NCBI GenBank assembly: GCA_030324005.1
Contig: JARDVH010000133.1
Location: 32,935,212 to 32,999,211 of the forward strand
Reading direction: 5' to 3'
Source of the DNA: Negaprion brevirostris
Lineage: Eukaryota
DNA length: 64,000 nucleotides
Notes under the pieces: generated by a model
Database searches by the model: none
Seen by the model: the letters and a program-made list of their open reading frames with translations, nothing else
What the model was told of the DNA's origin: nothing
Part shown: positions 1-64,000 of the stretch, piece after piece
How positions within the stretch are numbered: position 1 is the first letter of the stretch
How the letters are laid out: every line of letters begins with the position of its first letter
Made by a program: the position numbers and the translations under genes

Positions 1-415
1 TCCACTTCCTCATCCAGGTCATTTATAAAAATCACAAAGAGCAAGGGTCCCAGAACAGATCCCTGGGGCACTCCACTAGTGACCAACCTCCATGCAGAAA
101 AAGACACATCTACAACCACTCTTTGCCTTCTGTGGCCAAGCCAGTTCTGAATCCACAAAGCAATGTCCCCTTGGATCCCATGCCCCCTCACTTTCTCAGT
201 AAGCCTTGCATGGGGCACCTTATCAAACGCCTTGCTGAAGTCCACATAAACCACATCTACTGCTCTTCTTTCATCAATGTGTTCAGACACATCCTCAAAA
301 AATTCAATCAGGCTCGTAAGGCATGAACTGCCTTTGACAAAGCCATGCTGACTATTCTTGATCATACTATACCACTCCAAATGTTCATAAATCCTGCCTC
401 TCAGGATCTTCTCTT
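1..415 (-). mobile_element. CR1 LINE reverse transcriptase fragment
   Basis: Minus strand encodes [23 protein letters not shown] and [13 protein letters not shown] motifs. Confidence 0.9.
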
Positions 416-424
416 TTAATTAAT

Positions 425-595
425 TATTGCGAATGCTGGAATCTGAAACCAGAAGAGAAAATGCTGGAAAATGTCAGCAGGTCTGGCAGCACCTGCATGG
501 AGAAAAAAGAGCTAACGTTTCAAGTCCAGATGACCCTTTGTCAAAGCTCAACGTCGGATGCTGCCAGACCTGCTGAGATTTTCCAGCATTTTCTG
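425..595. mobile_element. Palindromic element family A (decayed hammerhead, probably Penelope-derived)
   Basis: Inverted arms aaaatgctggaaaat.tcagcaggtctggcagca / tgctgccagacctgctgagattttccagcatttt. Confidence 0.75.
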
Positions 596-1559
596 AGAAT
601 TTAATCTCTAAATTTGATACCTCTGACTTTGATCAGGAGTATTATCTCAGAAAATATTAAAAACTTGAAAGTACTTTCATATCTCATCATCTGTGTGAAT
701 TCCAGTTAGTGCAGCTGTCTGCCAGGAGCTAATATTTGAGTGAGCCAGGTTGGAACCTTTCTATAAAGGAGCCTGGGGGTTGCATGGAAAGTTTAAATTT
801 GTTTCCAGGGAGACCCTGTATACATAGCATAATAAGTGTGAAGCTCTGTTGGACTGTGTTCAAATGTTACCAATGTGGAGTCAGCTTTGATTTTATTTAA
901 TTGTAAGTGAAACTTGATGCATTTCGGTATCCAAGCAGCAGTTGTCCTTTGTCTAAAAGGAATGAGCCATTTACTGTTCCTTCTGCTCACGTATGCACGT
1001 AGAACTGTCTGGTGTTGCCCCTGGCCTTTCTGCACTGAGAATGACTCAAACCCACAAGGATATTATACAGGGGGAGAAACCAAAACTGGAGACTCATGGA
1101 TTCAGCAAGTTCTGTGTTGAGGCCTTGGGCTGACCTTATCTCGTTTTCAGCCTTGGCACAGCATTTTTCTGGGTTTGTTTTCTTTTTCCATTGTTGATAA
1201 CACAATTCAGGACCTTGAGGACAACAAAAATTCCAACTGTACTTAAAATCTAGATTTTTAGCAAAATTCTCATCAATTTTAACATGATGATAAATATATC
1301 TATGGAAACCTGTGGACTAGCAACCTTGATGTTAAATTGCAAAATTGCAAAACCCAATGCTGAAAAATAGCAAAAAGGACATTGTATTTGATTATATTTC
1401 AACAAATATTAGAAGTTCTCAACACATTGCTGCGGACTGGTGAGTCAAGAGACAATGTTGTAGCTGCTATTTATCCTTTCTGTTCTAACAGTAACTTCAT
1501 TTTTTAATAACAAGGTCATTTGTGATCATACACCGTCCCTCTTTTTATCCTTTGGGGGA

Positions 1560-2410
1560 TATTTACATTGTTCATAAACTCAGCATTTGCTGCCCACCTC
1601 TAATTGCTGTTAGGGACAGACAACAGGGGAAGGTGGTAATGAGTTGCTTTCTTGAATCACTACAGTCCATGTGGTGTAGGTGTGTCCACTGTGCTGTTAG
1701 CAATGTAGTTCCAGGATTTTGACCTAGCAATATGTCAAAGGAACAGCAATATAGTTCCAAGGTGCGTGACTTAGAGAACTAACAGATGGTATTCCCATGC
1801 CTCTACTGCCCTCGTCCTTTTAAGCAGTAGAGGTTTTAGAAGGTGCTGTTGAAAGAGGCTTGGTGAGTTGTTGCAGTGCATCTTCCAAGCAGTACACATT
1901 GCTGCCACTGTCTATCAGTGATGGAGGCAGTAAATGTTGAATGTGGTGGTTGGGGTGCAATCAAGCAGCCTGCTTTGTCCCAAACAATGTTAAGCTTCCT
2001 GAGTGTTGTCGGAGCTACAATCAAACTGGCAAGTGGATGGTATTCCATCACGTTCCTGACTTCTGCATTCCAGATGGTGGGCATCTGGAATGTTAAGTTA
2101 CTCACCCCAGAATTTTCAGCTTCGTACCTGCTCTTGTTGCCATAGCATTTATATGGCCAGTCCAGTTCAGTTTTGGTCAGTGGTCACCCAGGATGTTGAT
2201 AGTGGGGAATTCAGTGATGATGATGCCATTGAATGCCATGGGGACATGGTTCAATTCTGTCTTGTTGGAGATGGTCACTGACACTTGGTGGCGCAAATGT
2301 TACTTGCCGCCTATCACCCAAGCCTAACTGTTTACTGCATACAGACGTGGACTGCTTCAATATNNNNNNNNNNNNNNNNNNNNNNNNNNNGAATAGTGCT
2401 GAATATTAAT
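1560..2410 (-). mobile_element. LINE (CR1/L2-related) 3' fragment
   Basis: ORF 1836..2105 AEVRNVMEY..APTTLRKL..DKAGCLI resembles a LINE ORF2 C-terminus. Related pieces at about 6900-7050, 27340-27630, 35490-35770, 45890-47010 and 55490-56880. Confidence 0.7.
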
Positions 2411-2939
2411 CAATTGTCATCAGTCAGGAAGCCATTTTTTTTGCCTGTTCTAACAAAATGTTTTTAGTTATTTAACACTATGAATGCCTATGCCCTCATA
2501 AGTTCATATCCTTACAGCCACCCTCAGCTATATGTTTAACCTTCAACCGTCTCTGTGTATTCGACAAACCTTGTTCTTTGTTAGACAATATTATACATAT
2601 ATTTGATGTTACTCTTCCTGGGAAATTCTTTTCATTGTTCAGTTGCAACTACCATTAACTGTTTGCCGCTGATAGTCTGTGTTTCTAAACATTGTTATTT
2701 TAAGATCTAAGATTAGTGTGAGGCACTTGTTCTGTGTAAAGCAGTTAAAATCAGATGAACAGTCCTCTTGTCTGTCTTATGTCTTGGATAAGTTCCATTA
2801 CACTGTAAAATCAACGTTAGAAATTGTTCCCTTATTTCTACACTTTCCTTACTAACTATAGACACCTATAGAAAGGTATTGTCTATTATAATATTTTTCC
2901 TTTTTTTTTCTCCAAACCATATTTCCAGAACTTCTGTTA

Positions 2940-3100
2940 CAAAAGCAAAATTCACTTAGTACTGGAGACCTGAAATGGAAACAGAAAATGCTAGCAATAC
3001 TCAGATTGAGCAATGGTTGTGGAGAGAAAACATTCTACAGAAAGATCTGTTTCTGTCTCTGAGATGCAACTGAGTGTTTCCAACTCCTTCTGTTTCCAGT
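2940..3100. mobile_element. Family A palindromic element, degenerate
   Basis: acagaaaatgctagcaatactcag...ctgagtgtttccaactccttctgttt. Confidence 0.55.
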
Positions 3101-3429
3101 GTTACTGGAATGGCTCTTTCTCTGCATTTAAGCTAGAGTTTCATTGGCGTGCAGGTTTCTTTGATTTTCAAACAGCCCAGTAAAACCATGCACTCTGCTG
3201 ATGTCTATTACTGAAGTACACTAAACAGCATCTCACTTGAAGTTCCAGATGGGCTGACTCTCAAGTTTACACAAGATGGGGATTAGTTCATGTTTTATAT
3301 TGGAAAGTATGTTTGTTCTTGGCAGAGTTGAAGTTTGAATTTGATTCAGATTGATAATACAGCCGAGGACTTCACATAATTTTGCTAATTTAAAATTAAC
3401 TTCCTATCTTGCATTAAACTTTGAACCAG

Positions 3430-3636
3430 AACGAACGGTTAGTGTGGCTGAGATACCAGAAGAAGAAATGGGAGCTACAGTCAAAACAAAGACAGGCCCG
3501 CAAAAAAAGGATAAAGCTTGATGATGGGGCAGCTGCACCAGGTAGAGCTATTCGAGGTGGCCCCACTACCAGCCTTAGCAGCTTTTTGCGTCGAACTGCC
3601 CGCACCATTCTAGATATGCCATGGCAAATAGTTCAG
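3430..3636 (+). CDS. POLE: POLE coding exon (about human exon 31), [14 protein letters not shown]...DMPWQIVQ
   Basis: ccag| acceptor, CAG|gtaaag donor, 207 nt, phase 0/0. Peptide matches vertebrate POLE (WLVWLRFHKKKW...[19 protein letters not shown]). Upstream exons lie outside the window. Confidence 0.96.
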
Positions 3637-5145
3637 GTAAAGTTCTGTTAAATTCATACAATTGGATCTCTGGGATCTGTTGGGTTGTGACAATTTAAGG
3701 TTGTACTTTACTGTGAATGAAGAAACCAGTCCCTGCATTAGACTCAAAAGAGGGAGGTTGCTCCACCATTTTTGAATAAGCCAACCTCCAATCTGTAGGA
3801 ACTAGTCCAGAGTCTAAAGAATTTGGAAAATAACCACCAATGGATCTACTATTTCCAGGGCCACTTCCTTAAGTACTCTGGGTTGAAGATTATCAGGATG
3901 TGGAGATTAATCCACTTTTAATTTCCCCAAAACCATTTCTGTACTAATGCTGATTTCCTTCAGCTCCTCACTAAAACTTGCTTCTTTTAGAACTTCCTCA
4001 GAATTTCAGAAACCCGAAGGTTTTTATAAAGTCAGACTCATCCCCAACCATTCTTTTTTTCAGCATTAGTGTGAGGATAAGATGTTTCATTCCAGGCGTG
4101 ATTCTGCTGGCAAATGGAAGCCTTTATCAAATCAAACTTTATTTAATAACACAGTTTAATTCTAACAAATGAATTTGTTAAACTTTTACAATTTAACAGT
4201 TGAACAATACTTAAACATGACAAGACACATTTCTTAACTACTATCAATGTGAGTTCCAGTCAAGCAATATTTCTCTTATAGACCTAAGCTCCTTTTTAAA
4301 ATTAATTAGCAAAACACAAGTATACTTGCTTTGATTGAAGTTACCAAGCTTGAAGTTTTCAGAAAGCCTTTGGGAAGAGAGAGAGAGATGCTGCTTTCTT
4401 CTGACAGGCCAGGCAGTAACTGCTGTTAGTTTAAAATAAAAATGAAACTGTTTCTTTCCTTCAAACTTAGCTCCTCCCATTAACCACATGACTCTGTCCC
4501 TGTCAATCAACCTAATCAAAACTCACATGATGCTACATACCTAGTCTGAAATCCCAGAAGAACCTAAATAAACAAAAGGTTTATTAACTCTACATGGTAA
4601 CGCATCCCGAGCTAAAATCAGTTATCCTGCATTCTTAACATCTGCTGCATGTTTTCCCAGCCAAACTGACTCTTGTAATAAACATTGTCTCTTAATGCAA
4701 TCCCATCTTAAACACAACATATAGCAAAATAGCATAGAACGATCACAGTAAGAGTATTAAGAATTCCAGAATGAAACAGGATAAATGGAGTTAACATACA
4801 GATCAGCCATGATATAACTGACTAGCTGAACAGTCTCAAGGGTTTGAATGTTCTCTTTTCATTCCTATGCTGGGACCCACTTCTCTCAGTGAGAGGTGCC
4901 AGTTAAATCCTGTCTAGGTACATTGGTGGATATACTCTAAATGCTTTTTTGCCTTAATGTTGTACGTTGGCAACATTGATCAGAGTTTTATTTGGAAATA
5001 ACAAATGTTTGCCCTTGCCATTTCCTACCTGCATTGTGCCACGCTNNNNNNNNNNNNNNNNNNNNNNNNNNNNNNNNNNNNNNNNNNNNNNNNNNNNNNN
5101 NNNNNNNNNNNNNNNNNNNNNNNNNNNNNNNNNNNNNNNNNNNNN

Positions 5146-6780
5146 CCAATGGATCTACTATTTCCAGGGCCACTTCCTTAAGTACTCTGGGTTGAAGATT
5201 ATCAGGACCGTAAGATTATCTGCCTTCAAGCCCATCAATTTCCCCAAAGTCATTTCTCTACTAATGCTCATTTCCTTCAGCACCTCACTAAAACTTGTTT
5301 CTCTCAGCACTTCTGATACGTTATTCATGTCTTCCTTTGTGAAGATTGAAGCAAAGTGCAAATTTAATTCCTTGGCCATTGCTTTATTCCCCATTATGAA
5401 TTCTCCCGTTTCTGACTGTAAGGGCCTACATTTGTTTTTGTCAGTTTTTATGTTTCCCTTCCAGCCTACTTTCATACTCTATTTTTCCCTTCTTCATCAA
5501 TCCCTTGGTCCTCCTTTGCTGAATTTTAAACTTAAAATGCTTTTTCACTTTGTATTCTTTCTTGAATCTGATACTATCTCTAATTTCCCTTGTAAGCCAC
5601 GGTTTAACTATAATCCCCTTACCACTCTTGTGCCAAACAGGAATAAACAATTTCTGGAGTTCATCTATTTGTTCTCTAAATGCCTGTCATTGCATATCCA
5701 CTGTCTTTTCTTTCAGTAATGTTTCCCAGTCCATCATGGCCAATTCATGCCTCTTAGCATCATAGTTACCTTTATTGAGATTCAGGACCCTGGTTTCAGA
5801 ATCCACTATATCACTATACACCTTGACAAAGAATACTATATTTTGGTCCCTAAGGGCTCTCTTCTCATTGCACACCACCCTGTCCAATATGGCCCACTCC
5901 CTTGTTGGTTCCTCAATGTATTGCTCTAGAAAACCATCCCGAATGCACTCCAGAAATTCCTCCTCTGTTGCACTGTGACTAATTTGATTCTCCCAATCTA
6001 TATGCAGATTAAAGTCACCCATAATCACAGATGTTCTTTTAACACCTGTCTAATGCTTTTCCCAACATTACCACGACAGTTTGGTGGTCCTGTATACCAC
6101 CCCCACCAATGTTTTTTGCCCCTTGTTTCTTAACTTGACCCATACAGATTCCACATCATCTATGCTAATATCCTTTCCCAATATTGTATCAATACTATCT
6201 TTGAGCAACAATGCAATTCCGCCACCTTTTCCTTTCTATCTGACCTCCCTAAACACTGAATAGCTCTCAATGTTTAGTTCCCATCCTTGGTCACCTTGGA
6301 GCCATGTCTGCGTAATGCCACCTAAATCATATCCCATAACATCTATCTGTGCAACTAAGTCATCCATTTTGTTTCGAATGCTCCGAGCATTCAGTTACAA
6401 AACCTTACGGTGAGCACTGTTGACATTTCTTTTCCCTTTGGTACTGTTACTTATTCAGTCCTTATCTCACTCTGGCTCTTGAATTCTCTGCCTATTACTT
6501 CCCTTATTCTCCACACTGTCTTTTCCTCTTGTTCTTAATTTCCCCTGCTCTGAATCCTTGTAAAGGCTCCCATCCAACTGCCATGTTAAACCCTCATCCT
6601 TACAACATCCTTTCAGTCACATATTCATCCTATGTATCCTGCTGTTTCTACTCTGACTAGCACATGCCAAATCCTGAGATCACTACCTTTGAGGTCCTGC
6701 TTTTCAGCCTGCTCCCTATATTCTGCTTTTAGGACCTCAACCCTTTTTTTTTTAAACCTATGTCGTTTATACCAATGTGT
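5146..6780 (-). mobile_element. CR1 LINE fragment spanning ORF1 (esterase) to ORF2 endonuclease and linker
   Basis: IMGDFNLHIDW (APE endonuclease), MAKELNLHFASIFTKED, and HIGINDIG near 6760-6780. A related piece lies at 3775-3990. Confidence 0.88.
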
Positions 6781-7283
6781 GTCACATGTAGGCTTACATT
6801 AACACTGCAGTGAAGTTACTGTGAATATCCCCTAGATAATTACAAGTTGATAATTTCCCACTGCCCACCTTTCATCCTGTTGGCTGTCTTTCTGTGTAGT
6901 TAATTTAGTCTGTGGATCCTTATTTTTCCACCAGGTCGACATTATGGAACTCTGTCTCTAACAGTGTTCTGTGTGAATGCCTTTACCACACAGATGGTTC
7001 AAAAAGGCAGCTCACCACTGCCTTCCTGAGGGCAGTTTGCAGTGGGAATAAAGAAGAACATAAGAACTAGGAGCTGGAGTAGGCTATCTGGCCCCTCGAG
7101 CCTGCCCCGCCATTCAATAAGATCATGGTTGATCTTGTTGTGAATTCAGCTCCACTTACTGGACTTGTCAATGTATGTCCCATGAAATGAACAAAAGAAA
7201 ATTTGATTCTTGGTTGAATCGTGTGATCATGGTATGAAAAGCTCTTGTAGTACCTTAAGTAAAATTGGTGTCTCAATGTTCAG

Positions 7284-7427
7284 ATTGCAGAAACGAGTCA
7301 ACCTGGTTTCTTCAAACTGTGGGCTGTTGTTGGCAATGATTTGCATTGCATCAAACTCAACATCCCTCGAGTGTTCTACGTCAACCAACGCATCCCTAAG
7401 GCAGATGATAGTGCTGTTTACAAGAAA
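7284..7427 (+). CDS. POLE: POLE exon (about 32), [36 protein letters not shown]...YKK
   Basis: ttcag| acceptor, |gtaagt donor, 144 nt, in frame with its neighbours. Confidence 0.96.
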
Positions 7428-7780
7428 GTAAGTATAGCATATTCCTTCCTCATCCCCCTTCACTTTTCTCCAAACAAAACTTACTTTCCACATATAGTAT
7501 CAGATCTATTTTATGGTAAACAGCAATTTGAATTGAATATATTGAATAAAGTGGAGGGCCAAGTTTTTAGTGACGTATTTTCAAAACAAAATGGACTCAA
7601 AGGATTCATCACCATCTGAAGCAATAAAAGATGAAGTATGCAAGCCTAGAGTGTTGTGCATTTAACTGCTATTTAATTGGACAGTTTGAGAAGTAACTGT
7701 TTGCCAACTTGAAAATTTTCTAATTTATATGTTAGCACGTTTTTCCCCTGGTTTATTTAAATTTATTTCCATGTTTGTAG

Positions 7781-7924
<144 letters not shown>

Positions 7925-10110
7925 TGAATAGTTTTTGATGATGGATGGAATTTATATATTGTAGCTAGAACTTGTGTTTTGCAGTTGGCACTTTTCTCCA
8001 AAACCTGACTATGTAAACCAATTAAACAAGTTCTTATTTGTGCCATTCTGTTTAAGGTGTTGGATAAGAGAAGAGGAAAATAAGTACAGTATTGTAGTCA
8101 AACTCCATTATCTACCAGAAGGGATTTATTAAGGAGATAATTAAATATTTTGCTTGCATTTTTGGCATAGCAATGCCCTAGTTTTGGAAATTGAAACCAA
8201 GAAAATAGAAAGAACCTATTCTGTAAGCACCAAGATTGGTTACATAAGAANNNNNNNNNNNNNNNNNNNNNNNNNNNNNNNNNNNNNNNNNNNNNNNNNN
8301 NNNNNNNNNNNNNNNNNNNNNNNNNNNNNNNNNNNNNNNNNNNNNNNNNNAAGTGGACCAACTCACACTTGCCAACATTAAAGTCCATTTGCCAGTTCCT
8401 GGCCTATTCGCCCAGTCTATCTAGATCCTTCTGCATACAATCCTTCTGGATACAATGCATAAAATGTTGTGCATTGCGATAACGTCTCGTGCAACACTTT
8501 GTCCTGTGAGAATTCTGGTAGATAACGGGGATTTGAGTAATGAATGCTCATCTATATATGTAGAAATTAGGCTTGTTTAATTTTTGCAAGTTAGTTTAAT
8601 CTTTGTGTTTGTTACATCCCTTGTTCCGTCTTTCATTTGATATCACTGTTTTTTTCAGACAAAACTCAACCAGTTGTCCACAAGTATTCTGTGATTTTTT
8701 TATGTTCTTAGGCTCTGATGTCCGGAATAGTGCCAATTTTATGGACATACGAACATAAGGAATAGCAGGAGAACTAGATCATTCGACCCCTTGAGTCTGC
8801 TCTGCCATTAAATGAGATAATGACTGATCTGTTTGTGTTGAGTTTCGCATTCTCCATCTATCCCTAATAACCTTTGATTCCCTTGTCCTACAAGAATCAG
8901 TCGACCTCTGAAGCAAATATCTATCTATTTCATCCGCCATTTCTTCATTATCCACGATTAACTCCTTTTTTCTACTCTCCAGAGGACCAACACTCATTTT
9001 CATACTCTTGGCAAAAGTTCCTCATATTCTCTATGCAAAACCTCTTACCTGTGGATGGACCACTTCTGGATCTTCCCTCTCCCACTGCAAGTTCCTCTTC
9101 AGCCCTGAGCAGATGTCCTGAACCCTGGCATTGGGCAGGCAACAGAGCCTTCTGGACTCACATTCTTTGCTGCTTTAGCTTTTTAAGGAAAGCTGCTTGA
9201 AGTCAGCAAATGTTGTAGATTATTCAATACAGCAATGAAATAATTTGATTCCAATTGCTATCTGAAGTAATGATTATCTTTAAAGCTTTGATATTGAAGA
9301 GATTTTAACATTTTGAGAGTTGAGTGGGACTTGAGCCACTTCGATTTATGGAAAGTAAATTTGCAGTTTTTGATTTGAAATTTTGCAAACCATCATACAC
9401 ACCTATCGAGCACAAATAGATTGGTGTGCCAGAAGAGCCCGGTAGCATACATGAACACTTTCAATATGAAGAAAAAATCTGCAAAGCCTCAAAACTGAAA
9501 TCAGCATAATCAGCATTTGTAAAGAGAAAGACAGGCTAATAATTCCAACTCAATGTTTCCAGATCTAGTATTCAGTGTTCTGTATGGTCCAAACAAAAAC
9601 ACTGCATGTTATATAACCTTCATAGGATTGTAAGAATTTGCCTCTGCTAAGTGCATGCTTATCTTGACAAGACCTTCAATGGAGTGTGAAAGGAGTGCTC
9701 AGTAGAGGAACATGGGGTGGTAGTGCACTGCATGCAAGAGTGGAGATTAGAATGGCGACTTTCTGTAATTGCATCTAGAGTGAGCTTTTCTGGGCTATAT
9801 TCAAGTATTTGGAGCTAGGTGTTGGCAACATGATCTATTGTGTTTGGAATGCTGTCATGCAACAAAAAAAATTCAATCACTCGAGCAGTACTAGTTAACC
9901 AACACGAGAAAAGAGCCAGGCTGTCCCATCATTATCCCAGTGCGGTCTCCATCACAGTGCTCTTTACTTTAACCCAATTTACCCCTGGCCTTTCAAGTGT
10001 TTATCTAATTCCTTGCTAATATCACAATCAAGTTGATTTTAACAATTAGTTACGGTATTGATAAGCAAAGTTAATTTTACTATCCAGACTCTTCCTATGT
10101 TTTTCCCTAG

Positions 10111-10264
10111 GTTCCCCTGCTCTTTCGTGCCCTCGTCCAACTCGGATGCGTCTGTATGGTCAATAGGCAGTTATCACTCTATCTCGCAGGACGAGAAGCA
10201 GAAACCTTTGAATTGGAACAACTGGAAATGCGCTCATTAGCACAATTTAATTATCTGGAACCAG
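10111..10264 (+). CDS. POLE: POLE exon (about 34), [15 protein letters not shown]...[12 protein letters not shown]
   Basis: ttttccctag| acceptor, CAG|gtaatt donor, 154 nt. Confidence 0.96.
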
Positions 10265-10861
10265 GTAATTACTCATCTTCAAAAATGCCAGATAATTTAG
10301 TAAGATTTGTAATGTTTCTGCATTGGGAGAGGAATAGTGTAACAGTGTGTGTGTATCATTTGTAATTCATGCAAATCGACTATAAACTGATGCACATTAT
10401 CATTTATTGCATTATTGCATCAAAAGAGCAGTTGTAGGGTACATTGTGCTGGTGTTTGAGGGTAACCTATTTTAACATTGTCAACTTGTGTGGGTAAATG
10501 GTATCCGGTTTCTTCATTATTACTGCACGTTCTTGTATGATGCGCAGATAAATGTTTCTTTATGCTGGACTTACAATTATGGATCTTACATGCAACATAG
10601 AATTGAAAGCATTGCCCAAATTAAGTGGAATAGGCACAGATTTGTATATTTCTTCCTTTTTTCTCAGTGCTTCAAACTTTAAGTGCAACATTTTATATAA
10701 AGATTATAGTACGGTTTAATTTGTTTGGTGTCTCATACCATTTAAGAAAAATTAGTGATTTGATTATTCATTTCAATTTTGAAGATGGACAAAGTAAGCA
10801 AACTGCAAACCTTCGAATATGTATTTGGTACGTGGAAAATTGTGTGAATGTGTTGAATCAA

Positions 10862-11058
10862 ATGAAAAATACTGAGGAGGTTGGAATCCAAAACCAAAAC
10901 AGAAAATGCTGGAAAATCGTAGCAGATCTGACAGCATCTGTGGAGAGGGAATAGAGCCAACATTTCAAGTCTAAATGACAGTCATCTTGACTCAAAGTTG
11001 GCTCTATTTTCTCTCCGCAGGTGCTGTCAGATCTGTTGAGATTTTCCAGCATTTTCTG
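10862..11058. mobile_element. Family A palindromic element
   Basis: Arms at about 10899-10965 and 10995-11058 are reverse complements. Confidence 0.75.
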
Positions 11059-11606
11059 TGATATGTTGAATCATCTGTTTGGCGCCCAGAATTACGCAGT
11101 GACAGCCGGGAAAGGTTACAGTAGAAGTTCTGTTCTATTTTGTACAGGAGGGAAAGTATAAAAGGATAAAAGACTTTTTGGCTCTAAGTAGGTTTTATAA
11201 TGGATACCTAAACAGCAAGTAGTAATGATAAGTGCTGTCTGGTTTCTTTGTGGATCTTGAGCAATACTTGTACAATGCACATACTGTTTTGGTAGTTATA
11301 TTGATTCAGCATCTTAGATGATTCTGCTTGCCTGCCCTGCCCTATTTCTTTACCCACTACCCAGCCCTCATCCTGTCTCTAAAAATTATCCCTGCCTTCT
11401 AGCAGGCTTTTGATGGAAGTCTTTATTTGGAATCAAAGTCGTAGTGGTGTGTCTCAGTTCCTTCAGGTGGTCTGAGTTGCTTTTGCATGCATGTTGTTGT
11501 CTTTAGCCATGGATTGTGATGTTGAAGACTGCAACGTTCTTTCCGTTGTATGGCTAACGAGTAATCTCTCCTGTTCTTAGCCCCTACCATTGGCATAGAA
11601 GTCAGA

Positions 11607-11925
11607 GAGTCATAGAATCCCTACAGTGCAGAAGGAGGCCATTCAGCTCATCAAACCTGCACTGACAACAATCCCAACCAGGTCCCGAGTCCATAACCCC
11701 ATACATTCACCCTGATAATCCGCCTGACACTACGGGTTAATTTACCATGGCCAGTCAACCTAACCTGCACATCTTTGGACTGTGGGAGGAAACCGGAGCA
11801 CCCGAAGGAAACCCACACAGACGGGAGAAGAATGTGCAAGTTCCATACAGATAGCCACCCAAGGCCAGAATGGAACCCGGGTCCCTGGCGCTGTGAGACA
11901 GCAGTGCTAACCACTGTGCTGCCCT
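11607..11925 (-). mobile_element. tRNA-derived V-SINE (HE1-like), full length
   Basis: Minus strand has the A box gcacagtggttagca, a B-box-like ccgggttcc, the V domain gggtgctccggtttcctcccacagtccaaaga, and a tctatga tail. Confidence 0.9.
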
Positions 11926-12639
11926 TATGGAAGGATTTTCAGATTGATACTCAACCAGCTTGGAACCTGAATCAGGAGCTTTTAGCTCAGAAGCTAAGAT
12001 GCTGCCCATTGCCCTAATATCTTCTGGAATCAAAGTACCAAGCCATAATCTTTTCTCTTGAAGATTTTATGTAGATAATTGACTCACAAGAAATGCAGTG
12101 AATTTAATCAGACTTGATATATTGAAATGGATTTTCCACAGCCAGAGGGAAATCTCCTCCATAAATGATCAATTTCACTACTGTGATGACTGTAATTTTA
12201 TTTCCTAAAAATTAATGAATCTTCTGATGCAAGTTTAACCTAATACATTGCTAAAATGCAGTATTGAAGGTATTTGTTTTTCAGGTATCTGCCTAACTGG
12301 CATTAGTCTCTTGATAAATAGCAGTAAGGCTGTTAAATATCTTACCATGAGGGGGTAGAAAACATCCAAAATTAAATTTTTTAGCTCTAAAAGGTGCTTA
12401 AATGTCTAGAAACTGACTCTCCAGTTCATGTGGAATAACACTAATCGGATTTGTAACTGAAGACAATTGTCAAAAGTAGCCATGTGAATTTTAAAACTTT
12501 AATGATTAGTCGGTGAGCTGTTTGACTCATGAGCAACATCTTCACTCATACTGGTTGAAAACTGGTTTGCCCTCAGCATTTCAGTGATTATTTTAAAACT
12601 AAACAAAAGAAAGTGTGTAGCATCACAAGGAGCTCAGCT

Positions 12640-12740
12640 ATATAGGAGAGAAGCAAGGAGAAAGGAAGAACAATATTGATAGGAGATTTATTAGTTGGGG
12701 GAACAGACAGGTGTTTCTGTGACCATAGACATGACTTCAG
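12640..12740 (+). mobile_element. CR1 ORF1 esterase fragment
   Basis: IGDLLVGGTDRCFC resembles the IGDS..RGTDR.FC motif. A later part of ORF1 appears at about 14355-14720. Confidence 0.6.
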
Positions 12741-13604
12741 NNNNNNNNNNNNNNNNNNNNNNNNNNNNNNNNNNNNNNNNNNNNNNNNNNNNNNNNNNNN
12801 NNNNNNNNNNNNNNNNNNNNNNNNNNNNNNNNNNNNNNNNTATCAAAAACCAATTAAACCCTCCAAAAGGAACATACATTTTTTTCATATGAACATATCC
12901 AAATTTTAGACTAATTGATTGAAGATCTCAAAGGTGCAGATTGGGAATGTTAAAAATGAATAATAGTGACACAAAGCTATCCTGTACAATATAAATCCAG
13001 AACAAAATCCTAACTTTTAATTATGCCCCTCAGAGATATCTACATTCCTCTAATTCCAGTCTCTAGAATATCCTCAGTCTTATTCTCTGTATCATTGGTG
13101 ACTGCGGCTGAAATCGGGGTGGGCGCGGCTCACAGAACAGAATTCTCTGTTGGCCTTGGGCAGGATTTTACGAGCCCGAGGCCTGGAACTGTGAAATTCC
13201 CTCTCCATCTCATTACTTCTCTTTCCTCCTCTAAGACACTCCTTAAAGTTGACAGCTTTTGGTCGTCTGGGGCCGCCTCTGTGACAAACTCAGCTTCGGA
13301 ATATTCCGAGAAACACTTGGGGTGTTTAATTATGTTAAAGACACCAAATAAAATACAAATTGTGGCTGCTATTGAATTTTAATGAAATTAAAGTCTGCCA
13401 CATGAAAATAGTAATAATCAGGTATTAAGTGATTAATATAATGAAGGAACTGATAAACAAAAACAAGGAACAGAACAAAATAGGAACTGGAACTGTTTAG
13501 AAGGTGTCCAAATTTGAATGTAGTTTTAACTAAGTATATAATCCAAGATTATAAAGGTTTGGCTGTGCACAGGGGGTGGAGCACTACAATGTCCCACTTT
13601 AAAG

Positions 13605-13840
13605 TTCATTCATGTCACAAGTAGGCATACATTCACACTGCAATGAAGTTACTGTGAAACTCCCTTAGTCACCACCCTACAGCACCTGTTCAGATTCATT
13701 AAGGGAGAATTTATCATGGTCAATGCATGTAACCAGCACATCTTTTGGACCGGGGAGGAAACCTGAGCACTTGCAGGAAACCCACACAGACACAGGCAGA
13801 ACATGCAGACTCCGCACAAGCAATGATCCAAGCCAGAATC
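13605..13840 (-). mobile_element. V-SINE with alternative 3' tail, 5'-truncated by a CR1
   Basis: V domain plus the tail gtcacaagtagg..acactgcaatgaagttactgtg. Confidence 0.8.
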
Positions 13841-14350
13841 GAAGGATGTGGAAGTTTTGGAGAGGGTACAGAAAAGATTTACCAGGATGTTGCCTGGTAT
13901 GGAGGGCATTAGCTATGAGGAGAAGTTGGAGAAACTTGGCTTGTTCTCACTGGAACGAAGGAGGTTGAGGGGAGACCTGAGAGAAGGCTACAGGATTATG
14001 AGAGGCATGCTCAGAGTGGATAGTCAGAAGCTTTTTCCCAGGGTGAAAGTCAATTACTAGAGGGCATAAGTTTAAGGTGCGAGTAGCAAGGTTTAAAAGA
14101 GGTGTACGAGGCAGATCTTTTACACAGAGAGTAGTGGGTGCTTGGCACTCGTTTCCGGGGAAGGTAGTGGAAGTGGATATGGTAGTGACTTTTAAGGGGT
14201 GTCTTGACAAGTACGTGCATGAGATGAGAATAGAAGGATATGGTCCCTGGAAGTGTGGGGGGGTTTTAGTTAAATCAGGCAGCATGTTCATTGCAGGCTT
14301 GGAGGGCCGACGAGCCTGTTCCTAGGCTGTAATTTTCTTTGTTCTTTGTT
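13840..14350 (+). mobile_element. CR1 LINE 3' end
   Basis: LERVQKRFTRMLPGMEGISYEEKLEKLGLFSLERRRLRGDL, then 3' UTR and ctttgtt tail repeats. Confidence 0.9.
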
Positions 14351-14721
14351 CACTCTCAGTGCCACATGCAAGTGAGTTCAGAAATAGAAGGATAAGGCAG
14401 ACGAATCCATGACTGGACAGATGGTGCAGGAGGGAGGGCTTTAGAATCCTGGGATGCTTGCTCTGTGTAAGGTGGCACCTGTATAAGCCAGATGGGTTGT
14501 ACCTGAATAGAGCTGGGACTGACTTCCTTGTCTTTTGCTAATACTGTTAAGTAGGCTTTAAACCAACTCAGCAGGGGTGTGGGAACCAAGAGTGAATATT
14601 CTAGAGGAATCCCAGGATACGCACAGTATTGGGAGAGACAGATAGCACTAATATGGAGAATTGTAAGTTAATAAGCGAAGTCAGAATAACAAAATCTAAA
14701 TTAGGGTTATTGTGTATGTAT

Positions 14722-15872
14722 TGTTCAGGTCAGAAACTTGGGTGTTTTATGGAATTTGCCTGGATCATAGGTTTTGCACCTTGAATTTGGCTAGGAGAAG
14801 CATGACATATTTCACCTTGGGTATGATTCAAATGACCCATGGGAAGCTCTTATCAAACAAAGTTTATTTAAGAATATAATTAACCTGTATGGAAAGAAAA
14901 TTAGCAATGACCTTTATCAATTACAAACAAAAACAAAACAACCGCGATAACAAATATATCTAAGATGTTTCAAACAAAAGTCCCCGTAAACAAAAAAACC
15001 CTTTCCACAGGTTTAATGCAGCAAAGACTAATGTCTGTGATATTGGAACTGAGTCCTTTGGTTGGAGAATTGAAACCCTGACTTCTCAGCTTATAACTTC
15101 TAGTAGCCTTTTGGAAACCTCGGAACGGTATAAAGTGAGAACAGCTTCCCTCCCATCTTCTTGGCCTGCCAACCCAGGAAGACCAGTAACCTAACAGGAT
15201 TTAGAGACATCCATGGTTCCCCTTTCTCCCAGGACTCCTAAAATAGCCACAAAAGCTACAGATCCTTGTGTGGCGCAGAATCTCTAGCCTTCAATTGGCC
15301 AACAGCTCTGATATGAGACTTCCGCCTGGAGATGGAAGGAAATCCCGATTCATACGAAGTAGGAACCATTGCTCAAAAAACTTAGAGCGGAAAGCGAGCC
15401 AAACAAAGGTAGGCTGTCCCCAAAATTTATTTGAGGGTGTGGGGAGCTCTCTCCATCAACATGTAATCCTGATGTGGAGTTGCTAGCATTGGACTGGGGT
15501 CGGCACAGTAAGTAGTCTCACAACACCAGGTTAAAGGCCAACAGATTTATTTGGCAGCGCAAGCTTTCAGAGTGTCGCTCCTTCACCTGATGAAGGAGCA
15601 AATTGTTGGTAAAATCGGGCCTAAAGTATCTGTCTAGAATAACAAGAGTTCTTTATAAGTCCATTGCACACATTCCTATTTCAAAATTTGTTGACTTATA
15701 CTCGCAGGAACTATTCCTGTGTAAAAAAAGTATGAGCATAACTATTCCTGAGTATAAACTGCACTCCTTCAAACCTGGTGGTCTGAAATAACCCAAAACA
15801 CCAGCAACTTGTGGCTCCTTAGAAACAAAAAGCCCAAATCATAATTTTCAAACCAACTTGATCCTGTAACCA
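14722..15872. mobile_element. Possible solo-LTR-like element
   Basis: Tentative TG...CA bounds; it interrupts a CR1; its first 160 nt or so resemble 4000-4160, suggesting a second copy at about 3995-4735. Confidence 0.35.
15470..15600. mobile_element. Family B Penelope-derived element, truncated
   Basis: Homologous to 63299-63450, with CTGATGAAGGAGCA at 15587-15600. Nested inside an LTR-like region. Confidence 0.7.
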
Positions 15873-16003
15873 TGATTATGCCGATAGCTAGTCATTTGTG
15901 TGTTCCATTGACAGAGTGAAATAGCTGGATATCCACAGGTGAGAAAAAAACAAATTTAATTATGCTTACAGTCAAAATAATCTATTCCTCCTTATTTCTG
16001 CAG

Positions 16004-16110
16004 GTAGCATCCGACACATATACTTTTATCACAATGCTCAAGGGAATAAAGCCCTGTTTGGCCTGTTCATCCCCTCTCAACGGAAAGCCTGTATATTTGT
16101 TCTTGACACT
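16004..16110 (+). CDS. POLE: POLE exon (about 35), (G)[35 protein letters not shown]
   Basis: tttctgcag| acceptor, |gtaagt donor, 107 nt, restores phase 0. Confidence 0.96.
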
Positions 16111-17629
16111 GTAAGTCTTTCTAAGGGGATCAGCCTTCTAGATAACTGCAGGTTACTGCAAGAAAGAATGTTTGTTCCATAAAATAACCAAGGTTTTTTG
16201 CTTTAAATATATTATAAAGATCAAAAATGGATCATATTTGATTCTGTGCTGTACTAGCTGATCTTGGGTAAGGACAGTCAACTAATGCACACTTGGGCTA
16301 TTGAGAGTAAAAATGTCCACTATTTCCTAATTGTTAGCAGTGATTGCCACTGAAAGTGCACATGTTAAGACGCCACTTTCATGCCAGTATTCATCACTTT
16401 TGCTTAAGGTAGGAGACCTACTAATGCCTGTGACACTATACCTTGTAAAGAGATAGAAACTTGCGGAATGTAGTCTTGAAAGAAATAGGAGTTAAGCCAC
16501 TCTTCTGTCAGGAGGAAGGGAAACAATATACAGTGGATGTTATGTCTTTGCCAGCGCCAATGAAACTAATAACTAATATTCTGTTCCCTCTGAGTTTACA
16601 GCAATTGTTGCTATCTCAATACAGTGGACATTTTCAAATATGTCATCCGCTTGCAGTCTGTATTGAGGGTTGTCTGAATAGAAGCTGATGGATGGAATTA
16701 TGCTTTGCATAAACCTGTAAGCTGGTTACAGGATAATAATAATGGAGCTGAAAGACAACCATTTATTGTTGATAGGAGACCTAAAGAAGGGACAACACTC
16801 GTGGAACAATCTGGGTGCATTTAAAATTGAAATGAAGTGGGAATAATTAAAGCAAATGTGGATTCTTGCTACTGTTATAAGCCACAAGCTTGAGGATTCT
16901 GTTCAGTTGATTGGTTAATCAAAGTTAGCATCCTTTGTTTCCTTTCAGAAATGTACTTAATGAAAGGTGGGGAGTGTGTGTGGAGAAGATACGATTGTTT
17001 ATTGTGACAACTAAATTAATGGACAACATTAATTTGGGCCTTCATTTTATCTACTGATCCAGAAAAGTTGACTTCACTAACATTCAAATTAAAGATTATC
17101 ATTTGTGTGGACTGCATCGGAGGTTTAAGTGCACTGAGAAGTTGTACACAAGCTCCACTAGGATCAATCTTAACAGTTAACTTGCCTCGAGATGACTATC
17201 AAAATTCACACATGCAGTACACCACGCACATTTGACTACTTGACAAAACATTTGTGGAATCGTAGGAAATTAGCATCAGACACCAAAATATTGTTGAGAG
17301 AAATGTGTGTCCATGACAATAAGATCACCAGCACCTGGAATGAGAAAGCTAAACTCTCCCTGCACCCACTGTCCATGATATATTTTAAAAAACATCAGGT
17401 GAGAAGGGAAAGTTCCTGATACCAAAGTACTTAAGAAAAGCAAGTCTAATAAAGCTGGCTCATACATAAATACCTCCAGAGGCACAGTCATTTATATCTG
17501 ATGGAAATTGAGTATATTCCAAAAGACTTCTTGTTTCGGGAACTTTAACGTGTTTCAAAGTTGTTGGGTTGACCTTGGCTGGAATTCAAGATGTTTGCAA
17601 GAGGAACTTGAAAAGCTTTAACATCAGAT

Positions 17630-17785
17630 AAGGTTGATTGGCTGTGCTAAATTGACCTTAGTGGCTTGGGGATTAGAGGGATATGTATGTGGGGTTTACG
17701 GGAATAGGGGCCTGGGTGGCATTGCGGTCGGTGCAATCTGGATGGGCTGAATGGCCTCCTGCACTGTAGGGATTCTATGATTCTT
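17630..17785 (+). mobile_element. V-SINE 3' fragment
   Basis: aggttgattggctgtgctaaattg...gcactgtagggattctatgattct. Confidence 0.8.
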
Positions 17786-18313
17786 TAATCAATGCTGCAA
17801 GCTGGGAAGATGCGATTAACAATGGTGGAAGGCTGAGGTACATCAAAGTAGCGGAGTGGGATGAGAAGTGGGGGAAATGCATCAGGAGGAGAGGGACAAG
17901 AGCTAGGAAGGTTTTAAGATTTAATATTGCATGGGCATCATCATTTGACCCTGTGCTGCATTGGCAATCAGGATTGCTTGCAAATTGCGATCTGTAGCTA
18001 CTCACATTGCAGCTCAACAAAGTAACTAAACTGCTTTAGTCACCGTTGTAACAAAAGTGGTTGCTATTTAGATCTTAAACAAAATTCTCATTAAAATTAG
18101 TCTAATTATCACTAAATTGATAACTGGCGTGCAAAATGTCACATTGACACAAAAGATTATAGAGTACACGGAAATGACCTGTGCTGCATTTGTTGCAGTC
18201 ACTTGCTTTCTGAAAAAAATTGTAGGCCTTTTCTTTTATTGCTTAGAAGTATGAAGGCTTTTGATGGAGTATACAGTTTTGTTCAGTGGCTGCTGTTTTT
18301 AATCTCATCGAAG

Positions 18314-18490
18314 GTGCGTAGTAATCAGATGCCAAACCTGAATAACCTGTACGCCGCTGAGCGTACTGCTATGCTGGAGAAATTGGATGAAGAACTGTTG
18401 CCACCTGATAAGCACACGTTTGAAGTTCAGGCAGAAAAGGACCCAAAGTTAGTCTACAGAGCAATTCAACGGCTTCTGCTAAGCTACAAG
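18314..18490 (+). CDS. POLE: POLE exon (about 36), VRSNQMPNL...[11 protein letters not shown]
   Basis: aag| acceptor, AAG|gtaatg donor, 177 nt, inside ORF 18203..18571. Confidence 0.95.
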
Positions 18491-19645
18491 GTAATGATTT
18501 CTATTGGAATGAAGTGTTGGAAAAACACCAATTTAAAAAGTGGGTTTTCTTTCCCACTGTTGGGGTTCTGAATTTAAAACAGAAAACACACTTCCTTTTT
18601 TAAAATAAATATTGTGTGCATGTGTTCCAGCATCTTAAATGCATTTGTTTTGTGTGATTTTTAATTGAGCACCAGTTATTAAAACTGTTCGCAATTGCTT
18701 TAGTTCTGGATTCCCAGACTCTTAAAAAAGCATCAAACATTTGATTTACCTCAAGTCTGCTTTTCCACTTTAAATCTGGTTACTGTAATTGTCTCTTTAA
18801 CTCAGAACACTTTGTTTACACTTTCTTGAATTCTTCTCAACAGTACCTTGATCTCTGTTCTCAAGTCATCTTAAGATGTTATTTCTGTCCCAATTCCCTG
18901 GGACTTGAGGAAGCCTTCCTTTTTGCAGTTACCATGCTCTAGCAAAGTTGAGAGATGTTCACTCCCTGGTGTCCTACTTTCAACTGCAACATATTCAACT
19001 AAAACTTCAAAAACTTTTCTATTTTACAAGGACCCCAGTTACTTTGCAACCATTGTTAGTTTATTTACTCCTCATACCGTAAATCTCTCTAAGCACAATA
19101 GAAACACAATTGGAACGTGACCAGCCCCACATGTACAAATCCCTTTGTCCATCATGAACCTAACTATAGGTTTTACTCTCCAGAGCGAAGAAACATTAAA
19201 GTAAACCCACTTTAAAACTATACACCTTATTTCTAATGTTTACCAATACAAATATAAATCCCTAAACTACTTTTTGTTTTCCTAACATTACAAATTGACA
19301 ACATAGACAGATTATTCCAAAGCAATTTTGTAGGATGGGTACCAATTCAAATCATTTTGATTTTTATTTTGTAATAGGTCAAAGCTACACTCTATTATCC
19401 ATATATTTGTGCATTCTAAATATTTAATTGCAACCTTATGACTTCCTTTGCATAGTATGGTGACTGTACTCAGCTGTGTGCTGCTGAGTAAATTCCAGAA
19501 TAGGATCATAAAATGGCGATCTGTTACCTGCTACTGTATCTGTTACTAAAAATAGGGATGGGAGATAATTAAAGGTTAATCTTAAAGCAACAGTCTGTGC
19601 AGGAGTGGAAGGAAGCTGATTTTGATTTTAATTTGTATTTTTAAG

Positions 19646-19869
19646 GATGAAAGAAGAGGTCCAACTCTCATTGCTGTACAATCGAAGTGGGACCTGAAGA
19701 GGCTGACAAATGGAATGCCAGTTCTGGATGAGTTTCCATTGGTGCCTGTCCATGTAAATGATGACATTAGCTATGGTGTATTGGATTGGCAGCGTCATGG
19801 TGTTCGTAGAATGATCAGACACTACCTCAGCCTGGATAGCATTCTGTCCAAGGCATTTGAGATGGCCAG
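19646..19869 (+). CDS. POLE: POLE exon (about 37), [13 protein letters not shown]...[16 protein letters not shown]...AFEMAR
   Basis: tttttaag| acceptor, AG|gtaaga donor, 224 nt. Confidence 0.96.
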
Positions 19870-21768
19870 GTAAGAGAATTTATAGTTCCTGAACGTGATT
19901 GATAATGCAACATGTCTGTGAAATTGATTTTGTTCCTGTCAAGCTCTTTAAGTGACTTATGTTTAGAGCACAGTCGATGAATACTAGAGTATTCCAAGAC
20001 CCAGAAGGGAACTTTGGATTGGCTGCTCTCTGCTGTATTTTCAATTTCATGTAACATGAGGAAAAATGTGAAGANNNNNNNNNNTCTTGTGATGATCTTA
20101 AACAAAATATGTGTGTATTAAACAGTAAAACACTTAAGAACATCAACTAAAATTATGCTTATCTACATTAATGGCTGTCCACAATTTATTTAAATATACC
20201 CAATTTGTCCTAATCCCAAAGCTAAATCTCCCCAAAAAACATCCCATAGATTTTAAAACTATAAGCAAAATCTAGCAATAGTTACCACACACCAGGTACC
20301 TACATCTTTTGGGGTTGTTTCCAATTTAGAATAGAGACCGCCAGCATCTAAAAACAGATTTTCTCTGTGTACAGCTTGTTGAGAATGGACACAACTTCCT
20401 GCTGTGTGGGCTGTGTTCTCAAAACAATGACCATGCATTGATGAATTTGCCTCTGATGTGTGCTTTTTTTCCTTTTGATTTCCCCTTACCTGAACTAACC
20501 TTCTCAGATGTTCCACTTAAGTTACCTTTATAACATAAGCGGCAATTTCAGCTCCAATGAATGTAGTCAGCTCCTCATTGAATAAATCCTTTGGATCTGT
20601 TTTATCCATTTTGCTAAAAAATAAAGAGAGAAAAAAACAACCAACCANNNNNNNNNNNNNNNNNNNNNNNNNNNNNNNNNNNNNNNNNNNNNNNNNNNNN
20701 NNNNNNNNNNNNNNNNNNNNNNNNNNNNNNNNNNNNNNNNNNNNNNNTAACTTTTGACATGCAGTGTTGCTCAGCTAATCAGCATATCAAAGCCCTAGTT
20801 CCACCCAACCAGCCAATCTGTCTTTTTTCCAATTTACATTTTAAAAATAGCTTGCTTTTCCTTTAAACAGACAACCACCAGAAAGCATTGCTTATTTTCT
20901 CCATTTTATAATTTACGCACTAAAAATTGGCATGGAACTTGGGTGAGCTCAAAGCCTAATACCATGATGGTAAAAGGAGACCTCTGCACTGTGCTGACTC
21001 AGGCATGACAGCTATAGCAGAGTCGACAATTTGGCCCAGCATTTCAAGATTGGGGCAGGTGGATAGTGTAGGATGGGCTGAAAATCAAGAGATTTTCTAC
21101 TTTACCCATCCAGTGACCTTTGAGACATGTGGTTGTGTAAGGATATGATTGCTCTATGCTATTGCACCCCCAACATGGAATGGCCTGCTTACACTCTGTC
21201 AAGGCTAGCATAGACAAATGGCCATGTGAGTTAATTACTCCACATCAATTTGTATCATCAGGCAAAAAGCAGAAGATTGGAGAGGAAAACCAGTTGGAAC
21301 CTACCATATATTGGTGGAATTTGCCAAAACGATTTAGCCATCTTGTCCATATGTTTGAGAAAATCTGAGCACGTTAACCCTAGATTGCTCTTGTACACCT
21401 CCCAAGTGGCAATTATACAATAACATTGGAGAAAGCTCCTTGATGGCCCTTTTAGCTTGGGAACTGCATGATTCAGGGACGTCCAAAGGTAGAGAGATAC
21501 TTTTCAAAGTTGAAAGGTGAAACTTTAAAACAAAAATTCAAAAGGAAAAAAAATGCACTCAGATTTCTTGTGCATGTCCAAAGATGACTAATAGATGCTG
21601 ACAGAATGCAGTCTATTCAGATTCTATCTGTTGGTTGAAGATGTTAATATGGCATTAGAAAAGTCTGAAGTAATAAAACAGAATAGAATAAGAGCATTGA
21701 AAGCTGTGAGCAAATTGCTATGTAGTAACCAAATGCTGTTTAACACAAAATGCATAATTCTTTTTCAG

Positions 21769-21989
21769 ATATTACCACATTCCCATTGGAAACCTTCCAG
21801 ATGACATCTCAACCTTTGGATCAGATCTTTTCTTTTCCAGACATCTTAGACGACACAACCATCTACTGTGGCTTTCCCCAACATCTCGACCAGATCTGGG
21901 AGGGAAAGAGGCAGACGATAATCGTCTGGTGATGGAATTTGATGAGAGATCAACAGTTGAGATTAACAATCCAGGGTGTTACTCTACAA
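21769..21989 (+). CDS. POLE: POLE exon (about 38), [26 protein letters not shown]...[14 protein letters not shown]...GCYST
   Basis: tttttcag| acceptor, |gtatgt donor, 221 nt. Confidence 0.96.
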
Positions 21990-22144
21990 GTATGTAGACA
22001 GCAACAAATATTTCTTTGCATGGATAGTTTCACCTTTTTAAATTGTTCAAAACTGCAGACAGTTACCTATCTTTCCCTCCCTCCTTCACAACTGAGCTTC
22101 CTGAATCACTACAAATCTCAACTCCTATTTTGAGCTAATGTGTA

Positions 22145-22680
22145 TGTGTACAGTTCTAGTCACCCTATTATAGAATGAATATTATTAAACTAGAAAGAGT
22201 GCAGAAAAGATTTACCAGGATGCTACCGGGACTTGATGGTTTGCATTATAAGGAGAGGCTGGATAGACTGGGACTTTTTTCTCTGGAGTGTAAGAGGCTG
22301 AGGGGTGATCTTATAGAGGCCTATAAAATAATGAGGGGCATACATCAGCTAGATAGTCAATATCTTTTCCCAAAGGTAGGGGGGTCTAAAACTAGACGGC
22401 ATAGGTTTAAGGTGAGAGGGGAGAGATACAAAATGATCCAGAGGGGCAATTGTTTCACACGTGGGGGCGTCTGGAACAAGCTGTTGGAGGTAATAGTAGA
22501 GATGGGTACAAGTTTGTCTTTTGAAAAGCATTTAGACTGTTACATGGGGGTAAGATGGGTATCGAAGGGTATGGGCCAAACATGGGCAATTGGGACGAGC
22601 TTAGTGGTTTTAAAAAAAAGGGTGGCATGGACAAGTTGGGCCGAAGGGCCTGTTTCCATGCTGTGAACTCTATCATTGTA
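22145..22680 (+). mobile_element. CR1 LINE 3' end
   Basis: ORF 22175..22666 LERVQKRFTRMLPGLDGLHYKERLDRLGLFSLE..RLRGDLIEAYKI. Confidence 0.9.
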
Positions 22681-23370
22681 CAATAATCCAGCCTTCTGGA
22701 TTTCTAGTCCAATCATGTAACCATTTTCTACCATACCCCTATGTGTGTATATAATTATTACATATATATAGCTCAGTTGCCTGTATAATGCAAATTACTC
22801 ACCATGATTGGAGGCTTTGTTGACATTTCTGCATGGAATTGTCAAATAGGATTACCAAATTTGTGTTGGAGCCATGGTTTGCCTCCACTGATTTTCATTA
22901 TTGCCTATAGTTTGCAGTATTGTAATTGTTTATCTCTAGCTAATAATTGTTCTTTGTGGGTTTTTCTTAAAGTAGCATGAAATGTTCTCCTCCACCAGTT
23001 ATTTATTTATGCCTGTCAAGACATCATCAAACTGTGCATTTCCTGACACTGAGTGTTGCAACCTTTACATTGCAACTCTTCAGTTGTCTGAAAGGGGCGC
23101 AACCAGCCTTTTTCCAAGAATTTACCTTCTTAAAACTTTACTCTGTTTTAATTCGGAATAGAATTCAGTCACTGTTGTGAATTTTATGATACTTCAAATA
23201 TTGTTATATTGACATAGTGGCTCTCCTTAATAGTAACTTTTAAAACATTCTCTCCTTNNNNNNNNNNNNNNNNNNNNNNNNNNNNNNNNNNNNNNNNNNN
23301 NNNNNNNNNNNNNNNNNNNNNNNNNNNNNNNNNNNNNNNNNNNNNNNNNNNNNNNNNATTCTCTCCTTAG

Positions 23371-23575
23371 CTTCTGTGGAGCTGGATATTCAGAGCTTGG
23401 CTGTGAATACTATCCTTCAGTCCCATCACATTAATGATATGGAGGGAGCATCCAGTATTGGTGTCAGCTTCGATGTTATCCAGCAAGCTTCACTCGAAGA
23501 CATGATGGCTGGTAACCAGGCAGCTAATGCACTGGCCAGCTATGATGAGGCAGCATTGTGCTCCAACACTTTCAG
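23371..23575 (+). CDS. POLE: POLE exon (about 39), [25 protein letters not shown]...CSNTFR
   Basis: ctctccttag| acceptor, AG|gtattt donor, 205 nt. Confidence 0.96.
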
Positions 23576-24321
23576 GTATTTCTGTGGAGAGCAGGCAGGT
23601 TGTGAGCAGTGTCACTGGGTCCCTACATCAGGGTTTGGGATCCTGATCAATCTAATATTCTTTTGGTCAAAAAACTAATTTGCATGTACCTTCAGATTTT
23701 TAAGTAAATTATTGCTTTTAGTGTTAGCTTATTGAAAGATAAATGATGAAAATTGTTCAATAATATACTGATTTATGTGTTGTTGGGACATAAGCCTCTA
23801 TTTGTACTAGCCTATAAGATGACAGGAGAAAAGGCAGTAAGAATTTAAGAGGCTTAAGGGTGATTTTATAAAGTCTTGTGTGAGTTTCTTTCTGTACTCT
23901 GTGGGTTATTACTTGAACACTAAATATTTAACAGTTTTTCAAGGCACTGAACTGCAACTCTTGGTACTCTCCCTTGTACAAGATTGTGCAGTATTTACTG
24001 CAGTGGTGTTCTAAATTGCAGACAACCAGCAATGACAGTTAATGAAGGTGGGTGATCTCATGACTATTGGAAACTTCCTTTTGGGCTTTACAGTTTTTAA
24101 ACATGCAGCTGATTGGGCACCTTTGTGCCCCTCTGCCATTGATATCCAGGGAGGTCACACTGACACTATCATAACATTTTATTTTTCCACAGCTCTCTAG
24201 CCACCACTTAATAATTTCTTGATGGTTTCGCTGCAACATAGAGGATCAAAGCAGTGATATGAGCTTAGTATTCAATCTTTTTCTACTGTTCCGGCTTAAA
24301 CCTTAGTTTCACTGCTCATGA

Positions 24322-24516
<195 letters not shown>

Positions 24517-25474
24517 TAAGTTTGAAAAACAGGGTATGAGAACAGATGCCTTAAGAATAAAGCATAAGCACTTGTGAAACCCATCTGCATTTTCTGAAAA
24601 TTATGGGGTTTTTTTATGAATGTACACCTTCTTTCCTTTAAAATTTTGAATGTTTGCTTTTAAGCTGTCACTGAGTGCATACTCTGTTCTCTCTCTAGAT
24701 CACTAATGAAAGCACAGAATAAGTGTTTCATATGATGCCTGTACCCTATATGCTAGCAAAGGTGTGGTTGCAGTGTTCTGGCACTTGAAGCCAATGTAGT
24801 TATAATTTTAAAAAAATCAAAATTCTATATGTTTTACTGACTGGCAAATGCTATTATTAAAAGCCAATGTTGTATAATGTAAGGTTAAGATTGGGTTGAG
24901 ACAAATACAAATTGCACAAAGGGAGGAGAGACCTGGGACTGGAGCAAAGAATATTCAACATATTCTGCAAAAAGGGAGGGATAGCTACAACTCAGGGGTT
25001 TCCATAGCAACAATTGGAGGAAGTGAGTGGAGCAAAGGAAGAAGTTGTTCAATGTGAGAACAAGTTAATCAAGTTGGTGGAGTGTGGTGGTGAATGAAGA
25101 TTAATTGGATTTCTGTTCAAAGAAGAAATAAAAAACCCTCAGGCTGCTTTGATTGGATATGGAGTTGTAGAGGGTTTGATCATCCATGGTGAAAAGGATC
25201 TACTCCCTGCCTGCGCATGCACAGAATGTCTGAGGTGTGTCAGGTACTGAAGTTCCTGACTTCTTGAGCTCAGCATGTTTGGGTTTCAGAACAGTGCTAT
25301 ACAACACGTTGGAGAACTGTATGGTGGTCACTCCTTTCCCACACTGTCACTGACTTCTTCATCCTGGAGAGCTTCATTCCACTGTCTCCTAACTCACAAA
25401 TCCCCCATTTGCCTCCTTTGAAGGAGATAGAAAACATGAGGACCAGAAAACCTGAAACTGTAAAACTGGTGGAG

Positions 25475-25641
25475 GAGAAAATGCTGGAAAATCTCAACAG
25501 ATCTGGCTGCATCTGTAAGGAGAGAAAAGAGCTGACGTTTCGAATCCAGATGACCCTTTGACAAAGCTGCCAGACCTGCTGAGATTTTCCAGCATTTTCC
25601 CTTTCGGTTTCAGATTTCAGCATCCGCAGAAATTTGCTTTT
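25475..25641. mobile_element. Family A palindromic element
   Basis: Same arms; minus strand retains GGGTC..GATTC GAAACGTC. Confidence 0.75.
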
Positions 25642-26165
25642 AAACTCGTGGAGAACTTTGGAAGAATGGATGTAGCTGGAAAGGATGAATGGGATGGATA
25701 GGATAGAGGTGGAGAGACTCTTCCCGCTCAGAAAGGACAGTAGGACTAGGGGGCACAGCCNNNNNNNNNNNNNNNNNNNNNNNNNNNNNNNNNNNNNNNN
25801 NNNNNNNNNNNNNNNNNNNNNNNNNNNNNNNNNNNNNNNNNNNNNNNNNNNNNNNNNNNNCGTTAGAATGCTGAGTCTATCAGGGCAGTCCTGTTTGTGA
25901 ATGTTGGGAAGGAGATGGAAGCTGCCTGTGTGAGTTTGAAGATAATTTAGGGAAACACTCCAGGAAGATGAGGTCAGTGATATTCTGAGAAATGCTGATT
26001 TGATACCAGCGGTAGCATCATAGCCGAATGTTGTTAGAAGTCACCACCACAGTTCTTCTGGAGGCAAAATCCCGTCTTCACTGTGGGGCCACGTCCGTTG
26101 TGTTATGTGACACTTCTGAAACCCCAAAATGGTAAGCTCAGAGATCAGAAACTTCAACTTCTAAC

Positions 26166-26231
26166 GGATTGCAGACTTTCTGTGCAGGCAAGGGGGATTG
26201 CAGACTTTCTGTGCAGGCAAGGGGGATTGCA
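26166..26231. repeat. Perfect 29-bp tandem repeat, 2.3 copies
   Basis: ggattgcagactttctgtgcaggcaaggg twice, plus ggattgca. Confidence 0.95.
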
Positions 26232-27853
26232 CATGCATAATGCTGCAATTTGTAATTTCTTTGGGTCCAGAACAGGCCCAATATGCCTGCATAGAAAGAG
26301 AGAGAGGGGAGTAAAAGTGTGAAAGCCCATGTCCAGTGACTGGGAGCAAAGTGCTGTGCAAGATTAGTGCCTCAAGTCAGTGCAAGGAGAGATCCCAAAG
26401 GGGAAGAAATGGTAGTGAGAAGTTCCAAAAGGAAGTTCCCCCATGAAGCGATGGGGAAGAGAAACTCCCACTAAAGTTCATTNNNNNNNNNNNNNNNNNN
26501 NNNNNNNNNNNNNNNNNNNNNNNNNNNNNNNNNNNNNNNNNNNNNNNNNNNNNNNNNNNNNNNNNNNNNNNNNNNNNNNNNNGAGAAACTCCCACTAAAG
26601 TTCATTTATGAGAAGAGCAGAGAAACAGGCTTCAAGTTGAGAAAAAACTACAGGTGACTAACTAGGTAAAGAGGGCTCTGGAGAAGAATTGAATAGGGCT
26701 GATGGAGCAAAGGTACCCTTTGGAGCATTAGTGTTCTACCTACATGGCATTGTCCATAAAGCTGAGGTTGCACTTGTGAGTTGGTGTTTGAGTGAGTACT
26801 CAGCAATCCAGGTGAAAATAATTTCAGGAGACAGGATTGAAATCCTGCAGTGGGCTGTTGTTGAAATTGTCTGAGTTGAAGTGACTCTGAGAATTCGAAG
26901 GCGAGATCTTTGAAGGTGAAGATTGGAATCCCTTATGGGAGAGACAGAGTTTGAATGAGATTGTTGACTGTGTTACTGGATGAGTTGTTGAGAAATCTGT
27001 GGAGACTTTTTTGGGTTACGTTTGACATTCATTGTGCAGTGTGGTGTGTTGGACCAATTTGTCTGTTAATTCATAATCCTGAACGCTGGAATAACTGGAT
27101 ATATATTGTAAATTGTTTTATCTTTCTGGCCGTGTGCAGTGAAGTCTATTTTTGTTTGTTCAGAATTCATGGATTCTTGGGCTTTATTCGCTGAACAAGT
27201 GTCTTAAATCTCAATCTTATCAGATCTCACCAACAACCTGGGGATCTGGCCAAGGATCACAAACAGCACTGTGCTCATATTAACCTTGAGGCCTGCCATG
27301 TTCCTTACTCTGCCATTGCCTTCAAGCCAGGGAACCAACCTTGGTTGAATGAGGAGTGTAGGAGATAACGCCAGGGGCAGCACCTTAAAAATGAGATGTG
27401 AATCTGCAACCAAATGCATGCTTAATAGTGAAAACAGCATCTTACAGTCAGAGCTAAGCAATCCAACAACCAGTAAATCATATCAAACCTCTGCAGTCCT
27501 GCCATATCTGGACTGTGACTTATTCACCAATGCTTGGGGTTCTGCCAGAGCCATTTGGCTCCTAATCTCATGACATCCTTGATCCAAACATGGGGAAAAA
27601 AAGCTGAATTCCAGAAGGAAGATGTGAGTGCTGTACAAGATTAGTGCCTCAAATCAGTGCAAGGAGAGATCCCAAAGGGGAAGAAACGGTAAGTTCCAAA
27701 AGGAAGTTCCCCCATGAAGCGATGGGGAAGAGAAACTCCCACTAAAGTTCATTTATGAGAAGAGCAGAGAAACAGGCTTCAAGTTGAGAAAAAACTACAG
27801 GTGACTNNNNNNNNNNNNNNNNNNNNNNNNNNNNATGATTTTATTTTACGTAG

Positions 27854-27979
27854 GCTTGTAGCAGAGTTTAAAAGGTTGGGTTCATCTGTGATCTATGCCA
27901 ATTTCAACCGTATAATACTGTGCACCAAGAAGCGGCGGATTGAGGATTCAGTAGGATATGTGGAATACATCACAAAGAG
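27854..27979 (+). CDS. POLE: POLE exon (about 41), [41 protein letters not shown]
   Basis: cgtag| acceptor just after an N gap, AG|gtaata donor, 126 nt. Confidence 0.96.
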
Positions 27980-29259
27980 GTAATATCTGTTCCTACAGAA
28001 GTGGACATTTTTAAATTATCTTGAGCAGCGCCTTGAGATTAAATCTAGGAAAGATATCAGTCAGTAATCTATTAAATCTGGAAAATATTTTTCCCTTTTA
28101 AAGACCTTTTACTTTCTAAATTGAAGATAAAATCATTAATTTTGTAATTTTCTGCTGCAAATCTGTCAAATGAAATTGTTACATTTTTTAAAATTTAATT
28201 TTATACTGTGTGACATTCTTCCCGCTTGGGTGGTATCATTGTCTTGTTTAGTAGTTGATTTAATTATTCCTAACCCAAATTCTGAAGCTCCCATTGTTTC
28301 TGCCTGAGGTGTTTCACTTGGGCATACTTCTACATCTGAGACAGATGGCTTTCAGTCAAACCCACTGCATTTAAATACAGAATGTATAATTGTGGTTCAG
28401 AGCAGAAGTGAATTGTCACAGGTACTTCATTATTGATGGATTTGCTTGCTCAAATTAAAGTAAAAGATGGAAGGATTGAATATTAATTCCTCATCTGCCA
28501 CCAAAAATAGTTCATTAAAGTATTAGTCTATTTGCTTTTTGTGAACCGTTTGCTGCCACATTTGCCCAATTAACTGGGACTGCACTTCGAAAACAATGCA
28601 TTAGTTGCAAAAGGCTTTGGAACACCCTGTGTATGTGAGACAGTGTGATATAATTACATGTCTGTTATCTTTGCCTTGAGCAGACCCAATATGTACTCGC
28701 TCAGTGCTGATTTGAACAATAAGTTCTGACATTATCTATGGTGTAAATGAGGACAAGTGGAGATGAAATGTATGAACCCCTTGTGTAGATCTGCAAAAAC
28801 AATTGTTTTAGCAGTAATTGTTCACATTTTCTTTTTACATGCACAGTAATTGTATATTTAGAAGTGTCTGATTTGGCTGCCATTGCTGATATTTCTTTTT
28901 ACTGGGCTGAATATATGATTCAGTAAAACAAAATAGTTCCAAAATCTGGCATTAAACTTAACAGGTTACCTGAAATAGATGTCTGGGAAATTTCAAAACC
29001 ACTCAGGTTGAGAATTCCAGCACTTTGGGATTTGAGTTCCAGGGTGCGATCTTGCCCACTTGCCATTCACACCACAATTCTGATGTAGCGAGGTCAGAAA
29101 ATTTGGCGGCCAGCCAAATCTCCATTCACCGCAGCAGGATGGAAAGATCCCGCTGGGCTGAANNNNNNNNNNNNNNNNNNNNNNNNNNNNNNNNNNNNNN
29201 NNNNNNNNNCATAACATGGTTGTTTGAGTAATTCATTCTTTTTGTTTACAAAAATGCAG

Positions 29260-29392
29260 CATTCATTCCCGTGAGATTTTCCACTCCCTCTCCATCTCAT
29301 TTTCTTGCTGCTGGGAATTTCTTCTTTGGATGGATCCAGCCAATTACGGTGGCATTAAGGGTAAACTTCCCTCCAGCATTCTCAGTGAAGAG
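29260..29392 (+). CDS. POLE: POLE exon (about 42), [44 protein letters not shown]
   Basis: tgcag| acceptor, GAG|gtatgg donor, 133 nt. Confidence 0.96.
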
Positions 29393-30106
29393 GTATGGGA
29401 CTATTCCTTTGCTTTAAAGTTGCTGAATAGTACTTGTAATTCATAGTCACACTTGTAGGAATTTTAAAGTTGTGCACAAAGATGTGATTTAGTGAATGGA
29501 GTTTTCCAAGATCTGCACTCAGTATATTCAAAGATTATTGAGAATGTTTGTATTGATGCACTTATTGATGCACATGTTTGCTCTTTAGGGTTTAGGGCTC
29601 CTTTTAATTGATCCCCTCAAATTGCTCCCACCATTGCTGACAACATTATAATCACTAAGCTTAACTTTTGCATTATTAGATGTGCCAGGTTATTTACCAA
29701 AAAAATTAAGATCCAGAACTTCCAAATCTCCTGAGGATTTGTACCCATGAGGCCCCTGCAGAGGCCCACGCAAGGACTGCAGGGGAATTGCCTGAGAGGT
29801 TTTAAACTTCCCTGAAACCATCTGATAATCCCACTGAAATCAGAGACTTGGGATGGTTATGGCTGTCTGAGCAGAATAGTTACCCAGAACGGGGGCACAG
29901 TGGTTAGNNNNNNNNNNNNNNNNNNNNNNNNNNNNNNNNNNNNNNNNNNNNNNNNNNNNNNNNNNNNNNNNNNNNNNNNNNNNNNNNNNNNNNNNNNNNN
30001 NNNNNNNGGGGAATTGCCCATCAGAAGCCCCTGATGGGGAATTGTTAACAAAAAAATCAAAAATTTTCAAAACAAACTTGAGCAACTAAACAAAAATGTT
30101 GGGGGG

Positions 30107-30743
30107 GGCGATTCTCCCAAAAGTGCTGAATTAGTGGGGAAACTGTTCCAGATCACGACTGTTTTGAGTTCAACTTCACACTAGAATCTCCCCACTCTGG
30201 GTACTGAAGAGGTCCCAGTCATGAATATCATTAAAAACCTGAGGTGGGGGGCCTATTTGTGCTGGAGTCTGACAACCGATCGAATGTAGTGGTAGCAGGA
30301 CCCGATCACGTAGGCCCTGCCCACAGTAGGCCCCACCCCTTGGCACTGCCCAGTGCCTGATGGGCAATACCAAGGTGCCCCTGGGCTTGGACACCTTCCC
30401 CTTGGGCAGTGCTGGGGGCACAAGCTGGTACTGCTAGGGTGCCCATGCCCTGGGGGCCCCAATTATCCCCCCCTTCATTCCAGCGGGATTTCCCATTAGT
30501 TCCCCAAATGTGGGGAACTACTCTAAACCCCACTGGAATGAAGTATTCCTGGCAAGGTGAGAGATTCAACTGGGGCCGGAGAAGATTCAAATGACTTACC
30601 TGTTTTCCTGCTGGTTTCCAGCACGGTCCGGTCTCCAACTGTTCTCTGACTCTGGGAGATGCGCATGCATTCCGAATGCCGGTGATGCGCATCTCTCACC
30701 CTGACCCGCCAGAAAAGTTGCAGGTCGGGGTGGGAGAATCACC
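30107..30743. mobile_element. GC-rich MITE / non-autonomous DNA transposon
   Basis: TIRs GGCGATTCTCCCA (30107-30119) and TGGGAGAATCACC (30731-30743), 12/13 match, with no coding capacity. Confidence 0.7.
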
Positions 30744-30754
30744 TCTGTCATTTC

Positions 30755-31110
30755 TAGACAAAATGTAACCCAACCCCTGGAGCGCCACTTGTCATAGAAG
30801 GTGTGTGGACACTACATGTTGTCTCTCCGGGACCACTCTCCATGAACGTAACTGCAGCAGTGGAGGGAACATCCGGGTCAGATGACTGCCCACCGCCTGA
30901 AGCTGTTAATGGCCACCTTGGCCAGGCCCTCACGAGGAGGTCCTTCTCCCTCTCCACCCATCTCCACACTGACAGACCAAATATCAGGAGCATGGGGCTT
31001 GAGGCACAACCAGAAATTCAGGGGTAGCCCCTTCAAATAGTGAGAGAGCTGCTGCAGCCTCTTGCAATCTGCATACACTTGGAATCCCCTATTCACTCTG
31101 TCCAAAGACA
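30755..31110 (-). mobile_element. L1/Tx1-clade ORF2 C-terminal remnant
   Basis: FQVYADCKRLQQLSHYLKGLPLNFWL / LLIFG...DLLV / GLAKVAI are spread over shifted frames and resemble Tx1-type ORF2 ends. Confidence 0.6.
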
Positions 31111-31147
31111 GTGAATATTCATCATCTGTTTCTCTTCACCTGAACTA

Positions 31148-31168
31148 ACACACACACACACACACACA
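31148..31168. repeat. (AC)10 microsatellite
   Basis: Seen directly in the sequence. Confidence 0.95.
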
Positions 31169-32079
31169 ACCTTACACACTTCTCTTTCCTTATCTTCTCC
31201 TTGGCTTCTCAGTGTGGCTGGAATCTGTAAACTAACTGCTGTCAGTAGCTAGTGCCATAATAAGAGACCAGGGCTTCCTTTCCACTAACACTGGTGCACT
31301 GGACTATGGAAACCCATTGTGCTGCATATTTGAGGAAAGTCGAATCGGAAGGTCAGACATGAAATGTCCAGCTCCTAACTAAGGTAAGTAAAGGGGAGCA
31401 GTTGACAACTTGACTGACCCAAAACATCCGCAGTCACACAGGACCTGAAAGTTTTGTGTTCACCATTATTGTAGGGGTGCATATCTTCTAATCTAAACCT
31501 TAGCTGTTCAATCTTCTAAGACTCTTCTTAGGGGGAATAATAAGCTAGAAAATCTCATATTGCAATATGCACAGTGTATGGAACCTGTAAAATGTGCAGT
31601 GTTTTAAACATATGATGCTGTATTCAGCTCCTTATCAGTTGGTCCCATATACACCAACGTGAAAGTGGACAGAATATTATCATTATGGTTATCAAAGGCC
31701 AGTTGTTTTGAATAAGATGCAGTATCGATTGAAAACCAATTAACATTTCAATTACCAAGATCATAAAATGAAGGGGTACAAAGTTGTATTTCTCAACCTT
31801 ACTTTATTCTCCTAACTATACATTTGCTTGTCAGAATGAGCATCATTAATGGCTCAGTAACCTGATATAGGAAATGTAACAACATTGCAATAGCTGGATT
31901 CAAATTAGATTATGACTGAGTTAGTTCAGTTTGAGAATACTGGTCTTGAAGATTATGCTGTATGTAATCCCTCTTAAGCAAACAACTAATATTGATCATA
32001 TGCTCTCAATATCTTGGTGCATAAATACCTTCCTAGTTAATGTAGGCCAGTTAGGCTAACATCACTGATGGGTAACGTT

Positions 32080-33225
32080 TTCAAAACAATTATCACGGGT
32101 AAATCAACAGGCAGTTGGAGAGAATTGAGTTAACTAAGGAAATCCAGCACAGACTTTAAAAGGCAGATCATGTTTAGTTAATCTAATTTAAATTTTAAAT
32201 TAAGTAACAAAAGGGAAGATTTTAAGCCAAGGTATAACATAACAGGCTGATTAACAAAATTGAAGCTCATGGAACAGGAGGATTGGTGTCCACTTGCACA
32301 AAAAAATAGCTTTTAGGGCAGAAAACAGTGAGTCAGGATAAATGGTTGCTTTTCAGACTGAAGCATATTAGACACTGGTGTTCCTTTGGAGTCAATGCCA
32401 GAACAGCTACTGTTGTTGTATTCCTGTATAGCGATGAGGATAATATCAGTCGACTGCAACAGGACAGACATAGGCTAGCGGAATTGGCGTAAAAGTGTGA
32501 GGTGATACATTTTGGCAGAAGGGTAGAGAATGATATCATAGACTTCGTAACACAATCTAAGGCCTGTGCAGGGATGCAGGAACCTGGGTCCTCGTAGATG
32601 TCTGAAGGTGGCCAGAGATATTCAGAGAGTAGTTAATAAAGAAAATGGCTTCTTGGACTTCACAAGTAATGGTATTGAGAACAAAAGCAGGTAAATTATG
32701 CTGGATTTTATTAAAGCTCTGATTAGACCATTGCTAGAATATACATCTTGTTATAGTCACCACGCTAGGAACTGTGTCAAGAGTTGCAAAGGGATTTTTG
32801 CCAGAATGTTTCCAGGGATGAAGCAATCAAGGGTAGGTTGGAGAAGCTGCGGTTGATCTCCTTGGAGCAAAGGAGTTGAGGGAAGATTTGATGGAATATA
32901 CAAAGTTATCATAGGCTTAGATCAGATAGACTGAGAAAAGCTGCTCTCATTACCTGACAATGAAAGGATAAGGAAACTCTGATTTAAGGTTTTGAGTAAG
33001 AAGACAAATCATGCAGCAACTGGTAATAACCTGGAACGTGCTGCTTACCAGGATGGTGAAAGCAGCGACAATCAGTGAATTCAAATGAAGAATTGGATGG
33101 GCATCTGAGGAAAATAAATTTGCAGGGCTGAGGGGTAGAACAGAGAAATGGAATTGACTAGATTGTTCTATAGAAAGCATCTGAACTTGGTGGGCTGGTT
33201 GGCTTTCTTCCATTCTAATGATTTT
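32080..33225 (+). mobile_element. Degenerate CR1 LINE 3' portion
   Basis: Decayed KCEVIHFG and RLEKL.LISLEQRS motifs plus a CR1-like 3' UTR. Further old CR1 remnants at about 33700-34650. Confidence 0.7.
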
Positions 33226-34926
33226 GTGGCCAAATTTGCCAACTTAACAAGATATACAATTTTGAAAAGGCAGTTTCAAGAGAATGAGGTAAGAGCTTTT
33301 ACTTAATTCAGTAGGAAGAATATTGGAACATCCAGAAAAAAACAATTATTATGGAAGCCAAATTCAAAAGTAACTTGACAGGAATAGCATTATCAAAGGA
33401 AATTTGAGATCCTTTATGGGTGTTGACACTTGGGTGTTGCACATAAAACTAGGATAAAAACAGTGAAGCATATGAATACAAGGAAGGTTCCACATTTTGG
33501 AAGTATGTTACTGTATTTATTTTCAATCAAGATAACAAACATAACCATATTAATGCTTGTAGTGAGTATTGTATCACTAATTGTCAAATCAACATAACTG
33601 ATCATTAGGAACCAATTTAAAGATTACCTATATGAAAATAACCTAATGGCTTACAGTCACTATAGGTTTGTAAGACATGGTTGCTATCTTTTTACTTTGA
33701 AAGCCTCATGATGTAGGATACCTGGGCTTTGCAATAGTCTTTGATGAAAGTTTTGCATTAACAGTTGCTACAGAAATGTACGGCATTGGATAGGCTTGGT
33801 AAGGGAAGTGAGGGAAGAATTGGTTACAAGAGTGGAAGTAATAACAATCAGGGATGTGATTTTGAATGCTAAGATACAAAGTGAAGTATACCAGGGATCA
33901 GTGCTATTAGTCCATTGTTTCTTATTTGCATAAGTGACCTGAATTCATAAACTTGCATTGAGAAATTATAAATTAGGAGAGAACAGCAATCAAATCTGAT
34001 GAAGCAGCAAAAAAGACTACAGAACACAAATTTTGTAAGTTGAAACAACTGTGCCAAATGTCATTTAGGACTGAGATATGCAAGTTGTTCAACATCAGAA
34101 CAAAACCAAAGAAATAATTGAAAGATGTTTGATGGGCTCAACACTGGCTGTGCCTTGTCTCAAGCAATAAAACAAGTAGAATGCTGAGCTATATTACCTA
34201 TCCAGAGGATTATAAATGAGGTTGCCATGCTAGAGCTGTGCAGTGCTCCCACATTGCTTACAGTCACTAAAACACCAAAGAAATATCCAAGCTCTGAAAA
34301 CAGTGTAGAAAAGAGGCACTTGGCCAAGGGGGGAATAAGTTCTGACTCATCAACATTAAAGATGAATGAAAGAGATCCTTTATAAAGGTATGTAAGAAAT
34401 AGAAAAGGCAAGTTTAGAGAATGATTTCTAGTGAAATGACTGCAAAGCAAGCAGATGTAACTAGAAGCTCGAGAAATCAAATTCAAGATTGGTGTTGGCA
34501 TGTTTCTCTGCTGTCAGTGATTGATAGCTAAATGGCTCTAGGTACAGTTATAGTGGGCAAAAATCTGGAATAATTCAAGAGGAAGTTGAATGCTTTGAGC
34601 GGTGTATTGGTTTCAATAAGAGCAGTTGTAAGAGAAAATGGTCGTCCTCGTCCATACTTATGAGGTATTAAAGGAAATTGCTAAACTTCTATGGGTAGGT
34701 AAAATTTAGAGAACAAATGCTTCCTTACAGAAGAGAGAACAAACCCAGGCAACTGTTTTTAAAAATATGTACATGGTAATCCTGTGTTGCAAGAAATAAT
34801 CAGCAATTAAGCTGTCAAGAAAATGGCTAAATTATGACAAAATTATATGTTAGAATAATAAATGCTTTGCTTTAAATCTCATTGTCACTATAAAAATGGG
34901 CAATATGTAATAATGTGTATGTCAAG

Positions 34927-35110
34927 GTGGGGAATGAGAAAGAAACAAAGGAACGTGGTGAAGGCGGCAGCGATGATGACGAAGAGATTCATTCTGAAGA
35001 TGAGGAAGGTGGCAGTAATGTTGAAGACCTTTTGGACAATAACTGGAATATCATGCATTACCTGCCACAAGCAGCCTCTTGTCAGAGCTACTTCCTCATG
35101 ATTGTCTCAG
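34927..35110 (+). CDS. POLE: POLE exon (about 43), acidic linker plus [32 protein letters not shown]
   Basis: CAG|gtacgg donor is clear. The acceptor gtcaag| has a weak pyrimidine tract, but it gives 184 nt with the right phase. Confidence 0.9.
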
Positions 35111-35176
35111 GTACGGCAAATTCCAGATCTATAGGCCAGCTATGTATGTATGTGTATTTATGAACACATCTTTGGA

Positions 35177-35487
35177 ATCATAGAATCCCGGCAGTGCAGA
35201 AGGAGGCCATCTGGCCCATTGAGTCTGCACCAACCACAATCCCACTCAGGCCCCATCCCCACAATCCCACATATTTACCCTGCTAATAACCTGACACAAG
35301 GGTCAATTTATTATGGCCAATCAACCTAACCCACACATCTTTGGACTGTGGGAAGAAACCGGATTACGCAGAGGAAACCCACATAATACAAGGAGGAAGT
35401 GCAAACTGCACACCGTCACCACTCAAAATTGAACCCGGGTCCCTGGTGCTGAGAGGCAGCAGTGCGACCACTGTGCCACCATGCCAC
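35177..35487 (-). mobile_element. V-SINE (HE1-like)
   Basis: Homologous to 11607-11925. Confidence 0.88.
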
Positions 35488-36090
35488 TTTAGTTTCTGGT
35501 CAACTGTTAACTTCTCCACCAAAAAATGTTGACAGTGGGTGACTCAACGATGATAATGTCACTGAACGTCGAGCGGACATCATTCAATCCCAAATCACGG
35601 AGGTGACTATTGCCTGGCATGATGCTACTTGTCACTTATCAGCCCAAGCCTTAATGCTGTGAAAATCTCCATTTCTGACCTTAAGATGGAGGGAAAGTCA
35701 TTGATCAAACAGCTGAAGATGGTTAGAACACAATCCTGAGGAACTCCTGCAGCAATATTCTGGGGCTACAATTTTATGACAGTTGTAAGTTTTAACTTGA
35801 CTTCAAACATTGACAAACACTTTGCTAATCCATCACAAGAAATGTCAATGGCATTCAATCTGCATACATCACTGTTAAATAAATGGGATCATTAATGACA
35901 ACATGCAGATTTTTTAAGGAATGGAGGATACAATAAAGAAATAGAAGTATAAGTATAAACCATGATATATTGAAATGGATTAATGTTAATATTTAAATAG
36001 CCTGAATTTAAACAAATTTCAGAAACACAACACTAGCAGTTACCATTTATTTTGGCATACTAAGCAGCACTGCTGTCTAACTTTTCTTTA

Positions 36091-36240
36091 TAAGAAGTCT
36101 CACAACACCAGGTTAAAGTCCAACAGGTTTATTTGGTATCAAAAGCCACTAGCTTTCAGGGCACTTGCTGCTCCTTCGTCAGGTGAGTGGGATTTCAGTT
36201 CACAAAAAGGGCATATAAAGACACAAACTCAATTTACAAA
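36091..36240 (-). mobile_element. Family B Penelope pLTR fragment running into an assembly gap
   Basis: agtctcacaacaccaggttaaagtccaacaggtttattt is shared with the 15.5 kb and 63.3 kb copies. Confidence 0.7.
36146..36186 (-). ncRNA. Minimal hammerhead ribozyme motif, same family, antisense in a POLE intron
   Basis: Minus strand reads UCAC-CUGACGA-A-GGAGCA GCAAG UGCCCU-GAAA-GCU-A-GUGG. Confidence 0.65.
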
Positions 36241-36659
36241 NNNNNNNNNNNNNNNNNNNNNNNNNNNNNNNNNNNNNNNNNNNNNNNNNNNNNNNNNNNN
36301 NNNNNNNNNNNNNNNNNNNNNNNNNNNNNNNNNNNNNNNNTCTGTGGGAGTTTGCGCATTCTCCCCGTGCTTGCGTGGGTTTTCTCCGGGTGCTCTGGTT
36401 TCCTCCCACACCCCAAAAACGTGCTTTTTAGGCTGACTGGTGTCAATAAATTGTCCCTGAATTGGACCTCCCTTCATCTGGCGCACATACAATTCCCTAA
36501 ATTTCCACCCCCTTTATTGTGGAGTTCCACTAGAGGTAGACAAAAATGTCAAAGAGCGTCGTAAGACTCGAATAAGGCACTCACTGAGTGTGTTAAAGTG
36601 GGCGGCACGGGCTTGTAGGGCCGAAGAGCCTGTTTCCTGTGCTGTGCTGTTCTTTGAAG

Positions 36660-37192
36660 GGTGACAAAGTGGGTTAGCAGTGCTGCCTCACAGTGCCAGG
36701 CACCCGGGTTCAATTCTGGCCTCGGGCCACTGTCTGTGTGAAGTTTGTATGTTTTCCCCGTGTCTGCGTGGGTTTCCTCCGGTTTCTAATCATAGAATTC
36801 CTACAGTACAGAAGGAGGCAATTCGGCCCATCGAATCTGTACTGACCGCAATCCCACGCATTCAGGTAACCCGGCACATTTACCCTGCTAATCCCCCTGA
36901 CACCAGGGTCAATTTAGCACGGCCAATCGACCTCACCCGCACATCTTTGGACTGTGGAAGGAAACTGAAGCACCCGGTTGTGCAAACTTCGTACAGACAG
37001 TGACCCAAGCCAGGAATTGACACAGTCCAAAAATGTGCGGGTTAGGTGGATTGGCCGTGCTAAATTTTCCCTTAGTGGGATTAGGAGAGTAAATACGTGG
37101 GGTTATGGACATAGGGCCTAGGTGGGATTGTTGACGTTACAAACTCGATGGGCCAAATGGCCTCCTTCTGTACTGTAGATTCTATGATTCTA
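36660..37192 (+). mobile_element. V-SINE interrupted by an antisense V-SINE (about 36788-37020)
   Basis: The outer copy stops at ggtttcctccggtttct and resumes at cacagtccaaaaatgtg. Confidence 0.85.
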
Positions 37193-37302
37193 CAAAGCAA
37201 AAACTTGCATTCCTTTTGGGAATGTGTGCTGAGGGCCCTTCATGACCCCAGCACATTGCAAGGTGCTTTGGAGTGCACTCACAGTTGTAAATATTATTTT
37301 TT

Positions 37303-37583
37303 ATTAGTGTCACAAGTAGGTTTACAGTAACACTGCGATGAAGTTACTGTGAAAATTCCCTAGTCGCCACACTTGTTCACTGAGGGAGAATTCAGCATGG
37401 CCAACGCACCCATCCTGCACGTCTTTCAGACTGTGGGAGGAAACTGGAGCACCCGGAGGAAACCCATGCAGACACGGGGAGAATGTGCAAACTCCACACA
37501 GACAGTAATCCAAGCCAGGAATTGAACCCGGGTCCCTGGCGCTGTGAGGCAGCAGTGCTAATCATTGTGCCATCGTGTTGCCC
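37303..37583 (-). mobile_element. V-SINE with alternative tail, full length
   Basis: tRNA head at the right, V domain, and the gtcacaagtagg tail at the left. Tail-only or partial copies at about 6781-6833, 43203-43258 and 52903-53040. Confidence 0.85.
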
Positions 37584-37836
37584 AAGGTGCTTTATTTTTA
37601 TATAAGCAATCTCTTTAGAAAGTCACGATTTTTAAAATTATGATTAATTTTGTGATTTAAAAAATGTGGTCATCTTGGCTTTAATTGCATATTTAATATG
37701 GATATTTCCTCAAGATCTGTTTTAAGCTGTTGTTATAATCATTCAAAATTTGCAACACGGCCTAAAAGTTGCCAAATCTTTTTTGAAACAAGATAATTGA
37801 TGTATTAGTTATGAACCCAACACAACTTTATGTAGA

Positions 37837-38032
37837 TAAAAGCAAAATACTGTGGATACTGAAATCTGAAACAAAAACAGAAAATATTGGAAAATCTCAG
37901 CAGGTCTGACAGCAACTGTGGTGAGAGAATCGAGTTCTGATGAAGGATGATCCTGACTCAACACCCTGGCTCTTTTCTCTTTCCACAGTTGCTGACAGAC
38001 TTACTGAGATTTTCCAGCATTTTCTGTTTTTG
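37837..38032. mobile_element. Family A palindromic element
   Basis: Same arms; central CTGATGAAGG at 37937. Confidence 0.75.
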
Positions 38033-39091
38033 ATACATAGGGTGGCCAGCGCTGGAGGCCATCAAAACCAAACGCCCTTGTATTAAAACAAACCTGGCTT
38101 TTGCATCCCCATCACAATGAGGCTGCTGCAAACTGAGAAATTAGCAGGCTTTGCTAAGACCTGTACTGCGGTAAGTGGACAAAGGATCAAGGTGCTGGCC
38201 GTGAAGCCATCTGGACTGTCTGGTCCAAAGCTGGACATCTGGCCTTCTAAATTTGTGGGTTTATTTCTCTGATTCATTGTCTACTGATCTACATCACAGA
38301 CACAAGCACTGAACGAATAACTTGTTTGCTGTTGAAGAATGTTGTTGCCAATAATTTTCATGATTATAATGCAGCTAATTAATTCTGACAAGTACATGCA
38401 TGCACTTTCTAAACAAAAAAGTTTGAGTTCTTTCATATCAGTTTGTCATCATCTGGCTCCAGAATGCAGTAGATTCCACCTGCCAAAAATCTGATTGGCA
38501 AGAATCCTGTTTTATTTGGAGTTTGTAACAACATGAACTGGTATGTGATTAGTTTTTTGCTCGCAACAGCATCCAGTTAGGTTGTTCAATTGATAAGTTA
38601 ATGAACCTCGCAGATTCAGGCAAGCCCTGTTGTTGATGGGCGCAATCACAGGAACAGCAGATGAAGCATTGAAGGTGCGAATTTTTATAAAACCCAGGCC
38701 CCAAACAGCATAATCATTCAGTATATTGACTTATAATGTATTTTAATCCAATTCCCTTTGCAAATAAAGTGGTCCCTAAATTCTGAGCTCAGACATCATG
38801 CAAAATTAACTTTAAAATGTCATTTAAGTACATTGGCGAAAAAGTAATTTATCAGTTGTCTCATCCTGACTTACAGTAATCTCTATTCCATGCTGGTTTC
38901 TTATTGAGCATAAACTCAGTCTGAATTCAATATTGACAGCAGAACAAGAAACTTAAAGGCAAGCCTGTGCTGGATTATTAGCAGCTGCTGGCACCCTTTC
39001 ATGTTTCATTCACACTGTTGTCACTGTTAGTATGGGAGCATCCTGCATTGTGGGAGTTACAGCTCCCATCAAACAATCTTCTGCAGTATGT

Positions 39092-39300
39092 TAAAAGGCA
39101 AAATACTGCGAATGCTGGACTTGGAAACAAAAACAGAAAATGCTAGAGAAACTCTACAGGTCTGACAGCATTTGTGGAGAGAGAGTCGAGCCAACATTGA
39201 GTTGGGACGAAGGGTTATCCTCAAAACATTGTCTCTATTCTCTCTCTCCACAGATGCTGTCAGATCTACTGAGTTTCTCCAGCATTTTCTATTTGTGTCT
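39092..39300. mobile_element. Family A palindromic element
   Basis: Inverted arms tctgacagcatttgtggagagaga / tctctctccacagatgctgtcaga. Confidence 0.75.
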
Positions 39301-39736
39301 GCAGAATATTGTTTGGAGCACCCGGAACCTGAAAAACCATGCCTCCTTGCAAACTTTGCACATGCATGCTCTGAACCTACCCAGTGCTAAGTGGGAATTC
39401 TTTAAATTGGTCATCCCTCCTTCCTGAAGGTTGGGTAGAGTTTTGTGGAATCAGTAATTCTCTCTTGCCTCACCAAAATGGCTTATCTTTGGGCTGCTGT
39501 AAGACATTATCAGTAGACTGACTATTTCAGCCCAAACTTGCCTTCTCAGTCATCCAAAATTTCTCTTTGCACCTGATCTTTTTGGCTCATTACTTGATAA
39601 ACATAGCCAATAGATATTTGAGCGCAACTTTTCCTGTACACTTTTAATTCTAAAGCAAATTTAAGCTAAACTTAAGTTTATATTTGTATGGATTGAATCA
39701 TGTATTTAATGTACAAAATTGGCAGGATTTTTCATT

Positions 39737-39810
39737 TAGATAATTGAAAATCTATTAATTTAGATAATTGAAAATCTAGATAATTGAAGTTCTAGATAAT
39801 TTGAAAATCC
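39737..39810. repeat. Minisatellite, about 16-bp unit TAGATAATTGAAAATC, 4 imperfect copies
   Basis: Seen directly in the sequence. Confidence 0.85.
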
Positions 39811-40495
39811 AAAAATGGAATTTTTTTTCATTCGTTAAACATGTTGATCAGATGTTCATTCTCAAGTTGCATTTCTGACATTTTAGGATTATTTTTCTGT
39901 TTTTCCACCAGCTTTCTTCCCGATGTTCAATTATTTGATTAGCTTTAGTTATCAAAGAGGCAAGTGAAGTTAACTAATTATAGACTTTAAACTTGCTTCC
40001 AAATGTAGCATCACCCTTTTTCAAATGGTAATGTGTTCAAAGCTAACCATTAGTAAAGGGACAAAGGATAGAATGTAGTTTAGAAGGACAAACCTTCATT
40101 TAGTGCATTGTGCCGTTACGATTATTAATAATTTTGGGAGTTTTTTTTAGTGCAGTCCCCTGACCAACAGCTAGGCAACAATTATAGTAAATGTTACCTG
40201 ATCCTCTATAATATGTTTATGGACAACCTGTAGTCTGGAGTACAGTTGTGAAGTTCAGCTGATAACTATCCATTCCTTTTTAAGGCTGGTACTTCTCATC
40301 CATGTGTTTAAGTTCTGAGTCCTTCATGGACCTGCCCCACCTTATGGCTTTTCCCTCTCCATTGTGGAAACTGACTTATTCCCTGTCCTCATTCACTAAG
40401 TAAAAATCACCATCTGAAAGTAATGCTGGAAGCCAACTATTGTTACACAGTTTCTTTCTGCTGTTGTACGCACTCATCATATGAAACTCTTTCAG

Positions 40496-40627
40496 CTTAT
40501 ATTGTAGCTGTATACCACAGCATGAAAGAGGAATTGAGACGCAATGTTCCAGGATGTACCCCTATAAAGCGAAGAGGAGCCAGCCAGATCTCTCAAGAAC
40601 CAGCAGGAGAAACTGGTGCTTCAGCAG
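40496..40627 (+). CDS. POLE: POLE exon (about 44), (A)[34 protein letters not shown]...
   Basis: ctctttcag| acceptor, CAG|gtgaga donor, 132 nt. Confidence 0.95.
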
Positions 40628-41119
40628 GTGAGAAACTAGAAGCCAGATTCTCAGATCTGACCTGCATCAGGTAGCTGGGCACAAATGGCCAGAGAATCTA
40701 AAAGTGCAGAAAGTAGTGTTCAGAGCGACCACTGGTTTTCAGTAACATTTGTTAAATATATTTGGTTTTTAAAATAACTAATGATTTGACCTATGGAAAA
40801 TGAAAAATAACCTTTATCTTAGATGTGAGGAATGTAAATTAAACAAACTGCAATTTAATCAATAATAACCTTAACAAGGTGATTTTTTTTCCTATATGTC
40901 TACATGCCTTAGCATGAATATTTAAATTGTATGAAAAATAATGGATCATGTAACTTGCAAAAAGAAATTATCTATAAATGATATTAATTGCAATAATATC
41001 CTATTTTTGATTAAAATTTCTATGCAGGTAAACATTTTTCATTCAGTAGCTTTAGTGGTTTTAGTATTATTGTGGGTTCCACCTCACCCACCCTCAATTA
41101 TTGGTGCCAGATATAACTG

Positions 41120-41520
41120 AATGATGGCACACTTGATTCTGAGTCAAGGACTTGGTCGGTTCAATTTCCATTCCAGCCTTCAGTCCAGTGCAGTACTGAG
41201 GGAATATTGTATTGGCAGAACAGTGATCTTTCGAAAAGAGAAATTAAACTGAGGTTCCATCTGCCCACTCAGCTGGACATAAAACAATCTTGTGGCATTA
41301 TTTCAAAGAAGAACAAGGAATTCTCCATGATATCCTGTCCCAACATTTATCCCTCAGTCAACATTATTAACAAAAACATTATCTGGTTATTGTTACATTG
41401 CTTATGGTGGGCCCTTGCTCTGCACAATTTGGTTGCCACATTTCCAACCTCACAACAGTGACTATATTTTCTGTAATAGTGGCTGTAAAGCACTTGGGAA
41501 GTCATGGGATTTTGATGTTT
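41120..41520 (+). mobile_element. Deu-domain SINE (SacSINE1/AmnSINE superfamily)
   Basis: cagtgcagtactgaggga...ttaaactgagg...caacatttatccctca...ggctgtaaagcacttggga resembles the DeuSINE consensus as I recall it. More decayed copies at about 28330-28670 (+) and 43490-43750 (-). Confidence 0.7.
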
Positions 41521-41789
41521 TACAAAGCAGAAAAAGTGGAATGAGGTGTAGATCAGCCACAATATAATTCAAATAGACTAAATTGATTGTCCGTATAAGA
41601 TGGTCACCAGTAAATCCAATAAGAATTTTGCGGGGTAAAGATCTTTCTCTGAGGGGTGAGAATGTTGAATTTCCCGCCATGAGAAGTAATTGAAGTTAAT
41701 TGCATAGGGGCTAGCGAAATCCATGCATGGGCAAGAAATGAACAGGAAGATATGTTAATCGGGTGAAATGAACATGGGTGGGAAGCAAA

Positions 41790-42322
41790 GGTTCATGTAG
41801 TATTGTGAGCAGTTTTGGGCCCCGTTCCTAAGGAAGGATGAACTGGCCTTGGAAAGGGTCCAGAGGAGGTTCACAAGAATAATCCCTGCAATGAAGAACT
41901 TGTAAGAGGAATGGCTGAGAACTCTGGGTCTGTACTCGTTGAGTTTAGAAGGAAGAGGGGGGATCTTATTGAAACTCACAAGATACTGAGAGGCCTGGAT
42001 TGAGTGGACGTGTAGAAGATGTTTCCACTAGTAGGAAAAACTAGATCCAGAGGGCACAATCTCAGACTAAAGGGACAATCCTTGAAAACAGAGGTGAGGA
42101 GGAATTTCTTCAGCCAGAGAGTGGTGAATCTGTGGAATTCATTCCCGCAGAAGGCTGGAGGCCAGGTCATTGAGTGGCTTTAAGACAGAGAAAGATAGGT
42201 TCTTGATTAATAAGAGGATCAGGGGTTATGACAATGAGAAAAATATCAGCCATGATTGAATGGCAGAGCAGACTTGATGGATCGAGTGGCCTAATTCTGC
42301 TCCTATGTCTTATGATCTTATG
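41790..42322 (+). mobile_element. CR1 LINE 3' end
   Basis: EYCEQFWAP..LERVQRRFTR, RRNFFSQRVVNLWN, and a tcttatg tail. Confidence 0.88.
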
Positions 42323-42414
42323 CACCATTAATAGCAGCATTGATCAGTTGGACCATGTGATCTATTTATTTTAGTGTTGTTGATTTCACATCAATGTTTT
42401 ATTTTGTTCTGCAG

Positions 42415-42608
42415 GAATGATCACTTTCTCTCAGGAGTATGTATCTAATGAGCTCACACAAAACTTTTTCACTATCACTCAGAAGATTCAGAAGAAAGTA
42501 AGCAGCAATAGGCACTCTACTGAACCCTCTGAGATGTTCCCAGTTCTGCCAGGGTCCTATCTTCCATTCAATAATCCAGCACTAGAATTCATCAAATCAG
42601 TCTGTAAG
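42415..42608 (+). CDS. POLE: POLE exon (about 45), (G)[18 protein letters not shown]...[24 protein letters not shown]
   Basis: ttctgcag| acceptor, AAG|gtaagg donor, 194 nt. Confidence 0.96.
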
Positions 42609-44750
42609 GTAAGGCAAATAGAGCTGCAAATGTACCAAGAACAGTATAAAAGTGTTTAGGATTTACTGTTTTGAAATGGGGAGGGGTGGGACAGGTAAGT
42701 ATAATGTTCAAAACATTTTCTTTTTCACTTTAGAGATCCAGGTTCAAATTCAATCAACAGCAAAGGAAGAAGAGTATTTAACCTATAGTCAGAGAGGGCA
42801 GATGTCTCTTATAATGTTGCAAGTCTTTTCAGGTGTATCATCAACTTAAAGAAAGATAATTTCTTTCCTGGGTTTAGTGAGATTAAGAGCAGGAGTGGGT
42901 GATTCATTACTACTTTCCTGTCTGCCCTTCATAATACTTGACTTCCTTGAATCTAACTCTGCCTTGAATATGTTCAATGACCTAGTCTCCACTGCTCTCT
43001 AGGGAAGAGACTAATGACCCTTTGAGAGAAAAAAAAATTCTTTTAGTCTTTAATGGGAAATCTCTAATGTTTAAACTGCCTTCTAGTTCTAGCCTACCCT
43101 GTAAGGGGAGACGTCCTTTCAGCGTTGAGCCTCCTCAGGATCTTGCATGCATCAATAAATTCACTTCTCATTTTTTTAAAACACCAATAAAATTTAATTA
43201 TTAGTGTTACAAGTAGTCTTACATTAACACTGCAATGAACGTACTGTGAAAATTCCCTGGATTTACATCCCAATGGGTAATAGACCTGCTCAAAATCAGT
43301 TTCTGATGCCACAGACCAAAATTTGACGAAACACTTACGTTTTTACTAGAACTACCTTCATTTGGATTTTAGGAATTACACAAAACTGCTTATTGTCCTT
43401 TTTGAGAAGTGTATATCTTTTGGAACTCACAAGTTTGTTAACTGCTAAAAATTATAATATATTGTAAAGTACGTTCAAAATATGGTAAGCTATTGGAATG
43501 CAAGGGAAAGTCTGTACACAGCAATGTCCCACAATTAGTAAAATAATAAATGACCAAGTAGTCTACTTTTAGTGATGTTGGTAAAGGAATAATCTTTGGC
43601 CATGGCCATGGAAAACTTCAATAGGCCACACTCGGGTGGATGGGCCTCTGTTTAATACCTTGTCTGAAATACAGCAACTGTTATGGTTCTCAATACTGCA
43701 CTGANNNNNNNNNNATGTGCTCAAATCTTTGCAGGGGAACTTGAATCTAACTCTGCTATTCTTGACTGGGAGTCATAATATCTCTTCACCCTGTATCCCT
43801 TGGAAGGGATTTGAGTTGTTTACCTTCAAAGATGTAGCCTCTGAATTCCCTCAAAAGCCGCTCTGACTTAGACTGCCTCAATGAATGCTCACTTCCCGAT
43901 GGTTCAATCTCTCCTCCTGAGACTGTGTTCCATGGATTTCACAAAGCTGCAATCCTCAGTCCCAAGTAACGGCTTATTTCCAACTCTTGTGCCCCACCAG
44001 CTTACTAAGCTAGCATTGCTCCTGGATTTCTCCAAACATCCATCTCCTGGCTGCACCCAGGGCTTCTCTGAGCCCTAACTTTCTAGCACAGAATCAGTGA
44101 CCTTCCAACACCTCCGTTCCCCAGAACACCTCTGGGCCCCAACTGTCTGGAGCTTCTCTGTAAAATGCAAACAACACAGTCCATTATGCAACCAACCCCC
44201 TCTCCCAACAAACAAACAGATCAATTGAAACCAGAGAACCTTCTTAAGTTCCACCCATTTGCATGAGGAGGTAACTTTTCAAGATTCACTGAATGCTTTT
44301 AAACTGTTGAGTTCTAATTCCCAAAACAATATCTCTCTGTACTGCTTTCCTTTTCAAGCAAGAAGTGGAGACGTCATCTCCAGTTTTCCAGCTAAGTAAA
44401 GCCACCTACTGTTTTAGAGTTCTGTCTCTTCTATTCTGATTCTAATAAACAAACATAGGTAACCTTCTGAAATACCATTTTCTTCTAGATGTTCTCAAAA
44501 TCTCTAAAACCCAAATCTTCTGTTAGTTTCCCAGAAGTAAACATTACCTCTAAAATATTAACATGAACCCTGAATTAGATTGTCAGAAGATGAAATTGAA
44601 AATATTTCATTTCCAGTCTTTTAAGTTATAGCACCATGTTTGCCTAAGTATCAGTGATCTTGTATTTAAATGACAGTAAATGGCATTGCTCTTTACTATA
44701 TGTACATGATGCAAACACCAATATTGCAATGTACTCTTGTTTTCAAATAG

Positions 44751-44954
44751 ATACTGTCTCTGGATTCAAACATAACTAACCAGGTTAACAAGTTAAAACG
44801 GGATCTTCTACGCCTAATTGATGTAGGGGAATTCTCTGAAGAAGCTCAGTTTAAGGACCCCTGCCAGTCCTACATACTACCTGAGATTATCTGCAAGAAT
44901 TGCAACTTTTGCCATGACCTGGACCTTTGTAAAGACCCTTCCATCTTGCAGGAG
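44751..44954 (+). CDS. POLE: POLE exon (about 46), [20 protein letters not shown]...[22 protein letters not shown]; first half of CysA
   Basis: aatag| acceptor, GAG|gtaagg donor, 204 nt, CxxC present. Confidence 0.96.
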
Positions 44955-45254
44955 GTAAGGAGGGATTCAGCATTTCTTGCATTGTTATTACAGCAAGCAG
45001 GCAACTGAGAGTCTGATCTTGACGTAACCCGGTTATGAACAGTGGAGGGAATTGATTTTTTCATCAATATCTGAACTATTGTGTGCAATACAATGTAAGA
45101 GTGTCATATTTTCAGAAGTAAAGGGTCACACTTATTAAGCCATATTTTGTTTAAAAAGCTTTTTTAGTAAAATGTGCTTATTACTTGCATTTTAAAAAAT
45201 CAAACTTTGAAAAGGCGATATGGAAAAATTATCCAATGTTGATGAAATTTTTTT

Positions 45255-45800
45255 AAAAATTGTCCAGCTCAATGGGTATTTGCATACTGAGGGATCTATC
45301 CAATTCATGCCAATCCACTGCTCTTCCCAGAGGCTCTTCCATTTTCTTATTTTCTATTTGTATTTCCAGTTCTTGTTTGAAAGTTACTATTGAATATGTT
45401 TCCAAGTTTTTTAAGCAGTTTAATTCGACCCTAATTTGTTGAGTTCTGAACATATTCTAATGTCTCTGGTTCCTTTGAATAATTTGGTTTCCTATCTGTA
45501 GAAACAGTTTATCCTTATTTACTCTATTGAAATCCTTCATAATTTGCTCCAAAGAGAATAGTCTCAATTGTTTTGTCTTGCCATATAACTTAAGCGTCTA
45601 ATCCTTGGTGTAAGTCTGGTAAATTTCCTCAGCATCCTCTCCAAAATCTTGATATTCTTTCTAAAAATCCCTAGCAGAGGCCTAGCCAATGACTTGTCAA
45701 TGTTTTTGCATAACTTCCTTGCTTTTGCTTATGCTGAAAAAGCAAAGGATCTTGTGTGATTTTTTTCTTTTTAACAACTTTGTCAAATTCTACCTGCAAA
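45255..45800 (-). mobile_element. Degenerate CR1 3' fragment
   Basis: Reverse complement resembles the CR1 3' ends above. Similar pieces at about 7050-7160, 8240-9010 and 42880-43150. Confidence 0.6.
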
Positions 45801-47428
45801 CTAAAGGTGTTTTTAATGCAGCCATCCCTACTTGGCTATTCTGAATCATTGCAGAAAAATGAAATGGGTCAACTACAGGTGTAGCATGTGGAATTTACTC
45901 AGCAATAATCTGCTCCCTGATGCTCAGTTGGGTTTTAAGACCACTTGGCTCTAGATCTCATTACAGCATCAGTCCAATTATGAGAGCTAAATTCCAGAGG
46001 TGAAAGTGACAGCACTTTATAATATCAAGGTGGCCTTGGACAGAATATGAGACAAAGAATTCTAGTAAAAACAGAAGTAAAAGGAAATCAGGAAGGAAAC
46101 ACTCCACTAGCAGGAGTGGATGATTGTGGTTGATCACCTCAGCCCCAAGACATTGCTGCAGGAGTCCCTACAATCTGCCTCATCAGTGGATTCCACCACC
46201 ACCCCTGCCCCCCAGCCCACATATTATAAGACCAGAGGTGGATTTGTTCACTGATAATTGCTCATCATTCAACTTCATTTGCAATTCCTTTGCATACAAC
46301 AAAACATGGACAACATTCGTGCTTGGACTGGCAAGTAACATTTATGTCACACAAATGCTAAGTAATGACCATCTCTAACAAAAGTCTAACCACCTCCCCT
46401 TCACATTAAGTGGCATTACCATTGCTAAAGCCCAAACCATTGAACAGAAACTCAGTTGGACCAACCACAAAAATACCATGGCTATCTGAAAAAGCTGAAG
46501 GCTGTGAATTCTGCAGCAAATGGCTCACCACCTGATTTGCCAAAGCTTCTCCATAAGACACAAATCAGGAATATGATCAGGTATATTCCCCTGGGGGGGG
46601 CAGAGGGCTGCTGATGAAGCTTGATCATCCAGGGCAAAGCAGTTCACTTGACTGGCAGCCCAAACATAGCTAAACATCCCTCACTGCGGCACAGCATGGC
46701 ACATCCGTATGTATTATCTAAATATGCACGGCAAGGTTTCATCGACAGCAAATCCATAACCCCATCACCTAAAATAACAAACCGAAGTTGCATGAGAAAA
46801 CCATCATTTCCAAGTTCCCCTCTACAAGTCTGATACCACACTGATTTTGGCCTTTCCTTCATCCTCACTGGGTCAGAATCCTGACACTCCCTAATAGCAG
46901 TGGAAGTATCTTCCAAACATGGATTTCAGCAGTTCAAGAAAATGGCTCATTACCACCTTCCCAAGCGAATCTAGGAATAAGCAATAAATGCTAGCAATTG
47001 CTGGTGGCATCGTAACCCAATTCTTTTTTCCACATTAAAATTGGTTCTGTGATGCAGTAACAATGATAGTTGCTGACCATGGATAGTACAGTTTATTTCT
47101 AAATCGTATAAAATATGGTAAGACTCAGGTGTAAAAATTTTAATGTTTTTTTTAGTTTATTTATGTACAGACCCACTATGCTATCATTTAGGCATGTTTT
47201 CTTTTTTCCATTTTAATATTTAAAAGTAACTGAAGATATAGTTTCTCATTTTAAATGCTTTAAAGATTCTAACTCGTGTTTCTGTTCAAGATTAACATTT
47301 AAATTTTCTTTTGGAAATTGTTTTTGAATTATGATTATCTGCTTTGTCCTTAAATGCTTTAGCTCTTGTTCCTTGGATTGAGCTTCAATTTAGCAGACAG
47401 TGATTCTAACTCTTGTTACTTTTGGCAG

Positions 47429-47554
47429 GATGGCACTATATTACCAAAGTGGTGCTGCTCTAATTGCCAGACTGAATATGACTCAGATTCCATAGAAATG
47501 GAATTAGTAGAAGCACTGAAGAAGAAAATGATGGCTTATACCCTTCAGGATTTG
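47429..47554 (+). CDS. POLE: POLE exon (about 47), [18 protein letters not shown]...AYTLQDL; second half of CysA
   Basis: ttttggcag| acceptor, |gtacgt donor, 126 nt. Confidence 0.96.
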
Positions 47555-48448
47555 GTACGTTAATGCATGTCCATTTCTGACGTAGCCCATGGCTGAGTCA
47601 TCTTTGTTTTAATTCTACTTGCATCACATAATGGAATCCACACCCGCTGGTTAAAGGGTTGGTGCAATCTTGCTGATTTCTGAATAGATGTCAACTAACA
47701 TATTGTAAATTATATTTTTTACTTTGACCATGCAAAATAATCCTGAATTATACATGGCTGGAAATCTGAATGGAAACCCAATGCCAGAAACCTGGTGATA
47801 ATTCAATGGTGATAACACCAAATAACCTGTTTAGTTTGCAGGGCTATAGCTTTAATATTTTTAAGCAATTCAACATCCAGGAGAGCCAAGTATAAACCCT
47901 ATGTTCAGTATGTTTATCAGAATTAACTTGCATCTGTTTATTTGCCCATATTCCTATTTTGCCAACAAATTCTGTAATTTTGGAGCTGATTTGACTGCTC
48001 CTCCTTCCTCACCTGGGTTTCTGAGTCCAGGTCATGGAGATAACTTGCAACGGTCGTGGGCCCATTACAAATCTTACAGGTGATCTGCTCTGTATTATCC
48101 CAACCCAGTCTGTTATTCCAATTCTTGTCTCTTCACCTAATCCACTTGAATACGTATCACTGAATTTGAGCCAGACTGTCTCTTCTAGATTTAGCTGATG
48201 TGGTTTGTTAGTGATGGTGGCACGGGAGAAAGATGTGTTTATTCTGGGCTACACGCAAACCTTGCATTTTAATTTTGATTGATTGCACTGCTTTACACTT
48301 TGGCATTGAATCCCTTTGTTATTTGAATGCAGTTGTTGATCTGTGGAAACTAAATGTAAACCAAAATCAAAATTACCATATCTTCCAATTAATGTACTAA
48401 ATTTGTTTTAAAAACAAAAATTTAATTTCCTGTTTGTTTTCCTTCTAG

Positions 48449-48538
48449 GTTTGTTCAAAATGTAAAGGCATTAAAGAAGCCAACATGCCTATTTATTGTA
48501 GCTGTGCCCGGGACTTCGATTTGATCATTTCCATTAAG
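48449..48538 (+). CDS. POLE: POLE exon (about 48), [30 protein letters not shown]; CysB
   Basis: ccttctag| acceptor, AAG|gtgtgc donor, 90 nt, CxxC...CxC. Confidence 0.95.
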
Positions 48539-48868
48539 GTGTGCATCATTCCAAACCAGCATTTTATGATGTTGTTTGGATCAAAGTTGGGCGGACATGT
48601 CAGATGTTTTACCTGGTTTTGGTTGAAAATTTTTTCCTCTTACTTCTCTGCTTAATTTTTTTCCCCAAGAGTTTTTGGAAAAATCTAAAAATTACTAGAA
48701 TTTGTATTGAGCATCTCCAGACTTATTTTAATTTTGTCTCTGCGGTTCTTTACTGCCAATCACCACACATTCCCAAAATCCAACTGAATATCCACCTGTA
48801 TTATAAACCTTCTTGCATTTATATAATAAAATGGCCTAAAACATGCATTTTGTTTATTCTCTGTATAG

Positions 48869-48982
48869 GGATTTATGGAGCAAATCCAGGTATTCCGAAA
48901 TATTGCCAGACACTACAACATGCCCTTCCTTTTGGAGACTGTTGATTGGATGTTTAGGATGAATACGCACTTGAAGCCATGA
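48869..48982 (+). CDS. POLE: POLE last coding exon, GFMEQIQVFRNIARHYNMPFLLETVDWMFRMNTHLKP*
   Basis: ctgtatag| acceptor, 114 nt to TGA at 48980-48982, matches the POLE C-terminus. Confidence 0.96.
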   Translation, partial: GFMEQIQVFRNIARHYNMPFLLETVDWMFRMNTHLKP

Positions 48983-49404
48983 AGCATTACCAAGATGAAC
49001 AAATTTGAATGAAATTATGGACATCAGTGTTTATAGGTGTATTTGCAGTTAACCCTTTCTACATTGAAGTACTTGTTTAAATCTGTTGCTTTTGATCCCA
49101 GTGCAACCTCAGCATTTCTCCATTCTAATGGCTGACATGGTCTGAATAGCAATCAGCTGATTGGGAGGGTATAAGTCAAACACAGCAATTACTGTTTACG
49201 GACAAAATTATCGTCTCCATGGAACTGTTGGATCACGAAATGGGTTTTTTGAGTATCTAACTTAAACTGCAACCTGGTTTATTTGAGCTTGGATCCTGGT
49301 AAATTAACTTAATTACCTAGTTAAATAGCTTGCAGTTCACATTCATGCGAGCTCACTAACTACTAGATGTAGTACTACACCACTGGTAGGTGATAAATAT
49401 ATCG

Positions 49405-49565
49405 GGAGGCAGTGTGCTGTTTGCTGTTGGTGGGATCTCCTGGTCCCACCTCTGTTGATGGGATTTCCCATTGACCGCAACCTACGCCACTGGGAAACCT
49501 GCAGCGGGGTGGGTGCTGTCAGCAGGACCAGAAGATTCAGCTGGTGTGAACAGCTGGAAGATTCT
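49405..49565. mobile_element. Short GC-rich inverted-repeat element (MITE-like) in the putative 3' UTR
   Basis: ctgtttg..gggatctcctggtccc is imperfectly complementary to caggaccagaagattc..gaacag. Confidence 0.5.
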
Positions 49566-50280
49566 AGTCATCGTATTGTCATATTGTAATATATTCAAAA
49601 GTATTTTAAGTCTCAAATTGTTTTGACTAAGCTCAAGAAATTTCACTTGAACCTTGGAACAGAAGTTATGTGTTTGAATGCTGTCCCTGGTCTAATTTAT
49701 GCTGTCTAATTTATATAGTGTGTAAAACTTCACAGACGCCTTTTTGTGGGAATACTGGAGGGAATTTCAATTTCAAACAACATTCACAGGAATTAGTCCT
49801 CATTTTCCAATATATTCAACCCAGGTTTATAAAAAGATCATGGATCAGTCGTACATTGTGCGGAGGAGCTTATGGGGAAGTTCCCAAACTGTAGATTATA
49901 ACCACCTCTTGTATCCCCTTGTGCTAGTTCTAAGTAATGTACGTACTGAGTATCATCCGATTTTATCTCGGTAAGCCATCCATTGTATGTGAGAAATCAA
50001 AAGAGTCCACCTAGACATAGTCACCAGATAAATTGCTGAAAAATGGCAGCAGCAATGGAATTGCCAGTATTCTCATTTGTGATCTTGTAGATTTAAATTA
50101 TATTAGATATACTAATAATTCAACTGTGAAAAAATATTCGCAGTGTGTGGGAAAGGATTTATGTGTCCATCACATCTGCTGATGCACCAGCATGTGCATC
50201 GTGATAGCAGTGGTTAGATTAGTTATTAGCACAGCCAACAAGATGTTGCTAATAACTCCTACAACTAGTCTATGTTTCCA

Positions 50281-50375
50281 AATAAAAGCAAAGTACTGTG
50301 GAAAAAATATTCACAAACATATTTTTCACCACAAAGCCATGAATTTTTTTTAGAATTTAAGAGAAAGTGAATAAA
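50281..50375 (+). terminator. Candidate POLE polyadenylation signals (AATAAA at 50281 and 50370)
   Basis: First canonical hexamers I found after the stop, implying a 3' UTR of about 1.3-1.4 kb. Another lies at 51611. No transcript evidence. Confidence 0.4.
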
Positions 50376-50430
50376 ATGGAATCATTTAGTTTGCTAATTG
50401 ATTTATGTAACCAGACTAAATTAGGCCATA

Positions 50431-50623
50431 TTAAAAGCAAATTACTGCAGATAACAGAAACAGAAAATGCTGGAAAATCTTAGCAGGTCTGAGAGAAAAC
50501 AGCACTAATCTGTTGAGTCTGGATCACCCTTCATTAGAGCTTCAACAAAGTGTCACCCAGACTCAAAACATTAACTTTGTTCTCGCTATCAGACCTGCTG
50601 AGATTTTCCAACATCTTCTGTTT
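50431..50623. mobile_element. Family A palindromic element
   Basis: cagaaaatgctggaaaatcttagcaggtctga / tcagacctgctgagattttccaacatcttctg. Confidence 0.72.
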
Positions 50624-53600
50624 AAATTAGGCTGCAAGTATCTACATTGCTGTTAGCTATGCTCTGTTTATGTGGCTCAAATATTTCATCATTTATAGTG
50701 CAGACTGATGATTAATTGCAATCTGTGTAGCAGTCAGTCTTAAGTATTTTCTAAACTTCAATTTCTTTAAAAATTATAATGAGTTATGTAGAAGTTAATG
50801 ACCTTCCCCCTCCAATCTTGCATGACATAAGCTGGAAAATCACCTTGAACATGAGGCTTAAATAAGGAAAAATATTATGGCAGCATTTTTTTAGGTCACT
50901 AATTGTGTTTAACAATAATGCAGACTAATGTTAATAGACCTATGCATCTGGGCCTATGGCATTTTCACCTTCAACTCGGAAGACAGACTAGGTGGCTGGA
51001 AATCGAGTATATTTATGGCATAGCCCCTAATGTTTGGGCAGAATTTTTAATTTTTTTGTCCAAACATTTTAAAGTATGTTTGCTGGAAGCATTGTGCTGT
51101 TATTAAGAAGACCCATTGGTTAGAAGAATAATTAATCTCTGTTACTGGCACAATCTTTGCTATTTTGTCTGAGTTGACATTTCAACCGAAGCAGCATTTC
51201 TAAACAAACCAAATTAATCACTTTTTTAAATTTGTATTCTGGTTTCAAACCCACCAACTTCAGTTTAACCAAGTATGTTTTACTTGGTTACGTTTCCTTG
51301 GGACAAGATGATCGCAACAGAGAGAGGAAGAGTTTGAAGGCAGAGTCCTTGTTCTTTATCGGGTCATATTGACAATTTTATATCTTGATGTGTAAGCAGA
51401 ATCTTCAACCTTTTTCTATCTTTGCTTGAATTCTTGATGTTTGGAAATGTCTGCAGACAGCTATTTAGCTATAATTATCAATATAGTTTTTTAATATAGG
51501 GTTGTTTACAGTAAAGAGTGCTGCAGTTGATAAACACAGCAAGGACAATTTTAATTTCACTAATTGAACTTTATGCTGAAATTGTGTGAATATTTTAACA
51601 GTGCAATACAAATAAAATATCACCACTTCTGTGAAACTTGGGACACCCTCACACTTTGGTTTGTTTTCAACTTGTATACCAATCATCAGTGGTACTTAGT
51701 GACAATGCAGCAATTCTTTGGCATCAAATAGTACTTACAATGCCATTCAACCCTGTGCGTCCCAGTTGGTGTTTATGCTGCAGGTGTGCTTGCTCCCAAC
51801 CTCCTCCTAATATCATTAATATTTCCTTCTGTTCATTTTTCTGTTTTATTTAGCTTCCGCTCAAATGCAACTATGCCATTAGACTCAACTAATCTTAATG
51901 ATAACAAGTTTCACAATCTAACCACTCTCGAAGTAAAGAAGTTTCTCTTGAATTCCCATTTGGATTTACTGGTGACTATATTTATGATCCTATTTCTGGT
52001 CTTGCTCAGAATTGGAATTATCTTTTCTAAGTCCATTGTGTTAGAGAACCACTGCCTATGTTGTTCAGGTTTCTAAAGTAGCCAGGGAAAGGATATCCAA
52101 TCCAATCCTGATATCAACTGAAATTTCACTGGATGATGCAGAGTTTGCTTGGGTAATTAAAGCTTTGTCAGGGATTTCTAACCAGCCTTTTTCATGCCAG
52201 TATTGGTAAGTCAGTTTTGGAATGGAGTATACAAATATTTTAATGTGTTGTGGAAGAGGAAGGGAAGAATTGATTTGCATTTCAGTTCTTGTATTTGTTT
52301 TGCTGTGAGAGGCTGTTTAATATGGCAGTCAGGAATTTCCAATTTCTGATTTTTTTTTTTCACCCACTAATCAGCTAAACTCTTAAATTACTCAATGTTA
52401 TCTTGAAACTTAGTGTCTGTCCCTTTCGCAGACTTTCTAGTTGGATACTTGTCATAGGACAATATTCTAATCAGATTAATTTTAACACATTTTAAGACAA
52501 ACATTGAGGCAGTATTATTGTCTTACCTGATGTAGTGATTCCTTACACTTTTATTGAACCCCTACACTGAGTTTCCATTGATGTTTTTGAGGNNNNNNNN
52601 AGTTGGATCTGTTTTTTTTCCAGACGTAAATGGTTTGAATGGTTTAAATAGAACAGAAGTAAAGGTCTTCTAAATTTATCTATCTGCTCACCTTACTCGA
52701 TGTTCTGATGTTTTAAATTATCAAATGAATGTTTAAAAAGGGTGTTTTGATACATTTAGACTTGATTTAATTTAATTGGATACAGCCTGATTATTGGATC
52801 CCAAGTTAACTCTTTAAACTGATTTAATTTTACAGAGATATAACCATCAGGCAAGGACTCAGACACTGAATTAGCAAATAATACCTAAGATTATTTATTT
52901 ACTAGTGTCATAAGTAGACTTACATTAATACTGCAATGAAGTTACTGTAAAAATCCCTTAGTCGCCACACTCCATTTGGGTACACTGAGGAAGAATTTAG
53001 CTTAGCCAGTGCATCTAACCAGCACGTCTTTCGGACTGAAGTTATTGAAAATAAACAAAGTAAAGCAGCAGTATACTTATTGATTAACAAAATACTTTTC
53101 AATTAACTAATAAAAAGAAAACAAAAGTACACCTATGAATAATGCAGTACAGACTTCATTACTCAAAATGGATGGCCAGTCTGGAAGAAGCAGAAAGCAA
53201 CTTTGGTCCTTTGTGCCAAATGGTGTTTCCCTTTCTGGCTTCAAAGGAACTTCCACTATTCGTGCTCCATGCTGACAGGAATTTTGTCTTGTTCATAGCC
53301 CGATGCTACACTACTGATCCCTGTGTTAACAGGATCTCCCTTTGCCATCAGGATCTGTCAATCAAACCAGTTTCCCGCTACTTGGTGTAAACAACCAAAA
53401 TGGTTCCTGAAACTCTCTTTTACATCTAATTCTGGTATTACTCCACCTTGATCAAAGATGTTGCTAATAGTCAATTGGTCAATATTGTTGTACAGATTAA
53501 TTTCATTATTTCTAGCCATTTGCTCACATTGATTAAACACAAGGCAATGGATTCTTTCTAGACCTATTCTTTACCTCAAGGTTGCACTAGGACTAGAGCT

Positions 53601-54616
53601 AGTCAAGGACAGGGTGCCCTGATAGGGGCCATTATTCGATAGTCTAAGTTCCTTTCTCACAGCTATTATTACAGCAATTTTTAAGTTTCTGACTTTAATC
53701 CTAATACAGGAATATTAGAAAGTAATGCAGACATAAACGTAATCCACCTCATTAACTGATTGTTAAATACTTATCCTTCAATTACAGGATAATTGAGGTA
53801 CTTTCTTCGAATACACTCATCTGTTGCTAATCAGTGAATATTTCACAGCATTATGTTAAGTTATTTTGTTTTAAAAATTTAGCAACATTAATATGGCCTT
53901 TTTTCTGATAATGTGTTAGTAAAAATGACAACTTGAACTACGTGGGTTATTGCAGAATCCATTTTTTTGTAAAAAGCCTTTAAAATAAAATGGTCACATT
54001 GAGCAGACAACCTAAACACCACTAAAATAAAATCTAAAACCCAAGACTGCTCTCACAACTGATCCACCCTTGTATCAGATAGTTCCTTATCGGTTCTGGT
54101 CAAGTGAATTGATCAGTTATGCATTTGTTCAGTTTTAAGTGATGACTTGCAAGCATCACCTTCCAGTGTCATTTTAAACATGAGAAAGTATCACTTCCTG
54201 ACTTGCTGACATCAAGCCCATCAGTTACTCACAAGCTATGCGCTAAGTCCCACGTTATCTGTGAACAATTGAAAAGATTATTCTCTACAAATATTAGTGA
54301 CTTCATGTATTTGACATTTACCCTTAAATCGCTGATTGGGTAGTATCTGATCAATTGCTAAGGGAAGTGATGTTGGAATTGTAGGTAAAATTATTACGTG
54401 TGGCATCTTTGATATAAATTTTCTGTGGCTGTATGTGGCAATTAGCAACACATAAAAGCAAAGTGGCGAATGTGACAAATGAATAACTTTTATTCAAATC
54501 AAACTGTGTATTAATGCAGTACATGAAAATAGATTTAAAATATTGCAAACGTGAATTAACAAAATAAACAATGCAATTATGCAGTCAGCTGAGTGAAGTA
54601 TAGGTCAACTTTTCAA

Positions 54617-54750
54617 TAAAAGCAAATTACTGTGAATGCTGGAATCTGAAACCAAAAGAGAAAATGCTGGAAAAATCCAGGCCTGGTGACATCTGTAAGG
54701 AGAGAAAAGAGCTGACGTTTCAAGTCCAGATGACCCTTTACCAAAGGGCA
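54617..54750 (-). mobile_element. Family A single arm
   Basis: Closely similar to 425-548. Confidence 0.7.
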
Positions 54751-56282
54751 ACATTTTAGTCAGCTACTATTCTATGGTTAGGGGAGTAGGCAAACTACAG
54801 GAAGGAAAGGATAATAGTCAGTGGGTGTTTCTGTGATTGGAATCCGGTGAGACTGATAGGACTGTAGAAGATTCCTTCCTTTCTGTGTTATATATCAATG
54901 ATTAAGACTTGAATGTAGGAGGCATGATTAAATAGGTTACAGATGATAGAAAAATGGTTGTGTTAAAAATGAGGTAAAGAACTGTAGACTGCTGCGCTAC
55001 AATCTTGTTAGGGACTGTTAACATTTAAAGAAGAAACCCAAACACCCATCAATTAACTGACAAAATTACGCTACAAGATTTCACACTTGTCAACAAAAAC
55101 AAACTTTATTGTATGTCAGAAAATTTAAATAAACTATTAGCTTGAGCCTATAGCTCATGGAAACCCAAATGTAAAGTCAGTTCTACTTTTTCTTTCAAGG
55201 CCAAATTCTACAGGATATCTTTCCATTAGCTTTTTGTCTATGTGACCCTCCACNNNNNNNNNNCCTCCACATTTTCTTTCCTGACCTCACTACTCTGGAT
55301 TCCACAGCTCAAACATTCCTTAATTTTGGGGAACTACTATTGTATTTCTAACTGGAAAAACCATTGTGCCCCCAGTACTTTATCCTACTTGCTGTTTATG
55401 ATTTTGCCTTTCTAACTGTTAGGAAGTTAACCTGTTAACCTCTTGAGTCAACCCTGATTACCAGCGAGTTCAGTTTTGATAGGCTAGTTAATGTCACACT
55501 GTCAACCGCTGCCTTGATGTTAAGGGAAGTCAGTCTGAAATTCAGATCTCTTGTTCATATTTGGATTAAGAGTGTAATGAAGCCAAGAGCCATTTAGTCC
55601 TGGCGGAACCTAAACTAAGGTTATTACTGAGTAAGTGCTGCTCAAAAGAACTATCAATGATGCATTCTGTCACTGCTGATAATTGAGAGTAGACTAATGG
55701 AGTGATAATAGGTCAAATTGGATTACCTCTGCTTTGTGTATAGATATACCTGGGGAATTTTGCACATTGTCTGGTGCGTACCAGTGCTCTTGGCGTACTA
55801 GAACGACTTAGCTAAATACGCAGCTAGCTTTGAAATATGCCCGGAATATTCTAGCTCATTGTTATCAAGGCCCAGTGCCTTTTTTGTCCAATGCTTTCAG
55901 CCATTTCTTGATATCATGTGAGGTGTTATGTAATGAGGTGNNNNNNNNNNNNNNNNNNNNNNNNNNNNNNNNNNNNNNNNNNNNNNNNNNNNNNNNNNNN
56001 NNNNNNNNNNNNNNNNNNNNNNNNNNNNNNNNNNNNNNNNNNNNNNNNNNNNNNNNNNNNNNNNNNNNNNNNNNNNNNNNNNNNNNNNNNNNNNNNNNNN
56101 NNNNNNNNNNNNNNNNNNNNNNNNNNNNNNNNNNNNNNNNNNNNNNNNNNNNNNNNNNNNNNNNNNNNNNNNNNNNNNNNNNNNNNNNNNNNNNNNNNNN
56201 NNNNNNNNNNNNNNNNNNNNNNNNNNNNNNNNNNNNNNNNNNNNNNNNNNNNNNNNNNNNNNNNNNNNNNNNNNNNNNNNNN

Positions 56283-56603
56283 ATCATTCATAGAATGAAG
56301 GAAAAGGCCCATCAAGTCTATACCAACCCTCCAACAGCATGTTGCCCAGGCTTGCACCCCACCCTAGTCCCGTAACCCCACGCATTTACTCTGCTACTCC
56401 CCCTATCCTACGCACCTTGGCTTGCTAAGAGGGAGTTTTGCATGGTCAATCCACCTAACCTGCACATCTTTGGACTGTGGGAGGAAACGAGAGCACCCAG
56501 AAGAAACCCACGCAGACACGGGGAGAATATGCAAATTTCATACAGACAGTCACCCAAGGCTGGAACTAAACCCTACCCAAACCCAGGCATTATGAGGCAG
56601 CAG
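56283..56603 (-). mobile_element. V-SINE
   Basis: V domain tggactgtgggaggaaac..gagcaccc. Confidence 0.85.
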
Positions 56604-57241
56604 TCGCTTTATTGAGGAGGGGGGCATATTCTTGGACCTTCTTCCTCTAGTAGTTGACTATCAGTCACTAGCCATTCACCACTGGATCTGTCAGGACTCC
56701 AGAGCTTTGATATGTCGTTTTGGTAGTTGGATCAGGAGTTCTGTTTAAAGCTTGTGCCCTGTTCTGTCCTGCCTGCATTTTGTCTTGTGTTGTACCTTTA
56801 CCAGATTAGCACCTCATTTTTAGGTATGAAAGGTGGTGCTCCTAGCATGCTGTCCTACATTCTTCATTGAACCTAGGTTTGATCCCCTTTTTTTAATATT
56901 AATGTCCTGATAATTCACATTTCCCACATTTGAAATACATTATGTATATAATATGTTGAAAATGACATCTATTATCCTGCTGTAGCCAGTCTGATCTTGT
57001 TTCTTGCAAGATCAATGTCATTCTTAATTTTTCAAAATATAAATATCCCTTTTAGCACTAAGCATTCATTCCTCCAATACTCATGTTGGTGGTGCTGAGT
57101 TGAAACATCCTGCTACTGGTTTCTACAGGGAAATTTGGAAAAAGCTGGATTTCTTTGTTGTCTTTATACTTAATCTGTGTAGTACTGGTGGGGGAGGCTT
57201 AATTTAATAGATGTTGTAAAATGTGCTGTCACCTTTTTTCT

Positions 57242-57566
57242 CATACAGTCATAGAATCCTATGGCGCAGTAGGCCATTTGACCCATCGAGTCTGCACCAA
57301 CCACAACCCCATCCAGGCCTCATTCCCGTAACCCCATGCACTTACCCAAGCTAGTACCCCTGACACTAAGGGGCAATTTAGCATGGCCAATCCACCTAAC
57401 TTACATGTCTTTAGACTGTGGGAGGAAACTGGAGCACCTGGAGGAATTCCACGCAGACACAGGAGAACGGGCAAATTCCCCAAAGACAGTGACCCAAGCT
57501 GGGAATATGAACCTGGCTCCCAGGCGCTGTGAGGCAGCAGTGCTAACCACCGTGCTGCCATGCCAC
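57242..57566 (-). mobile_element. V-SINE, full length
   Basis: Homologous to 11607-11925. Confidence 0.88.
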
Positions 57567-58404
57567 AGATGAACTGACAGCACAATTTGATCTGATCACC
57601 ATTACATAGACATGGATGCACGTGAATAAAGTTAGGAAATAAACATTCTTAATATTTTGAAATGACAAACAGAATGGGAAACTATGAGGAGTAGCTCTGG
57701 TTACTAAAGATATCAGGATTTAGTAAGAAAAAACCTTGGCTCGCAAAATCAGTTGGTAGAATCAGTAGAGGGGGAGATTAAGAATAAAAGGCCAGAGGTC
57801 ACTACTCAAAGCAGTTTATCAGCTCTTTAACTGTAATTATACGATTGAATGCAACATTAAGAAAGGAATAATGAACGGTTGTAATAAAGACAATTTAAAT
57901 GTCTTCAAATGATTATTAACCAGAGGGAGTCAATTGTCAAAGGTAGTCTGAAAGATATGTCCATTGAATGCTTTTGTGACAGTTTCCTCGGACAATAAGT
58001 TGTAGAACCCACTCGAGATAAATCTATGTTGGATCCACCATTATCCAATGTCCCTCTTGTTCTTTTGGCAATTTTCTTAAATGAATGAATTAATTTTCTG
58101 TTCCAAACAGGAAAACCAATTATGTAGGTAAGGAGAGTTGTTTGATTGGGTAAATAGAGTAAATGGCATAGCAATAAATAAAAGTCAGAAACATTTAAAG
58201 AAATTCAGATTGTTCAAGAAAAATACATTCCATTAAAAAATCAAAATTTCAACAAAAAGAGACATAATATTGCAGAGAGTAATAGTAAGCTGAAGATTGG
58301 GAGTGTTTTAGAAGACAGCAAAAGGTGATTGAAATGTTGATTAATTAGTAAACTAACCAGGAATATAAAAACATTGTCATTGATCTTATAAGTTTATAAA
58401 AAGG

Positions 58405-59045
58405 AGAGCAATCACACGAGTGCTATTTTCCATAACAAGATGTTCTAGTTGTCACACAAATGTGTAATGTGATATGTTTTTCACTGCGGGTGCAATAACA
58501 CGTATATAAGCCATCCATCTCAACAACTGGCAAGTCATATCAAACAGCACATTTCTTCGCCTATTTGCAATAGGCAGAGCATTAACTGTACTCAACCAGA
58601 CTGTGCTTATAAAACTCAGAACATAATGTCTAACTTTCATTATGATTACATGATTGGGCAACACTTGTTGAACAATCCTGAATGTACTAAATAATACACA
58701 CAATTCAAAATTATCAGTTGGACATTCAGCGTAGTTGACAACTCATGCTTGTTGGAAGCTGCATATATTCATACGCAGAAATCTGTCCTCTGCAAGCAAA
58801 AGGAATCTGATCAAGTATTGTCTCTTTTTTTAAATGATGGGAGACAATAACTCCCTGGTGTGTTCTCCATGGGAATGCCTCAACTGATTAGAGTTAACTT
58901 GCCAACCAATCAACATTCATTCTTCATACAGTTTAATTGTTCCACACTTTGAAATTTGACATTCTTGTACCTGTCCCAATGAGTGCAAGTTGAAAAGCTT
59001 TGAGAGCATGTCTCTTTTTTTCAGCAATGCATATTCTGTACTACC
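58405..59045 (+). mobile_element. Penelope-like retroelement 3' remnant: GIY-YIG endonuclease plus pLTR
   Basis: Frameshifted translation gives NVI..FHCGCNNTYISHPSQQLASHIKQH...IGQHLLNNPEC...FKII...LLEAAYIHTQKSVLCKQKE, followed by a decayed hammerhead at about 58972-59005. Confidence 0.8.
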
Positions 59046-59419
59046 AACCAGTTTTTATTTATTTGACGTAAAATACATTATTTTGAAAACAGACATAATT
59101 GAGAAAAGATAATATTTTCAAACTTCTGATTGAGTTATTGTATTATTTTGAATAATGTGGTGTTAGTGATCTTAACCATATGTCTTTGAATTGCGGGTGG
59201 GGTGCATCCCTCAAAGGATCATGTGGATTTGTGGTTAACTGCTGCTGTGATACACATGCAATGGTAAATGGAGAAATGGTGAAAAATGAAAGTAATTTAC
59301 TCTTATTTGATTTGTATTTTTATTTTGAAAAATAAAGAAACAAACAATTTATTTTTATCTCAAATTCTCTCACAGACAAGCAACGGACAAGACTAAGCAT
59401 TCATTTAGCTTCAGTTTAT

Positions 59420-60350
59420 CATCGAACCTTATAGTTCAAAGGGGAGATGACTCAGGCCATTGTTCCTGTATCAATTCTTCAAAAGAGGTATCCAATTAAT
59501 GCCATTACTGTGCTTTCCCCATGGCCTTAACTTTCTTTTCGCTTTACAAATATGTATCCATTTCACTCTTGAAACTTAATCTTGAATCTACTCCCACTGC
59601 CCTTTCAGGATTACTCATTCCACAACATAGCGACATACTGTGCTTAGAAAAAAACTAAACTTCCCTCTTGTGCTTCTGACAGTTTTATTAAATCTGTCCC
59701 CTTGCTTACCGGTCATCCCATAAGTGAAATTGGAAACCGTTTCTCCCTTTTTACTCAATAATATCGCTTCATGATTTTGATTACCTCATTTAAACCTCCA
59801 CTTGGCTTTCTGTACTCTTAATTGATCAATTGCCTCTTCACATAACTGTAGTCTCCAATGCCTGATATAATTCTGATAAATCTCTTCCGCACCCTCTCCA
59901 AGATCTTGGATGCTTTTCCTAAACTGTAGTGCCCAGAATTAACCCAATACTCTAGCAATGACCTTGTCAATGATTTATGAAGTTTAAAAATAGTTTTGGC
60001 CCTTCTGTGCTCTGTCCTTATTTATAACACTTTTTTTATAAGTAGCTTTGTCAACTTGTCCTGTCATGATCAAGGTGTCTGTTCCTGCACTGCTTTTAAA
60101 ACTAAANNNNNNNNNNCTAATTTGACATTCCTCTGCATTGAACTCTGTACAGCATGTCTGTCCATTTCACTGATCCATCTAAGTTGTCCTAATGTCTCTA
60201 CAGTTCACCTCACTGTTTATTACATTTGCACATTTTGGATCATTTGAAAATTTTGAAATTGTACCCCTGGTATCCAAGTCCAGATCACTAATACATATCA
60301 AAAAGGTCAGTTGCCCCAATACCGATCCCTGTGGTAACCCCTTTCCTCAG
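59420..60350 (-). mobile_element. Degenerate CR1 3' fragment
   Basis: Minus strand GLPQGSVLG at about 60315-60340 and ILERVRKRF at about 59880-59905. Confidence 0.7.
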
Positions 60351-61122
60351 TTACACTCAGGTGATCATAGTCACTTGGCACAGAAGCCAAACGGCCCAGA
60401 GTGAAATACCTAGGATTCACTTTATTAAGAACTCAGGTTAACTTAGTTCTCTGGTAGCCAATAAATTGATCACAAAATTCAGGAAGGTGTTTCAAGTTAT
60501 TGCAGAGGTGAAAGTAAGCAGAGCACAAGTAACACACACATCGGAAATACTGTAACTTAATAGAAGAGAGAAAACACAAGTTTAAACTATGCAAGAATGG
60601 AATAGACTGGATGTTAAGGGGTTCGTCTTTCCCCAGAGTAATGAGGCTGGAATGCGTTGCTAGCTGCTGTGGTGGGTACTGGCTCTCTGTTTATCTCTAA
60701 GGGATGGGAAACTGTTTCTTGACTGAAGGCAGAGATTGTATCGTTTTTTTAAGCATCTTTTTAGTTAGCATTTGATCCATGTACTCACTTTAATAGTTTC
60801 AATCATCTGAGAGGGTTGGAGAAGAGTTTTTCAGAGTAATTTTTTTCTTATTGGCCAGGGGTCTCTCTTTCCTTACATGGCTNNNNNNNNNNNNNNNNNN
60901 NNNNNNNNNNNNNNNNNNNNNNNNNNNNNNNNNNNNNNNNNNNNNNNNNNNNNNNNNNNNNNNNNNNNNNNNNNNNNNNNNNTTCTTATTGGCCATGGGT
61001 CTCTCTTTCCTTACATGGCTGTGGGAAGGGGATAAGGAAATGTCTAATTAACATGGTTGTGTCATCATGAAATCCAGGGCTTGACGGATCAGCTGCCCTT
61101 TCCTTTCTCGTCAATTTTTGAA

Positions 61123-61770
61123 GAGCGGCACAGTGGTTAGCACTGCTGTCTCACAGCTCCACGGACTTGGGTTCACTTCCAGCCTTAGGTGACTGTGTGG
61201 GGTTTGGAATTCGCACATTCTCCCCATGTCTGCGTGGATTTCCTTTGGATGCTCCGGTTTCCGCCCAAGTTCAGACATGTGCAGGGTAGATGGATTGGCC
61301 ACGCTAAATTGCCCTTCGTATCCAATGATGTGTAGGGGTGGCACAGTGGTTAGCACTCTTGCCTCACAACACCAACAACTCCAGTTCGATTCCAGCCTTG
61401 GGTCACTGTCTGTGTGGAGTTGCACATTCTCTCCATGTCTGCATGGCTTTCCTCCGGGTGCTCCGGTTTCCTCCCACAGTCCAAAGATGTGCATGTTAGG
61501 TTGATTGGTGATGCTCAGTTGCCCCTTAATGTCAGGAGGATTAGCAGGTTAAATACATAGGGCTATGGGGATAGGGCCTAGGTGGGATTGTTGTTGGTCC
61601 AGACTCAATTGGCTAAATGTCCGCCTCCTCAATTAGATGTACTTGCTATGGTAAATGTGTAGGGTTACCGGGATGAGGGGATAGGGTGGCTGCGAATGAT
61701 ATTCTGTCAGAGAGTTGGTGTAATGATGATGGGCTCAATAGCCTCTTTGCAATGTATGGATTCTATGATG
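61123..61770 (+). mobile_element. Two V-SINEs; the second (about 61335-61625) is nested in the first
   Basis: Two ggcacagtggttagcact heads at 61126 and 61340. A second 3' tail ends ggattctatga at about 61768. Confidence 0.82.
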
Positions 61771-63298
61771 AGCCTAAAGCAGCCCATTCTTCAGACACTG
61801 CCATTCTGACCACTGGACAGCAGCAAACGTTGCAGCATGGAGCATTTTTATACATTGTCAAATTATGTATCTTAAAAAAAAAATTGGTATCATTGTTCAT
61901 TTTTATCTTACATACCTAATAAGCTAGCCTATAAGGTATTAGCACAAGTACCAATTCCCCGCCAATAGTAGAGTCTTAAAATTGGGTGATCATGTTTATT
62001 ATTGAACCTTGATGATGGTGTTAGCATGCGATTGTTTCAGGGCTGCATTAGTTTGACTTCTCAATGAGATAGTCGGTGAAGATACGTTATAAATTCTAAA
62101 GTGATTGCAAGCATCATCACCTATCTAAAGAGTCTTATAGTGTCAACAATTTTCACCCAGTCAGCGAAACCAAGAAAGTTCAGGGAGATTTTCTACTTTA
62201 AGTAATTCCTCAAGACCCATTCAGTATTTTTTGAAAACCATATCTGCATCCCATTTCACAATGGATAACATAATAAGAAAATCAACAATTTTTGCAATTT
62301 TCTGGTTGAATTGCTCTCAGTTCTTGTTCTGAAGCTCCGTGCTCATTGATTGCCAGTATAATTCTTTCTTTAAGAACCTATGTAGTAAAAAAAGGGTTAG
62401 TGAGTAGGTCTGTGGGTGCTTCATAATCATGTCCTAAGTAGTAAATGCAAATAGAACAATTGCACATTGTACTATGAAAAGGTTATCTTAATTTTGTGAG
62501 ATTATAAATGTCTAAATCTTTGTAAGTAGTTTCAAAGCTTTTCAAATTTAAGTTACATTTCATGAATTGCATGCATATCCTTGCAGACTGTAAAGGGAGG
62601 TGGCTGTATGGACCTTATTGTCCCATTTTATGCTTATGGATTAATTGTTAGATACAGCAAGGGAGTAGACTTTTTGTGCAGCTTTGCCTGAGACATCGAG
62701 GTTCCGCTTCAGTGATGTTATATAAATAGGGGAAGTGGAATCAAGATTTTCCTTGAGTCTGGTAATTATAGCTCCATTTAATCTACATCTGAAAGTTGAA
62801 AATGCTCAAATGTTATACTTACCCAAAGAGCAAAATGAGTCGTCAGCATGAAGCTAAAAGCAATAACTCTACTGAAAATTCTTTTGGAAGAGAGCTAAAG
62901 CATGGATGAGGGAAATAAGCAAAATAGACTGATTTTTTTTTTCCCACACAAACATCTATACAACCTATCAGACTGGCTTCCTACAATCCCTTTACTGGCC
63001 ACTCACCCCTTTTGAGGAAAGCAATTTCTTGAAGAATCTTTTTTGTGCAACAAACTAGCAACCGTGTTTCTTTTCCAAAGACAGGTAAGCAACATTGGTG
63101 TTTGAGATCTGGCAGTTGACATTTTCTGGTTTCTCTATCTAGGACAGGGATGACTATTACTTCTCTGAGCATATAATAGACATCCACCAGTCAGTTTGTT
63201 TTCAGCCAGAAGTAACTAAATTGAAGTGAATATCATTTGGCCAGTTTCTGAAAATCTATGAAAGTTTTTAATGAAAATATATATGTATATAAAAAAGC

Positions 63299-63518
63299 CA
63301 TGAAGTGGAGGTGTCGGTGTTGGACTGGGATGGGCACAGTATGAACTCTCAACACCAGGTGAAAGTCCAACCGGTTTCTTGGGAATCACGAGCTTTTGCA
63401 GCGCTGCCTCTTTGTCAGATGAGTGAATTCATCATCTGATGAAGGAACTGCACTCCGAAAGCTCGTGATTTCAAAGAAACCTTTTGGACTTTCACCTGGT
63501 GTTGTTAGACTTCTTACT
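63299..63518. mobile_element. Palindromic Penelope pLTR-derived element (family B)
   Basis: Inverted arms aacaccaggtgaaagtccaa / ttggactttcacctggtgtt centred on GAATTC at 63425-63430. Each arm has a hammerhead-like core. Confidence 0.75.
63431..63469 (+). ncRNA. Minimal type I hammerhead ribozyme motif (Penelope-associated, dimer-type)
   Basis: Stem I AUCAU/GUGAU; CUGAUGA at 63436-63442; stem II GGA/UCC; GAAA at 63457-63460; palindromic AGCU stem III; predicted cleavage after C63464. Confidence 0.75.
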
Positions 63519-64000
63519 ATATATAAAAAGGGCTGATCTCTGATTCATCACAGAAGGTACTTGTCATAATATTGCTGAATTCATTGATGACACTGGGTCA
63601 GATGAGAAGCATAAAGGAGGAATGACAGCATTAAAAGGTATCTGGACAAATACTGAACAATTGTGTAAGAAAAAACATTTAAATGTAGATAAATGTAAGC
63701 AGTGCATATTAAAACAATTATGCAGCAAATTTGTAAAGAAAAGGATGAAGATTTGACTACTGACTATTCCTTGAAAGTGAATACCTGGCTGTGAAGCTGT
63801 TGTTGATGATGACCTGGTAATCCAATGCATCAAAAATTTCACTACAACTTAAAATAAGTGGTTGCATGTTTGCATAGTAAATTGAGCACTATACTTTTAG
63901 GATCTTGATTGACCTGCAAGCAGAATGATCATCAAGGAACTTAACAGGATTTCAAATTATGAGGAGAGTTTCACAGATCTATAGCTACTTTTTATTGGGA

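Follow-up and report, generated by a model that had tools for sequence, protein, structure and literature searches.

The question raised by this locus is whether the motif at 63431-63469 in a 64,000-nt stretch of Negaprion brevirostris DNA (hereafter the window) is a hammerhead ribozyme, what kind of repeat carries it and whether this copy might still cut itself. It is very probably a minimal hammerhead located within the terminal repeat of a very abundant, most likely Penelope-like element (PLE), preserved as an old, decaying inverted stub of which the ribozyme is predicted to be silent. The motif reads as follows:

63431..63469, + strand: minimal type I hammerhead motif, core intact, helix II of 3 bp, predicted cut after C63464

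The sequence-only reading reported a complete core with a 5-bp helix I (four Watson-Crick pairs and one GU pair) and a 3-bp helix II on the plus strand, and this was verified letter for letter. No change is seen in C17 or in any of the 11 invariant core bases, with C3 at 63436, G5 at 63438, G8 at 63441, A9 at 63442, an extra A at 63443, G10.1 at 63444, C11.1 at 63456, G12 at 63457, A15.1 at 63460, U16.1 at 63463 and C17 at 63464. In helix I (63431-35/63465-69), the GU pair adjoins the cleavage site. The fifth pair of this helix exists because one base is deleted here in comparison with the mirror arm, and it forms in just two of eight aligned rows, the family having a helix I of about 4 bp versus 5 bp here. 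Helix II consists of GGA/UCC with a 7-nt loop. As also claimed, helix III is the palindrome AGCU (63460-63463) without a closable helix, and AGCU is found in all four arms of the family in the window.

Minimal hammerheads (min-HHR) have been described in the pLTRs of metazoan PLEs by Cervera and De la Pena (2014; PMC4209133). Shared with these are the core (CUGANGA, GAAA and UH), an extra base between 9 and 10.1 (here the unpaired A63443), the G10.1-C11.1 pair (G63444-C63456), the palindromic 15.2-16.2 and a helix I of 4-5 bp, itself within the 3-5 bp range of PLE min-HHRs. The 3-bp helix II is shorter than their consensus of about 5-6 bp or more, with 3-4-bp examples given in Fig. S3 of that paper. 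A published sea-urchin example has helix I as in 63431-63469 except for the wobble, while a turtle example shares the GAAAGCU core, and 11 bases downstream of it match a copy at 15.5 kb in the window (PMC4209133). No cartilaginous fish was noted in either Fig. S3 or Table S1 of the same paper.

The core pattern matches twice in the 64-kb window versus 0.02 expected, with none of 100 shuffles reaching two, and the second match is a paralog on the minus strand at 36150-36182. With the full descriptor (helix I of at least 4 bp, helix II of at least 3 bp), two matches are again obtained in the window and none in 100 simulated windows. If the motif were a chance resemblance in a repeat without ribozyme ancestry, this result would be hard to obtain, and the features that were not selected for (the extra base after A9, G10.1-C11.1 and the palindromic GC) would not be expected to fit the published consensus as they do. 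Such a resemblance would be in line with the Rfam covariance models, which gave no hammerhead match at E ≤ 10 in 62500-64000, and with the folding of the bare 39-mer, which is no better than that of shuffles (z 0.37). Rfam models run over the whole window gave nothing at gathering score. A miRNA assignment was rejected, the Rfam miRNA-hairpin matches being sub-threshold only; these arise because the inverted repeat forms a long hairpin.

The motif had been placed in a palindromic repeat; more precisely, it occupies the inner portion of one arm, the right one, of a far larger inverted repeat (63338-63518) with arms that are ~80% identical. The whole unit is 224 bp long (63296-63519) with asymmetric ends, and its parts and flanks are:

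63286..63295, + strand: left-hand copy of an AT-rich direct repeat of 10 bp that likely represents a target-site duplication
63296..63337, - strand: AC-rich one-sided 'tail' of ~40 nt; paralog ends at 63300-63305 and 63517-63520
63338..63427, - strand: left arm, putative inverted 5'-truncated pLTR end, ~80% identical to the right arm
63385..63423, - strand: decayed hammerhead of the left arm, with A in place of G8 (63413) and G12 (63397) and helix II disrupted
63424..63431: self-complementary 8-base centre, the inversion junction
63428..63519, + strand: right arm, putative 5'-truncated pLTR end of a Penelope-like element, ending at the proximal 3' end, without tail
63520..63529, + strand: right copy of the 10-bp direct repeat

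Both G8 and G12 are essential in hammerhead chemistry. The end of the right arm agrees with the paralogs, which stop or run into the tail at 63517-63520. For PLEs, pLTRs in inverted orientation have been described, as have palindromes at the junctions, a 31-bp tail that may be missing and duplications of 8-10 bp (PMC3846280; bioRxiv 2021.04.23.441226). The unit resembles the PLE insertions described by Arkhipova (2013, PMC3846280) and Craig (2021, bioRxiv 2021.04.23.441226) in its inverted, 5'-truncated copy with head-to-head ends, its palindromic junction and its one-sided tail of 30-40 bp. Unlike those insertions, it consists of two stubs of ~90 and ~130 bp and has no coding sequence. Most min-HHRs in PMC4209133 are solitary truncated copies, with opposite-strand pairs 100-700 bp apart also mentioned, whereas the pair studied here abuts at the 8-base centre. 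The duplication remains unproven since no empty site was seen in four sequencing runs; the repeat is of low complexity, and a 10-mer is common to 6 of 1178 control pairs.

Two further copies are present in the window:

15466..15603, - strand: paralog with tail and broken core, with a short inverted stub at its 5' end
36089..36200, - strand: paralog without tail, with intact core (36150-36182)

The 36-kb paralog has a 4-nt insertion in loop II, and its U-rich upstream sequence runs into an assembly gap. The 15.5-kb paralog folds back inside the core (15584-15603), at a centre that differs from that of the 63.4-kb unit, so that its plus strand keeps the 5' half-ribozyme only. The left arm and the 15.5-kb copy have the tail, which the right arm and the 36-kb copy lack. 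Paralogs end at 63300-63305, at 63517-63520 or beyond 63518 in a left-arm-type extension, and the family therefore has two preferred 3' ends. The loose ends of the paralogs read CUGAUGA, have C at 2.1 and form a helix II of 5 bp. The CpG at C11.1-G12 (63456-63457 and equivalents) is mutated in three of the four window arms, so that a catalytic base likely coincides with a hot spot of methylation.

Based on contigs from four runs mapped on 62800-64000, the element reaches a depth of 12,000-480,000 versus 5-15 in the flanks, with 1,978-2,506 records per run at 88% likeness. The repeat family is thus very high-copy, thousands-fold in all four runs, where depth is not to be equated with copy number. 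Both insertion junctions are bridged by contigs in all four runs, of which X1 is possibly the source of the window itself, and the flanks of one bridging run differ by ~5-6% (30/515 and 24/515). No host exon was recognised by eye among the reading frames of at least 35 aa in 59.5-64 kb. Three small 2016 assemblies (X5, X8 and X15) contain 17-38% of the words sampled from 60000-64000.

These data bear on the idea that the 224-bp palindrome is a mobile non-autonomous unit, MITE-like or retrozyme-like, that is copied whole rather than built at insertion. Private letters common to both arms (e.g. the U at 2.1) would fit, although they are equally expected from one shared template, and in each run 53-91 records can be placed at two positions of the stretch. 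However, neither window paralog is such a palindrome (one is a single arm, the other has a short stub), joints in other records have different centres, the tail makes the ends asymmetric and there is no same-strand tandem, which retrozymes need. Copying of the whole unit is thus quite improbable, and a classic MITE was rejected on account of the asymmetric ends. According to Li (2026, bioRxiv 2026.07.22.740005), non-LTR retrozymes likewise carry a type I hammerhead in PLE-derived non-coding repeats, and one chondrichthyan genome is positive for both hammerhead retrozymes and PLEs. Those retrozymes are same-strand tandems with at least two intact ribozymes, in contrast to the inverted pair with one intact core found here; the unit does not qualify as a non-LTR retrozyme because the pair is inverted and the second core broken. 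An inverted stub built at insertion remains the preferred reading.

Because the window has no PLE coding frame (tblastn best E 0.91), the link to a coding element runs via metagenome relatives. Scanning contigs with the core pattern yielded 17 metagenome loci and 9 viral loci, of which L011, L009/L006, L008 and L012 were used. Locus L011 has a GIY-YIG frame (Pfam E 7.5e-5) with the ribozyme ~300 bases later, and its sequence 3' of the ribozyme, outside the search pattern, aligns to all four window arms (0/1000 shuffles each). L008 also has a GIY-YIG frame (4e-7). The frame of L009 is 42% identical to that of L011 and comes with a ribozyme in which helices I and II both have 5 bp, and L006, which overlaps L009 and is near-identical to it, is the only locus with a piece of reverse transcriptase (RT), in inverted orientation. 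Downstream homology to the window arms is clear in one of the 17 metagenome loci and weak in two (L006 and L009). A PDB search with the L011 frame gave a weak endonuclease II match only (E 0.11), and a family marker outside the ribozyme had no matches in the viral and metagenome contigs.

Behind the GIY-YIG frames, helix I, of which the 5' strand lies outside the search, measures 3 bp in L008, 4 bp in L011 and 5 bp in L009, versus 0-2 bp in all seven scored viral-contig matches. Together with the pattern and descriptor statistics, the downstream homology of L011 refutes a chance resemblance, the probability of which is close to nil. The sequence-only reading of a minimal type I hammerhead of the PLE kind with a palindromic helix III is upheld by these relatives and by the conserved core and stems: the family retains CUGAUGA, GAAA and the stems. 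The high-copy repeat that carries the motif is most likely a Penelope-like retrotransposon.

Among the other loci, L002, L010, L014 and L015 and the viral matches look like chance (helix I of 0-2 bp), and L013, L021 and L026 fall outside the helix-scoring pattern. Loci L001, L003, L004, L005, L007 and L016 represent a separate repeat of one assembly with an intact core and a helix I of just 1-3 bp. The marine metagenome contigs L011:120-420, L009:48-578 and L006:102-449 can be described in their own right as Penelope-like ends with related minimal hammerheads.

A cysteine-rich stretch ahead of the GIY-YIG part in L011, L009 and L008, recognised by eye without a tree, points to the Neptune clade. 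In this respect the relatives would differ from the Anolis element Poseidon PAc studied by Frangieh (2024, PMC11167929). The family resembles PAc in the AT-rich target, the AC-rich 3' region and the tail between two ends. The RT of PAc starts 85-92 nt behind the cut site and the long end here measures 90-94 nt, which is a resemblance and not a test (PMC11167929).

The sequence-only reading further suggested that this copy may still self-cleave after C63464. This part fares poorly, given the weak helix II, sequestration by the mirror arm, the broken neighbour on the opposite strand and the little activity of published examples. Helix II has gone from 5 to 3 pairs relative to the paralogs, the two being lost without compensation, and its predicted energy is -0.2 kcal/mol versus -5.8 kcal/mol in L009. 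The whole element folds as a hairpin of -106.6 kcal/mol (z -15), from which the hammerhead fold would cost ~39 kcal/mol (probability ~1e-28). The predicted probability of the hammerhead fold is 0.088 in the bare 39-mer and 1.6e-6 in 63420-63520. For 63425-63480, the construct that had been proposed for in vitro transcription, it is 0.0026 (0.26%); a negative result with this construct would reveal little since it is predicted to misfold. With all 12 start points tried, in transcripts to 63530, the probability of helix I is at most 0.0002, and it is 0 in all three partial transcripts. For dimers of the 39-mer, the active type has -7.1 kcal/mol versus -16.7 kcal/mol for the best structure. Protein help, tertiary contacts and Mg2+ are ignored by these folding models. 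The sole neighbouring copy lies on the opposite strand with G8 and G12 changed, leaving no same-strand dimer partner, and the next intact core is 27 kb off on the other strand.

Published activities of related ribozymes are low as well. The monomer of a schistosome minimal hammerhead is inactive and its dimer has low activity (PMC4209133), and of nine Xenopus dimer elements one is active and eight show no cleavage (bioRxiv 2026.07.22.740005). The anole PLE hammerhead cut only with the protein of the element; cutting was dispensable for insertion in vitro, and no reads ended at the site (PMC11167929).

A copy that is still cleavage-competent would need either transcription that begins close to the centre or refolding by a PLE protein, and would then cut after C63464 with AGCU pairing in trans. 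The intact invariant bases and C17 would allow this, helices I and II do form in the bare 39-mer (pair probabilities 0.60-0.94), potential trans partners number thousands and the protein dependence of the anole hammerhead offers a precedent. However, adding 6 upstream and 11 downstream bases already brings the probability of the hammerhead fold to 0.0026 or below, the active dimer lies 9.6 kcal/mol above the best dimer, helix II is weak and most Xenopus dimers fail to cleave. An intact core in two of four arms is also what neutral decay would give (P 0.25-0.52). Continued competence is therefore improbable. In vivo self-cleavage of the 63431-63469 copy is unlikely given its weak helix II, the hairpin and the missing partner; the class is a known one and the family assignment was right.

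Decay of the core is similar to that elsewhere in the four window arms, with 4/44 deviations versus 35/290. In run X7, changes are faster in the centre (5/94) than in the flanks (12/891; p 0.017), where one flank record takes in part of the arm and the identity of the changed letters is not given. In run X9, 5/147 changes in the centre compare with 26/1049 in the flanks (p 0.58). The centre contigs of both runs are presumed orthologs by overlaps alone, and their core letters are swamped by paralogs. The core is without sign of constraint in this small test. Covariation in the helices is weak: over eight aligned rows, 76.6% of positions expected to pair are paired (reached in 6/500 shuffles) and three two-sided changes are seen (56/500 shuffles), with four of the eight rows having been picked by a pattern that fixes some of the paired bases.

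The stub is inferred to have originated as follows. The endonuclease of the element would nick an AT-rich site, after which the reverse transcriptase would copy just ~125 nt from an internal start. Synthesis would then fold back at the short central palindrome to give the second arm, and the stub would mutate neutrally from there on. With the ribozyme of an intact element, the cut would fall after C17 in a dimer held together by AGCU/AGCU pairing of tandem repeats, and the protein of the element would probably assist. When RNA enters the 63.4-kb unit from upstream, the arms would pair and bury the core, whereas RNA from the other strand would carry the broken copy only. Silence of the 63431-63469 copy via its mirror arm is what the folding models predict.

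One can also imagine the solitary and inverted PLE stubs, thousands in number, as latent cut sites: a protein would open the hairpin, a stub with an intact core would dimerise in trans via AGCU with active PLE RNA, and host transcripts would be cut when the element is expressed, the insertion shared by four organisms being a site that was kept. This is highly improbable. If stubs were truly cut in vivo within host transcripts, it would matter.

Several other repeats accompany the family in the window. Seven short, mostly palindromic repeats of a second, unrelated family carry decayed hammerhead-like remnants near their centres (e.g. 37933-37960):

422-595: repeat of the second family
10860-11059: repeat of the second family
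25476-25642: repeat of the second family
37838-38035: repeat of the second family
39094-39298: repeat of the second family
50452-50623: repeat of the second family
54616-54752: repeat of the second family

None of these remnants passes a relaxed descriptor that allows one core mismatch; the seven repeats likely belong to another PLE family. An abundant SINE-like repeat occurs in about ten copies, including inverted and tandem pairs at 36788-37189 and 61121-61629. Judging by eye, we take 4958-6049, 22160-22666 and 59800-60350 to be decayed fragments of a LINE-type reverse transcriptase and endonuclease.

Earlier publications already cover the class and its occurrence among vertebrates, as well as the inverted layout and the tail. 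No paper on this particular family emerged from the literature searched. As it stands, the finding thus means little, being another decayed copy of a ribozyme class known across animals since 2014. The family is possibly uncatalogued in papers for this lineage, and its abundance makes it a source of young copies for testing PLE hammerheads. The stub itself illustrates how an insertion of this inverted kind would silence the ribozyme it carries.
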